Shown: piece by piece, positions 1 through 52,308 of the stretch | Layout: each line of letters opens with the position of its first letter | Position numbering within the stretch: the first letter of the stretch is position 1 | Source: Guillardia theta CCMP2712 | Lineage: Eukaryota > Protista > Cryptophyta | Reading direction: 5' to 3' | NCBI RefSeq assembly: GCF_000315625.1 | Contig: NW_005434562.1 | Coordinates: forward strand, 168,515 to 220,822 | Length of the DNA stretch: 52,308 nt | Notes under the pieces: model-generated | Told to the model about the DNA's origin: nothing | The model's input: only the letters and a program-made list of their open reading frames with translations | Databases searched by the model: none | Made by a program: the position numbers and the translations under genes

Positions 1-1368
1 GGTAGGGGTAGAATTGTAAGGGAAGAAAAGGATGGAAGAGGGGAAAATGGAGGATACCGACCTTGATGTTATGGAGGAACCAATCCTCTGTGATCTCAGC
101 GATCTGCCTCTCGGGCATTCGACCCTACCAAGTCTACTTACTTTCCTCCTCCTCGTCCTCCTCCTTGTCTTCCTCCTTCGTTCTCACCTGCTCGTTGAAC
201 GTTTTATCATGCAGAACGCCGACGGTGTTGATGAGCAGGTCAACCTGCTGGAACCTCAGGCCATGCCCCCCAGCCTCCCTCCCACTTCCTCTGTTGTCCT
301 GCTTGTAATCCTTGCCCCTACCTCTTTGACTCCTCCCTTCTCCCTCCTCCCTTCTCCCCCACCTTTTCCAATCTCTTCTTTCCCACCTCCTTCCCTCCTC
401 CTCACCCTTCCATTAGTCTTCGCCTCAATCATCTTGGCAGCTTCCGCAACGCTCTCCTCCACCGTGATATCCATCGGCACAACCTCAAGACGATCTGAGA
501 ACTTCTCCTTGAGCTGGAGGAGCTCCTGAGCTCCCTGCGGGTTGCGGACAGCCGTGATAATCCGTCCCTGGAACCTTCACCTCCTCCGTCAGGGGTGCGA
601 AGGCAAAGAGGGAGCGAAAGAAAGAGTGGAGAGGATAGAAGATAGAGAGGAGGGAGAGGAGGGAGGAGGAAGAGTGGAGAGGAGAATGGAGGAAGAGAAA
701 AGGAAGTAAGAGGAGGGGACTAGGAACGAAGTAGAGGGGCGAAGAGGAAAGAGAAGGAAGGATGACAATGGAGGAAGGGAGAAAGGGAGGAAGAGAGGAA
801 GGGAGGAGGTACAACAAGATAGAACCTGTCAGGGAGGGCTGAAGCCATGGCAAGTCCGATCCCGCGCGATGCTCCGACGATGACGGCGACAGAGGAGGGG
901 TCCGAGTTCCTCTTTTCTGCAATGGAGAAGGAAACTCTCAGCCAGTAGGGTAGGAGGTTTACAGCAGCACCTGCGCCGCTCGAAGGGCCCACGGCCATCT
1001 CCGTGCTCTGAGAGGAGAAGGACCTTGTCCTTGACAGAGCTCTACATGCTGCTAACGTGTCAGCTACAACGGAGCTCCTCCTCCTTCCAACGAGACCGCT
1101 GAGACTCTTCACAGCCAGTCCTCCTGACAGGAAAAGTTGGAGCTGCGGGCAGACTCTCACTGAAGGCAGGCAGACATTTGCAGTCAGAACGTACATGGCT
1201 CCTCTTCAACGGTAGCATCACGCTCGTTCGAACTGCCTGCATGCTCTTTGCGTTCCTGAAATTTCCCAAGTCAAGTCCTGGGCTAGCAAGGAATCCGCTG
1301 GCAGGGTAGGCTGAGAGAAGAAAGAGCGAAACAACTAAGGCGGTCGTGCGTTTCGTTTCTCTTTCCAT
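1..1368 (-). CDS. Short-chain dehydrogenase/reductase (CsgA/C-factor-like), spliced, runs off the window start; probable signal plus transit peptide
   Basis: Exons read VAVIVGASRGIGLAMA (Rossmann GxxxGxG), FQGRIITAVRNPQ..RLEVVPMDITVEESV, VDLLINTVGVLHD and GRMPERQIAEITEDWF. The N-terminus MERETKRTTALVVSLFLLSAYPASG-F looks like a signal peptide followed by Phe. Confidence 0.8.
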
Positions 1369-1823
1369 CCAGATAGCCTTCAAACAAAACAACACCAATC
1401 ATGTTCCATTCATACCAAGTAGCAAGAGAGAAGAGGGTGTGCTAAGCAAAAAAGGACAGAATGCGTGTGTAGAACTCGTTGGACCGTAATGTAATTGTGA
1501 GATTGCTATGAATAACACAACAAAACGTGTTGCGGGTATGTGTTGTTGCCTTCGAGCTCTCTTGTTCTCATCACACCCTTTGAACTCTCGCATTCTCATC
1601 ATTCATTAGGTCCATCCTTGAATCATTCTGCACGATTCTCACTCATTCTGCACGATCCTCACTCTCAATGATTCGAAGTTGATTCAAATGAGACGTTCTC
1701 AGAACTCTCCTCGCTTGCAACATCACTTTTCGTTGTATCTCGTGTCCACAATGTGAAGATATCCATTTTTCCATTGCGATACCTCGAATTCTCTGTCATC
1801 TGCTCCTGCTCTTGCTCGTGCTC

Positions 1824-1834
1824 CTACTCCCGCC

Positions 1835-1905
<71 letters not shown>
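1824..1905 (+). repeat. (CCTGCT)n hexanucleotide microsatellite
   Basis: Directly visible tandem run. Confidence 0.95.
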
Positions 1906-2520
1906 CCCTCCTGCTTCTGTCCTCCTCCTGCTGCTGCTGCTGCTGCTCTCATTTTCTTCTTCCCTTTGTATCCCCGCGACATGGCGATCCCCACAAACCA
2001 TCTTTCATGACCCCTACCCCCTCCAAAATCCTTCTTGGACCTTGGACTATATGGTTGGTAGTAGGAAGATATGAATCAGGAACACCCCTACCCCATCAAA
2101 TTCCCCCAAGGTCCTTATGTGCCCACCTGTAAAATACAGAAAAAAAGAAAAAAAGAAAAAAATCCTCAACAGGTTTGCGGAACTTGACATTGAGATCAGA
2201 CTGGAGGAGCGGGGGGAGGAAGGGAAGGAGAGGAGAGGAGAGGAGAGGAGAGGAGAGGAGAGACGGAAGAGGAGCGAGGGAAGAGGAGATAGGAGAAAGG
2301 AGAAAGGAGAGCAAGAGAGCAAGAGAGGGTAGAGAGAGGTGACAGGGAGGAGCTGGTGAGGACAGAACAAGATTCTGATCAGTGAACAAGGTACAGAGGA
2401 AAATCAATTTATGTGAGATGCACATGGTAGGAGCAATGTGTATACTGTCGGTATAGGTGGAGTGAAAGAGCAGAGGCAGAGACAAGGACAGAGACAAGGC
2501 CAAGTTAGGCAAGGAGCTCA

Positions 2521-3642
2521 TTGCATCGCAACAATGGCCCTGCGGATATCCCTTATTTCATACTCCTGCTATCATCGTCTCGACTTTGCCCGATCGCTTG
2601 CTATGAGGGACCCCTCTGCCCGTGGCTACAGCAAAGTGATGCCGAGATCGTCGTGGAAGTGTTCACCGACCCACAGACTTGCAGCTCGAGATCGAACGGG
2701 CACGGGCCGCTGGAGCTGACAGGTCTTGTCTTGCATGACATGCTGCTGTGGTTGTGAAGGGATGCACTGCAGGGAAGCAGCAGCACATCAAGGTCTTCTT
2801 CACCGTCCTCGATGTTGAGAAGGAGAGGGGTATGAAACTCGTCATCTGGGACTCTTGCCAGACTGTCTTCTCCGAGTACGATTACGACCAGCTCGTGACG
2901 GCTGAGCACCAGTCAAGCGAGATCTTGATGTACGCGCAAGACCGATGGGTGGGAGGACACGACAACCTCTTCATCCTGCAGCTGCTCCGTGCGGACCGGA
3001 CGGTAGCAGCTCAGGGTTCGAGTCACTTCACTGTCCCGCGCATTACGAACGTGACTGAGGGGCTGCTGGGGGAGATGGATCAGGAGGGAGGAGGAGGATG
3101 CGACGAAAAGGACGAGTGCTTTTCTCATGTCAGGTCGGTACACTGGAGCCCCTTGGCGTGCAGTCAGCCCCGAGCTCCCCTCCGCATCTTCGATGTGAGC
3201 TTGTCGCGATGGTCGGAGGATCGGCTCGAACTGTTTGTCCGACCTGGCACGGGGGCAAGACGCGAGGAGAAGTTGGCGATGGAGGGAGCAGGGATGATCA
3301 GACTGAGGGCCCAACCTGTGCCCCTCGGCGATGGTTCTTTCTGCGATCACTCTTCTTCCTTTGTTGCAGGGACGATGCTGATGGCGGTGGGAGTTACAGG
3401 AGGAAGGTAGGCATGTTGCATGTTGTGAGATCAGGAGTGAAAATTCAGCGTTTTGAGCAGTGTCGAGCACTTTGGTCATTTTCTCCTGGATTATTTGTTC
3501 AATCTCTTCAGGATGCATTCTGCTGTACATCAGGGTATGCTATGTATGTTGTGGTGCTGGTGCTGGTGATGATGATGGAGATGGTGGTGGTCGTGATGGT
3601 TATGGTGATGGTGATGATGACGATGATGATGGTGGTGATACA

Positions 3643-3691
<49 letters not shown>

Positions 3692-5928
3692 CTGACGATG
3701 ATGATGGTGGCGATGGAGACCATGACTGAGATGATTATGAAGATGACTGTGGCATCGATGATGAAGATGAAGATCATGATGATGCAAAAGGCATCATAGT
3801 GACTCTGCATCTGTGTCACAGATGACGTGGACTTTTCCTGGCCTCTGAATTACACTTGTATATTGGACGACATGAGAGAAACGATGTCGGACCTTCCCAA
3901 GCGGAAATTCTACAGCACAGTGAACTCAATCTGGTGAAGATGATGCTTGAAATCTGCTGTGCTGATCATGTTCACAGCACACGCTGGTTGTCGTTGGGGG
4001 AGCTGCCTGATGGCTCATGCTTTCAGCGGGTGAAGCAGCATGGCTGACTTGCGATCATTCACTTTCCTTCAGGTTATCCTTTCCTTCGGATCTCTGGAGC
4101 TGATCCGAGCAGCGGATGTTTCTGACGTCGTTTCTTTGCGACGGCAAGGCAATGAATGTGATGGATTTCTTTTCAGGTTCCCCTGCATGTTTTCCGCCCA
4201 GAGTGCAAGTGCGAAACTTTTGCATGATCCATTCATTTCCAGTCACTTTTTTGACAGACATGTGGTTGAAAATTTCCAGAGGAGAATTCTCAATCACTTC
4301 GGTAGATGCTGTTGCTGCTCCAAGCTCTGCTTTCCTTCCTTTCTCCTTACCTTCACCTTCTCCTTGCGATGGCTTCCTTGACCTCTTTGACTTGAAAGGT
4401 TTGAAAGTCGGGAAGGCTGAAGAGCAAAGAGAAATCATATACCTGTCAAGAAACGTGAGTGAATGAGTCGCGACGACACTGTTCGTGTGACATGCAAGCT
4501 AAGGACACGGGATGGAGAAGAATGTTGAACGAGCACGAGCTGGTTTTGAAATGGAACGACAAAAATCCTCATTATCCCATGAGGTCGTTCCAGCTGATAC
4601 CGAAGAGACGCCTGACAAGATGTCAGATCTGTCTCTCTCCATACCATGACCATGCTCGACCAGTTGTCTCTCCTACAGGTTTGCCCTCCTCCTCCTCGTC
4701 CTCTGACTGCTTCTCTCATCCGTCATTTACCTTCCCCCTCTTCCTCCTTCCCCCTCTTCCGCCTTTGCCTCCCTTGATTCTTACTCGACCTGCTATGCAA
4801 CTCCGACCTTCCCTTCTAGAGGACCCGCGTCATGATCGGCATCAACGGAGGACAAATCAACGCGCTCTTCCTCCTCCCTCCTGTGAGCACATTTGCTTCA
4901 CCCTCCCCTCCCTCCCCCCTTCCGCTCTCCTCCCTCTCCCCTCTCTCTCCTCTCCCCTCTCACCGCTCTCCTCGCTCTCCTCCCTTTCCCACTCCAGCTC
5001 TCTTCTCTCCCCCCTATCTCTCAGCTGAGTCCGAGCTCTACAGGGGTCGACCTGTGCCTCTGTCTTTGCGATGAGGTGGACGGACCAGAACTTTGGCTAC
5101 GTCTATCATTCGTGGTTGAAGTTGCGTGGGGTGAGACCAGAAAATGGGGAGGAGCAGGGAACGGGAAGGAAGGAGAGGACAGGGAACGGGAAGGAAGGAG
5201 AGGAGGAGCAGAAGGAGCAGGAAAGGAGAAGGAAGGAGGAGCGATGACGAGCAAGGGGAGCAACTGGGAGAAAGAAAGCGAGGAGGAGGAGGTAGGGGGG
5301 GGGGGGGGAATAGACAAGGGGAGACAGGAGGAGGAGCAGGTAGAGCGGAAGGTGAAAGGAAGACACTGAGAACTTGACAGGTCAGGTACATTCAATTTGA
5401 TATCACACAGGGAGGGACAACCAACTTAGACTGGCTCTCGTAAGCTGAATGCTATTGCCTCGTCCCTCCTGATCTTCTACTCCCATCTTGACCTGGCTGC
5501 TCTCGATACTGAACCCTCCCGTCCCTTCCCTCCTCCACCAATTGCGAGGCAATCGCTCACAATTCTCTTTTCCCCTACCTTCCTTCTCCCAATCGCCCTC
5601 CTCCTCGTCCTCGAATCCTCCTCCTCCTCCTCGCTCGTCAGGTTCGCCAAGTACTCGGACGACTGGTCCTCTTCCATGCGGGCGATCAGGGACGCTGACA
5701 TGTCGATGCCTTACGAGCATTTCCACGAGTTCGTCCACGCGGTAGATGCGCCTTCTTGCTTCTCAGCTCACAAGTTGACAGGCGTTGGATCCTACGGTGT
5801 CGAAGTTTGACTCGACGGACTCCCCAGCTGAGCTCTCTAAGGTCGAGCTGGACTCTACATCAGCTGTTGTTATGTGGTTGACCCGTTTGCAGCTTCTGCA
5901 TCATTTTGAGCGAGAGCAGAGGCTTTGA
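2521..5928 (+). CDS. Multi-exon protein with a glycosyltransferase family 61 (DUF563)-like domain; start uncertain, could be two genes
   Basis: Exons REIIYLSRN..RRMLNEHELV (about 4430-4545) and RVMIGINGGQINALFLLPP (about 4825-4882) resemble the GT61 motifs YISR..RRILNE and IGPHGAGLxN. The last exon LLHHFEREQRL* ends at 5928. Confidence 0.55.
3565..3785 (+). repeat. Degenerate (GAT/GGT)n microsatellite, intronic
   Basis: Visible run; source of the spurious poly-D/M/H/I ORFs. Confidence 0.9.
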
Positions 5929-6035
5929 CCTTGCAGGGACCTCCTCCTCCCCCTGTCCTCACCTTTGCTCCTTCTTCTCCTTCCTTCACTTTACACACAC
6001 AACTCTCCTCCTCTCCTCCTACTTCGCTCTCCTTG

Positions 6036-8097
6036 TCAACTCTGTTTCCGCGAGGACTTCGACGACGTCGCCAGCTGACCGCAAGCTGCCGACTGATCGT
6101 CTCCTCGCGTCACGCGCACGAAGCAGGCGAACCCCCGCTCATGATGTGCCGCTGGAACCTGCAGGTGGACGTCAGCTGGAGGGGTGCAACTCAAGTTCTC
6201 TTCCTCTCGATCCGGAGCCGCTGCGCCCTCTTGAACTCCTCCGTCCCGATGTCATTGTAGGGGATCAGATCCACACAGACCTTCAGCCCTGCCAGTACGT
6301 GGAACCTCAGCAGGCTTTCAGCTGGCATCAGAGCTGGACCTTGCTCTAGGAGGGGAGTGAGCAGCTTCATGAGCTGATCCGCTTGCTCGACCGAGTCATT
6401 GATGCCATCGATAAGCGTGACTGCCACACTTGTCATCCGCTCGCCTTGCTTAGCTGGAGGGACTTGCAAAGCTATTTCTCACCTGCCACCATGAAGGTCG
6501 ACATCTGCTTGCTCCTGCTCTTGAGCGCGGCGATGTAGGCCTGACTCGAGAGGGTGAAAGGGGGCGCGAAGTTTGTCAGCTCACGTCTCTCAGCTCGACC
6601 ATCGTGTTCGCCGTGGTGGGGACCAGCTTGGATCGGGTCCTGCACCAACGTCATCGTCTCCTTTCCCTCGCCGAGACTTGTCACGTGTCATCTGCTGCAT
6701 GCACCGACCATGCGAGCATCGCAGGGATCCCAGCAGCCGCCTGCTCGTCGACGGGTCAGCTGGGGACATGCTGAGAGAGAGAGCAGTAGACCCGGATGAC
6801 GGCAGGTGAAGGGCCAACGCTGAGAGGAGAGGAACGTCAGAAGTGGAGAAGAACAAGTCTCGACTTGCCTGGACACGGTCACGCGATTTTTCGCCATCTG
6901 AAAACAGTTTTGATCGGTGAGGACTTCACAAGCCTGACCAAGAGAGTCAGTGCCGGGGCAGGAGACACAAAAATGAGCAGGAGGAGAAAGCTCGAGTGCT
7001 GCAGCGGGTTGACGAAAATCTTCGTGGAGCAGGAGCACGAGTAGGGGCATGGACAGGGGCAAGGGCAGAAGCAGGGAAAGAGCAGGGGCAAGAGTAGGAG
7101 GCTCCGTGCCTTCTTGACGTTGACGAAATTGTTGAGCGGTTCTCCCATGCCCATGAAGACAATGTTGTGCAGCGGCGGCAGATTCTCTTCCTTGATGCAA
7201 CGGAGAGCAATGTAGACCTGAGACAAAATCACATGAAAAAGATCTCCCTGCTCTCGCTCACTTGCGAGAGGATCTCGTGCGAGGTCAGCTGGCGGATGAA
7301 TCCCATCTTGCCAGTAGCGCAGAAGGAACAGGCCCGATTGCATCCGACCTGGGCACACCATCACACTGCTGCTGTTGCTGCTGCTGCTGCTCCTCCTCCT
7401 CCTCCTCCTCGCCCTTCCTCTTCGTCTTTCTCCTGCCCCTGCCCCTGCTCGTCCTCCGCCTCTCCCATCCTCTTCCTCCTGCTACTGCTGCTGCTCCTGC
7501 TTCTTCTGCTCCTCTTCAATGTCTCTACCTGGCTGCTCACGCACAAGGTTGTGCGAGGCTCAACGACTGAGGCGGCGGTCGGTCTGCCTTCATGGGGTAT
7601 GACCACACTCTCGATCTTCGAGGACCCGTCAAGAGCAGTTGGAATGATGAACGAGGGGGAAGCGTGGGAGGGGAGGGGAACAAGACACGGAAAGAGGTAG
7701 GAAAGGGAGCAAGCGAGGGCAGGGGGAAGAGGAGGAGTGGGATGGTATACACCTCCATGCCGTCCTGCATGGCGATGAGGAGCTTGATGGTCCCACAAGA
7801 TGCTCTGGTGACGTGGGAGACTCGCGGGATCTCCTGGAAGTTCTCCTTCAGCTTCTTCCTCGCCTTCTCCGTCACTGTCTCGTCCGTCCATGGGTCCCTC
7901 CCAGCCCTGATGCTCGCCCATACCAACTTCGCTTTCCCAGTCCCTCCCAGTAGCTCCCCAAGGTCAGGAAGATGCTCAAAGACCGAGGGCCGCGGCGTCT
8001 GCACAAGAGCATCGGCATCGATCGCGTCTGCAGCCACTACCATCCTCATCGCGGATACACTCTCCTGAACGCACTCGGTAAGTCGAAAACCAAGGGT

Positions 8098-8131
<34 letters not shown>

Positions 8132-8316
8132 TCTTTCACCTGCTGTTTTGTCCTCAGACGAAAGCAGCTCGACACCTTCGGTCGCAGAGAGGAGAGGAGA
8201 GGAGAGGGAGAAGCTCGAAGCAATGGCAGGAGAACATTGTTGTAAGATTCGCAGAAATGAGAGAGAGAAACGATGAGGGCAATGAAGAAGGCTGGTGACC
8301 GACCGATCATTCTCAT
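6036..8316 (-). CDS. rlmN: RlmN/Cfr-family radical SAM RNA methyltransferase, probably organelle-targeted
   Basis: Spliced motifs [25 protein letters not shown] (CxxxCxxC), [34 protein letters not shown] and [12 protein letters not shown]. The N-terminus is hydrophobic ([16 protein letters not shown]). Confidence 0.92.
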
Positions 8317-9399
8317 GCTGCAGTGAAAGCATCAAAACAGACTCAATCAGAGCATCAGCTGATCGTTGTGATGACGATCATCTTCCCAGCCATATCCTGC
8401 TTTCTTCTGCCTGCTGTCACTTTGCGCCTGCTCCCTTATACTATTCATTGCTTACTCCTCTCATCTCCTCTTTCTTCTCTAAACCTGTCCGTCAGCCATC
8501 ATCTAGTCTATCTGATACCTTCTGCCATCTTCCCTTCCTTCTTCTATCGTCCCTACTCCACCACCACCACCTCCTCCTCCTCCTTCCATATGTCTGTCTC
8601 CTTCCATGCTGCTGGTTCACGTTTGGCCCCCGGTGCCTGCTGTCCTCCACTCCCTTCAATTCGCTTGATATGACTCGAGCTATTCGTATCTTGCTGCCCA
8701 ACTTCCTTGTTTTTCAACAGTCAGTTCAACCGTGAGTGCCGCGCGCGGCAGTGCGCGGCGCCGCGGCGGGCTCCGAAGGGGACCGTGCTGCCTAAGAGAT
8801 AGACTGTATGCTAGGATGTGAAACCCAAGCATCCAGACATGGGGGGACCTTAGCAAGACGGCTAAGAAGGTCTCCTTTTCAATCAGTCGAGCCTCTGCAA
8901 TGTAACTTCCGGACTCCGGGAGTCCGGCGTCTTGGTTTACAGGAGAGTTTTTGTTAACTCGGCGCTATCTGACTGGCACGGCTGGCCTACGATCCATCCT
9001 CCGCACTGTGTGACCCGGGCCGGGGCGGGCGTGTTACTTTTTCCAGTGTAGCGGTCGGAGGCTCGCCCGGGGGCCCGGCCGCCCACCGGCGGGGCCCGGT
9101 CCGACGGTCTGTGCTGACCGTTATATTAAGAAAGATCAGAAGGTAACGGACAGAAACAACATGGATGGGTAAGATGCATAGTCCATGGCGGGGAGCGGGA
9201 GGAGATGGGGAGAGAGAGCGCGAGAGAAGATGAGCGACGGAGATGCGAGCAGAAGAGAAGATGAATGAGGAGTAAGTTCAAGGGGAGTACATGCTTGAAA
9301 GGAGCCAGGGAAGCAGGATACGAGGCAGTCTTGTGCTGTCGTGTTGAGATTTGAATTTTTGATTTGTTACATTGGCTTCCCCTGTTTCGCTTGCATGAC

Positions 9400-10263
9400 A
9401 TGGTGTATCAGAGATCTTCTTGCTCTTGCTCTTGCTCTTGCTCTTGCCCTTTCTATCCTTCTGCATCTGAAGCTTCTCATCACTTCAGAAGCACGGAGCA
9501 GCGAAGCTTGCAAGACGATCAGCAGGACGCGGAGTCGAAGAAGCTCCCAACGCACATAGACGACAAGGTGTCTCGAAGTTCTCAACAGCTCCATGCATGA
9601 CTGACATGTGTGAACAGGACAAGAACGAGATCGGTGATGGCGATGATGCGTCGCCATAGCGTCGCTGGTAGGTTTCGCCATTGCTGACGATCACTCAGGA
9701 GGGGATGCTGTCTGGACACTGAGTACTGCGAAGCCTGGGAATGGTGTTGAGCAACTCAGGTGAGTTGGAGGAGAGCGACAGCGAGAGCGAGAGGTAGAGC
9801 GAGAGAGCGAGAGCGAGAGAGGGAGGAAGAGGTCGAGGGAGAGGAGGAGCAAGCTGAGACCTTGTTCAGAGACAACAACACGGACACCTACTGGCAGTCC
9901 GACGGGCCTCAGCCGCATCTAGTCAACATTCAGTTCCACAAGAAGGTGGAGGAGGGAGCAGGAGGGGGCAGACTGATGGGCTTGCAGGTGAGTATCAAGG
10001 AGATCGCGATGTACTGTGACTTCAAGTTGGACGAAAGTTACACACCGAGCAAGATATCGTACAAGAACATCTCTGTACCTTGTTCTTCTTCTGAAGTTTC
10101 TGCAGTATCAGGGCTGGAACACACTTCCATGACTTGCAGGTAGTCCTCCGCTTGCTCGTTGATGGCAGCTCACCGCCCTCGCAGGACGTGAAAGAAATCA
10201 ACCTGGAAGAGCCATGCGGATGGCTGACGGTAGCAATGAGTGAAAAAGATACTGCTGAGATAG

Positions 10264-10339
<76 letters not shown>

Positions 10340-11306
10340 TCCTCCTCCTCCTCCTCCTCCTCCTCTTCCTCCTGCTCCCTCTGCTCCTCTACAACCACCA
10401 CCTCTTCCATCACCTCTTCCACCACCTCCACCTGCTGCTGCTGCTGCAATGACAAGGCCGATTTGCTTCAGGTGCCGCTGAGCAGAAGAGATCTTGCGCC
10501 TTCGGAGGTGGAGGAGAACAGTGATTTCTCGTGTGACAGTAAGCGATTGTGTCAAGTGATGAATCACATGACTTGCCTGCAGACTCTCTCAGAGCTTTCA
10601 TGATTCAGATCGCAGTGCTTGCAAACCATGAGGTAAAACGATGTCCGTGTCTGAAGAGAAGAGAAGAGAAGAGAAGAGAAGAGAAGAGAAGAGAGAAGAG
10701 AAGAGAGAGAAGAGAAGAGAAGAGAAGAGAAGAGAAGAGAAGATATCTGATGTGATGTGATGTGATGTGATGTGATGTGCTGTGCTGTGATGTGATGTGA
10801 TGTGATGTGATGTGATGTTATCTGATGTGATTGAAGCAATGTGATGTATGATGCAATCATCTTCGAGAGATTTAGTGATGTATCTGTTGATATTCTTGCA
10901 AGTTCCTTCGGTGCGAGATGATCGATTGAGTTTTGATCTTCCACTCTCAGAATGGTCGAGACTCTCACATCCGTCAGATCAAGATCTACGGACCACGTCC
11001 TGTCGCCCCTGGTGTTGCCCTCCTCCTCTCCGCTCCTCTCCTCTGCTCCTCTCCTCTCCTCTCCTCCCTTTCATCCTCTCCTTTCCTCTCTATCCTCCCT
11101 CTCCTCTCCTGATCTCAATTCCTGTCCCTTTCTCTCCTGCTCCCCTCCACCACTCACTTCTCCTGCATACCTTCGCTCACCCGCTCCTCTTCCTCTTCCT
11201 CCTTGCATGCTGGCTGTAATCAAATTGGGCAGGGCTGGAGGGGCTGGAGGTAGGAAGCAGCTCGTTCTCGACACCTGAGTTCTCCTCCTACTCTTCGATC
11301 CGATGA
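9400..11306 (+). CDS. APC10: Anaphase-promoting complex subunit 10 (DOC1); start codon uncertain
   Basis: Exons [74 protein letters not shown] and [16 protein letters not shown]. The C-terminal IR tail FSSYSSIR* ends at 11306. Confidence 0.93.
10265..10830 (+). repeat. Intronic microsatellites (GCT)n/(CCT)n, (GAAGA)n and (TGATG)n inside APC10
   Basis: Visible runs at about 10265-10365, 10654-10741 and 10748-10830. Confidence 0.92.
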
Positions 11307-11534
11307 CCTCGTGCGCTAGTCGGAGAGGAAGGAAGAGAGAAGGGAGATTGAAGCCTGCAGGAGGAGAGGACAAGGTCAAGAAAGGCAGGACAGTACCTGC
11401 TGCAAGGAGTGTTCAATCTCAGGAGGAGGAACCGGGGAGGACGGGGACGGGGACGGGGACGGGGACGGGGACGGGGGTGTATCTGAATAATTTCTTGCTA
11501 ATTGGAACATGACAAGTACATTGTAAGATATTCA

Positions 11535-12003
11535 TCAGATGGTTGATGACTTGGCAGAAAGTCCTGGAAGCTCGTCAAGATGGAGAGATCGATTGAGAGA
11601 TCGAATGAGAGGAGGTGAGAGGGAAGGGGAGACAAGAGAAGATGCTGAGAAGATGGGAGGATGGGAGAGAATTTGAGAGGAAGAGAGGGCGAGGTAGGTC
11701 AAGGAAATCAGGGAAGGAGGGAAGGAGGGAAACAGGCGAGGGAGGGGAGGGAGGGACGAGGAGCGGGGGAAAGGAAGGCAGGAAGGGAGGGAGGAACTGT
11801 CATCGTACCCATCACGCGTCCTAAGGAGCTCTCGCGGTTCTCTTGAGCTCGCTTGTCTCCGAGGAACATCAACGAGCAGCGCGCGAGCATCTGCTGCTGC
11901 TCCTCCCTGGCGCGACTGAGAAGCTCCTGCCATGTCGGGCTCTCCTTCCTCCCTCGCGCGCTCTCCTTCGCCTGCATGGCAGTCAAGCGACCGAGGAGGA
12001 GAG

Positions 12004-12041
<38 letters not shown>

Positions 12042-15000
12042 GAGAAGGAGGCGGAGGAGGAGGAGGCGGAGANNNNNNNNNNNNNNNNNNNNNNNNNNNN
12101 NNNNNNNNNNNNNNNNNNNNNNNNNNNNNNNNNNNNNNNNNNNNNNNNNNNNNNNNNNNNNNNNNNNNNNNNGGGGGAGGATGACGAGGAGGAGGGGTAG
12201 AGGTGGTGGGAAGTTCTTACTTGGTTGCGAAAAGAGGAGACGACGGTAGTCCAATCGACGTCGGTAAGGAAGCTGCCGTTGACGCGCTGGACCCTGCTCC
12301 TGCCGTAGAGCATACCTCCGATCCTCTCCCCGTCGATCTTTTTAGGCACGTTGCTCCCCACCACGAACTTGTCTACTCCCGTGACCTCCAGCACTCGCTG
12401 CACCTGCGACTTCATCGGATGGTCCGGGCCGAGCGAGCGGATGTCGACGGAGAGGAGGAAACCAACTTGAAACCCGTGCGGGCGATCCACCAGCAGCTCG
12501 CAGCGACCCAGCCCTCTGTTGGTCGCAGACACGATGCAGAGAGCAGAGGAAGAGGCTGCGGATGAGGAGGAGGAGGAGGAGGAGGATGATGATGATGATG
12601 AGGAGAGGTTTTCGTTCTCGAAGTAGGTCTGAGACTGAGTAGCGAGCGACATGTTCCCGATTCTCCTCCTCACTGCCATCCTGTATGGATCTGTTGCTTC
12701 CTCGCTCCTCTCCTTGAGGGCTGGGCGCGTGTGCCCGAGCGGTGCCCACTCGTACTCCTTGCGGAGTTTACAGCAGGCGTTCAGTGCCTCCTTCTCGTAG
12801 CGAGCATGGAGGAAGCGGTCGGGAGCGGAGGAGGGCAGTGCTCCCCCGATGTAGTTGAGCACAGCGTTGACGTCCTCCTCGAATTCCTTGTCCTCCACCT
12901 CCTCCTCCCTGTACAACAAGGAGAAGCCTCGGATCGTCGTCTCCACTGCCATTGGCCACAGCAAGTGCATGACCCTCTGCGGGAACTTGGAGGAGGAGGA
13001 GGAGGAGGAGGTGGTGGTGGTGGTGGTGGTGGAGGAGGAGGAGGAGGAGGAGGGGACAGGGTTGAGTGTCCTCTCGTCCCCGGTCATGTTGGCCCAGTCG
13101 AAGAGGGCCTTGAGAACTTGAGCTCTGCTCCTCTTCTTTCCCTCCTCCTCCTCCTCCAGACTCGCCGCCACCTCCCGCAGACGCGAGATGTCCTTGCCAT
13201 TGTCGCGCCAGGAGGGGACGACATGGTTGAAGAGGGAACACCAGGTTCGCTCGGAGAAGAGCTGCTTTCTCCTCCCCTGCTCGCCGCCCTTCCCTTGCCC
13301 CTCCATCTTCATGCTCATCCTGTAGAGCTCCTGGTCCAACCTCCGCACGTGGAAGGTCGCGACGGGATCATCTTCTGCGGATGAAAGGAAGGGGAAGAGA
13401 AGAACTTTGACCTCCCGAAAGAAAGTTTTTAGCAAGGAGGAGGAGGCGGCTGCGGCTCCCCCCTTGCCTAACAAGTTGGAAAGTGTCGACGTTCTCCTAC
13501 TGTGATCTCAGTGACATGCACGTTTGAGCAAGCAGGAACTGAAGAGCACAGAGACGAAACTTCGGTAGAGGAGGAAGGGAGGGAGGGAGGGAGGGAGGAA
13601 GGAGGGAAGGAGGAACGAGAGGACTGTGTAGAGGTCACCTTGATTCATGGCACTTGAGGAACATGTCGGTCGCATGTTGCACGTCAAGCAGGTTTGATTG
13701 ATCTTTGCAGAAATTGCCGACGAGGAGCAGGGCAGGAGCATCGTGACCTGATCTCGCTCCCAAGCTCGCTGTCTGAGCCCAGCAGAGAAGTTTGCGGTAG
13801 GTCCGAGCAGAGAGAAGATCCTCTCCCGTCACCCACACCAGCACGTCCGAGGTCAGGTACCCGATCCTCGCCAAGTCCACCAGCACCACCTCCCTCCTCA
13901 GCTGGGAGAGGCTGCCTGGGTTGAGCTGAGAAATGCTGCTCTCGAGCTCCCACGAGGGATCCAGCAGGTCTCTTGCTCCGCCCTCGCTCTCTCCTTCCGT
14001 GTCGTTGAGGCGCACCGGCAAACACCTCCTTCCCCCTCCCTCTGCTCCCCCGAGTTGCGTCAGGTACGTCTGCAGCCCACTGGTCTTGCTGCCCATCGTG
14101 GTGGAGGACGAGGAAGAGACGGCAGTTGCTGTGGTGGAGGAGGCAGAAGAGGGGGCTGCCGGTTGTCCCATCCTCATCCTCACGTGAAGTGGAAGTTCGC
14201 CGAGCTCGGGGAGGATGGCGCGCGAGTCGTCGGAGAGAGGATGGAGGAGGAGGAGCTTCCTGCAGAGAAAGCTCTTCCCCGACCCACTCCTGCCCATGAA
14301 CGTTATGGTCTTGCTGGGAGCTTTCCTGGACAGCAGCTGGGCTTGTCGAAGCGCCTCCTGCGGGACAGAGAGGTCGACCTGTATGTGGCGATCTTCTTGG
14401 CGGACTGAGAAGTGAAGCAGCGTCTGAGCTCCGATGCTCTCTGGCTGCATGCTCTGTGGGAGAGTGAGATTCGAGAAGATGGTGTTGTAGCACAAGACGA
14501 GGAGTGGAAGACAAAAAGGAGGAGGAGGAGGAGGAGGAGGAGGAGGAGGAGGAGGAGGAGAAGAAGGAGGAGAAAAGGGAGGAGGAGAAGAAAGGAAGAG
14601 GAGAGTAAGGCTGAGGAAAGGCCAAGGAGGAGGCGGGATTGTGGAGGGTTGTATGGGAGAGGTAAGGGGATGAAGGGGATACCGCAAGAATCTTGGGAGG
14701 GAAGAAGTTTGCGATCCAAGCTGGGAACATGCCATCTTCTTCCTCGTCCTGCGGCTCCTTGCCAGGGACCCCAGCGCTCTCCTCGACCATACGAGCAAAG
14801 GCCTTAGCTGGAACGAACTGCTGCCCACCCGTCGTCCGGGGTAGTTCCCCTCCTGCCATCTCCTCGAGTTTCGCCTTGAAGTTCGCGATGTTTGCGCTGG
14901 AAACGTCAAACTCTCCGAACAGTCGCCTCTCCCCCTCCACGACTTCTTTCCCTTGCTCGCTGCCTCCTGCCTCCTCCTCTAGCGCGCTCAGAAGGTCGTC

Positions 15001-18000
15001 CAAGAGCAGGTGAGGGTAGAAGAGCTCGTGCTCCCTCCTGCCCGCCGCGTGCCGATGCCAGAAGAGCTTTGCGCTGCTGGGCAGCAGCCGGATGGGCACC
15101 GGTACATCAAGGAGGAGGCCGTCAGGGGGCGGGCCCGAGTAAGGCATGAACGGCTCCTCGTGGGGCTGAGCGATGCGGCGGGAGGAGCGGGAGGAGGAGA
15201 GGAAGGGAGCTTCCACTCGTTCGAGGTAGCAAGCGTGGTGGAGGAGGTCCGGCGTCAGGTCCTTCCCCCGACACTCCTCGGGGGGCGATCCCCGCACGAT
15301 GACGGAGGAGGAGGAGGAGACGAAGACGATCTCATGGACGCCATGCAGAGAGTTCCTGCGGGCGACGGAGCCGAGGAAGACGGAGACGAACATGCCTGTG
15401 AGCAGGTCGTGCGGCTCCTTCAGCTGGATCAGACACCGCTCCTCCTGCCCGTCGTCGGAGAACAAGGAGGATACAGAGACGATCATGTAGCGCCGCGTCT
15501 CCTCCGCCTTGAACGGTTGCGACAGGTTCACGTCCAGGGCCGGAGGCTCGACGCCCTTCAAGCGTAGGAGCGTTATCTCCATTCTTGCTGGGCTCCTGCT
15601 GAGCAGCAAGGCCCTGACCTCCTCGAGAGTCTTGTCTTGTAACGAAACGGAGTCGAGGGAAAGCAGCTGGTCCCCCAGCAGGAGAGCGGCAGAGAGATCG
15701 GCGACGCTCCCCCGAATGATCTCCTGAACCACAAACGGAAACTCGCTGCCCAACTTGAGGCCGAACGCTCTCCTTCCCTCCACCTCCACGCTCGTCGTGA
15801 TGATCTCATAGCCCTCTGGGGGCCAAACTTGAGGAGGAGGAGGAGGAGGAGGAGGAGGAGCGGACGAAGGAGAAGTCTGATCCGAAGCAATCTTCTTCCT
15901 CTTCTGTCAACGTCGTCATACCATCGCCAAACGGCAATACACTCAACATAAATTCCATATCATGATCATGATCATGATCATTTGTATCATCGTCATCATC
16001 AATCTTCAGTCTCACCATCGTCATCTTGTATCTTTCCTGGAGCATCTGCAGCTGCTTCTGCCAAGCTAAATTTCTGCCAAATCGTCAGACAAACACCTCA
16101 TCCATCTTCCTTCCCTCCTCGCTCCCCTCCCCCCTTCATCCCCTCCTCCCCTCCTCCCCTCCTCCAACATCATCCAAGTCTTACCTCCTCCACCATCGTT
16201 GAATCTTCAAGATAGCAAAGGACTTGTTGACTACTTTCCTCATCTCGCCGTATCGTTTCATGTCAACTGTACGCCGCAAGCTTGCCTGCCACCATTTCTC
16301 ACTCATTTGGACTGCTCGACTCGGCTCAAGTCTCCTCGACCTCCCTCGCCCCCTTCTGCATATTTCCGTCCTCCTAGTTTCTCTTCATTCATATGCTTCT
16401 GCCCACTGGTATGCTTTCGCCCTCTCCCCTCCCTCCTCTCTCCTCCTCCTCCTTTCTCCTCTCGTCCCTCTTCCCACCTGTAGCGTTGCAGCATACGGAT
16501 TGAGCTCGAGCTTGCGGATGAGCTGCAGCTGACCGAGACGACCAGCAGCGAGGAAGAGCATGGTTCTGCCGAACTTGAAGCTTCCCTTCCCTCCGCTGAG
16601 AGGAACCCAGTCCTCCGGCCGGCTCACCACCGACCCAACTGACTTCCATTCCTTCCTACGAAGCTCCTGCAGGGTAGAAGATAGTAAGGGAGGAATCTGG
16701 GAACAAGGGACGAGCCGAGGCGAGTTTAAGATGGAGGATGTGGAGGAGATCATGCTGGGCTAAAGAAAGAACAGGAAAACGAGGCGCGGAAGTGTGGAGA
16801 GACGACGACAACGTCGAGGAGGAGAAGGAGGCGGAGAAGGAGGAGGCGGCGGCAAAGGCGGAGGAGGCGGAGGAAGAGAAGGAGGGGGAGGCGGAGGAGG
16901 AGGAGTGGAGGAGGAGGAGTGGAGGAGGAGGAGGAGTGGAGGAGGAAGCGGAGGCGGAGGCGGAGGCGGCGGCGGAGGAGGAGGACTTACCTCGAAGATC
17001 TTGGTTATCCCCTCGCGGGGGTTTGAGGGAAGGGAGGAAGAGACTATTTCGCGCGTCCAGAGAGACTTTAATATGATGCTGAGGGAGTCTGGTAAGGGAG
17101 CAGTTGAACAGGGGAAGAAGATGGAACGAAGGGAGACATAGAGTTGAAAGGGTAGAGGTACAGGAAGAGGTAGAGGAAGAGGAAGCTAATGAGAATATTT
17201 GATTACCTGAGATCCATGCCATGTCTGCTCCAAAGTTCCTCATACGTGTATCTTGTTGGCAGACCACCAGCCTGTCAGAGGCTTGAGGGGAGGGGAGGGG
17301 AGGAGAGACAAAGGAGGGGAGGAGAGAACAGTCACGGGCTGTGAGATTGACCTGTGCGAGTTTGACGGCCTGCACGACGCCGTTACTTGACAACTGACCT
17401 GCGACTTTGGCTCGTTCGAACATCAGCGACCTCTTGTGATCGTTGGGTTTGACGCATCGCACGAAGTGCATGTGCGTGTCTTCCAGCGTTGGGATCAGTC
17501 CCTTTCTCTGCCTCCCGCTCCCCATGCCCGCGTCTCGTTCCTCCACCAGCTGGCGCTTGAAGGTTCCTGCAACGGTCTGCAGCTTTGACCTGACGGATGG
17601 ACTTGAAGTCACTTTGTCTGCTAGCTTCCCTGCTCGTACAGGAGTAGAAAACTTCTTATCCTCGTCGTTTTCATTCTCTTCCTCCATTCCGAGGCCTCGA
17701 CGGATCAGCGAGTAGGCCAGGGCATCCTTGACGCCTCCGTCCCCCCCCCCGGCTGTATCGGCGACGAGCATGCGGAGGAAGACGTGGCCTTTGTCGATGT
17801 TCTTCTCGATCATGTGGTCGATACAGTACTCCACGTCATCAGCATAATGGGTGATGACGAACGAGTTGGAGGTTGGGAAGAACCGCCGCTCGTCCCCCTG
17901 CCACATCCTCTCGTCTGTCTTCCCGTCCTTCTTGTACTTGTCGTCCTCCTTCCGTGTTCTACGAAGCACATCGATGAACTCCTTCCCCATCTTGTCATAC

Positions 18001-20590
18001 TCGTCTCTCCTCTCTGCCTCTCTGCAGAAGTCTGCGAGCTTGGAGAACGTCGTCTCAATCCATCGGAGCGCCAGCAGACTCTCCTGGTCCAGCTGCACAT
18101 CAGGCATGTCGTTTCCTTCGAACTCGCTCTCATACAGCTTCTTATCAGCCTCCAGCACCTTCTTGTTGAACAACACTTGTAGACTTTCATTGGCAAAGTT
18201 GATGCAGAGCTGCTCGAGGCTGTTCGCCGACATCCAGCACTTTTGGTGCTTGTCGTAGAAGGAGAAAGACTCGAAGCCGAAGATATCGAGGAGCCCGATA
18301 GAGAGAGAAGAGGAAGCGGAGGAAGCTGCATCCTGCTCGTTCTCCCTCACGAGCTCCATGTTGACATTCTCCCTCAGCCAGGAGAAGAGCTCGCAATACA
18401 CGAGCTTTGCAAGCGAGTCCCGGTTGTTCGCTGCTTGACTGGAGTTGAGAGGTACCCGACCAAACATGCTGTCCTCCTTCTTGATCGTCAGCGCCTCCTC
18501 GAGCTCAGCCGACCCACATTGAACCACATGTGCCGCATCCTCTAGGAACTGTCGGGAGCTGGAGGTCACTCGTGCCCATGGCGTTCCGCTCTGAACCTCG
18601 TCTTCGAACTCGAGGTTGCCGAGGAGGAGGATGAAGGAGAGGATCCGAAAGATAGCAAGGAGATCTTCCGCCATCCCCATCTCACAGATCGCAGTCTGCA
18701 ACATGTTCCACTGCTCTGCCTCGCTCAGGTTCCCCTCGTAGGCATCTTCTGCCTCGAAGGTCCCCTGCTCACCTCCGAGGAACTTGTACTCCTTCATCTC
18801 TCGCAATCTGAGTGATCTTCTCGTGCTCTTGTCCTGCAGCCCCGCCAGCATCATGTAGAACACGTGGAAACTTCGCTCTCCCTTTGACTGGAACGTGACT
18901 CTCGATTTCTCCAGCAAGTAAGTCTGTACTTGAGCCCCTTCAACCGTCTCCCCGCTGCTGTCGAAGCAGAGCTCTAGGTACTTGCCGAACCTGCTTGAGT
19001 TGTCATTCCTCAGCGTCTTTGCATTCCCGAAGGCCTCGAAGATGACATTATTCATCGTGATCTTTCCCACCAGAGACTCTGCTCGTTTCCCTCCCTCTAT
19101 GCTCCCTCCCTTGTTCTTGTACATTCCTGAAGCAACCTCCACAATGTAGCAGAGAACCTCTCGGGCTGACTTTGTCTTTCCTGCTCCACTCTCTCCGCTG
19201 ATCACCACCGACTGGTTCTGATGCTCTGCACTCAGGTTTCTGTACGCGTTGTCTGCTACCACAAACACGTGCGACCTCACACCTTGCTGGCGTGTGTTTC
19301 CTTGCAGACTCGCATAGTATCGCCGCACCTCCTTGTCGTACATTCCGATGGGATGGTCGTAGCCCGGTACAGGCATGTCAAGATGCTTGTACGGGTTGAC
19401 AGCTAAAAGCATGTTTCCGATGTAGCTGTAGATCTTCTCAGACAGAAAGCGGAACTCAACGTTCTGTAGGAGAGACGGGAGGTGGATCTTAGTCATCTCA
19501 GTGAGGTCTTCGTAAACCTTGTTCTCGTCAAAGGGCAGGAAATGAGCAAGCACGTTCGTCTCTGGTTTCATCTTGGCCTTCAGGGTTCCCATCTTAGGTA
19601 CGCTGGAGATGTTCCCGTTCATGTCAACAACATAAGTCTGGTCTTTCTTGATTTCCTTTCTTCCCATGATAGCCCAGGCATTCAGCTCGTGGCGAGTGGC
19701 TTCTCTCATTGCGATGTATCTGCTCTCCTCTTGCCTCAAGGCGTCAGGAAAGGAATCCAGCATCTCATCCAGCGTTGCAAACCCCAGGGATGTAGCAAGC
19801 ACGTCGTCGAGGGAGTGCTCTGACTTGTCCTTAAAAGCTGCCTGCAACCAGCAATGAAGGGCAGTGAGACTAAGACTGCCATACCTGAAGAGAGGAAAGC
19901 TTCATCCCAGATGGGCTCTCCTGTAGGATCTTACGAAGACATTGCTTGACCCCATGGAAAATATCGTCGGAATTTTCTACTACTGCGCTGACCTGTTGGA
20001 TAACACTATTTTAGCTTCAGGTTCAAGAAGCCTTGCCAGTAGCTTCTCACCTTTATCTTCTGCGGGTCGTCAGTCTCTGCGTTCTCTATCGACAAGACTC
20101 TTCGCTTTGTGTGCGCTATGCAGACGTCATCCCACGCCCACAGAAAGAGCGGCTGAGAGTCGAGGGACTTGACCCTTGACTTGAGCTCAATCACTTCATG
20201 CTTCTGCCAGTTCCACCTCTCCCGCTTCCCTGCCCGGATAGCATCATCCTTGCTCGTAGCTTGAGCGACCCTCGGGTGAGTCTTGCGGGGCATCAGAGGA
20301 GAATCAGCGAACGAAGGCGCTTGAGGCTTCTTCTGCGCGCACAGGGTGAACATCACCGTAGCGAGCAAGGCTATTACTGACACTCGATGCTCGTTTCGCC
20401 ATCTTCGCGGCAAGCTCAGACTCCGCGCCATTCTACGCATGAAGTCAGACAAGGGCGTGCGGCTCCCTTTCAAGGATCCTCTCGTACCATCTTGCCAGTC
20501 CAACAAACTTCGTCCGGTGAAGCGCTGCGCTCTTTCAAGCCATCCAAGCCCCTTCGCGCCTCCTCGGCCAACTCTGTTAAATCTCTCCAT
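11535..20590 (-). CDS. Giant multidomain myosin: LOTUS/OST-HTH - motor - 2xIQ - polyPro - PDZ - GB1/RHD3-like P-loop GTPase - C-terminal tail (ends approximate)
   Basis: Motor motifs GESGAGKT, NDNSSRFGKY, LLDIFGFE, EQLCINFANE, HFVRCVKPND, GLPTRYTYEE and FKFGRTMLFL. IQ motifs AATLQASLRR and AILKIQRWWRR. In-frame GT-AG splicing leads into PDZ (FGLKL..GDQLLSLD) and then GRSGSGKS/DTEG. Confidence 0.8.
12073..12172. other. Assembly gap (100 N) within a repeat-rich, probably intronic stretch
   Basis: N run flanked by (GAG)/(GAT) repeats. Confidence 0.99.
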
Positions 20591-21331
20591 TCAATAAAGA
20601 GACGAGAGAGATGAAGGGAAAGGAGACGAAATGGAGAGCTTCGGCTACTGTCAGTGAGACTGTCTACCTCGAACATTTCTATCAGCCTACTCCTGCCGCA
20701 GATCCTGTCTTCCTGTCCTCCTGCCTGTTTGCTAGTCGGGCACCTCTTGCCATGCCTGTCATCACCTTGCCTTCCCTCCTCTCTCCCTGCCTGACTTGCC
20801 CCGTTCGCTACAGCATGGCGATGGCACAGGGAGGATAGCTCTTGGAGGCGCAAGAGTCCTGACACGACAGGGACAGCAGGGGTCAGGGACGTGAGCGCTG
20901 AGGGGGGATGAGGGCGAAGATATCAGCAACGTAGTCTGCAACCAGGTCTGCAGAGGTCTGCAACGTAGTGGGGCAGGTAGTGGGGATGAGGGTCAACTTG
21001 GTATGTGGGGGATGAGGGAATGGTTTTGCCCCTTGGTCATGCAGCTGTTTTGGGTGCACATGGCGATGGGGCAGGATGAGGAGGAGCAGGAGCGGTCGGA
21101 AGATGATCAGGAGAAGCAGATGGAGCAGGATCAGGAGGAGCAGGAGGAGTAAGAGTAGCAGCAGCAGTTGTAGTTGCAGGAACATGTACAGCAAGAGCAG
21201 CAAGAGCAGCAAGAGCAGCAAGAGCAGCAGCAGTTGCAGGATAAGCAGATCAAGGATCAGAACCGAATGGAGATCAAACACTTGTAGAGCAAGAGAATTC
21301 TTCTATTATCAATTTTTATAGTTGTGAAGTC

Positions 21332-21408
21332 AGCTATCTTAGAGGACATGAAGTGTAGTGAGCTATCTTAGAGGACATGAAGTGTAGTGAGCTATCTTGG
21401 AGGATATG
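21332..21408 (+). repeat. 29-bp tandem repeat AGCTATCTTAGAGGACATGAAGTGTAGTG, two full copies plus one partial
   Basis: Copies start at 21332, 21361 and 21390. Confidence 0.9.
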
Positions 21409-21869
21409 GAGTAAGTAAAGGAAAGAATGCCACGAATCAGCGAATGGGCAATGACAACGATGACGACCCTGTCAAGCGTTAGACGAAAATTTCAAGATTT
21501 CCTGATTTCTGAGAGTGGTTGTTGTCAGGCCATATCTGCATCAAGAAACATTGACTGAGAGATTTTAAGAATGGCTCCTTTCGTCCTTGGTTTGATCCTT
21601 GTAAGAACTGTGCATGGTTTTGACCCTATAACTGACGACGTGACAGACAGGAGTCATGCTCGCCGTTGCTATCGCCCCCATCCCCTCACAATGCTCACAA
21701 GATTTCGTGGGACCATCTGGGGGGCAGCATCAGGCGTGATGACGTAGCGATGAAATGAAACTTCTTGCGTTCTGTTATCGACGCTTTCACACTCGCATTA
21801 CACTCGCATTGTTCCATCGCGCAGATTGATTTACAAGTCAGCGAGAGCGTGTTGCTCAAGGTGATGTGA

Positions 21870-24800
21870 CTAGAGTTGTGTAGAGCACGAGCGAGTGCAA
21901 CAAAAGGCGACAAGAAACAGAAGGGAGCACCAGCGAGTCCCAGCATTCACCGTCCTCTTTATGTTCCTTAACCATCGATTCTCAAAACACTGTCCGCCAA
22001 GATTCAATCCGAAAGCCTCTGTAGCGCCAGACCTCGCAGCGATCGTCGTCCTGTACCTCATCATCCAATTAGCTCCCATGCCTCGTGTTGGCCACAAGTC
22101 TAGCTCAGCTCACCTGTTCTGTTCTGATCCTTGGGAGGGGTTGGTATGATGTTGGAGGGAAGATCGGCATCCTTAGCCGGGCTGCACCTGAAGGAACTCG
22201 TCAAAGAACCCTCCTGTTCAAGTCGAAACCGTTTCTCACCGAGACTTTGACATCTCCGTCGTCGCTAATCCTTGTGAGATTGTACGATCTGCATTCTGAA
22301 CAACATGATGTGATCAAAGGTTTCACAGGAAACGATGCGAGGGAACCTGTCGTATGTTCTCTGCGGCACTCGATGATAGATCGTCTCTTGTCCGCACGCT
22401 TCCACTCTTCACAGGCTCGATCGAATGCTTGGTATCCTCCTGTTGCCGGACATCGCATCTAGCGGTTGAAGCCATTGACTCGATGTCAGATGTAGACACG
22501 TCATGTTCGCTGACCAGTGGAGACCGAAAATTCCACATATCTGACTCCATGTTGAATAGTTCTTCGCTGTCCTCCTCATCAGCACTTGAGTTCTTGCCGG
22601 AGTCTTCCAGTACTAGCACGTCACTGTTTTGACCTGTTCCCATCGAGGTCCCAGGAATAATCTCCTGCGGCTCCTCCCAGTCATCTGCGCAGGATAGTGC
22701 GAGGGAAACAGTCTCTGCCTTCCACTTGCGGAGTTCTTCAAGGATCTCATCGCTACTCATCCTCTCCTGTGCCTTTGCCTGTGATTCGTCATAATTGCTG
22801 TACTTCTCTACCGCCTTAGCTACATTGCGTCTGCGCAGCCCCCGAGCTAGATTGCCGCAATACACCTCGTCAGTGCCAAAAGTGAGATCGGAAGAAACAT
22901 CTTCTTCTGCCTCCTCCTCAGACGCTTTGAAGCCTTGTGCCCAAGGTTGACCCTGTCTCCTCCCTCCCGCACTTGTCGGTCGAGACCCTGTTCCCGGGCG
23001 ATTTGTGTTGCTTTGGTAATTTGTAAAACGGCTATATGCCGACATGGGCCTTGCGAGGCTCTTCGATGAGCCAGGTCTCATGTTCTTGGTGAACATGTTT
23101 GCAGTCGAAGGCCTAAAGTCTATGGCGTCCTTCAGTCTCCAAAGAGAGCAATACGATAAATCATACCACTGCGTCGTCGTCCTCCGGAACCCCCCGAGCC
23201 TGTTGATTCCAAGTAAATTCGGACATTTACTGCCTCAATTCCATCATACCAGGTTTGTATTCGATTCTGTTGTCGTCTGAACTAAACGACCCCGAAGGCG
23301 AAATCCGACGCCCCTACAGAGCGACGTCAACACGAGAGCATTGAAAGTCCATATCCAGAAAACAAACCTGCAAGTTTCCCATGGGGATCGCAGAAGCGGG
23401 TCGACTGCTTCCAACTCGTTGACCTTGCGAGCGTAGAGAGCTTGTCGTTGAGGGTCTAGACATAGCCTGAGCTCGTTCCCATTCACACTCTGCAAGCGAC
23501 ACAAAATCCGCGTCATCAAAGCCTATGAGTTAGGGTCAGATGCTTGTTCTTGTCCGACTCTTTCTCTGTTGACCTGTTCTTGCATGTTTGATTCCTTGAT
23601 GAACCAGCAAAAGCTCTTCAATGTTGTCCGGGTTATATGAGATACGGAGATTCTCTAGGCCAGGCTTTTCTTTGTCGCTCTCTAATTGCTTGAGATCAGA
23701 TGGCAAAGAGTCCAAGAAATCGTTGTCCTCATCCATTGAGGTGTTCAACGCAAATAGCTCTCCACCATTAGGAGATCTGCACAGAAAGATGTCAGGGATA
23801 TGACAGAAAAAAAAATCAAATTGGACCTCTCCTTCTCGTTATTTACCAATAGAAGTTTCTGATATCAGGGTTACCAAGTTACCAAGTTGAATCGCGAGAT
23901 ACGAATTCTCACCGTATCCTGATCGTCAAGGGTCAGCAGGAATGGTAGCGCTTCCAATATTTGCTTGTGGTATTCAGGGAGTTTTGAGACGGGATTTCCC
24001 TCCAGCGTGAGAGAGGAGAGATTTGAACATGAGACAAGGAATTGAACTTCAGAAATATCTGTCACAGCGTTTCCTTCCAAATCCAAGACCTACATGCACG
24101 TTATTGGATGAAACGGAATGCCATAAAAACCTCAATTGTATCACACCCAACCAACGGGCTCAAGTCAGAAATCTCGTTGAAGGCCAGATACAGTTCTTTG
24201 ATAGAATCGAAGGCACTGATCCCATCGAGTTCCTGTCGAGTCTCTTTCACATCTTACATGAACATATAAGGAAGCTTCGAACCTGTAAGTTGCATCGAGA
24301 CATCCATAAAACCTGCGCCATTCTTAGTCGATTACATAGTATTTCAGAGCAGTCCCAACCATCAGCTTCTTGAAGGCTGTTCCCAAATCCCTGATCGAAT
24401 TAATGTTGCTATTGTTGAGTTTGAGCTCAATAAGTCTTGGCAACTTCTCGCCTATGGAAAATCTTACATTTAAGGAAACAATATGCTTGATGCTTGTAAG
24501 ATCCCTTACCCAAGTTTCTTATGATCACCTCCTCAGAATTGACTCTGGCTTCAAGGAAGAGACAGTTGTTCAAATCGTCGCAACCAGTGAGTTCCTGTGA
24601 AAATACCTTGTTACGTGCCGAGGCAAATCATGAAGATGGACAGGAGTACCCGAAGCGAGTCGTCAGAGAGAAACTCGCTGAGCTCGTCCTGTTTATCGTT
24701 CACATTCAGCTTCAAACCTTTATAGAATCGTGGGAAGAAGAGCTTACAAAATCTGTCCCGTCGAGTTCCTGCGAGAGTAATCATTGTAAGTGAGCTAGCG

Positions 24801-24932
24801 GGCAAGATGAGAGGAGCAAAAAGAACTTACGCCATAATCTGAGCTCTCCAAATCATCGTAGATGATGTCATCTTTCGAGGCAATCGACGATGGATTCGAC
24901 AGAGTCAATGGTGTGTTTCCTGCTTGCGCCAT
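21870..24932 (-). CDS. LRRC56: Leucine-rich repeat protein LRRC56/ODA8-like (axonemal dynein assembly factor); 3' end approximate
   Basis: Exons LPRLIELKLNNSNINSIRDLGT, LWMSRCNL, IKELYLAFNEISDLSPL and LDLEGNAVTDISEVQFL..LTLEGNPV, plus the family C-terminal motif SDLTFGTDEVYCGNLARGLRRR. Confidence 0.82.
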
Positions 24933-25674
24933 TTCCAGCCCTCAAGCGGAAGGCCTATCTTGAAAAGAAACATGAGATTATGAAGAACATGATACTTTTC
25001 TCCAACATGGAACATGATCTTGAAGTCAAGGCAAAGACAACATCCTAGGGCGGTCAAATATCCTAGATAGTTCCTCTATTCGTTATTACGAATCAACCTC
25101 TAACCGATGAATACAAAGATGAAACTTGAGAATCCCATGAGGAACCATGGATTTGAATAGCAGGAGGAGATATTTGTTGTACTATAGGAAAATGAAAACT
25201 TCACGAAACCATAGAACATCATTCTCTTATGACAACTACTCGGCTGACATACATGCAAGCCTGACATGACCAATCTCTGTTCTCCGTCTTTGAAATATCG
25301 GCAAGCACACGTGCTATCTGACTATCTGTCTAGTGTTCTTGGTCAACAACTCTCTCAAGATCGAGCATTGTTCTCTTCTGACTGCCTCCCTTCCTTCGCC
25401 TCGTCCCTTGGTTGCCTCCCTACCGCCATGTACCGCCAACCCCCAACCTCCCTCCTGCCCGCCCACACCCTCATCCCCTCCATTGACCATATCATCCCCC
25501 TCATTCTTTTGTCCGTCATGTTTACGGCCCCCCTCAGAGTAAAACATATGGCAGTGATTTTCAGGTTATGCATTCTCCATTCTGTCCTGGTGCCAACATG
25601 CAATGGACGCATGTGGTGCACATGGCATCTCAAGCAATGCCCTTCTCCCTCCTGCCACTCCTCCTGCCACTCCT

Positions 25675-25724
25675 GCTGCTGCTGCGTCTGCGTCTGCTTT
25701 TGCTGCGTCTGCTGCTGCTTCTGC

Positions 25725-25770
<46 letters not shown>
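25675..25770 (+). repeat. (TGC)n microsatellite
   Basis: Visible run. Confidence 0.93.
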
Positions 25771-25771
<1 letters not shown>

Positions 25772-26062
25772 AGCCTCTTCTGCTCGTATTCAGCTTCAGT
25801 TGCTTCGCTCCACCCATTGCCCCTGTCCCCGCTACTTTCATTCTGGCATGCCTTCTGGCGCTCGGCTGCTTAGTACTTGGTTTCTCCTCCCCCTCCTCGC
25901 GCAGCCTTCACGAGTCCTGCGCTTGCTACAAACTGTCTTCTGTTCTCCTGATAGACGATCTCCTCACCTCTTCTCGACGCACCCTCTTCTTACAACAGGA
26001 TGCAAGATCTCGTTTTGATGATTCTTCTTGCGTTTGCTGCTGAGTGACTTGCGCTCGTGTAG

Positions 26063-29000
26063 ATGGACTTGATGAGGTGCCTCGATATTCGATGAGGAAT
26101 GTCCACATCAGTCAGGATCCTTTTCTTGTGCTACACATTGACCTACACCTGCGGACGAGGACGGTATGCTCCTCAAGTCAATTTCGGAACGAAAGATCCA
26201 GCGCCGGCAGAGAGCTTGTTTTTCTGGGGCCGAATACGAGGAGGAGGTAGCGAAGATTCGGTGACAGAAGATGTAGCTGGAGCAGAAAGGATCAGGCATG
26301 ATGGCGACCGACTGTTTGCTCAGAGGAAGTACAGCATGGCCGTTAAACTCTATACAGAGGCCTTGAAGCAGAAACCCTCGTTGATCGCAGTCCTTGCAAA
26401 TAGAGGAGCAGCAAACTTGGCCCTGGGTCGCTTCCAAGAAGCTGCGACGGATTGTCTCACCTTCATAGATGACCCGAATAATCACGTGTGCATGCCTGAG
26501 AGGATTTGTGCGGCAAAAGCGCTACTTGGACTTGGGCGCTCAGAGCAAGCAAGGATACAGTTTGCCATCGTTTCAGAGGAGGTACACGTTGCAGTAGAGT
26601 TACATTATCTGAATGATCACCATGCAAGGCAAAGAGCTCTGGGCTGGTATGGGAAAAGGAAAACATACAAGATGCTTTGAAAATGGCAAGGGAAGGAATA
26701 AAACATGTACAGGTGCTGATTGAGCGCTGAATTCACTATCGGCATTTTACCTTGCAATAGGACTATGACATAGAAGTCAAGAGAGCGTTTGGATTCCTAC
26801 ATGGCCAAAGAGACAAGTTTTATCTCCCTATCGTCGGACGGTGGCGCTCGTGGCGAAAAGACAATTTCGAAGATCAAGTTCCTCTGAGGGAGCACAGTGA
26901 CAATTTCCGGCATTCGGAAGGAGAAAGGAAGCATAGAAAGGTTCGATCCTGATGATTTGAAGTGCATACCGTGAAATCCGTGAAATTACCTCCAGGTCTT
27001 ATCCATCGTCTCCGAGGCATTCAAGTGCACGCAGAAGGTGATGGAGGTTAGCAGCTGAAGGTGATTTCATGTCAGCTCCAGGCCCTTTCAATCGCACCCC
27101 AGGCGGTCGAGCCGATTGTGCTGCAGGTACGCGACGCAGAGACGCCTCGTGCAATCAGTTTGAACTTGTTCGACAGGCCTGGGCGCTGATGATAGCGGGA
27201 AACATCACCAAGATTTTGGAGTTCTGTGGAGAGAAAATGTTTCCTGTCCAGGATCAGACGGGCTCAGCCTCTACCCTTCCCGTGGCTTCCGAGCTCTGGG
27301 TTGTTTACTCCCGCGCGTTGCATCTGGCAGGGCGACTGGAGGAAGCAAAACGGATTTTGAACTCTGGCATTCAATCTGGTGCAGGTCAAGGCTGTCTGAT
27401 GCTTGGAACTTGAGCTGAAGTTGCTGCAGCATGTCAGGAATTGTGCGCAGATGGAAAGATCGGACCGATGAGCAGTCCGTTGACAGATCGAGATCGAGAT
27501 CGATTGGTCTGTGGTTGCCCGTACATGAATATCGTTTTGACGCATGTCAGGTCCGAGAATGTAAATTTGAGTTGAGCTTGATGGACAAACTTGCATCGTC
27601 ACTTGCAGCCGCTGACAAGTAACATAAGGCAGATTTGAACTTATCTCACCCCTTTTCAGGTGTATCGCTGAAGGAAAATACGCCCGAGCGGTCGGCAAGC
27701 ACAAAGAGAGCAAACAGAATGACGGTTAGCGCAGGTGGAGGAACTCAACAGAGGCTTGTCGATAGATCCATACAACAGCCTTCATTGCGCACAGGTTAGC
27801 ACGACATTGCCTGCTCACGACATCTTACACGGGTCCAGCTGCTTGCTCGGAGGGGAGAAGCATACTTCGCGCAAGGGGCGTTGCACTCAGCGATGAAAGA
27901 CGCAAACAAAGTCATGAGGTGAGGGAGAGCTGGAGGTGGTTGAAGTCAAAAGTGATGGGGCTGTAGATTTCTCAGCGGGAGGGAAACAGGCAGCTATATC
28001 TTATCGGACATCAACAAGATGCCAGCATGGGCCGGGTCGTATCAAATCCTTGCTGAAGCCGCTCTTCGAATGAAAAATCTTGAACAGGCCATGGTAGAAT
28101 ATGCTTCCATGTCTGTATTGGTTCTTCACTTTCATGACAGCAAAATATAACTCTCGCGCTCAAGATTTGCTCTCATGAACAACGGGCGGTTCTGGAACCA
28201 AAGGTTTGCCCTGCCTTGTCTCTGCTGCCCCAATCATTGGCTTTGTCGTGCAGTACAACGAGATTAAGTTGCAGATAGAAAGGTAATGCTCCTACGGGCA
28301 TAAACTCTTGACCTTCGAACTTCAGGGAAGAGGCTGCTCGAATGAAAGAATTCGCTGGATTCCGATCCGAGAAAACCTCGGACGAGGCCAAGGATACCAA
28401 GCAAGAATCTCAAGGAACACCTGGTCAGCAAGGATCGAAGAAACCAGGAGCAACGCATTCTTCATACACCGACAAGAAGGAAAGAGACAAATGGTCAAGT
28501 TATCGCGGGGCGAATGCTGCAGATTGGACGAAAGCGAGAATGGAGCAGGAGTACAACGAAGCATGTCAGCCTCTTGATTGCTTGCTGCTGGTAGATAGCT
28601 GAAATTTTCTCGCTCGCAGATCGGCACTTCGTCAAGGATCAGAAGACCCATGGCTGGGGCATCCCTCCGAAGTCATCCCCCCTGTGACCTCGAGGAGACC
28701 TGACGCTTTTCTCAGGGGCTTCGTGCCTCCCCAACCCAAGGCCAAGGAGGAGGAGAAGCCGAGAAGTCATTTCGGGACGTGGGACTGGTCGGACTGGAAG
28801 GGCTGGGCCCATACAGACCGCCCGCGGGCTGGCCCATCGTCTCCTCCCAGGCAGGAGTCAGGAGATTCAGGCGCGAAGAGAGCGCGGACTTTCTCAGCTG
28901 CCAAACCTCAGAGCAAGGTCTGCTTGCCGTCTCCTCACGCCTTGCTCACTGCAAGCTGCAGGGCTTCTATGCTGTGCTGGGAGTGGACGTGCAGGCCTCC

Positions 29001-29371
29001 AGCAGCGACATCAAGAAGGTGAGGGACACAAGCTCGGATCTGTTGAGGTTGAAGATCCCCTGGCAGACGTACATGCGCCTGGCGCTTCAGTTTCATCCAG
29101 ACAAGTACAAGGGAAAAGATCCCAAAGGTACTGCCGCTGCCCTGCTCTGACCCGATGAAGTGACTGAAAATTTGGCCAGCCGCGGAGGAGAGATTCAAGA
29201 GCATCACACGAGCTTACGAAGTTCTTTCGGACGCTCGCTCGAGGAAGCAGGTCAGCTGCTGTGGCACTCCCTCTTCCTGCCTCCTCTGAAAATGAACTTC
29301 GGCAGCACGATGAGGACATCGGTGTGGGCGACATCCTAGACATGAGCGCGTCTTTCTCTTTCCGTCGTTAG
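26063..29371 (+). CDS. TPR-repeat protein with C-terminal J domain (DNAJC7-like architecture); start approximate
   Basis: TPR AERIRHDGDRLFAQRKYSMAVKLYTEAL..LANRGAANLALGRFQEAATDC. The J domain splices to FYAVLGV..SDIKKTYMRLALQFHPDK..AEERFKSITRAYEVLSD (HPD motif). Confidence 0.85.
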
Positions 29372-29829
29372 TGTAGTCGAACTTCAGTTCCGAGTCAGGG
29401 ACTTCAGTTCCGAGTCCGGGCCGAGTCTGAGTTTGTTCGGCCCGGCGGCCCCGGGGCCGGCGGACTCAGGGTGACAGGCGAAGTTCCAAGTGCCGCAGTG
29501 CGAAAAAAACTCTCATCAGGGTGAGGTGTAGTCAAGTGCTGACCAGGGGTACAGGTTAGCATGTGAAGGAAAGGGGGTGAGGAGTAGGATAATTCGGGGT
29601 GGGGGGTACCATTGAGGAATCCTTCGAGATTCTCTGGAATAAAAATAACCTTGGAAGTAAAGGAGAAGGGTGGGGTGGTGTCATTGGTCAGTAGGGATGA
29701 TCGCTGTAGGAGGTAGGGGGTCCTTGATTAGATTTTCGCAGGGGATCGCCCGGCAATGATGGCCGCATTGATGGCTGCAAGAGAGACGTGGCATTAATGG
29801 CTGCAAGAGAGACGGTAGCTCCAGCTAAA

Positions 29830-31939
29830 ATGGCGGACAGGATAGAGGCAATGGATGATGACCGAGAGGTGGAGGACGCTCCTCCTCCCCCCTCCCCCCT
29901 CCACCATGCAGAGTCTTTCCCGCCACACCAAGTTCTGCCCAGTGAAAGGGGACAGCGAGAGGATGAAGAATGGCAAGCAGTGGCGGAGGCCGAAGAATTG
30001 GAGGTGAGTGAGATGCAAAGAAGGGGGTGGGGAGGGCTTAGGTGGTTCTTGTGCTTTCTCCATCAGCTTTGTTGGTATCAGAGAACTTCATCAAGGTCTC
30101 ACTTTTTCCTAGGCTCCTCAGGGCGTCTGGTCGGCCCTTCAGGGCTTAGAAGACGATCCAGATGGAGCATGGGATATCCTGAGGCAGGTGCGGCTCTGCT
30201 ATGACCTCCCTCACACACTGGTTTCCTTTGATACGAGTGAGATGAGGTGAGGAGGCAGAAACTGACTTGCTCTGCTCAGACTCAGATTGTTCGGAGGGTG
30301 AAACCACAAAGCACTGACGCCCCTCCTAAGCCTGACCATACGAGGTCAGATCAAACAATCCAAGGTAGTCTCTGACGTTGTTTGCAGGTTTGTATGTCTC
30401 TCAGACACTCACTCACTGCATGATACCGTTCAAGTGCCCATGGGTGACGTGCTTATCCATGCCGGAGACTTCACCAATGTGCTAAAACTTGCTTCGACTT
30501 TTTTTGCTCGATCATTGCAGTCTCACGCCTTTGCTGCTTGATGATGTTTGCTCTCTGGTTCTAGGTTGGATTGCCTTCAGACGTGCAGAAGTTCAATGAA
30601 TTTCTCGGGCGCCTGCCTCATAAGCACAAGATTGTGATAGCCGGAAATCATGACATCAGCTTCGACACAGCGTCATACCCAAGGTTTTGATGTTTACACT
30701 AGCGATCATTCTTCTGATGATGTTTAGATTATGGTCGAGATTTGGTCACCCAAAGCTTTATGATTCCAAGGAGGTTCATGTCGATTCCTGGCTCGTGAGT
30801 GTTTGTGACAGTGTTGTTCATCCCAGGTCATCAGCATGTTGACGAATGCCACGTATGTACAAGACGAAGAGATCACCGTTGAAGGTTTTTGTTGACACGG
30901 ACTTTCCTCCTCCTCACTCTTGCCATCAGGATTTCGTATCTGGGGCTCTCCCTGGCAGGTTTGTGGTGGCAATACTGAATTTGAACTTTCTCATCCATCC
31001 TTCAGCCTGAGTTCTGTGACTGGGGATTCAATCTTCCTCGAGGACCTGCGCTTGCGGCTGTATGGAACAAGATTCCAATGGGAGTTGACGTGGTGGTGAC
31101 TCACGGTCGGTTGCTGTTGATTTGTAATGATATACCTGAATCTCTACGTGTTTTCGTCGTGATTTCTGTTTCCTTCTTACCCATGGCTTGCTAGGTCCTC
31201 CGTTAGGTCACGGCGATCTGACAAGTCAATTGTTTGGTGTGAAGAAAACATGTTGACGTAATGGTGTGCTGCAGGTAGAAGAACGCGGGTTGGATGTGTG
31301 GATCTGCTCAGGGTAATTCAGGTGAGAGAGTCGCAGGAAAAGGAGATGTTGAGGGTATTAGCAAGGTCGATGGCAATGGAAGTGAGAGTTGGGCAGTGAG
31401 ATATGGAAACACATGATACTTCTCCTTCCATACACATGATACTTGAGATTTGAGTTGACAATGACTCGCAGAAAGTGAGACCCGCATATCATGTCTTTGG
31501 TCACGTGCATGAAGGATATGGGATCACGGAAGATGGACTGGGTAAGCATGATGATGACGTTGTAGAAAGAAAATTTTATGAAGACGATTTGAGCGAATGA
31601 TGATTGATGATCGAGTTTGGATGACGATGATCATGGAGGTGATATATGCTATGATGACAACAGAGCCAATCAGGAAGCCGTTGAGGATACGATGTATTGA
31701 TAATGACGATGACAATGATGGAGATGTTTGTTGATCATGAATAGATTCAGTATTGTATGCGATTCTAATGATGATGAAAACAATGATGTGAAAGATGATA
31801 ACGGGGCTTCCCCCCACGATGGAGGTGAAAGCTTTGATGGCTGATTGATCCAGGTATTCTTTATGTCAACGCAAGTACATGCACAGAGAGATACAAGGCG
31901 ACGAATCCATGCGTTGTCTTCGATCTCCCCAACAAGTGA
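29830..31939 (+). CDS. Metallophosphoesterase, MPPED1/2 (239FB)-like
   Basis: Exons CLSDTH, DVLIHAGDFTN, VIAGNHD, IWGSPWQPEF, VVVTHGPP, VGCVDLL, HVFGHVHEGYG and YVNASTC..NPCVVFDLPNK*. Confidence 0.92.
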
Positions 31940-32265
31940 GGGGGGCAAGAAGCGCTCTCTCACTTCCTTTATTCTTTATCCTAGTACATCATGTCTCATG
32001 AGAACGCAAACTAGCAAACCCATTACTGAGTCATCTACTTACGTGATCATATCACTGACTCAACTTCTTCAACCTCGATCGAAATTCTCCCTCTCGTTCC
32101 GTCGTCCCTTGCTCGTCAACTCTGCTTGAACCAAAAGTCAAGGAAAAGAAGTTCAGTAGCAACGGGCAACAAGTTACCTCTCATCGCTCCATTCTCGGAT
32201 CTGGTGGACCGTTGAGCCCCCATGTCATTTTTTCACTCAACTTCAACGGCTCGTCGGCCACACGG

Positions 32266-33166
32266 ATGGCGAGGGAAGAGCTTCTGCGCCGTCGACTTGC
32301 GACATGGCGACGAGAGTTCACCATCGACGACCCGCGAGACATGCTGAGGTGAGAACACATGCATGCCACGTGTCGAATGCTGAGAGCGACTTGGAAGAAT
32401 CGCGCACATCGACACGGGGAGCAGGAGGAAGAGTCAGTTGCCGGAGGAGACCCGCACAGCTGTGGTCAACGCCCTGCGAGTCTTCGACACTGATGGCTCA
32501 AGCGGTGTGGACGCCCAAGAGATCAGAAGTGCCTTGTAAGTCACCATTTCCCGCTCCTTGCCCTGTTCTTGATACACTCCTTGCCCGCTCCTTGCCCTGT
32601 TCTTGATACGCTGCTTGACCGCTCCTTGCCCTGTTCTTGATACACTCCTTGCCCGCTCCTTGCCCTGTTCTTTCTCCGCTGATGAGCGATCAACTCGTGC
32701 AGGTCATGTTTAAACATCGACATGACGGGCGAGGAGATCGAAGCGTTCCTCAAGACCCTCATGATCGGCCATAGGAAGGAGATCCCTGTGGAACTTTTCA
32801 GCCGAGAGCTCTTGCGAACCATCGAGAGCAGTAGAAGCAGGAAGCAGTTCTGTAAAGTCTTTGAGCTGCTTGCCGGCGGACCTGTGAAGCGAATTTCGGT
32901 CGAGCGATTGCGCGAAAGCATGAAGGATCTTGGTGAGAGGGAGACATGGAATGCTGCTCTGACCCTCCTCAGGTCTGCTCAGTCACACCCTGGGAGACAC
33001 GAAGATCAGCGACGCGGAGATCGCGCGCATGTACGCGCATGCAGACTGCGACGGGGATGGGGTGCTGAGTGTCAACGACTTCTGTGACTGTGAGGATGAG
33101 AGGAGGTGAGAGAGGCAACTGACATGTGTATGAGCTGCAGATGCGTATCAATCGAACATCATGTGA
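32266..33166 (+). CDS. Centrin/calmodulin-like EF-hand protein (two EF loops intact, others degenerate)
   Basis: LRVFDTDGSSGVDAQEIRSAL, RISVERLRESMKDLG|DTKISDAEIARM and ADCDGDGVLSVNDFC. Confidence 0.75.
32549..32675 (+). repeat. About 34-bp intronic minisatellite (CCGCTCCTTGCCCTGTTCTTGATACACTCCTTGC), 3-4 copies
   Basis: Visible near-identical copies inside an intron of the EF-hand gene. Confidence 0.88.
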
Positions 33167-33281
33167 AATTAATCGAGCATTGCCTGACTACTTAAGCTCT
33201 CGTTTCATTTATTCGTCATGTCGATACTGTTGTTGAACAATTCTGTACAGGAAAACTTAATCTGAGCAAGAGGCAATGTCA

Positions 33282-36200
33282 TTAGATGTCTTCGATCTCA
33301 GCAATCAGGTTCCGCCAATCGTCTGACTTCTTCACCTCCTCCTTCTTCGCATCTCCGTTGGGCTCGGGCTGCTTCTGCGGCGTCTTGGCCTGTGAGATTT
33401 TCTTCGACCAGGCCGGCCTCTTGTCCTTCTCCTCCCCTCCTGCGTGTCCGTTCGCCAACTCCTTAGCATCTCTGACAGAGACGACGACATCGTTGCTAGC
33501 ATGCTCCTCCGACATGTCATCAGCACACGCGTCTCGTTGCGATAGGCCCATGCTCTTGTCGTCGCCTTTGCTCGGCATGCTGCGGCATGTCAGCGATGAG
33601 GGTTCTGCAGCAGCAGCAGCAGCATCTGGCGTCTTACCTTTGCAGTTGTATGGAGTTGAGCTTGTACTTCTTCTTCGCCAGCTTGTCGATGCCATGCCTG
33701 ATGGTCCTGTATGTCTCCTTCACCTTGCTCGGGGGAGCCCATTCCCTGCTGTAATCTCCATTGCCGTTGTCTGCTTTCCGGATCTTAATCGCTCGACTCT
33801 GCGCTCTGTGCGGTTCTTGGAAGTTAGCAGTGGCATTGAGAGGAAAACGACACTTCACCTGTTCTTCTCGTATCTCTTCCGCTCCAACTCCACGATTAAA
33901 CGCGCCTGTCGGGATATGTTATCGAGTCATCATCAGACGACAAGCGATCTTACGTCGTCGATCATGTCCTCTGTCTTGTGGCTCTCACCGTCGAGCCGAG
34001 GACATCTGCAAGATCCTCTGAAGCAGGCCGTGAAGAGAGTGAGGAGGAAAGTGAAGAGCATGACGGGCGGCAAAACCTGTTCCACTGGATCACGTGATGG
34101 ACGAGGAAGGAGAACGAGGGAGCGAGGTGAGCAGAGGGAAGAGGAGGAGGAAGAGGAAGAGGAGGAGACGTCAGCAAAAGCACCTCGTTGAAACTGGAGC
34201 CAAGGAATGGGATTCTTCCAAGGGCGCTGAAGACTTGCTCAAATGCTGTCACCTCGACAGATGAGGTTTCGTGAGCCTCTCTGAGCATGGCGAGGTAGTT
34301 GTGAGCTATGCTGGGGGCGAGGCGGCAGACGATGTAAGCATTAAAGAGAAGGCTGAAACCATCCGTCTCCCCGATCACAACCTCGTAAAGGCTGAACAAC
34401 CTGATGCGTAAGAGAGTGAAGTAGACGATCCCGCAGATAAAGAAGAGATGCATGAAGATCGGTACTTGGACGTCCCGAGTCACCCTGAACGGAACCCACA
34501 GTCTCCATGTGGAGAGGTCGGTGTCCTCCTGGATGCAATTGGGAGGAAGAGTAGCGCGTGAGCAGACGTGGAGCAGAAGCAGCGAACCGTCTCCGGGCAT
34601 CGAAACCTTGGGGATGAAAGGAAAGAGAGAAACTTGGCTAAACAGCACCGCAAGCCCAAAGAGAGCGCAAAGTACAGCTGCAAGCATACGCAGCAGGGGA
34701 AAGACGTACATGGTGAAGATAAACCAGACGACTTCCTTTTGTAGAGCGTACATTCCCTCGTACTGATGTCTCACAGGGCACTTGAGACCAGCCCAGCCCT
34801 CAGGTCCCTTGTCGGAGTGGAAGAAAGCCCTCGACAGGTTATGGAGGACGCCTGACCAAGGCATCAGATCCTCGTGCGTGCGCTGGAGATCCTGCAGCAG
34901 AATCGCTTGTTTGACGGCTCGGTCGAACTTCTTCTTCGTCTTGCGATATTTTCTGTTGGCCACATAAACACCAGTTCTCAGCTTGACCAGCTTGCGGACA
35001 TCCCATGATTCAGCATCCACGTTGGATTGGGACGAAAGTTTCTCCCAAGGATCTGGTCCCTCATGCTTCCCCGACCGAAGGTTCTCCTCCTCCGCTAGCA
35101 GGTGATCGTTTCTCGTGATCACGGCTTTGATCACGCACCTCCGAACTTCTGTAGACCCCGGAAACTCGAACAGCGAGAGCTGACGATCGATCGCCTCCTC
35201 GCGGGCAGCCTTGTTCTTCTCGCCCTTCATCTCACCCTTCACCCCGGGGTCGAGGTGATCGATGTCGCCAAGGTGGGTCAGGCCCGCGTCAAACATCGCC
35301 TCTTGCATCAGAAAGATCGGAGCTGACTTGGGCAGCAACTTTGCCGCCTCAAGAGCCGCAAACCAGCGATCGACCTCCGTCAGCCTCTGCTTGTGCGTCT
35401 CGTCCATCTCGATCTCCCGCAGCTGTGAAAGAAATGCCAACTTCATCTCCGAGTCCGTCACAGGGATCGACGGGCCTTTGACGGGATCCATGAGGACCAC
35501 AGACGTGATGTCGAACGGGACCTCTGCTGCCATCGCCATGATCTTGCTGCCCAACCGCCTGAGCGAGCTCGCCGCAGCTCGACGGAGAGTGTATACCTGT
35601 ACAAGCTTGGTGGCCAAATCTTCAGCCGCAGCGTTGAACGAGTGGTGGTTTGAGAACACGTAGTAGTACGCTCTGCGCAGGCTTGGTTCCAGTCGCGCTC
35701 CTTGCCAGAGCTGGCGAGGAGCTTCAGCAAGGCCAAAACCAAGGAAGACGGCGACGAGGACGAGGCAGACTGCGTTCGAGCTGGCCATGAGGCCGTAGAC
35801 TACATACTCGAGATCTTCTCCCATGATTGCCAACACCAGAAGAAACACGGAGAACAAGACGGCAACGACTCCCCAAAAGACCCCGTTCTCTATAGCTGCC
35901 TGCTGCAGACGCTTCAGTATTGAGAAATGCCGGGACTCGACATAGGAGGACTGGAAAGATAGCAGGATCCAGCCGTTGAACTGGCACATGGTGTAGACTG
36001 CCAGCCACGCCACCTTGAGGAATCCGATCCAGCGGTCCAACACCACGTCGTCGTCGTCCTTTGGGCTCCCAATCGTCCGCCATGGTTTGATGGGGCAAGC
36101 ACGATCTCGCTCCTCCTTGTTGTTGCCATAGTGATCGATGCAGCGCTTGAGGTAAACGAGATTGAGATCAACAGGAACGATGGCGACAAGTGCCAGCGCC

Positions 36201-36325
36201 ATGGTCCATGAGACCCATACAGTGAAGTAGACATGGAGGGGAGTACCGCGAGCAGTGAGCTTCCAGATCACCAGACCCACGATGGCTCCAATGCCAACGA
36301 GTTCAGTGACGAAGAAGTCGAGCAT
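33282..36325 (-). CDS. LMBR1-family multipass membrane protein (LMBRD2-like)
   Basis: TVWVSWTMALALVAIVPVDL, WILLSFQSSYVES, AAIENGVFW, ASSNAVCL..FLGFGLAEAPRQLW, SLLFNAYIVCRLAPSIAHNYL and IPFLGSSFN; several hydrophobic segments. Confidence 0.85.
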
Positions 36326-37208
36326 GATGACAGGGAGTGCAGCTAATGAGCAAGAACGAAGCTATTCAAGAGAAGTGAGACAGGTGGGGGGTGGAAGATA
36401 AGAAGGGCAAGAGAGAACGATGACAAGGGTAGGCGATGTCGATGACAAGGGTAGGAGAGGAATGGAAGGAGGATGAGCACGCGCGGCACGAACGGCACCG
36501 AATCCTATCGAGCACTCAGACTTGCACAAAGGCAGGAGAGGAAGGAGCAGCAGGGGCGAGAGAAGAAGCAAGGGAGTGAGAGAGGGAGAGCAAGGAGAGG
36601 ACAGGTCCTGCTGACTCTCTTGCGCGGGGTTGGGATAGGCTTGAGGGTCTCAAGCGCATGCCGAAGCGGCCAGCCATGATTTTCCTCCAGTTGGGGAAAT
36701 TCAGGAGAGGAACTACAAGTGATCAAAATTTACTCATATTTACAATTGTACCAGAAATGTTTCTTTTTTGCTTACGCCCTCACAAGTCCCTTTTAGTACC
36801 CCTGATTTTCACACTTGGCCTTGGGGAGTGGAGGGGTTATGAGACAAGTTTATTTCCGTTATAACTTCCTGGAACATGGGGGAGATGCATGCCTACGAAC
36901 CGAAAACAAGTAGATGGGAGGGGGTTTGATGGCGAAGCGAGGAGGAATGATGGAGGAGGAGAGGAGGTAACATGGGTGGGGAGAAGCTGTGGAGAGGATG
37001 AGAGGCAAGTAATCGAGGGATTGACCATTTGGCGAAAAAGATGTGAGACGGAGGAAGAGAGTAGAGCAGATTGGCAGAGATGAAGAACAAAGCAGCAGTC
37101 TCCTGCTGTCCAGGGGCAGCAGGAGACTGAATGACTCAGACAGATTGAAAGATGGGTAAATACTGAATTCTTTCACATTTGCTATCATTCCTAAAAGTCG
37201 TATCTATG

Positions 37209-37552
37209 TCATTCCTCCTTCTTGTCCGAGGATGCTGCTTCCGATGGCATTGCTGGGCCATATTTCTTCTTGGTGGACAACTATGAGTACATGCAGACGT
37301 CAGAATAATGCGCGACAACAATGAGATGAAAAACAATAATTCATTAGCACCTTGGAAACGATTGGGCGGAGAACAAAAAGCCATCTGGTGAAGGGAATAC
37401 AGGAAAAAAATCAGCAGAAACTTGTGAAGGTGTCGTAGAACTCACACGATCACAAGTCCGAGCGCGTACATCCAATCAGCCCAACTTCTTGCTTCAGGAC
37501 CATACGATGAGAGTGAAAAGCTCTTGTACCATGGCTCCTTCGCTTCCGACAT
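37209..37552 (-). CDS. Small single-pass membrane protein, 70 aa, 3 exons, absent from the ORF track
   Basis: Exons 37552-37446, 37384-37351 and 37280-37209 with canonical GT-AG introns splice in frame to MSEAKEPWYKSFSLSSYGPEARSWADWMYALGLVIVWLFVLRPIVSKLSTKKKYGPAMPSEAASSDKKEE*. Confidence 0.7.
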
Positions 37553-38369
37553 GTTCTGCGAGTATAGAAGTCAGCCAGACATGTTTGCGAAAGGCAAGAT
37601 ATTGAACGATGATGCACGAGGGAGCTCACTGATTGCATCGATTATGCTAGATGTCAAATTCTAGTCGATGAATGCAATCGGTTCATGTACTGTGGTAATA
37701 AACCAACTCAAAGAACAGGATGCCCACCACCACCTCCCAACTCAGCTACTTCATCTCCTCATTCTCTCCTTCTTCCCCTTTCCTTCCCTGCTTCCATCCT
37801 TCATTTCTCGCTTCCGTGAGTCATAAGTTCCCTCTTCGCCGTTGACGTGTTAGCATTTCCCCCGTTCTGCCCACGTTCATTCCCTTCCTGTCCACTTGGA
37901 GGCTCTTGTCCTCTGGTCATATTCTTGCTCCTCTCTTCAGCTAGTAACTTGCTCCTTCTTCGTCTCTGCCTTGAGAAAAAGCATCAAGAACAAGCGAGGA
38001 GGAGGAGAAGACAAGCAAGGAGAGCTGAGCGGAGACAGGGGACCAGCACGGGCGACTCTGGCGACTGTGGCTCGAAGGGAAGGGGAATGGAAGGGGAAGA
38101 CTTCTGTCTTCTTCTCCTTCCAGGGACATTACAAGGATTTTCATTGCTGTCTTATATGTATCAATAGTAATGTCAATGAGGGGGACTGGAATATTTAAAG
38201 ATTGATTTTTTAGTTGACGACATATCCCAATACGGAGGAGGGTGGAGGAGGGCAACAAGTGGAGGGCAGGACGTGGAGAGGAGGGGGCAAGAGTTAGTGA
38301 GCCAGAGGAGGGAGAGAAGGGTGAGATACACAGATTGCGAACTTGTTATGAGCATTCTCGTTTGTTAGC

Positions 38370-40078
38370 ATGTCCACGGACAGTCTGCAGGAGGAGCTTG
38401 GCGAGTGGACGAGAAGCCTCGACACTCTAGTCGATGCTGAAGCGAGTGCGGGGAGAGAGATCGGGGTAGAGCAGGTCGCTTCCGATGTCGTAGGATGGGT
38501 GAAAGACATCGGTAAGGAGGTCACTTCAGCAGCCAGCAGAAAAATCTCTCCGCAGCTCAACTTGAGGAGGTTTCAAGCTCGCGAGCTGTCTGAACGTGTT
38601 GATTATCGTCCTCGGCACAGGAGCTGGAGGTCTCTGGCCCACCCTACTGCAGTGTCGTACGCAAAGCAAGTTCTGAGCTGGTTTGGTTACTCGAGCAAAG
38701 CAGCGAGTGCGAGAACCAGGAGCGAAGAGCATGCCCTGCATCACGCATCGCACAGACACAAACATGTCGGTGACGAGGAGGGGATTCACGATGAGCCGAA
38801 TGCTCCACATGAGGACTTGGCGGCAACAGGCAAGGAGGATCATACGAGAACGTCTTGCGCTGCGAGCCTTCGAGAGAGAAATATGAAGGAATCCAGTAAT
38901 CTCAAGTCGCGTCACGTTCATGTCCGACACATAAGACCAACATCTGCAACCTGCGGGTTGACGAGCAGTCCTGAATGGCAGAAATCTGTTGCCTGCTTGC
39001 TGTATTACCTCTTCCAAGGAACCATCCTTATATCTTTTGTCACTGACAACGTTCGAGAAGTCACGTCGTTGCGCTCAGAGCAGAAACAGGTTGTTTGGTA
39101 TCAAAATTGTAGTGCGGTTTCTGATTGATTTCTTAGATTATGTTGGTGATGCTCCTGCTGTCGGTTGGAAATTTCTTCAGCTCTACGACGACACCCAAAT
39201 CTCACATTCTCCTCGTCCTGTTCAGGTTTGCACGTGACGACTGTGATGAAGTTTCTGACCAGAGCGTCAGAGCACTATGTGACATCGCCAACATTCTTCA
39301 TGCTGTGATCCTCACACTCTTGTGCATCTGGAGCGACGGAATGCGAGCAGACGGTGAGAGGTACAAGTTCTATCGAATCGCTAAAGTTTGTGTTCAGACA
39401 GTGAGATTGCTCGATGGTTTCTTCGCTCTCCCAGGTTGTTCTCCCTTTCCTCCTTGTCATCCTAATCAGCACTTGCAGTAATGCGAAGCTGTTGATGCTG
39501 CCGGAGGAGCACGTCGGTGCTGTGCTTGGCATTGTCAATCTTCTCTTCGGGCTGCTTCGAGTCAGCAGGTGGAAATCTGTTTGAGCTGGTTTTGTGATCT
39601 TGTTAAACATGTGCAAAGCGATCTTCACATAGACACTATACCCCGGACGTCGGAGCTTCCAGTTGCCATGACGGTGCGTGCAACCGCAAACAAGCATGAG
39701 GGAGGAGGGCCAAGAAGATTTTTGAAACTCTGGCAGGGTCTCATCCTCCTCTCCCTCATCCCTGCCAACACTCAGCTCGGTCGTACTTGCGAAATGAAGG
39801 ATCTCAGCGCCTCGTCATGCTGTGGGCACGCGACTTTCTCCTCCTGGTCCTCGTGCCATGTTCTCACTTCAGCTCTCTTCATCGCCATCGTCAATCTCGC
39901 GGCACCAACGCAGAGGTCCTGCACGTAGCTGCCACTCTCATCTGACCATGGCGAATTAGGAGGCTCCGGGCTCCGCTTTTGGCGATGATCTCGACTTCTC
40001 TGTGGTCGCTTGCAGTGGCAGCAGGAGGAATCATCATGGTGCGTAGCTCTAGCGATTCTCGTCTGCTGCTCCTTTAAC
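38370..40078 (+). CDS. Hypothetical multi-exon membrane protein; may have further upstream exons
   Basis: Long coding-like ORF from 38370, followed by exons with hydrophobic segments (VGAVLGIVNLLFGLL, GLILLSLIP, LTSALFIAIVNLAA, LWSLAVAAGGIIMV); no family recognised. Confidence 0.45.
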
Positions 40079-40197
40079 TTGATCTTAGGGTTCTTCATCA
40101 CTTCCCTGGCCTGGAATTCCCTTCTTCTCCGCGCTCTCTGTCATCAGTTTGCTCATGTCTAAGCATTTGGTGTGAAGGCTAGGCTACGGTTTAATGC

Positions 40198-42877
40198 TTA
40201 ATCTAACGACTTGGTTCCTGCTGTAAATTTCGAATTATCGCCGTTGAGATCAGCTCGCTCTTGAAGATGTCTGTGCGAGTGTTAGGGTATAAAACCAGCA
40301 AGGTTAGAAAACATACGCTATAGCTGCCAAGAGCTTTCGTCTTGCTCCAATCGTCGATATCTGTTCGCAGACAAATCACGGGCCGACAAAACGAGCAGGA
40401 GGTCAAACCTGCATCTCCTTCAGGTCTTCGTCGGTGACGTACCGCAAAGCTTCTGGTTCTGTCAGCTCCTGCAAGGAGAGTCATCGGGCACAACACATGT
40501 CGTCGGGCAAAGTCATCGGGCACAACACATCTCGCGCCTCTCACCTGCTCCTTTAGGATAGGAGCGTACTTGTCAAGCCCTATCTGTGCGAGAAAGTGAT
40601 CCAAGCCTCTCCATTCTCCCTGCTTGTCTCATCAACGTCAACGTTCAGGCCTGAATCCCTTACCTCTCCCCCCTGAGCTGCCTTTGCCGTATTGCTCTTG
40701 TCCAATCTCGGTGTTGCCTCAGGAGCTTCGGGCATCGCAGGCACAGAGAGCGAGGGCGCAGTCTTGTTATCAAACAGGTCCAGCATATCTACGCTCGTCG
40801 ACGCGATTGCCTTGGGCTTGTCGTCGATTTGCATCAGCAGCTGCTTGCCATTCCTCGAGTCATCGCGTGAGGCCTCATGAAGAACAGCAAGATCTCCTTT
40901 GCTTTGCTTCGCACCCGAAGATCCTTTCAACTTCTTGTACTCAAGATACTGATGCTACATTAGTCTCTGCAAGAGAAAACGATTCAGAACCTCATTCAGA
41001 GCGTTGTCAAGGTTCCATTTATGTTCATTCAGGCAATAGACAGCAAGATCGGATTCGCAACCCTAGATACTTTCAAGTCAGCAGTCTTAGACAACAGAGA
41101 ATCTTGCTTGCCGTGATTTCACAAAATGATTTGACGGTTTGTTCTCTTCTTGCTTCATCCATCTACGGAATAATCAAAAATCTCATTTGTTTTAGTTTTG
41201 CGGGGCAATTTTCACCTGCTCATGTCGTCCATGGACCGTCGCGTTCGAGTTACTGTGGGTCAGGTCAGATGCCTGTCCCAAACTCCTTCGAATAGCTTCA
41301 GCAAGTGCTTCTTCCTGCCTTGCTCAATCAACAACGTCGAAATAACAAAACCCTCTCCACCTCCGTCATCGCCGAGCTTCGCGACGTTGGCATGGCAGCA
41401 GGCGCATGTGGATGAACGACGGTCTTCTTACACCTCCCGGTGACGATCAGCACGGCAGGCGGTCTTGTATCAGTCGACGTCTTACCTTGGACATGAAGCC
41501 CCAGCAAGACCAGCTGGCATCTTACAGATCTAGTCAAACAAGCCGAAATGCTGACATATTCGCGTGAAAGCATACTTCGAGGTGGACTCCACATCCCGGA
41601 CAAGTTGTCGTTGAGCCTTGGGCTCGCTGATAGCACAGACCGTGAGCAGCTCACTGAAGAATCCACAGAGGGTTACTTGCTGCGCTTGAGCTGCTGGTGT
41701 CAAGGTTGGAGTCTGACAGGCCGGGCATACGACTTGTGCCACGGAGCTGCTTTGACGGTGAGGTCAAGCAAAGACCACAGGAAGGCATCACCTTTTGCAT
41801 GAAAGAGTGCTTTGACAGCTTGCATTCGAGCATTTCAAAATAGCATTCCTTCATCGCCGTCAACATCATCGCATCTTACCCTACTGCAAGTACCCGCTGC
41901 CACAGAAGCAGCACTTCAGATATGAGGATCCTGACTGTTCATAGAGGTTTCAGGATAGGGGCTACACATCTGCATGAATTACCTTGCAAGAAATTTGCTT
42001 TCCACAAGTCCCACAGAGGAAACTCACTCCTTGAAGGAATGTATTTAGTGCTCAAAATAATCAAGATTGCGCTCATGGGAATAAAAGTTCAAACCTTGGA
42101 TGTGATTTCTTTCACTGCCAACTGTGTTCTCTAAAGAGGCAGGTCAAACTCAAAAATTGAGCAGTCATACGATTACGAACCTGCCGGCGTTTGATTTGTT
42201 ACATGGCAGCTGGGACAAGCAACTTGTGACTCTCCAGTCTTGTAGCTCATGATAGCTGCACAGCTGTAGCATCGCAATTGCAGTCTGGCGGGGTTGGCAG
42301 CTCGAGATGGAGGAGGTGGAGTTGCCTGCATGACAATCACCTCAAAATGCTCAGGTTGCAGCACGAAGCAAATACTGTCCCCGGTGGTTCGGAGGAAGAG
42401 GTCGAAGTTGTACAAATGTTTCCTTGAGACCAATTGTCAAAAACGTGGAAGAGAGAGCGAGAGCGAGAGCGAGAGCGGATGACGAAGGATGAGTGCGAGA
42501 AAGGGAGGGAGGAAAGGTGAGATGGTGAGCGGAGAAAGTGGGGTAAGGGGAGAGGAGAAAGAAGTGAGAGAAGAAAGAAGGATGATAGGTCAAGAGGAAA
42601 GGGGAGCAAGACAGATGGGGGAGAGAAACCTCTTGCTTCATTGAATCTGACATAATCTGCTTGATCTTCGGGGAGTTGGGGGGGAACATACGATCCAAGA
42701 TCTTTTTTTGGCGACTTATGAGACAAGTGTCAGCAGCATGGCAGACCGAGAAGAGCAGAGCTTGTTCACCTCTTTCTTCTTTATCCCGGATATCAAATTG
42801 TTTACTCCCAAAATGCCTTTCTCTCCCATCGACTTCATCTTGAACAGAAAATTCGTTATGCTGTCCGACGTCCCCAT
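40198..42877 (-). CDS. Protein with LSD1-like CxxC zinc ribbons and a C-terminal SAM domain
   Basis: LRCYSCAAIMSYKTGESQVACPSCHVTN, FLCGTCGKQISC and QVVCPACQTP. SAM: LDHFLAQIGLDKYAPILKEQELTEPEALRYVTDEDLKE..ISTIGARRKLLAAI. Confidence 0.7.
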
Positions 42878-43643
42878 GAGGTCACGTGCGTCTTTGGGCG
42901 CCTGCGAGCCATTCTGTTGCCCAGGTCAAACAAGGAATTGAGTTCAAGTTGTAGGGATGCAGAGAATTCCGGCTCGTTTCAATCAACCATGATGATATAC
43001 AGCACAAATTTAACACTCATCGCATCATTTCAGTCAAGAAACGGGATGCTTTGCCCACTCTTAGCACTTCCCTCAATAATTATTCTATGTAATCACGCGT
43101 ATTCATGTCCGCGTTCAATCCTTCCCTTTGAATTGCTCTTCTCCACCCTTCGCCCCCCTCCATTCCCACCCAGCAGTTCTACCTGATGAGCCGCCATAGC
43201 TTGTTCTGTCTTTTTTACAAGTATTTTTGTCTATATTTAGACTCAAATTGATTTTAATTATGACCCTTTTAAATTTCCCCCACTACAGCTAGGTCCTGTT
43301 CGAATTATAGACAGACCCCACCCCCTCAATGAAATATCATAAGGACGGGTGCATATTCAAAATTCTACTGCACCAGTCTTCGCCTGATTTCCCCGACCCA
43401 CCCCATATGATTTTAGCCTACAGGACATGCACAAATGACGCAAGGGAAGAACGGCGAGGCGACGGAGAGTCTTCGGCATGTTGGTCATGCCGCAAACCAA
43501 AAATATCAACAGTATCATGAGCTCCAACTGCATCGAAAGCCCCACCATGAATGAAGTCTCGTTCTCATATCATCGCAGCAGCTTTGATGGTTTGCTCTCG
43601 GTGACGATTTGAGTTCTGAATTCTTTTTGAGAGGCTAGTTGGC

Positions 43644-44584
43644 ATGGAGAGTCTTGTGGCCAGGGGAAATGTTGTCAAGATTAATCGGTTCGTGTTGATT
43701 TTCGAGTGGACAACGACAGCCGTGACATCCTGTCTGCTTGTCTTCTACTGGTACGGGATCTTGGCGTCCCCTGAGGAGATGCAGAACAGTAGGAGTTACA
43801 AGGTGTTGCTCGTGTACTCAATCATCTACGCCTATCTCCGTCTTTGCTATCTTGTCAAGACGTTGAGTAAGACGTATGTGTACCTCAAGGATGGGCCATC
43901 GGAGCGGGAGGTGCTGCCTGGACAGGAATTTATCGATTCTATTGCGAAACTTCAGCCGCTAGCAGAGAAGATGCACATTCTCTGTGTGTGCTTGATAACG
44001 CACAATGTCTTTCCCTTCCGTCCTTGCGTGCCCATGACTTTCTGGGCCGTATGTACTTCTCTTCATATCGCCTCCCTTATCTTCGTGACCTTGTGCATCT
44101 TGCTGCTCGTCGTATCTACTTGCATGGTCGCCTTCATCATCGTGACTGAGAGGAGAAGAAACAGAAACGAAGACGCCTCGACTCACTATCGCTTCCTGCC
44201 CCTTGTTGATCCTATTCGCAACAGAATCATAGCAAACCTTCCCATCACTCAGCAGGCGCCTCCTGACGGCGAGCCGTGTGCGATCTGCTTCGAGATCGAC
44301 ACCGAGACAGACTGGTGAAGGATGGGGTAAGGCTTGCGAAGATCGTCTCAATGCTTGGCAGGAGACTTCTTCCATGTGGACACCGATTTCATCCTTCATG
44401 TATCGACGACTGGCTCAAGAAACGACGTCAGTTTGTTTCCCTGTTCTCTTCCTGCTTGATGAAATCATTCTTTGCAGTTTCCTCCTGCCCAATCTGCCGA
44501 AGAGATCCAGTGGAAGGCAACAGAAATGTGGAGGCGGGGAAGGGATGGCGCAAGGTGAGGCCAAGGCATAAGGTCCCTCGATGA
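43644..44584 (+). CDS. Membrane-anchored RING-H2 E3 ubiquitin ligase
   Basis: Several TM-like segments, then spliced CAICFE..RLLPCGHRFHPSCIDDWL..SCPICR (C3H2C3). Confidence 0.88.
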
Positions 44585-45042
44585 AATGTGTACAGATGCG
44601 GCTGCTGCTCCCGGCGGCGGGGAAGAAAATCATGGGAGAGAGACGGAGGATGAGCGAAACCGTCTGGTTGCAAACATGGTCTGAAATTCGCAGGATACGG
44701 TGTTGTGTGAATCGATAACATGCGCTCGAGTTGTTCTTTTCTGTAGTTTTCTGATTTCTGCTGGTTAGTGGTGCATGCTGAGACCTGTCAAACTTCCCTT
44801 TGGCATGAAAGTACAATTCACAAACCCCGTACATGTCTTTGATCGATGCAGCTTATTCATATTGTATGTCAAGTTTTACTCTCCTCGCCTTCATACATTT
44901 AGAGGTCAAAGGAGGTTACTGGAAAAAGAGAATGGAGGATCGCGAATTCTGGAATGCTGAGAAGAACTGCGCAAAGGAGATAGTAGAAACAACACAGGGA
45001 GTGTTGGAGCATAGGGTGAGAGAAAGGAAGGGCAGGGATAGT

Positions 45043-48000
45043 TCATATCTCGAAGTCGAAGATAAATTCACCGAACCCGGAGATGGCGGCTCTCACGGAA
45101 TCCCCCACATGGATTGACTGCTCCATCGCCGCGCCCTCCAGTTGCTTCGCGCTTTCCATGGCTTGTCCGATGATGTGGTAGCGAGGCTGCAGCTTTCCTA
45201 CCGCTCCTGCTCCGCATGTGCCAAGAGCCACTCCAATCCGACATCTCAAGTCGATTTTCCACTCCTTGCTCTGCGTCTTAACCGTTTCCAGAAGCTGCTT
45301 CGCAAGCCTTACCATGCTCTTGCACACCACACGCTCTGTTGTGTCGGTAACCCATCCCGCGCACACATATGCATCTCCAATGGTATCAATCTTGAATACA
45401 CGGTGAGCTCGCCCGACGCACAAGTCGAACTTGGAGAAGAGGGTGTGAATGAGCTTGGCGACTTCCATTGGCTCCATCTTCGATACCATCTCTGTGTAGC
45501 TGCACAGGTCGAGGTGCAGAACTACAGCTCGACGAGATCTGTAGGAGATCTTGCCGGTGCTCACGATCTCGTGCGCAATGTCCTCCGGGAACAAGTCATT
45601 AAGTATCTTGATGATCGATTTGTACTCCTCTTGGATCACGCGAGAAACTTTCCACTGCAGTCTCACCCCAAAGTTTCCATCGCGCAGCAACTGGTTGCTG
45701 AAGTATCCAGCGAAGAGCACAAAGAAGGAAAAGCCCGAGGAGATGTTTGCAAATATCACACGCACTAGCACGAAAGTGATGACTAGCGTGCAGACGACGA
45801 AATAAGTGTGCCGCTGCACTGAGGTGCCGCAAAGCAGAAGGTTGAAGTAGGAGAAGCTGGGGCCAAAAATCAAGCTGATCCCTGTGCAGTTGACGAATGA
45901 TAGGCAAAATAAAAGCGAGCAGTAAAAGACTGTCTGGCATAAGAACAGAGCCGAGCGCCAGAACTCCACTTTACGTCCAAGACCTTGCAAGGAACCCTTG
46001 GGAACAAAGAATGAGATGGGTTTGATCCTTAGGCAAACACAGTAAGATAGGAACGAGCCTATCAGACAGACGACACTCATGCCTCCCACAACTAGTCTCA
46101 AGTTGACCACTTGCCTCTTTCGATGCTGAAAAGTCTCAGTTGTGAAGATGCTCAAGGACAGAAGGTATTCGAAGATGACGATACTCGCAACCGAGCAGCA
46201 TAAGAGCCCAAGAATCACTCTCCGAAAGTTACGTGGTGCTCGAAACTGTAGAAATTCTTCTTCTGTGCGCTGGTCCAAGAAGCAGCACCAGAAGGGGTGG
46301 ATCTCTTGCTTCTTGAAAGTGAGCTGCAGAGAAGCATCATTGCTCATGAATGCTTTCCAAGCCGGATCTTGAGCGTCAGCTGACGATATCATGTCAAGGT
46401 CGCTTAAAGGGTTGCTTGAGCTTGAGATTCCAGCATCTGTTCCTGAGGAAGAAACTCTATTCCTGAACTGCTCGAAGCACTTATCCTCGTTCTCACCGTT
46501 TCTGGTCTTCGGTTGCATCGCAATGAAGGGCAAAGAGTTTCCGTCTGACGATACGTGCACGAAATAACACGTCATCAATCCTTTACCTTTTACATCAATC
46601 GTTGGTTTTTCTACAAGGGAAATCTCCGGGAAATTTCCACGCTTCAAGACATCCATCACGGACTGCGTACATAAGATTCTACTCGGCTCTGAGTGCGAGC
46701 ACATTCTCGCGCTCGTGTTAATAGTGTCTCCAAAAAGGCAGTAAAATCTTCTTTGATATCCAACTACAGCTCCTGCCACGGGGCCTGAACTGATACCCAC
46801 TTTCGCCCAAAGAACGTGTCCTGAAGCAGAGAAATATAATCGAGCACGTCGTATCAGACAATCTGCCAGCTGAATCATTCTGCGTGTTGAGTAGAGGACA
46901 TACTCGTCATGGTGCATTGGTGCATCGAAAGGATTGGCTGATCTTGGACATGCGATTACATAAGAGTCTTGAATGTGATGATACTTGAACATGCCAAAAG
47001 ATTCCACAATTGCATCAAAATCCGAAAAAACTTTGTCAATGAAATTGAACACTTTGAGGTTGCTTGTTGTTCCTCTCGTTACTTCAGGAGAAAGGGAAAG
47101 GAACATGATCGTGCAATGCTCCATTGTATTGCCGATGATTGAATTGGCGGACTCAGCCATCAACCTGGTGTGTAGAGATCGTGGGATGATTGTGCACAAC
47201 AAGCCATTTGTTTGCTCAATCGAAATCTTCAAGCCTTTCTCCCGAAAGTAGCGTTCTCGGGCACAAGATATCCTGGAATGACAGAGATAAGTCGTGGCAA
47301 TGGTAATGATCGCATGCAGAAAGACGATAGGCAAGTGTAAGTTTAGATTCAGCCCGCATAGCATCCCAGCCCCAAGCAAACTCAAAACCTGAATTACGCA
47401 GACTGAGAAAGCTGCCTGCCCGTCTATTGCTGCAGTGATCGGCAGAAAGCACCCCATGAAGGTGTAGACAGCAAGAGACTCAGGGGAAGTCAGCCGGGGA
47501 ACACATCCAGCATCTTCATGCGAGTATGTCGTCGAGTACCTCAAGTTCGTCTCGATGGGATTAGAGTCTGTGCAGCTCCAGGTCCAGGGAAATCCTTGCT
47601 GGATACCGATAGTGAGATTGACATAGGGAGAGATGTAGCCGACGGTCATAGACCTTCTGAGGTCTGCAATGAGCTTCCTTGCAAGCTCCGACTGGAACAG
47701 CAGACAGATCCAGAACGAGCAAACTAGGTCTTTGTTTCTTCCCCGAGATAGAAAATTCTCTGTAGATGGCAAAATGTATATACACAAAAATACGAGACAT
47801 AAGACTGTGGTGGACAAAAACAAAAGCCCATGAACTTGACGCAGGGCACTGTTGTCCTCGACTTGTTCACCATAAAAGATCTGAAGCGCAAAACAAAAAT
47901 AAAATATTCCAACCGACACTAAAAGCCTCTGGAAAGTCGCTCGTGAACGAGAAAAATCTAATTTCCGGAACTCATCTTCATCATCCTTGTTTTGAGGCTG

Positions 48001-48045
48001 GGAAGTAATGTGTTGGAACTCAAGTCCAAGGCCCCTCAAAGGCAT
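45043..48045 (-). CDS. Class III nucleotide cyclase, TM block-C1-TM block-C2 topology, probably a guanylyl cyclase
   Basis: 1000-aa ORF. C1: VGISSGPVAGAVVG..FYCLFGDTINTSARM..VKGKGLMTCY. C2: LHLDLCSYT..FKIDTIGDAY..RIGVALG..QPRYHIIG. Confidence 0.9.
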   Translation of the reverse strand: MPLRGLGLEFQHITSQPQNKDDEDEFRKLDFSRSRATFQRLLVSVGIFYFCFALQIFYGEQVEDNSALRQVHGLLFLSTTVLCLVFLCIYILPSTENFLSRGRNKDLVCSFWICLLFQSELARKLIADLRRSMTVGYISPYVNLTIGIQQGFPWTWSCTDSNPIETNLRYSTTYSHEDAGCVPRLTSPESLAVYTFMGCFLPITAAIDGQAAFSVCVIQVLSLLGAGMLCGLNLNLHLPIVFLHAIITIATTYLCHSRISCARERYFREKGLKISIEQTNGLLCTIIPRSLHTRLMAESANSIIGNTMEHCTIMFLSLSPEVTRGTTSNLKVFNFIDKVFSDFDAIVESFGMFKYHHIQDSYVIACPRSANPFDAPMHHDEYVLYSTRRMIQLADCLIRRARLYFSASGHVLWAKVGISSGPVAGAVVGYQRRFYCLFGDTINTSARMCSHSEPSRILCTQSVMDVLKRGNFPEISLVEKPTIDVKGKGLMTCYFVHVSSDGNSLPFIAMQPKTRNGENEDKCFEQFRNRVSSSGTDAGISSSSNPLSDLDMISSADAQDPAWKAFMSNDASLQLTFKKQEIHPFWCCFLDQRTEEEFLQFRAPRNFRRVILGLLCCSVASIVIFEYLLSLSIFTTETFQHRKRQVVNLRLVVGGMSVVCLIGSFLSYCVCLRIKPISFFVPKGSLQGLGRKVEFWRSALFLCQTVFYCSLLFCLSFVNCTGISLIFGPSFSYFNLLLCGTSVQRHTYFVVCTLVITFVLVRVIFANISSGFSFFVLFAGYFSNQLLRDGNFGVRLQWKVSRVIQEEYKSIIKILNDLFPEDIAHEIVSTGKISYRSRRAVVLHLDLCSYTEMVSKMEPMEVAKLIHTLFSKFDLCVGRAHRVFKIDTIGDAYVCAGWVTDTTERVVCKSMVRLAKQLLETVKTQSKEWKIDLRCRIGVALGTCGAGAVGKLQPRYHIIGQAMESAKQLEGAAMEQSIHVGDSVRAAISGFGEFIFDFEI

Positions 48046-49240
48046 GGCAATCTTCTGATCCCACCCTCAGGTTAGGCTATATTTCGAGTTCTAAAGCATA
48101 CATGAACATGAATATGGTATAGCCCAAAGCAAGAAGTCAGACAGGAAACGGAACCAAGGTCAATCGTCGCTTGAAGCGGAAGACAGTCCTTGTGCGGCTC
48201 CAACGTAAGGAGAGATTGAGCTTCAGGCAAAGATGAAGTAGAAGATGACAGGGAAGATATGGAAGGAGAGTTTCAAGACGTCGAGGAGATTAGACGGGGA
48301 CGCGGGGAGATTCGGGAGGGCGTGAAGGAACGGGCGGGGACGGAAGGAAGTGGAGGGAACGAATCGCGGAATACTAGGGGGTGGGGTAATGGGTTCCAGT
48401 GGTGGGTAGGGTGTGCCATCGTGTGGGGAAAAATGCATATGAGCAAGGGGGTGATGAAGGGGGTCGGGTAGTCTACACCGGGTGGGGCGTATTCAAATGA
48501 GGGTAGGGTCACTACGAGCGTGCAGGGCAGTTGTATAAATATGTAGTATTTTTATAGTTTTAAGTTGAACGAAGAGTTCTTATATTGGCAGTAAAAAGGG
48601 CTACTGGGTTTTTTTATTTAGTATGGGCTATAATGGCCTTTACACATGGGTTTAGATAGTTTAGTTTAGAGAGTTTGGCAGCATATGTACGGGCGACCAT
48701 CCTCAAGGGCGGCAACCGTGAACTATGAGGGCCTGCCCATTCGACTGATTGGGCGGGATGACGATGCGCCAGTCGTAAGTAGCTGAGGGCCGAGTGTGCT
48801 GCCAGGCTACGGTCACGCCGGTCACCGCCGCCGGGTACTAAGGACAACAACCAGGGGGATGGCCGCTAGCCGAGCAGCTTAATAACACTTGACTTATTTG
48901 ACATAATTACGTTGTATGGTTTTGGTCACATGACACTTCTCACGTTCTACTGATTTGACCACATGACACTTTTCCTTCGTGACTTTTTTGACGTATTACA
49001 CTTTTCCTTCGTGACTCAACTATGAACAACTGCCTTCTTATCTCTCTCACTTTCCCTTATCATTCTCGTCAGGCTTTAACATGATTTCAGCAAGGGGGCG
49101 GGAAGGCATGGCGCAGCCTTGCCGCGGGAGCTTGCTCCCCCCTTGGTGACCAATGGCCGTTCTGCCGTTCTGCCGTTCTGCACGTGGTCCCGGAGAAACA
49201 ATCATCATTGATGAAACTCTGCTGTTCTGCACCGTGGCAG

Positions 49241-49807
49241 GTATGGAGGGTGGAGGGTTTGATTTTGCTCCTCCAAATTTTTTTTTGATTTTCCCCAATT
49301 CAACTTTCAACCCTCCACACCCTCCAAACCCTCCATACCCTCCACTAACCCCCTTTCTCTATTACCATTTCACTCTTCAAATGTATATGGAAGGTTTGTG
49401 GAGGGTTCCTTTTATTGTGGAGGGTTTATGCTTACCTTTAATCTCTCTCTCTAGTTCTGGTCTTATAATATAATTGGCTATTTTATCCTCTTCTAATAGT
49501 AAATACACCATTTACCTTTTATAATAAATTGATTTTAACTTTTTGTTTATTATTGTCACCCACCACTGGCCCATATTTATTTATTTCTTTTCTCTCCAAA
49601 AATCAAAATGAATAAAGATATCTATATGAAACAATACAGAAAATATAAACGTGATTATATTAACTATATACAGGACATTCTTCTTAAAATACTACGCGAT
49701 GATAAAGCATTATCCACGCTCTTAAATGCTAATCTTATTACTCAAGATGATATAGAATACCTTAAAACGCATAAAGAAACCGCTAGAGCTTTAAAACAAA
49801 CTTCTGG
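49241..49807. mobile_element. AT-rich, virus/Polinton-like fragment with CCCTCCA/TGGAGGG repeats and a truncated ORF (49608 onward)
   Basis: Abrupt drop in GC content relative to host genes; intronless K/Y/I-rich ORF; direct and inverted 7-mer cluster; no hallmark gene seen. Confidence 0.35.
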
Positions 49808-49827
49808 TTTAGGGTTTAGGGTTTAGG
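49806..49827 (+). repeat. Short telomeric tract GG(TTTAGGG)2TTTAGG
   Basis: Direct reading; plant/algal-type telomere repeat. Confidence 0.93.
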
Positions 49828-49986
49828 TCTCTTGCCAATCTCATGGGGAGGAATTGCTCGATGTTTTTGTAACCTACTAAGCGCCACCCTCCTGGCTGCC
49901 CCCGGGTGATCAGTCCTCGGATGATGGGTACGATTGCGTGTGCAGGCGCCAGAGTTATGGACATCTTTTGTGTTGCCTGGTTTCTC

Positions 49987-50058
49987 GGGTTTAGGGTTTA
50001 GGGTTTAGGGGTTAGGGTTTAGGGGTTAGGGGTTAGGGGTTAGGGGTTAGGGTTTAGG
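49987..50058 (+). repeat. Telomeric tract of 10 units, mixed TTTAGGG and variant GTTAGGG
   Basis: Five TTTAGGG-type units (the last truncated to TTTAGG) and five GTTAGGG units. Confidence 0.95.
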
Positions 50059-50191
50059 AGGCGCCGTTATTTTCGGCAGGCGCCGTTATTTTCGGCAGGC
50101 GCCGTTATTTTCGGCAGGCGCCGTTATTTTCGGCAGGCGCCGTTATTTTCGGCAGGCGCCGTTATTTTCGGCAGGCGCCGTTATTTTCGGC
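50059..50191 (+). repeat. Seven perfect copies of the 19-mer AGGCGCCGTTATTTTCGGC
   Basis: Exact tandem array with no spacers, abutting the telomeric tract. Confidence 0.97.
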
Positions 50192-50256
50192 AGCATGGCT
50201 CCTCGTCAGGTGTAGGGGAAGCCGCCAGGGCGCCAAGGAAGCTGCAAGCAAGAGGT

Positions 50257-52308
50257 TTGTATACTTCAAATAGCTTTCTAAGTATGGTTCTTCAGTATGA
50301 TGAAAATGTTCGCAACCTGCTGTATCGGAGATCATGCCAATACACGCAGAGCGGACTTGTGGATGCCTCTGTCCTCGAAGCTGATCTCGTCGAGAGGGTG
50401 AAGAGCTTCGCGAAGCGTTATCCGAACAGCAGGACAGCCCAGGCTTGCAAGGCTGTGGAGGGATGCACCCCCGACGCTATCGCAGAAGCCATCCGCTCGA
50501 CATGTCAGCAGGCACGACGTGAGTTTCTGCAAGAAGCGATGACTGGATGGAGTGACGCATCCAGAGAGTGGTTTATGCAGCAGATTGAAGAAGCCAAGAA
50601 GGAGAAGGTCGAGACATACACCGCCTCAGCAGGCAACGAGGTGACTTCCTTCATCTCCATGACTCTCCTGGGCATCTCCTCGGTGTATGTCAACCATGAA
50701 GAAAAGCTGAAGAAGAAATTTGAAGAGATCGGACTGATCGTAGACTCAGTGCAAGAGAGTAAAGCAATCATGTGGAAGGCTCCGTATAGACCCGAGATAG
50801 CGAGTGCTGAGGAGATCCCGGTGACTGTTTCCTTCCTCCGCAATGCACAAGCGGAGAAGCTCTGGCAGGGAAGAGAGGACTTCGCGATCGATGGTCGCAA
50901 GTTCACAGCTGTACATGTGAGCATCGTGCACGATCGATCTTTCAAGATTCGAGCCAAGAGAGGACCCTGGGGCAAAGGGGGCAGCTTGGCAGAGCTGACT
51001 CACCTGCTAACCTTGGGCGGCATGACAACGGCTGAGATAGCTGCCGTCTATCGCTACCAGCTGCTGCGCCAGTCCCTTGCAGCGGTCCAACTCCAGCCGC
51101 TGGCAGGCATGCTGGTCGCTGGGGCGCCAGGACAGCAAGTCCACAAAGGCTTAGGTCAGAAAGGCTTCATCGCTGTAGGGGCCAACGTCATCTGGAGACA
51201 GAGGGAGGTGGAGTGGATCGTCTCCTCGAGCTGCCCAGAGGCGAATGATACAGCATTTCGAGCTTTCCGAGAGAGCGAAGCGATGGAGGGAGTACACCTG
51301 ACTCTGTTCAGCGAGGACCCGAAGATCAGAGAGGCGCTCGCAGTCGAGTTGACAGCTGATCGCTTTGTGTCCAGAAATAAGTTGAAGAAGGCATCAAGGA
51401 TGCAGAAGAAGGCAGGCGGCAAGGACGGCAAGGAGATCAAGATCATCATCAAGTCGACGGCGGCATCTGGTCGCTTCACGAGGAAGGAGATGGAGGGGCT
51501 GTGCAACGGCGGCAACACGTCTATCGCAAGAGTCAAGAGAGTCTTGTTGGAGATCGCTAACAGGCTCGAGATCAACGTTGAAGGCATCGACATGGAGGAG
51601 GATTTGAACACCAAGTCCTGGAACGGGTCCAAGCTATGCATCCTCCTCGGCTCCACGGAGGATGCTCGACGCATGATGAAGGAGCTGCCCTTCTATCTCG
51701 AAGGCGCAGCAACCAAGCTCGAAGCAGTCGGCTTCGACAAGGAGCCTGACTCTGAGGCGGCTGGTCAGCGGGGCACCAGCGACGCAGCGCAGCGACAGGA
51801 GGAGAGCGAGGGAGAGTGGCTGGAGTTTACAGACCTGGAGAGGATCACAATGGAGGCAGCATCTCCGTCAAGCCAAGAGGACATGCAGCTCGTCAGCGAG
51901 CTGTCAGCAGTCATCGAAGATGCAGCTTCTTTGAACGAGGCAGGGACGAGCGAGCCGATCAAGCTGGTCCTGGACAAGGCCGTTGGCAACCTCCACGACA
52001 CGTTCTACTCTCCGGGGAGCCTGGAGTTCATGTCGCTGGGAGAGTGGGCGAAGATGCCAGAGGAGCAGGGAGTTGGGCGCAACGTTCTCAAGGAGAAGCT
52101 GGGGAAGTGGCTGCAGAGCAAGCGCTGGACTCGCGTGCAAGGAGAGAGCAAGAAGGCAAGGAGGGGCAGCGCGTTCTCGCCACGGGCAACGGCAGCTGCT
52201 GAGCTTGAGCAGGAGGCGGAGAGCGACGACATAGAGCGTCGATCTCTTAGCTTCCTGTTCATAGCACTGAGTAAATTCGTGAGGGCGTCGGATACAACTA
52301 TAAAATGA
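50257..52308 (+). CDS. 683-aa uninterrupted ORF, putative ORF1/gag-equivalent (RRM-like folds) of a telomere-associated retroelement
   Basis: Long ORF without evident internal introns, directly after telomeric and tandem repeats. Beta-alpha-beta-beta-alpha-beta-like segments (MTLLGIS..EEKLKKKFEEIG..VTVSFLRNAQAEKL; IKIIIKS..LCILLGSTEDARRMM). No RT or endonuclease motif inside the window. Confidence 0.5.
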   Translation: MYTSNSFLSMVLQYDENVRNLLYRRSCQYTQSGLVDASVLEADLVERVKSFAKRYPNSRTAQACKAVEGCTPDAIAEAIRSTCQQARREFLQEAMTGWSDASREWFMQQIEEAKKEKVETYTASAGNEVTSFISMTLLGISSVYVNHEEKLKKKFEEIGLIVDSVQESKAIMWKAPYRPEIASAEEIPVTVSFLRNAQAEKLWQGREDFAIDGRKFTAVHVSIVHDRSFKIRAKRGPWGKGGSLAELTHLLTLGGMTTAEIAAVYRYQLLRQSLAAVQLQPLAGMLVAGAPGQQVHKGLGQKGFIAVGANVIWRQREVEWIVSSSCPEANDTAFRAFRESEAMEGVHLTLFSEDPKIREALAVELTADRFVSRNKLKKASRMQKKAGGKDGKEIKIIIKSTAASGRFTRKEMEGLCNGGNTSIARVKRVLLEIANRLEINVEGIDMEEDLNTKSWNGSKLCILLGSTEDARRMMKELPFYLEGAATKLEAVGFDKEPDSEAAGQRGTSDAAQRQEESEGEWLEFTDLERITMEAASPSSQEDMQLVSELSAVIEDAASLNEAGTSEPIKLVLDKAVGNLHDTFYSPGSLEFMSLGEWAKMPEEQGVGRNVLKEKLGKWLQSKRWTRVQGESKKARRGSAFSPRATAAAELEQEAESDDIERRSLSFLFIALSKFVRASDTTIK

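Follow-up and report, generated by a model that had tools for sequence, protein, structure and literature searches.

Within a 52,308-nucleotide stretch of the Guillardia theta CCMP2712 genome (contig NW_005434562.1; hereafter the window), a single gene probably encodes the heavy chain of an unconventional myosin, some 2,380 residues long, with both a PDZ domain and a proposed GBP/atlastin-type switch in its tail. From its N-terminus, the predicted protein would consist of a non-conserved region, a LOTUS-like segment, the motor, two IQ motifs, a proline-rich linker, and the PDZ domain. These parts would be followed by a module of ~70 amino acids, a highly divergent P-loop NTPase of the GBP/atlastin type, and a conserved tail ending in another copy of the ~70-amino-acid module. 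The coordinates of the gene and its parts are collected in Table 1.

Table 1. Predicted features of the myosin gene in the window, with the evidence for each.
Feature	Position	Strand	Evidence
Whole gene, 13 exons, 2,381 aa	11535..20590	-	GT-AG introns throughout, open frame, collinearity with homologs
Exon 1, ATG at 20590 (predicted start)	20051..20590	-	Stop codon immediately upstream of the ATG
Exon 2, first half of LOTUS/OST-HTH-like segment	19885..19992	-	Alignment A5; PDB and Pfam matches
Exon 3, rest of LOTUS-like segment, then myosin motor core	17352..19841	-	Pfam Myosin_head; PDB myosins
Exon 4 (AGGLPTRYTYEELWSRHGMDL)	17207..17271	-	Aligned to AAGLPTRYSYDELWDRKGMDL of P0001
Exon 5, late motor	16991..17078	-	Sole frame and acceptor aligning with P0001 (GVVLRAHWRR...REGMEQLL)
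Exon 6, converter and start of IQ1	16478..16666	-	FKFGRTMLFL at 16579-16550
Exon 7, IQ1 and IQ2	16185..16285	-	IQ-like patterns LQASLRRTVDMKRY, IQRWWRRNLAWQK; alignment to P0001
Exon 8, short basic/helical linker	16016..16073	-	Orthologs have a 62-aa charged helical insert at this place
Exon 9, proline run, PDZ, repeat module A, linker	14683..15903	-	33% identity to P0001, exon-wide
PDZ domain	15556..15834	-	Ortholog profile against PDB
Repeat module A, about 70 aa around EPHDLLTGMF	15235..15440	-	hhalign
Intron 9, CT-rich	14454..14682	-	Equivalent point is a frame change in L002
Exon 10, G-domain core	13639..14453	-	G1, switch-I, G3 and G4-position motifs; Atlas features
Exon 11, end of G domain, conserved tail, repeat module B	12221..13499	-	Collinear with P0001, P0021 and L002
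Repeat module B, in exon 11	about 12505-12300	-	hhalign
Assembly gap in presumed intron 11 (12220-11972)	12073..12172	.	Donor GT at 12220, AG at 11973-11972
Exon 12, tentative	11809..11971	-	Only open frame and GT-AG sites
Exon 13 with stop codon at 11535, tentative	11535..11563	-	Only splice sites and frame

The gene is read on the minus strand from 20590 down to 11535. A preliminary description of this DNA had proposed that canonical GT-AG splicing connects separate open reading frames in frame. Twelve such introns of 43-324 nt can link them, and the resulting frame stays open over 7,146 nt (2,381 amino acids). Splice-site and frame analysis confirmed the predicted 13-exon gene, and the junctions named earlier were located where expected: AATLQ/ASLRR at 16478/16285, IQRWWR/RNL at 16185/16073, KMTM/KRKKIAS at 16016/15903, PKILA/SMQPES at 14683/14453, and CHES../..RRTSTL at 13639/13499. 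One residue at the last of these junctions is ambiguous because its acceptor is a tandem CAG/TAG pair, 3 bases apart. The junctions late in the motor, about which the preliminary description was uncertain, were settled at 17352/17271, 17207/17078, and 16991/16666. In exon 5, an alternative frame and acceptor (RLPQHHIKVSLDAR...) failed to align with orthologs and was discarded on that ground. All junctions from exon 2 to exon 11 sit within a continuous alignment with homologs, which places the splice path beyond chance. At the N-terminal end, the initial ~118 amino acids of exon 1 lack conservation, while positions 20146-20126 encode FLWAWDD, a segment that is conserved; homology begins at model residue 119 relative to the environmental homolog P0001 and at residue 82 relative to contig L002. 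As soft evidence of expression, three likely transcriptome runs (their types being guessed) contained 0.74-0.76 of sampled words, where 0.79 would be expected from exons alone. This share fits spliced RNA without proving any junction.

Model residues 119-2267 are collinear with environmental proteins of 2,296-2,342 amino acids. The homologs P0001, P0013, P0022, and P0023 share 54-56% identity with the model over residues 119-1203 and 33% over residues 1240-2267. In P0001, the motor, IQ motifs, PDZ domain, G domain, and most of the tail are encoded by one unbroken 6.9-kb open reading frame (L001 6001-12891). The contig that carries it spans 127,087 nt and contains introns further 3', and it is therefore genomic eukaryotic DNA. 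L002, a second and more divergent contig, has the same domain order, with a frame change or intron near the position of intron 9 in the window. Even the linker just before the G domain is conserved (FPAWIANFFPP versus YPAWLATYVPP). Given the unbroken homologous frame in L001 and the collinearity of L002, the predicted order of myosin, IQ motifs, PDZ domain, and P-loop domain in a single polypeptide is supported.

The motor matched Pfam Myosin_head with an E-value of 1.2e-130 (437 bits, cut-off 33.3), and the motor exon matched 150 PDB myosin sequences at E < 1e-20. PDB myosins of classes II, V, XI, I, and VI matched exon 3 with E-values from 8e-78 to about 1e-69, and the motor showed no clear class affinity in this sequence comparison. 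The ATPase motifs of myosins have the consensus forms GESGAGKT, NxNSSRFGK, and DIxGFE. All are intact here, with the P-loop GESGAGKT at 19196-19173, switch I NDNSSRFGK at 19007-18981, and switch II DIFGFE at 18287-18270. Two IQ-like patterns, putative light-chain sites, follow the converter in exons 6-8 and are kept in orthologs. Past the neck, the window's protein has no coiled coil and no match to Myosin_tail, and no hydrophobic segment was found outside the motor core. The LOTUS-like segment had the LOTUS domain of TDRD7 as its best PDB match (E 0.011), and the same segment in orthologs matched Pfam OST-HTH at E 0.002, which is under the curated cut-off.

A PDZ domain downstream of the neck had been claimed in the preliminary description and was confirmed by profile search. 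The ortholog profile (A2) matched 265 distinct PDB chains at E-values up to 1, the best 60 of the 265 were all PDZ proteins, and the best E-value was 1e-9. Pfam alone remained under its cut-offs, with PDZ_6 at E 2e-4 (21.4 bits, cut-off 27) and PDZ at 19 bits (cut-off 23.2). The equivalent of the carboxylate-binding loop (GLGF-type, x-Phi-G-Phi) is FGLKL at 15765-15751 and GFGLQI in orthologs, in which F, G, and L are invariant. Repeat module A, which corresponds to no Pfam family, aligned to repeat module B with an hhalign probability of 90% and an E-value of 1.7e-6.

The assembly gap follows a donor site (FRNQ/GT at 12220) that lies after all of the domains. Its flanks are CT-rich, with a CT fraction of 0.77 that compares to 0.75-0.85 in eight other introns of the gene, and in two homologs a break or a donor site likewise falls no more than a few codons from this point. 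The CT-rich composition and the intron in homologs make it unlikely that the gap is instead read through as coding sequence. The tentative exons 12 and 13, including the stop at 11535, had no match among homologs. It is possible that the C-terminus past the gap carries a lipid or membrane anchor.

We next turn to the P-loop domain of the tail, whose motifs lie where the preliminary description placed them: GRSGSGKS at 14294-14271, KTSGL at 14087-14073, DTEG at 14003-13992, and FFREVKVLLFP at 13423-13391. All nine family members keep the G/G/K of the P-loop and the D-x-E-G motif unchanged, and a switch-I Thr is present in 9/9 rows of the alignment. We take the order of GKSFL, T-x-G, D-x-E-G, a strand, and FFxxVxVxxxP to parallel that of GBP and atlastin sequences. 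Two hallmarks of GB1/RHD3-type G domains are an RD motif at G4 and an arginine finger at the third position of the P-loop (Arg48 in GBP1 and Arg77 in atlastin-1; PMC5084822), and both are absent. At the G4 position (LLLVGNFCKD, 13730-13701), the family shows P-x-L-x-x-V-x-N and then an acidic residue, which is NFCKD in the window. The third P-loop position is Gly in the window and Gly or His in all members.

Sequence searches with this domain returned little beyond the P-loop. Pfam GBP/RHD3_GTPase gave no match to the window's exons at E-values up to 10, and Pfam GBP appeared in 1/9 family members without significance (E 0.28; 10.8 bits, cut-off 21.1). Single exons and family members otherwise gave generic P-loop matches in Pfam. 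Likewise, phmmer and the family profile found only P-loop matches among PDB sequences (NadR, HerA, Der, and ABC proteins). When the family profile and the distant member P0010 were used as queries in word-indexed homolog searches, no sequence emerged that would connect the domain to annotated GBPs. Only ten proteins of this tail-domain branch came out of 1.84 billion representative proteins searched exhaustively.

Structures were predicted for the contiguous tail of an ortholog and for the window's exon 10 alone, in which the final strand and helices of the G domain are missing. The two models had mean pLDDT values of 43.6 and 44.8, with 55-86 in the ortholog's G core and below 40 past its G domain, where the model is uninterpretable. 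TM-scores were low (0.2-0.5). Foldseek's best 50 matches to the ortholog model were all GBP1/2/5, atlastin-1/3, RNF112, or SMG9, with E-values from 3e-6 to 3e-4. The top nine matches from VIA were to GBP2, ATL3, GBP1, SMG9, ATL1, SMG8-9, fly atlastin, and Sey1p, at Z 11.3-13.4 over 200-269 residues; other GTPases reached Z ≤ 10.4 over about 150-205 residues. A shape search of the Atlas led to GBP, SMG9, and ZFYVE1 clusters, and its feature search with the window's exon 10 scored 0.95 to GBP, MMR_HSR1, and atlastin clusters. The low-confidence exon-10 model gave only generic GTPase matches (Z 7.4-9.9).

Structure prediction thus found a match to the P-loop GTPase fold for the tail, and in the ortholog model the GBP/atlastin clade was closest. 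The models support a G-domain fold nearest to GBP, atlastin, SMG9, and Sey1. The preliminary description had called the domain GBP/atlastin/ZFYVE1-like, and this claim holds for fold and learned features (Foldseek, VIA, and Atlas) but not for Pfam GBP, the RD motif, or the arginine finger. We use the name GTPase with the understanding that both the nucleotide and its hydrolysis are putative.

Several other explanations of these results deserve weight. The G domain of the tail could belong to a different TRAFAC lineage (Ras/Roc/Rag-like or septin/AIG1-like) and resemble GBP and atlastin through insertions and a poor model, which we consider improbable. The exon-10 model points in this direction, as VIA matched it best to SR-beta, RasL12, RagD, Rab28, and Arf6 (Z 8.7-9.9) and Foldseek to Rag, G-alpha, and Rab. 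The lack of an RD motif and of a significant Pfam GBP match agree with it, LLLVGNFCKD recalls LVGNKxD, and P0010 has SNKATD. However, exon 10 is incomplete, whereas the complete ortholog domain leads to the GBP/atlastin/SMG9/Sey1 clade in both the VIA top nine, with longer alignments, and the Foldseek best 50. The Atlas shape and feature searches, which gave GBP, RHD3, SMG9, and ZFYVE1 clusters, and the presumed parallel in motif order also speak against a different lineage. A pseudo-enzyme is unlikely too, although readily conceivable: the tail domain, like the G-fold of SMG9, would then act purely as a protein-interaction module, a scaffold that either binds nucleotide or is empty. The missing arginine finger and RD motif, and the presence of SMG9 among the best structural matches, would be in keeping with such a scaffold. 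Yet the P-loop G/G/K, D-x-E-G, and switch-I Thr are kept in nine members at 23-40% identity, which is unexpected for a dead site, and DFCP1 is an active ATPase despite altered base contacts (bioRxiv 10.64898/2026.05.27.728090).

The locus might also comprise two genes. One would encode a myosin that stops once the IQ exons are complete and the other a PDZ-NTPase (or an NTPase starting from the Met of SMQPES), with the in-frame path being a relic or coincidence. That Met is located two residues into exon 10, the open reading frames are listed separately, and the junctions in this genome rest on sequence rather than transcripts. Moreover, protein collections gave no long product of the locus, and their best match to exon 10 was 41% identical. 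Nevertheless, 12/12 introns are GT-AG and keep the frame, a homolog encodes all domains in a single open reading frame with L002 collinear to it, and conservation extends to the exon edges at each junction, with the linker that precedes the G domain among the conserved parts. We therefore regard two genes as very improbable.

If the gene encodes a single myosin with a GBP/atlastin-type tail switch, as we favor, its motor would move or anchor on actin and its PDZ domain would bind a cargo or receptor by the C-terminal peptide of that partner. The NTPase of the tail may act as a nucleotide-dependent dimerization switch that, like GBP1, atlastin, and DFCP1, pairs across its nucleotide site, and its dimerization could pair or cluster motors or tether cargo. 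G-domain dimerization across the nucleotide site is an established mechanism for GBP1 and atlastin (PMC5084822) and occurs in DFCP1, a GBP-like ATPase (bioRxiv 10.64898/2026.05.27.728090). The proposed switch fits a protein that has neither a coiled coil after its neck nor a membrane anchor in the window. A bolder and quite tentative possibility is that this protein founds a new class of myosins spread over several little-sampled protist lineages. In such a class, the tail NTPase would replace the coiled coil as dimerizer, switching the motor between monomer and dimer or cluster and coupling actin force to a tethering or remodeling module of the dynamin superfamily.

Comparison with known systems places the tail domain alongside GBP, atlastin, and Sey1/RHD3, which provided the best structural matches to the low-confidence ortholog model (Z 11.3-13.4). 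Shared with these proteins are a GxxxxGKS P-loop followed by F/Y-L, the switch-I Thr, the D-x-E-G of G3, and a hydrophobic FFxxxxxxxxP strand after the G4 region. Unlike them, the tail domain has no significant profile match, V-x-N replaces RD, and Gly replaces the catalytic Arg. It also lacks the helical domain and CaaX box of GBPs and the transmembrane hairpin of atlastin and Sey1, and is placed in the tail of a myosin. DFCP1/ZFYVE1, RNF112, and SMG9, all among the best matches, likewise carry a GBP-type fold as one module of a larger protein. Of these, DFCP1 shows nucleotide-dependent dimerization with an altered base specificity and uses ATP (bioRxiv 10.64898/2026.05.27.728090). Their partners differ (FYVE, RING, and SMG8/SMG1 binding), and no cytoskeletal motor is among them.

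Among myosins, class XVIII likewise unites a motor with a PDZ domain on a single polypeptide (PMC3942036). However, the PDZ domain of that class is N-terminal, its tail is a myosin coiled coil, and it is restricted to Holozoa (PMC3942036), whereas here the PDZ domain comes after the neck and precedes an NTPase domain, and no Myosin_tail domain is present. A GTPase domain or dynamin-superfamily P-loop NTPase in a myosin tail was not found in two surveys (PMC3942036 and PMC5583752) or by full-text search. The earlier suggestion that the architecture is foreign to standard myosin classes is consistent with both surveys, neither of which mentions a tail GTPase domain. In one of them, no domain was identified in any of 11 Guillardia theta myosins (PMC3942036). 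The gene described here would be one of these orphan myosins, yet it has a PDZ and a GBP-like domain, and its length far exceeds that of a model comprising just the motor.

It is chiefly the tail that defines a myosin class, and for at least one gene our results overturn the published statement that all 11 myosins of G. theta lack an identifiable tail domain. The tail domains were missed before because low-complexity introns split the gene and both domains fall under Pfam cut-offs. The tail domain represents a small and very divergent branch of GBP-like NTPases. With neither an RD motif nor an arginine finger, the branch lends itself naturally to testing how this fold achieves base specificity and catalysis. 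Finally, the architecture suggests that pairing of the motor may be controlled by nucleotide, an idea that is directly testable.

The ORF list gives a row of separate minus-strand ORFs across 11535-20590, the largest of which (16656-19847) matches Pfam Myosin_head at E = 1.2e-130 and so encodes a myosin motor. We read the three minus-strand frames and fixed exon ends by script, yielding a 13-exon model. All 12 introns were GT-AG and 43-324 nt long, and the joined exons comprised 2,381 codons without an in-frame stop. This bears out the preliminary description, in which GT-AG splicing joined the ORFs in frame. Every junction named there is present, and those it doubted in the late motor region now lie at 17352/17271, 17207/17078, and 16991/16666. 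One residue is ambiguous at the start of exon 11 because its acceptor is a tandem CAG/TAG pair. Introns (e.g., 16990-16667, 14682-14454, and 12220-11972) are strand-asymmetric low-complexity tracts, with CT fractions of 0.75-0.85 in 8 of 12 and 0.20-0.22 in two that are GA-rich; the exons of this gene range from 0.36 to 0.59. They are the probable cause of the assembly gap and defeat ORF-based gene calling at this locus.

Exons and other features of the myosin gene (window positions)
Feature	Position	Strand	Remark
Exon 1	20590-20051	-	
Exon 2	19992-19885	-	
Exon 3	19841-17352	-	
Exon 4	17271-17207	-	
Exon 5	17078-16991	-	
Exon 6	16666-16478	-	
Exon 7	16285-16185	-	
Exon 8	16073-16016	-	
Exon 9	15903-14683	-	
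Exon 10	14453-13639	-	
Exon 11	13499-12221	-	
Exon 12	11971-11809	-	tentative; splice sites and open frame alone
Exon 13	11563-11535	-	tentative; splice sites and open frame alone
LOTUS/OST-HTH-like segment	19992-19885 and 19841-19680	-	interrupted by intron 2
70-residue module, first copy	about 15440-15235	-	EPHDLLTGMF
70-residue module, second copy	about 12505-12300	-	RPHGFQVGF
Assembly gap	12073-12172		

When exon 10 was searched exhaustively with HMMER against 1.84 billion representative proteins, only ten matched. The best was P0001, an environmental protein of 2,296 amino acids, which matched at residues 1615-1863 and contains Myosin_head (225-951) and a weak PDZ match (1216-1280). The spliced model is collinear with P0001, at 56% identity over residues 119-1203 and 33% over 1240-2267. 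Three other full-length relatives (P0013, P0022, and P0023) have 2,310-2,342 residues, and all junctions from exon 2 to exon 11 fall inside conserved gap-free columns of the multiple alignment. Through its near-identical cluster mate P0011, P0001 was traced to a single uninterrupted ORF at 6001-12891 of L001, a 127,087-nt metagenome contig, where motor, neck, PDZ, G domain, and most of the tail lie within one exon. As softer evidence in agreement, the best sequencing runs, probably transcriptomes judging by their size, contain 0.74-0.76 of sampled words, close to an exons-only expectation of 0.79.

On L002, a 23.8-kb contig of a more divergent relative, a 1,649-residue myosin ORF is followed by 72 nt, a G-domain ORF, and then a tail ORF. 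Jointly these are collinear with model residues 82-2238, and the frame shifts near the window's intron 9. Two separate genes at the locus, rather than one fusion, would be highly improbable. The single fused polypeptide proposed earlier is upheld by the collinear full-length homologs and the uninterrupted ORF in L001, and sequence comparison makes it very likely that motor, PDZ, and NTPase domain form one gene in this genome.

The ORF encoding the 2,296-residue homolog is incomplete (L001 12891-13850): it enters an intron after VQVSG and is followed by at least two further exons (13212-13343 and 13742-13846), which match the window's last conserved segments. Because introns sit directly 3' of the ORF, L001 is eukaryotic genomic DNA, and because the ORF runs into an intron, the database C-termini of P0001, P0013, P0022, and P0023 are artefactual. 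Exon 11 of the window ends with FRNQ, then GTAAGA. Its counterpart in L001 stops a few codons later (ATFADK, then GT) and P0021, a homolog collinear with exon 11, diverges at the same point, so the presence of an intron here is conserved. The assembly gap lies 47 nt further on, in sequence dominated by C and T: leaving out the N, these two bases make up 0.77 of 12220-11972, much as in eight other introns (0.75-0.85). At the nominal 100 N, the gap flanks are in frame by read-through and by splicing alike, a coincidence that is uninformative on continuity. Exons 12 and 13 had no matching sequence among the homologs. The gap is immaterial to the fusion since every identified domain lies upstream of it.

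The motor contains GESGAGKT, NDNSSRFGK, and DIFGFE. Its matches to solved structures from myosin classes II, V, XI, I, and VI were of similar strength (E = 8e-78 to about 1e-69), and no single class clearly stands out as the closest. Downstream of the converter come two IQ-like motifs. No coiled coil follows the neck in the window's protein, whereas orthologs have a 62-residue charged helix at this position, and hydrophobic segments that might span a membrane were absent outside the motor core. A LOTUS/OST-HTH-like segment adjoins the motor N-terminally. The top PDB matches to its ortholog profile were TDRD7 LOTUS domains (E = 0.011 and 0.041), and Pfam gave OST-HTH (E = 0.002) and DUF7515 (E = 2e-4), both under cut-offs, making a LOTUS domain plausible.

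By itself the window's PDZ scores under the Pfam cut-off. A profile of five ortholog sequences matched solved PDZ domains with a best E of 1e-9, in agreement with the PDZ described earlier, and all 60 matches listed were PDZ proteins. FGL is invariant in the carboxylate-binding loop. A module of about 70 residues, with no Pfam family, flanks the NTPase domain on both sides; hhalign of the two copies' ortholog alignments gave a probability of 90% (E = 1.7e-6).

We modeled the contiguous tail of an ortholog with AlphaFold2, which was poor overall (mean pLDDT 43.6) with a G core at 55-86. The best 50 Foldseek matches in the PDB were all GBP1/2/5, atlastin-1/3, RNF112, or SMG9 (E = 3e-6 to 3e-4). 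With VIA-align, a method independent of Foldseek, the top nine (GBP2, atlastin-3, GBP1, SMG9, atlastin-1, SMG8-9, fly atlastin, and Sey1p) had Z of 11.3-13.4 over 200-269 residues, while other GTPases scored at most 10.4, with alignments of about 150-205 residues. An Atlas shape search returned GBP/MMR_HSR1, SMG9, plant GBP, and ZFYVE1 clusters, and an Atlas feature search with the window's own exon 10 gave 0.95 to GBP, MMR_HSR1, atlastin, RHD3, and SMG9 clusters. A model of exon 10 only (mean pLDDT 44.8), without the domain's last strand and helices, matched GTPases in general (Z = 7.4-9.9). The expected P-loop GTPase fold was thus found. The GB1/RHD3 assignment is supported at the fold level through the ortholog model, Foldseek, VIA-align, and Atlas, although the exon-10 model alone does not pick the GBP clade. 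These predicted structures support, at the fold level, a GBP/atlastin-type NTPase domain.

Sequence methods (Pfam and PDB sequence and profile searches) detected only a P-loop in the tail domain, and Pfam GBP reached E = 0.28 in one family member. Across nine members, 23-40% identical to the window, the P-loop glycines and lysine, D-x-E-G, an Arg/Asp-containing helix-strand pair, and P-x-L-x-x-V-x-N are invariant. The switch-I threonine (T-S-G) occurs in all nine rows, and an FFxxVxVxxxP-type strand lies downstream in members long enough to reach it. GBPs and atlastins are defined catalytically by an RD form of G4 and an arginine at the third P-loop position (PMC5084822); here the RD form is absent and the third P-loop position is glycine. 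The G domains of GBP, atlastin, and Sey1, among the closest known counterparts, share the fold, but differ in catalytic motifs and context. Beside the structural matches, a G domain from another lineage is improbable; beside these motifs, a pseudo-enzyme scaffold is somewhat less so, yet still unlikely. The GBP/atlastin-type domain may use and hydrolyze GTP. The GBP-like domain of DFCP1/ZFYVE1 is an ATPase that dimerizes with nucleotide (bioRxiv 10.64898/2026.05.27.728090), so this fold can change base specificity. A distant stand-alone family member (P0010, a 768-residue EukProt transcriptome ORF) carries NKATD as a G4-like motif and ends in a C-terminus rich in cysteines, recalling a zinc finger or RING, a pairing similar to the RING and GBP-like domain of RNF112.

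DFCP1, RNF112, and SMG9 have GBP-like modules among the closest known to the tail domain. Myosin XVIII has a PDZ too, but it is N-terminal and accompanied by a coiled-coil tail, whereas the PDZ here follows the neck. Two broad myosin classifications (PMC3942036, PMC5583752) mention no GTPase domain in any myosin tail, and in one, none of 11 Guillardia theta myosins had an identified domain (PMC3942036). A full-text literature search found no myosin-GBP fusion. Both are consistent with the earlier view that this architecture falls outside standard myosin classes. The earlier observation is confirmed and its interpretation is supported at the fold level; what is new is the layout of the myosin tail, together with a divergent branch of GBP-like domains. 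The motor would bind actin with light chains on its two IQ motifs, while the PDZ would hold a partner's C-terminal peptide. By analogy with structural relatives, the tail NTPase may dimerize head to head across the nucleotide site, which would let nucleotide control the joining of motors into pairs or clusters, or the tethering of cargo.

Follow-up and report, generated by a model that had tools for sequence, protein, structure and literature searches.

A probable LOTUS domain split by an intron in the N-terminal extension of a giant cryptophyte myosin

The stretch of Guillardia theta DNA analysed here (52,308 nt, referred to as the window) comes from a genome of 87.1 Mb in 669 contigs and carries on its minus strand a myosin gene with a probable LOTUS/OST-HTH module. 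The module has ~75 residues, is encoded across a 43-nt intron and precedes the motor. The encoded protein begins with a short basic leader, which is followed by a ~60-aa helix/beta domain, the LOTUS core with a conserved helix, ~55 further residues and the motor. Behind the motor, a neck and coiled coil lead to a PDZ-like region and then to a long tail that contains a P-loop. The features of the gene are as follows, in the order of transcription.

20488..20575, minus strand: first exon seen in the contigs, with 5' UTR, uORF and probable start ATG (contigs and sequence)
20433..20487, minus strand: 55-nt GT..AG intron (joint in three runs)
20382..20432, minus strand: 17-codon exon, basic low-complexity leader (contigs and translation)
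20333..20381, minus strand: 49-nt GT..AG intron (joint in three runs)
20051..20332, minus strand: 94-codon exon, N-terminal domain without an assigned fold (contigs, orthologues and model)
19993..20050, minus strand: 58-nt GT..AG intron (joint in three runs)
19885..19992, minus strand: 36-codon exon, linker and putative LOTUS helix 1, strand 1 and start of helix 2 (contigs, translation, alignment and orthologue model)
19842..19884, minus strand: 43-nt GT..AG intron, cutting the LOTUS domain within helix 2 (joint in three runs)
19710..19841, minus strand: putative second half of the LOTUS core, with the remainder of helix 2, a short inserted helix, the LGF-helix 3-PD motif and the beta-hairpin wing (translation, alignments and orthologue model)
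19665..19709, minus strand: conserved segment after the wing (REAT.HE...WA), a predicted helix in the orthologue (orthologue model and alignment)
17349..19511, minus strand: myosin motor domain (Pfam PF00063 and ORF translation)
12374..17274, minus strand: neck, coiled coil, PDZ-like region and long C-terminal region with P-loop, in several exons (tblastn against P0121)

The LOTUS core starts near 19977, inside the 36-codon exon, which is joined in phase 0 to the motor ORF, the frame resuming at 19841. The motor open frame spans 16656-19847 (1063 codons). The real motor exon ends near 17209-17274, and the last ~200 codons of the motor ORF are therefore intron and not protein. Beyond the motor exon the gene continues with ~1,300 further codons that are colinear with the orthologue P0121; in tblastn the colinearity extends from about 20236 down to 12374. 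Long open frames of homopolymers derived from trinucleotide repeats (poly-S/A/L/E, CAG/CTG-type) are found at 16656-17200, 20883-21281 and 25566-25873, and one of them is this read-through end of the motor ORF.

The exon structure upstream of the motor was read from contigs of the sequencing runs X1, X2 and X4, which stem from three studies and were compared with window positions 19300-21100; the RNA origin of these runs is a guess, and the evidence consists of assembled contigs. All four introns listed above (43, 58, 49 and 55 nt, each GT..AG on the minus strand) are absent from the contigs, whose depth is up to 429. As the contigs lack four canonical introns, they derive from spliced RNA. 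The contigs of all three runs end at 20575, which places the start of the mRNA near there. The raw-read RNA run X17, of which ~6% was read, gave no coverage over the stretch.

The first in-frame ATG of the gene (20490-20488) is the probable start codon and forms the last 3 bases of the first exon, abutting the 55-nt intron. An out-of-frame uORF of two codons (ATG GCT TGA) lies upstream of it in the same exon. Run X1 also has a separate low-depth contig of 188 nt at 20668-20855, upstream of the apparent 5' end of the mRNA; this contig may stem from an alternative 5' exon, from divergent transcription or from carried-over DNA. The databases further hold a gene call of 102 aa (P0126) that reads through the 58-nt intron at 19993-20050 and ends ...KIKVRSY. 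With a single residue changed relative to the window, it suggests an entry for this locus, unspliced or wrongly modelled, from a close strain or relative.

A preliminary description of the window, made from the sequence, had proposed that an upstream exon is spliced in phase 0 to the motor ORF, and both the contigs from three studies and the translation of the two pieces bear this out. The details given with it need some adjustment. The intron placed at 19842-19883 exists, but in the RNA contigs it ends at 19884 and measures 43 nt. The interval 19725-19960 covers part of the exon but falls short of its 5' extent: the exon reaches 19992 (36 codons), and three more exons lie upstream. The exon translation stands apart from its first residues, given as WVKQC, where the peptide reads ...FHGVKQC....

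The motor itself is canonical and matches Pfam PF00063 with E 1.2e-130 (437 bits); the P-loop GESGAGKT, switch I NSSRFGK and switch II DIFGFE are all intact. Some 55 residues set the Pfam motor match apart from the LOTUS extension. The SH3-like Myosin_N domain (PF02736) was matched neither by the whole ORF at E up to 10 nor by 19512-19700 at E up to 1, though judged by eye the spacer may be a reduced SH3-like segment. The LOTUS domain is thus better described as an added N-terminal extension than as a demonstrated replacement of the SH3-like domain. The earlier wording, which put it at the site of the SH3-like domain of many myosins, is imprecise, given the ~55 residues in between that may still include such a segment in reduced form.

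The ~60-residue domain that precedes the LOTUS domain (20051-20332) has the conserved motifs RAGKRE-W-W and FLWAWDD..AHTKRR, and in the orthologue model it consists of one helix and three long strands. It has no match in Pfam or in the Atlas, and in a search of 1.84 billion proteins it was matched by this myosin family only. In the tail, the PDZ profile (PF00595, cut-off 23.2 bits) narrowly passes in the orthologue P0002 with 24.5 bits and falls short in P0121 with 18.5 bits. The P-loop of the C-terminal region reads GRRGTGKS in an orthologue, and Pfam gives this region no name.

The closest database relative of the motor ORF is a transcript-derived protein of Hanusia phi with 90% identity. 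In the motor, the two orthologues P0002 (1649 aa) and P0003 (1134 aa) show 56% identity to the window, and their N-terminal extensions are colinear with the window exons, position by position through the two junctions. Over the two LOTUS exons the orthologues in alignment A4 are 42-53% identical to the window. A profile search of 1.84 billion proteins brought in a further orthologue, P0121 (2296 aa), along with some twelve fragments, one of which is from the cryptophyte Baffinella frigidus. The members of the P0121 cluster are ORFs of 2310 aa on a contig of 7526 nt, in which extension, motor and tail form one uninterrupted frame. As the same sequence is contiguous in orthologous proteins, the upstream exon is not a chance ORF. 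The architecture, from the N-terminal domain and the LOTUS domain through the motor to the PDZ and the long tail, is conserved in other cryptophytes. A word search with the N-terminal region returned the two orthologues and nothing else; the region has no other match in the genome, and the gene is therefore single-copy. The protein is a large (~2,300 aa) orphan myosin specific to cryptophytes.

Pfam profiles place the domain at the border of the OST-HTH family (PF12872, gathering cut-off 23.8 bits). The window exons were scanned one by one, and contiguous orthologues stood in for the joined domain. The exon 19701-19841 alone scored 11.9 bits (E 0.21) over profile positions 42-63 in the correct register, while the exon 19885-19992 alone had no OST-HTH match. 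The contiguous domains of the orthologues scored 14.8-26.8 bits (14.8-21.8 in one set; 18.9, 19.8, 23.7 and 26.8 in another). P0122 is the only orthologue above the cut-off (26.8 bits), and another reaches 23.7. The related family DUF7515 gives scores similar to those of OST-HTH on the orthologues. The Pfam search suggested in the preliminary description thus succeeds for one orthologue but leaves the window exons, taken singly, below the cut-off.

Profiles built from the family itself are more sensitive. Profile A2 was made from the myosin N-termini alone, without any LOTUS seeds, and was run against 1.84 billion representative proteins. It gave 32 matches, and those outside the orthologues match solely profile positions ~75-145, often as several tandem stretches. 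The remote matches (E 2.8e-14 to 1e-3) are proteins with multiple LOTUS domains; all ten that were scanned have Pfam OST-HTH (E 1e-19 to 3e-54) and six of these also have Tudor, so the retrieved proteins are TDRD5/7-like. Profile A4, which covers the LOTUS domain of the orthologues only, found just three matches among all PDB sequences, namely the LOTUS domains of TDRD7 (E 4.8e-5 and 7e-5) and Tejas (0.029). When A4 was aligned by hhalign with ten TDRD-like N-terminal LOTUS domains, the probability was 97.4% (E 9.8e-12, 66 columns). OST-HTH clusters were also among the landing points of a language-model feature search.

The signature columns of the family can be read in the window exons as VKQCLRKIL, SGMKL, LGF and MLDSFPD. 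They align with those of TDRD-like LOTUS domains: K..lR..L in helix 1, a strand with G followed by hydrophobic residues, LG[FY], and a hydrophobic helix 3 followed by P[DE]. At the level of sequence comparison we regard the seed-free profile results as decisive for the LOTUS assignment, and the domain is very probably a LOTUS/OST-HTH domain.

Structure prediction was carried out on the orthologue P0002. AlphaFold2 on an alignment of 6 rows gave an unusable model (pLDDT 41.7). With an alignment of 59 rows, which combined orthologues and the retrieved LOTUS stretches, residues 24-192 of P0002 were modelled with a mean pLDDT of 84, and of 94-97 over the LOTUS domain. Along the chain, a helix is followed by a short strand, a second helix, a short inserted helix, another helix, the beta-hairpin and one last helix. 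The top seven Foldseek matches in the PDB are LOTUS domains of TDRD7, TDRD5 and Tejas (TM by target 0.70-0.78). The orthologue model thus has the three helices and the beta-hairpin wing of a winged helix-turn-helix and is nearest to solved LOTUS structures. As the alignment behind the model contained true LOTUS sequences, this result is biased toward the LOTUS fold and is not independent of the sequence result. The window peptide entered the analysis exon by exon, so that the fold evidence rests on orthologues with the identities given above.

Both the profile searches and the predicted fold agree with the LOTUS identity proposed earlier, and the winged-helix prediction suggested at that time returned a LOTUS-like fold for P0002. 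Since splicing joins the upstream exon to the motor frame and the LOTUS family is matched, neither of the outcomes named beforehand as grounds for giving the reading up (no winged-helix or LOTUS match; an upstream exon that is not spliced to the motor) was found. We therefore hold with good confidence that a genuine LOTUS winged helix, split by an intron, is present in the N-terminal extension of a giant single-copy orphan myosin of cryptophytes.

The eLOTUS domains of Oskar, TDRD5 and TDRD7 are defined by helix 5, which is made by an extension at the C-terminus and is required for binding and stimulation of Vasa, and LOTUS domains outside animals appear to lack it (PMC5458760). In the myosin, the segment after the wing (window 19665-19709) is predicted to be helical in the orthologue (model residues 153-162, pLDDT about 76-85). 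In a MAFFT alignment its columns loosely match the conserved TT.HI..LV..Q helix found in N-terminal LOTUS domains of the TDRD type. HMM alignments run through this segment for 4 of 13 N-terminal TDRD-like domains and for almost none of the internal ones, and the hhalign alignment of A4 with TDRD-like N-terminal LOTUS domains ends before the helix. An eLOTUS-type C-terminal extension in the myosin LOTUS domain is thus suggestive and not established.

The best matches by both sequence profile and structure are the LOTUS domains of TDRD7, TDRD5 and Drosophila Tejas (PDB 3rco, 2lh9, 3s93 and 8wxs). With these the myosin domain shares the K..lR..L pattern of helix 1, the G-hydrophobic strand 1, LG[FY], helix 3 followed by PD, and the beta-hairpin wing. 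The helix predicted behind the wing may also have a counterpart there, with a T...I..L...Q pattern that is roughly alike. Unlike the TDRD type, the myosin domain has an insertion of 3 residues, which in the model adds a short helix after helix 2 and before LGF, and is borderline in Pfam. The hosts differ as well, being a myosin in one case and Tudor scaffolds in the other, and the organism is a unicellular alga with neither a germline nor, to our knowledge, Vasa.

[quoted passage not shown] They have no helix after the wing and usually occur in tandem arrays or together with nucleases, whereas the myosin LOTUS domain is single and sits on a motor.

Accessory domains before a canonical motor, as seen in this gene, are found in other myosins. 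They include the SH3-like Myosin_N (classes II, V and VI), WW (IV), kinase (III) and ankyrin (XVI) domains (PMC3942036, and in part established knowledge). The 11 myosins of G. theta have been treated as orphans, with no accessory domain identified in any of them (PMC3942036), which fits a LOTUS domain that is split by an intron and below the Pfam cut-off. In the She2/She3-Myo4 and Egalitarian-BicD-dynein systems the RNA-binding module is a separate adaptor on the tail of the motor; in the cryptophyte myosin, by contrast, the candidate module lies within the motor polypeptide, at its head end.

Germline proteins use LOTUS domains to engage RNA or RNA helicases. LOTUS domains bind G-rich and G4 RNA, a property reported to be conserved from bacteria to animals and to be ancestral (PMC7498356), and eLOTUS domains bind and stimulate Vasa via the C-terminal RecA domain of the helicase (PMC5458760). 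By analogy, the myosin LOTUS domain might serve as a binding handle adjoining the motor head. Such a handle could hold G-rich or G-quadruplex RNA, in keeping with what LOTUS domains did ancestrally. It could also, or instead, hold a DEAD-box helicase of the DDX3/PL10 type by its C-terminal RecA domain, in line with the activity of eLOTUS domains. RNPs would then be coupled in cis to an actin-based motor with no separate adaptor. Judged from these relatives, we give a role as RNA or helicase binding handle at the head end of the motor slightly less than an even chance. The narrower version, in which a functional eLOTUS domain brings a DDX3/PL10-type helicase directly to the head end of the actin motor and switches it on there, or does so with G4-containing mRNPs, appears unlikely. 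Two points count against the handle: cargo-binding modules at the N-terminus beside the motor are unusual, and cryptophytes are not known to have Vasa.

A candidate helicase partner is encoded in the genome. The gene L012 (G000:C130:173627-176649) encodes a DDX3/PL10-like (DDX3/Vasa-like) DEAD-box helicase with a glycine/arginine-rich C-terminus. Its C-terminal domain is interrupted by introns. A metagenomic relative has the domain in one piece, and the top PDB matches of this are DDX3X and the Vasa fragment that was crystallised with the Oskar LOTUS domain. L012 has Met and Phe (ADMLEEF) at the two helix positions that we take to correspond to those on which Vasa depends for binding LOTUS domains.

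A true LOTUS fold could also have an intramolecular role, either in dimerisation or by docking on the motor or lever together with the N-terminal domain and thereby regulating ATPase or stroke. The domain adjoins the motor and is outside the cargo-binding tail, it is always accompanied by the family-specific N-terminal domain, and the tail has candidate cargo modules of its own in the PDZ and P-loop regions. Oskar LOTUS dimerises in some insects (PMC5458760), and other N-terminal extensions of myosins regulate ATPase or stroke. Against this, the closest relatives by sequence and fold are LOTUS domains that bind helicase or RNA, and RNA binding is reported as a conserved ancestral property of the family (PMC7498356). 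An intramolecular role is possible on these grounds, if somewhat doubtful.

Two other explanations deny either the domain or the fusion, and both are largely refuted. The domain might be a generic winged helix outside the LOTUS family, with a convergent or very distant likeness to it. We consider a generic winged helix very improbable. Alternatively, the upstream exons might form a separate gene or a minor or aberrant transcript, the fusion being an artefact of assembly or annotation. The guessed RNA origin of the runs, the use of assembled contigs, the empty X17 sample (~6% of the run) and the P0126 gene call that runs through the 58-nt intron could all be quoted for such an artefact. However, identical joints recur in contigs from three studies at a depth of up to 429, contigs without four GT..AG introns are spliced RNA, and other cryptophytes encode the fusion in single ORFs. 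An artefact of this kind is thus exceedingly improbable.

The LOTUS-myosin is classed as a new domain architecture made from known parts. A full-text literature search for myosin with 'LOTUS domain' or 'OST-HTH' returned no paper describing such a fusion, and two large myosin classifications do not mention a LOTUS-myosin. The domain offers a way into the function of a giant myosin that is specific to cryptophytes and has otherwise escaped classification. If it binds RNA or a DEAD-box helicase, the protein would be a directly testable motor with an RNP-binding module in cis. The TDRD-type LOTUS domain, possibly in its extended form, would then also reach a unicellular alga, although the extension has been thought to be confined to animals (PMC5458760). 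A functional eLOTUS domain would mean that the module of eLOTUS and helicase is older than animals and their germline, and would make this myosin the first motor protein to carry its own RNP-binding domain in place of a separate adaptor.

LOTUS domains in the genome are not confined to the myosin. Among uninterrupted frames, to which a six-frame search is limited because intron-split copies such as the myosin LOTUS domain are missed, a sole match above the OST-HTH cut-off was found (L001, G000:C22:526710-526919, 40.6 bits), and this represents a second LOTUS-containing gene.
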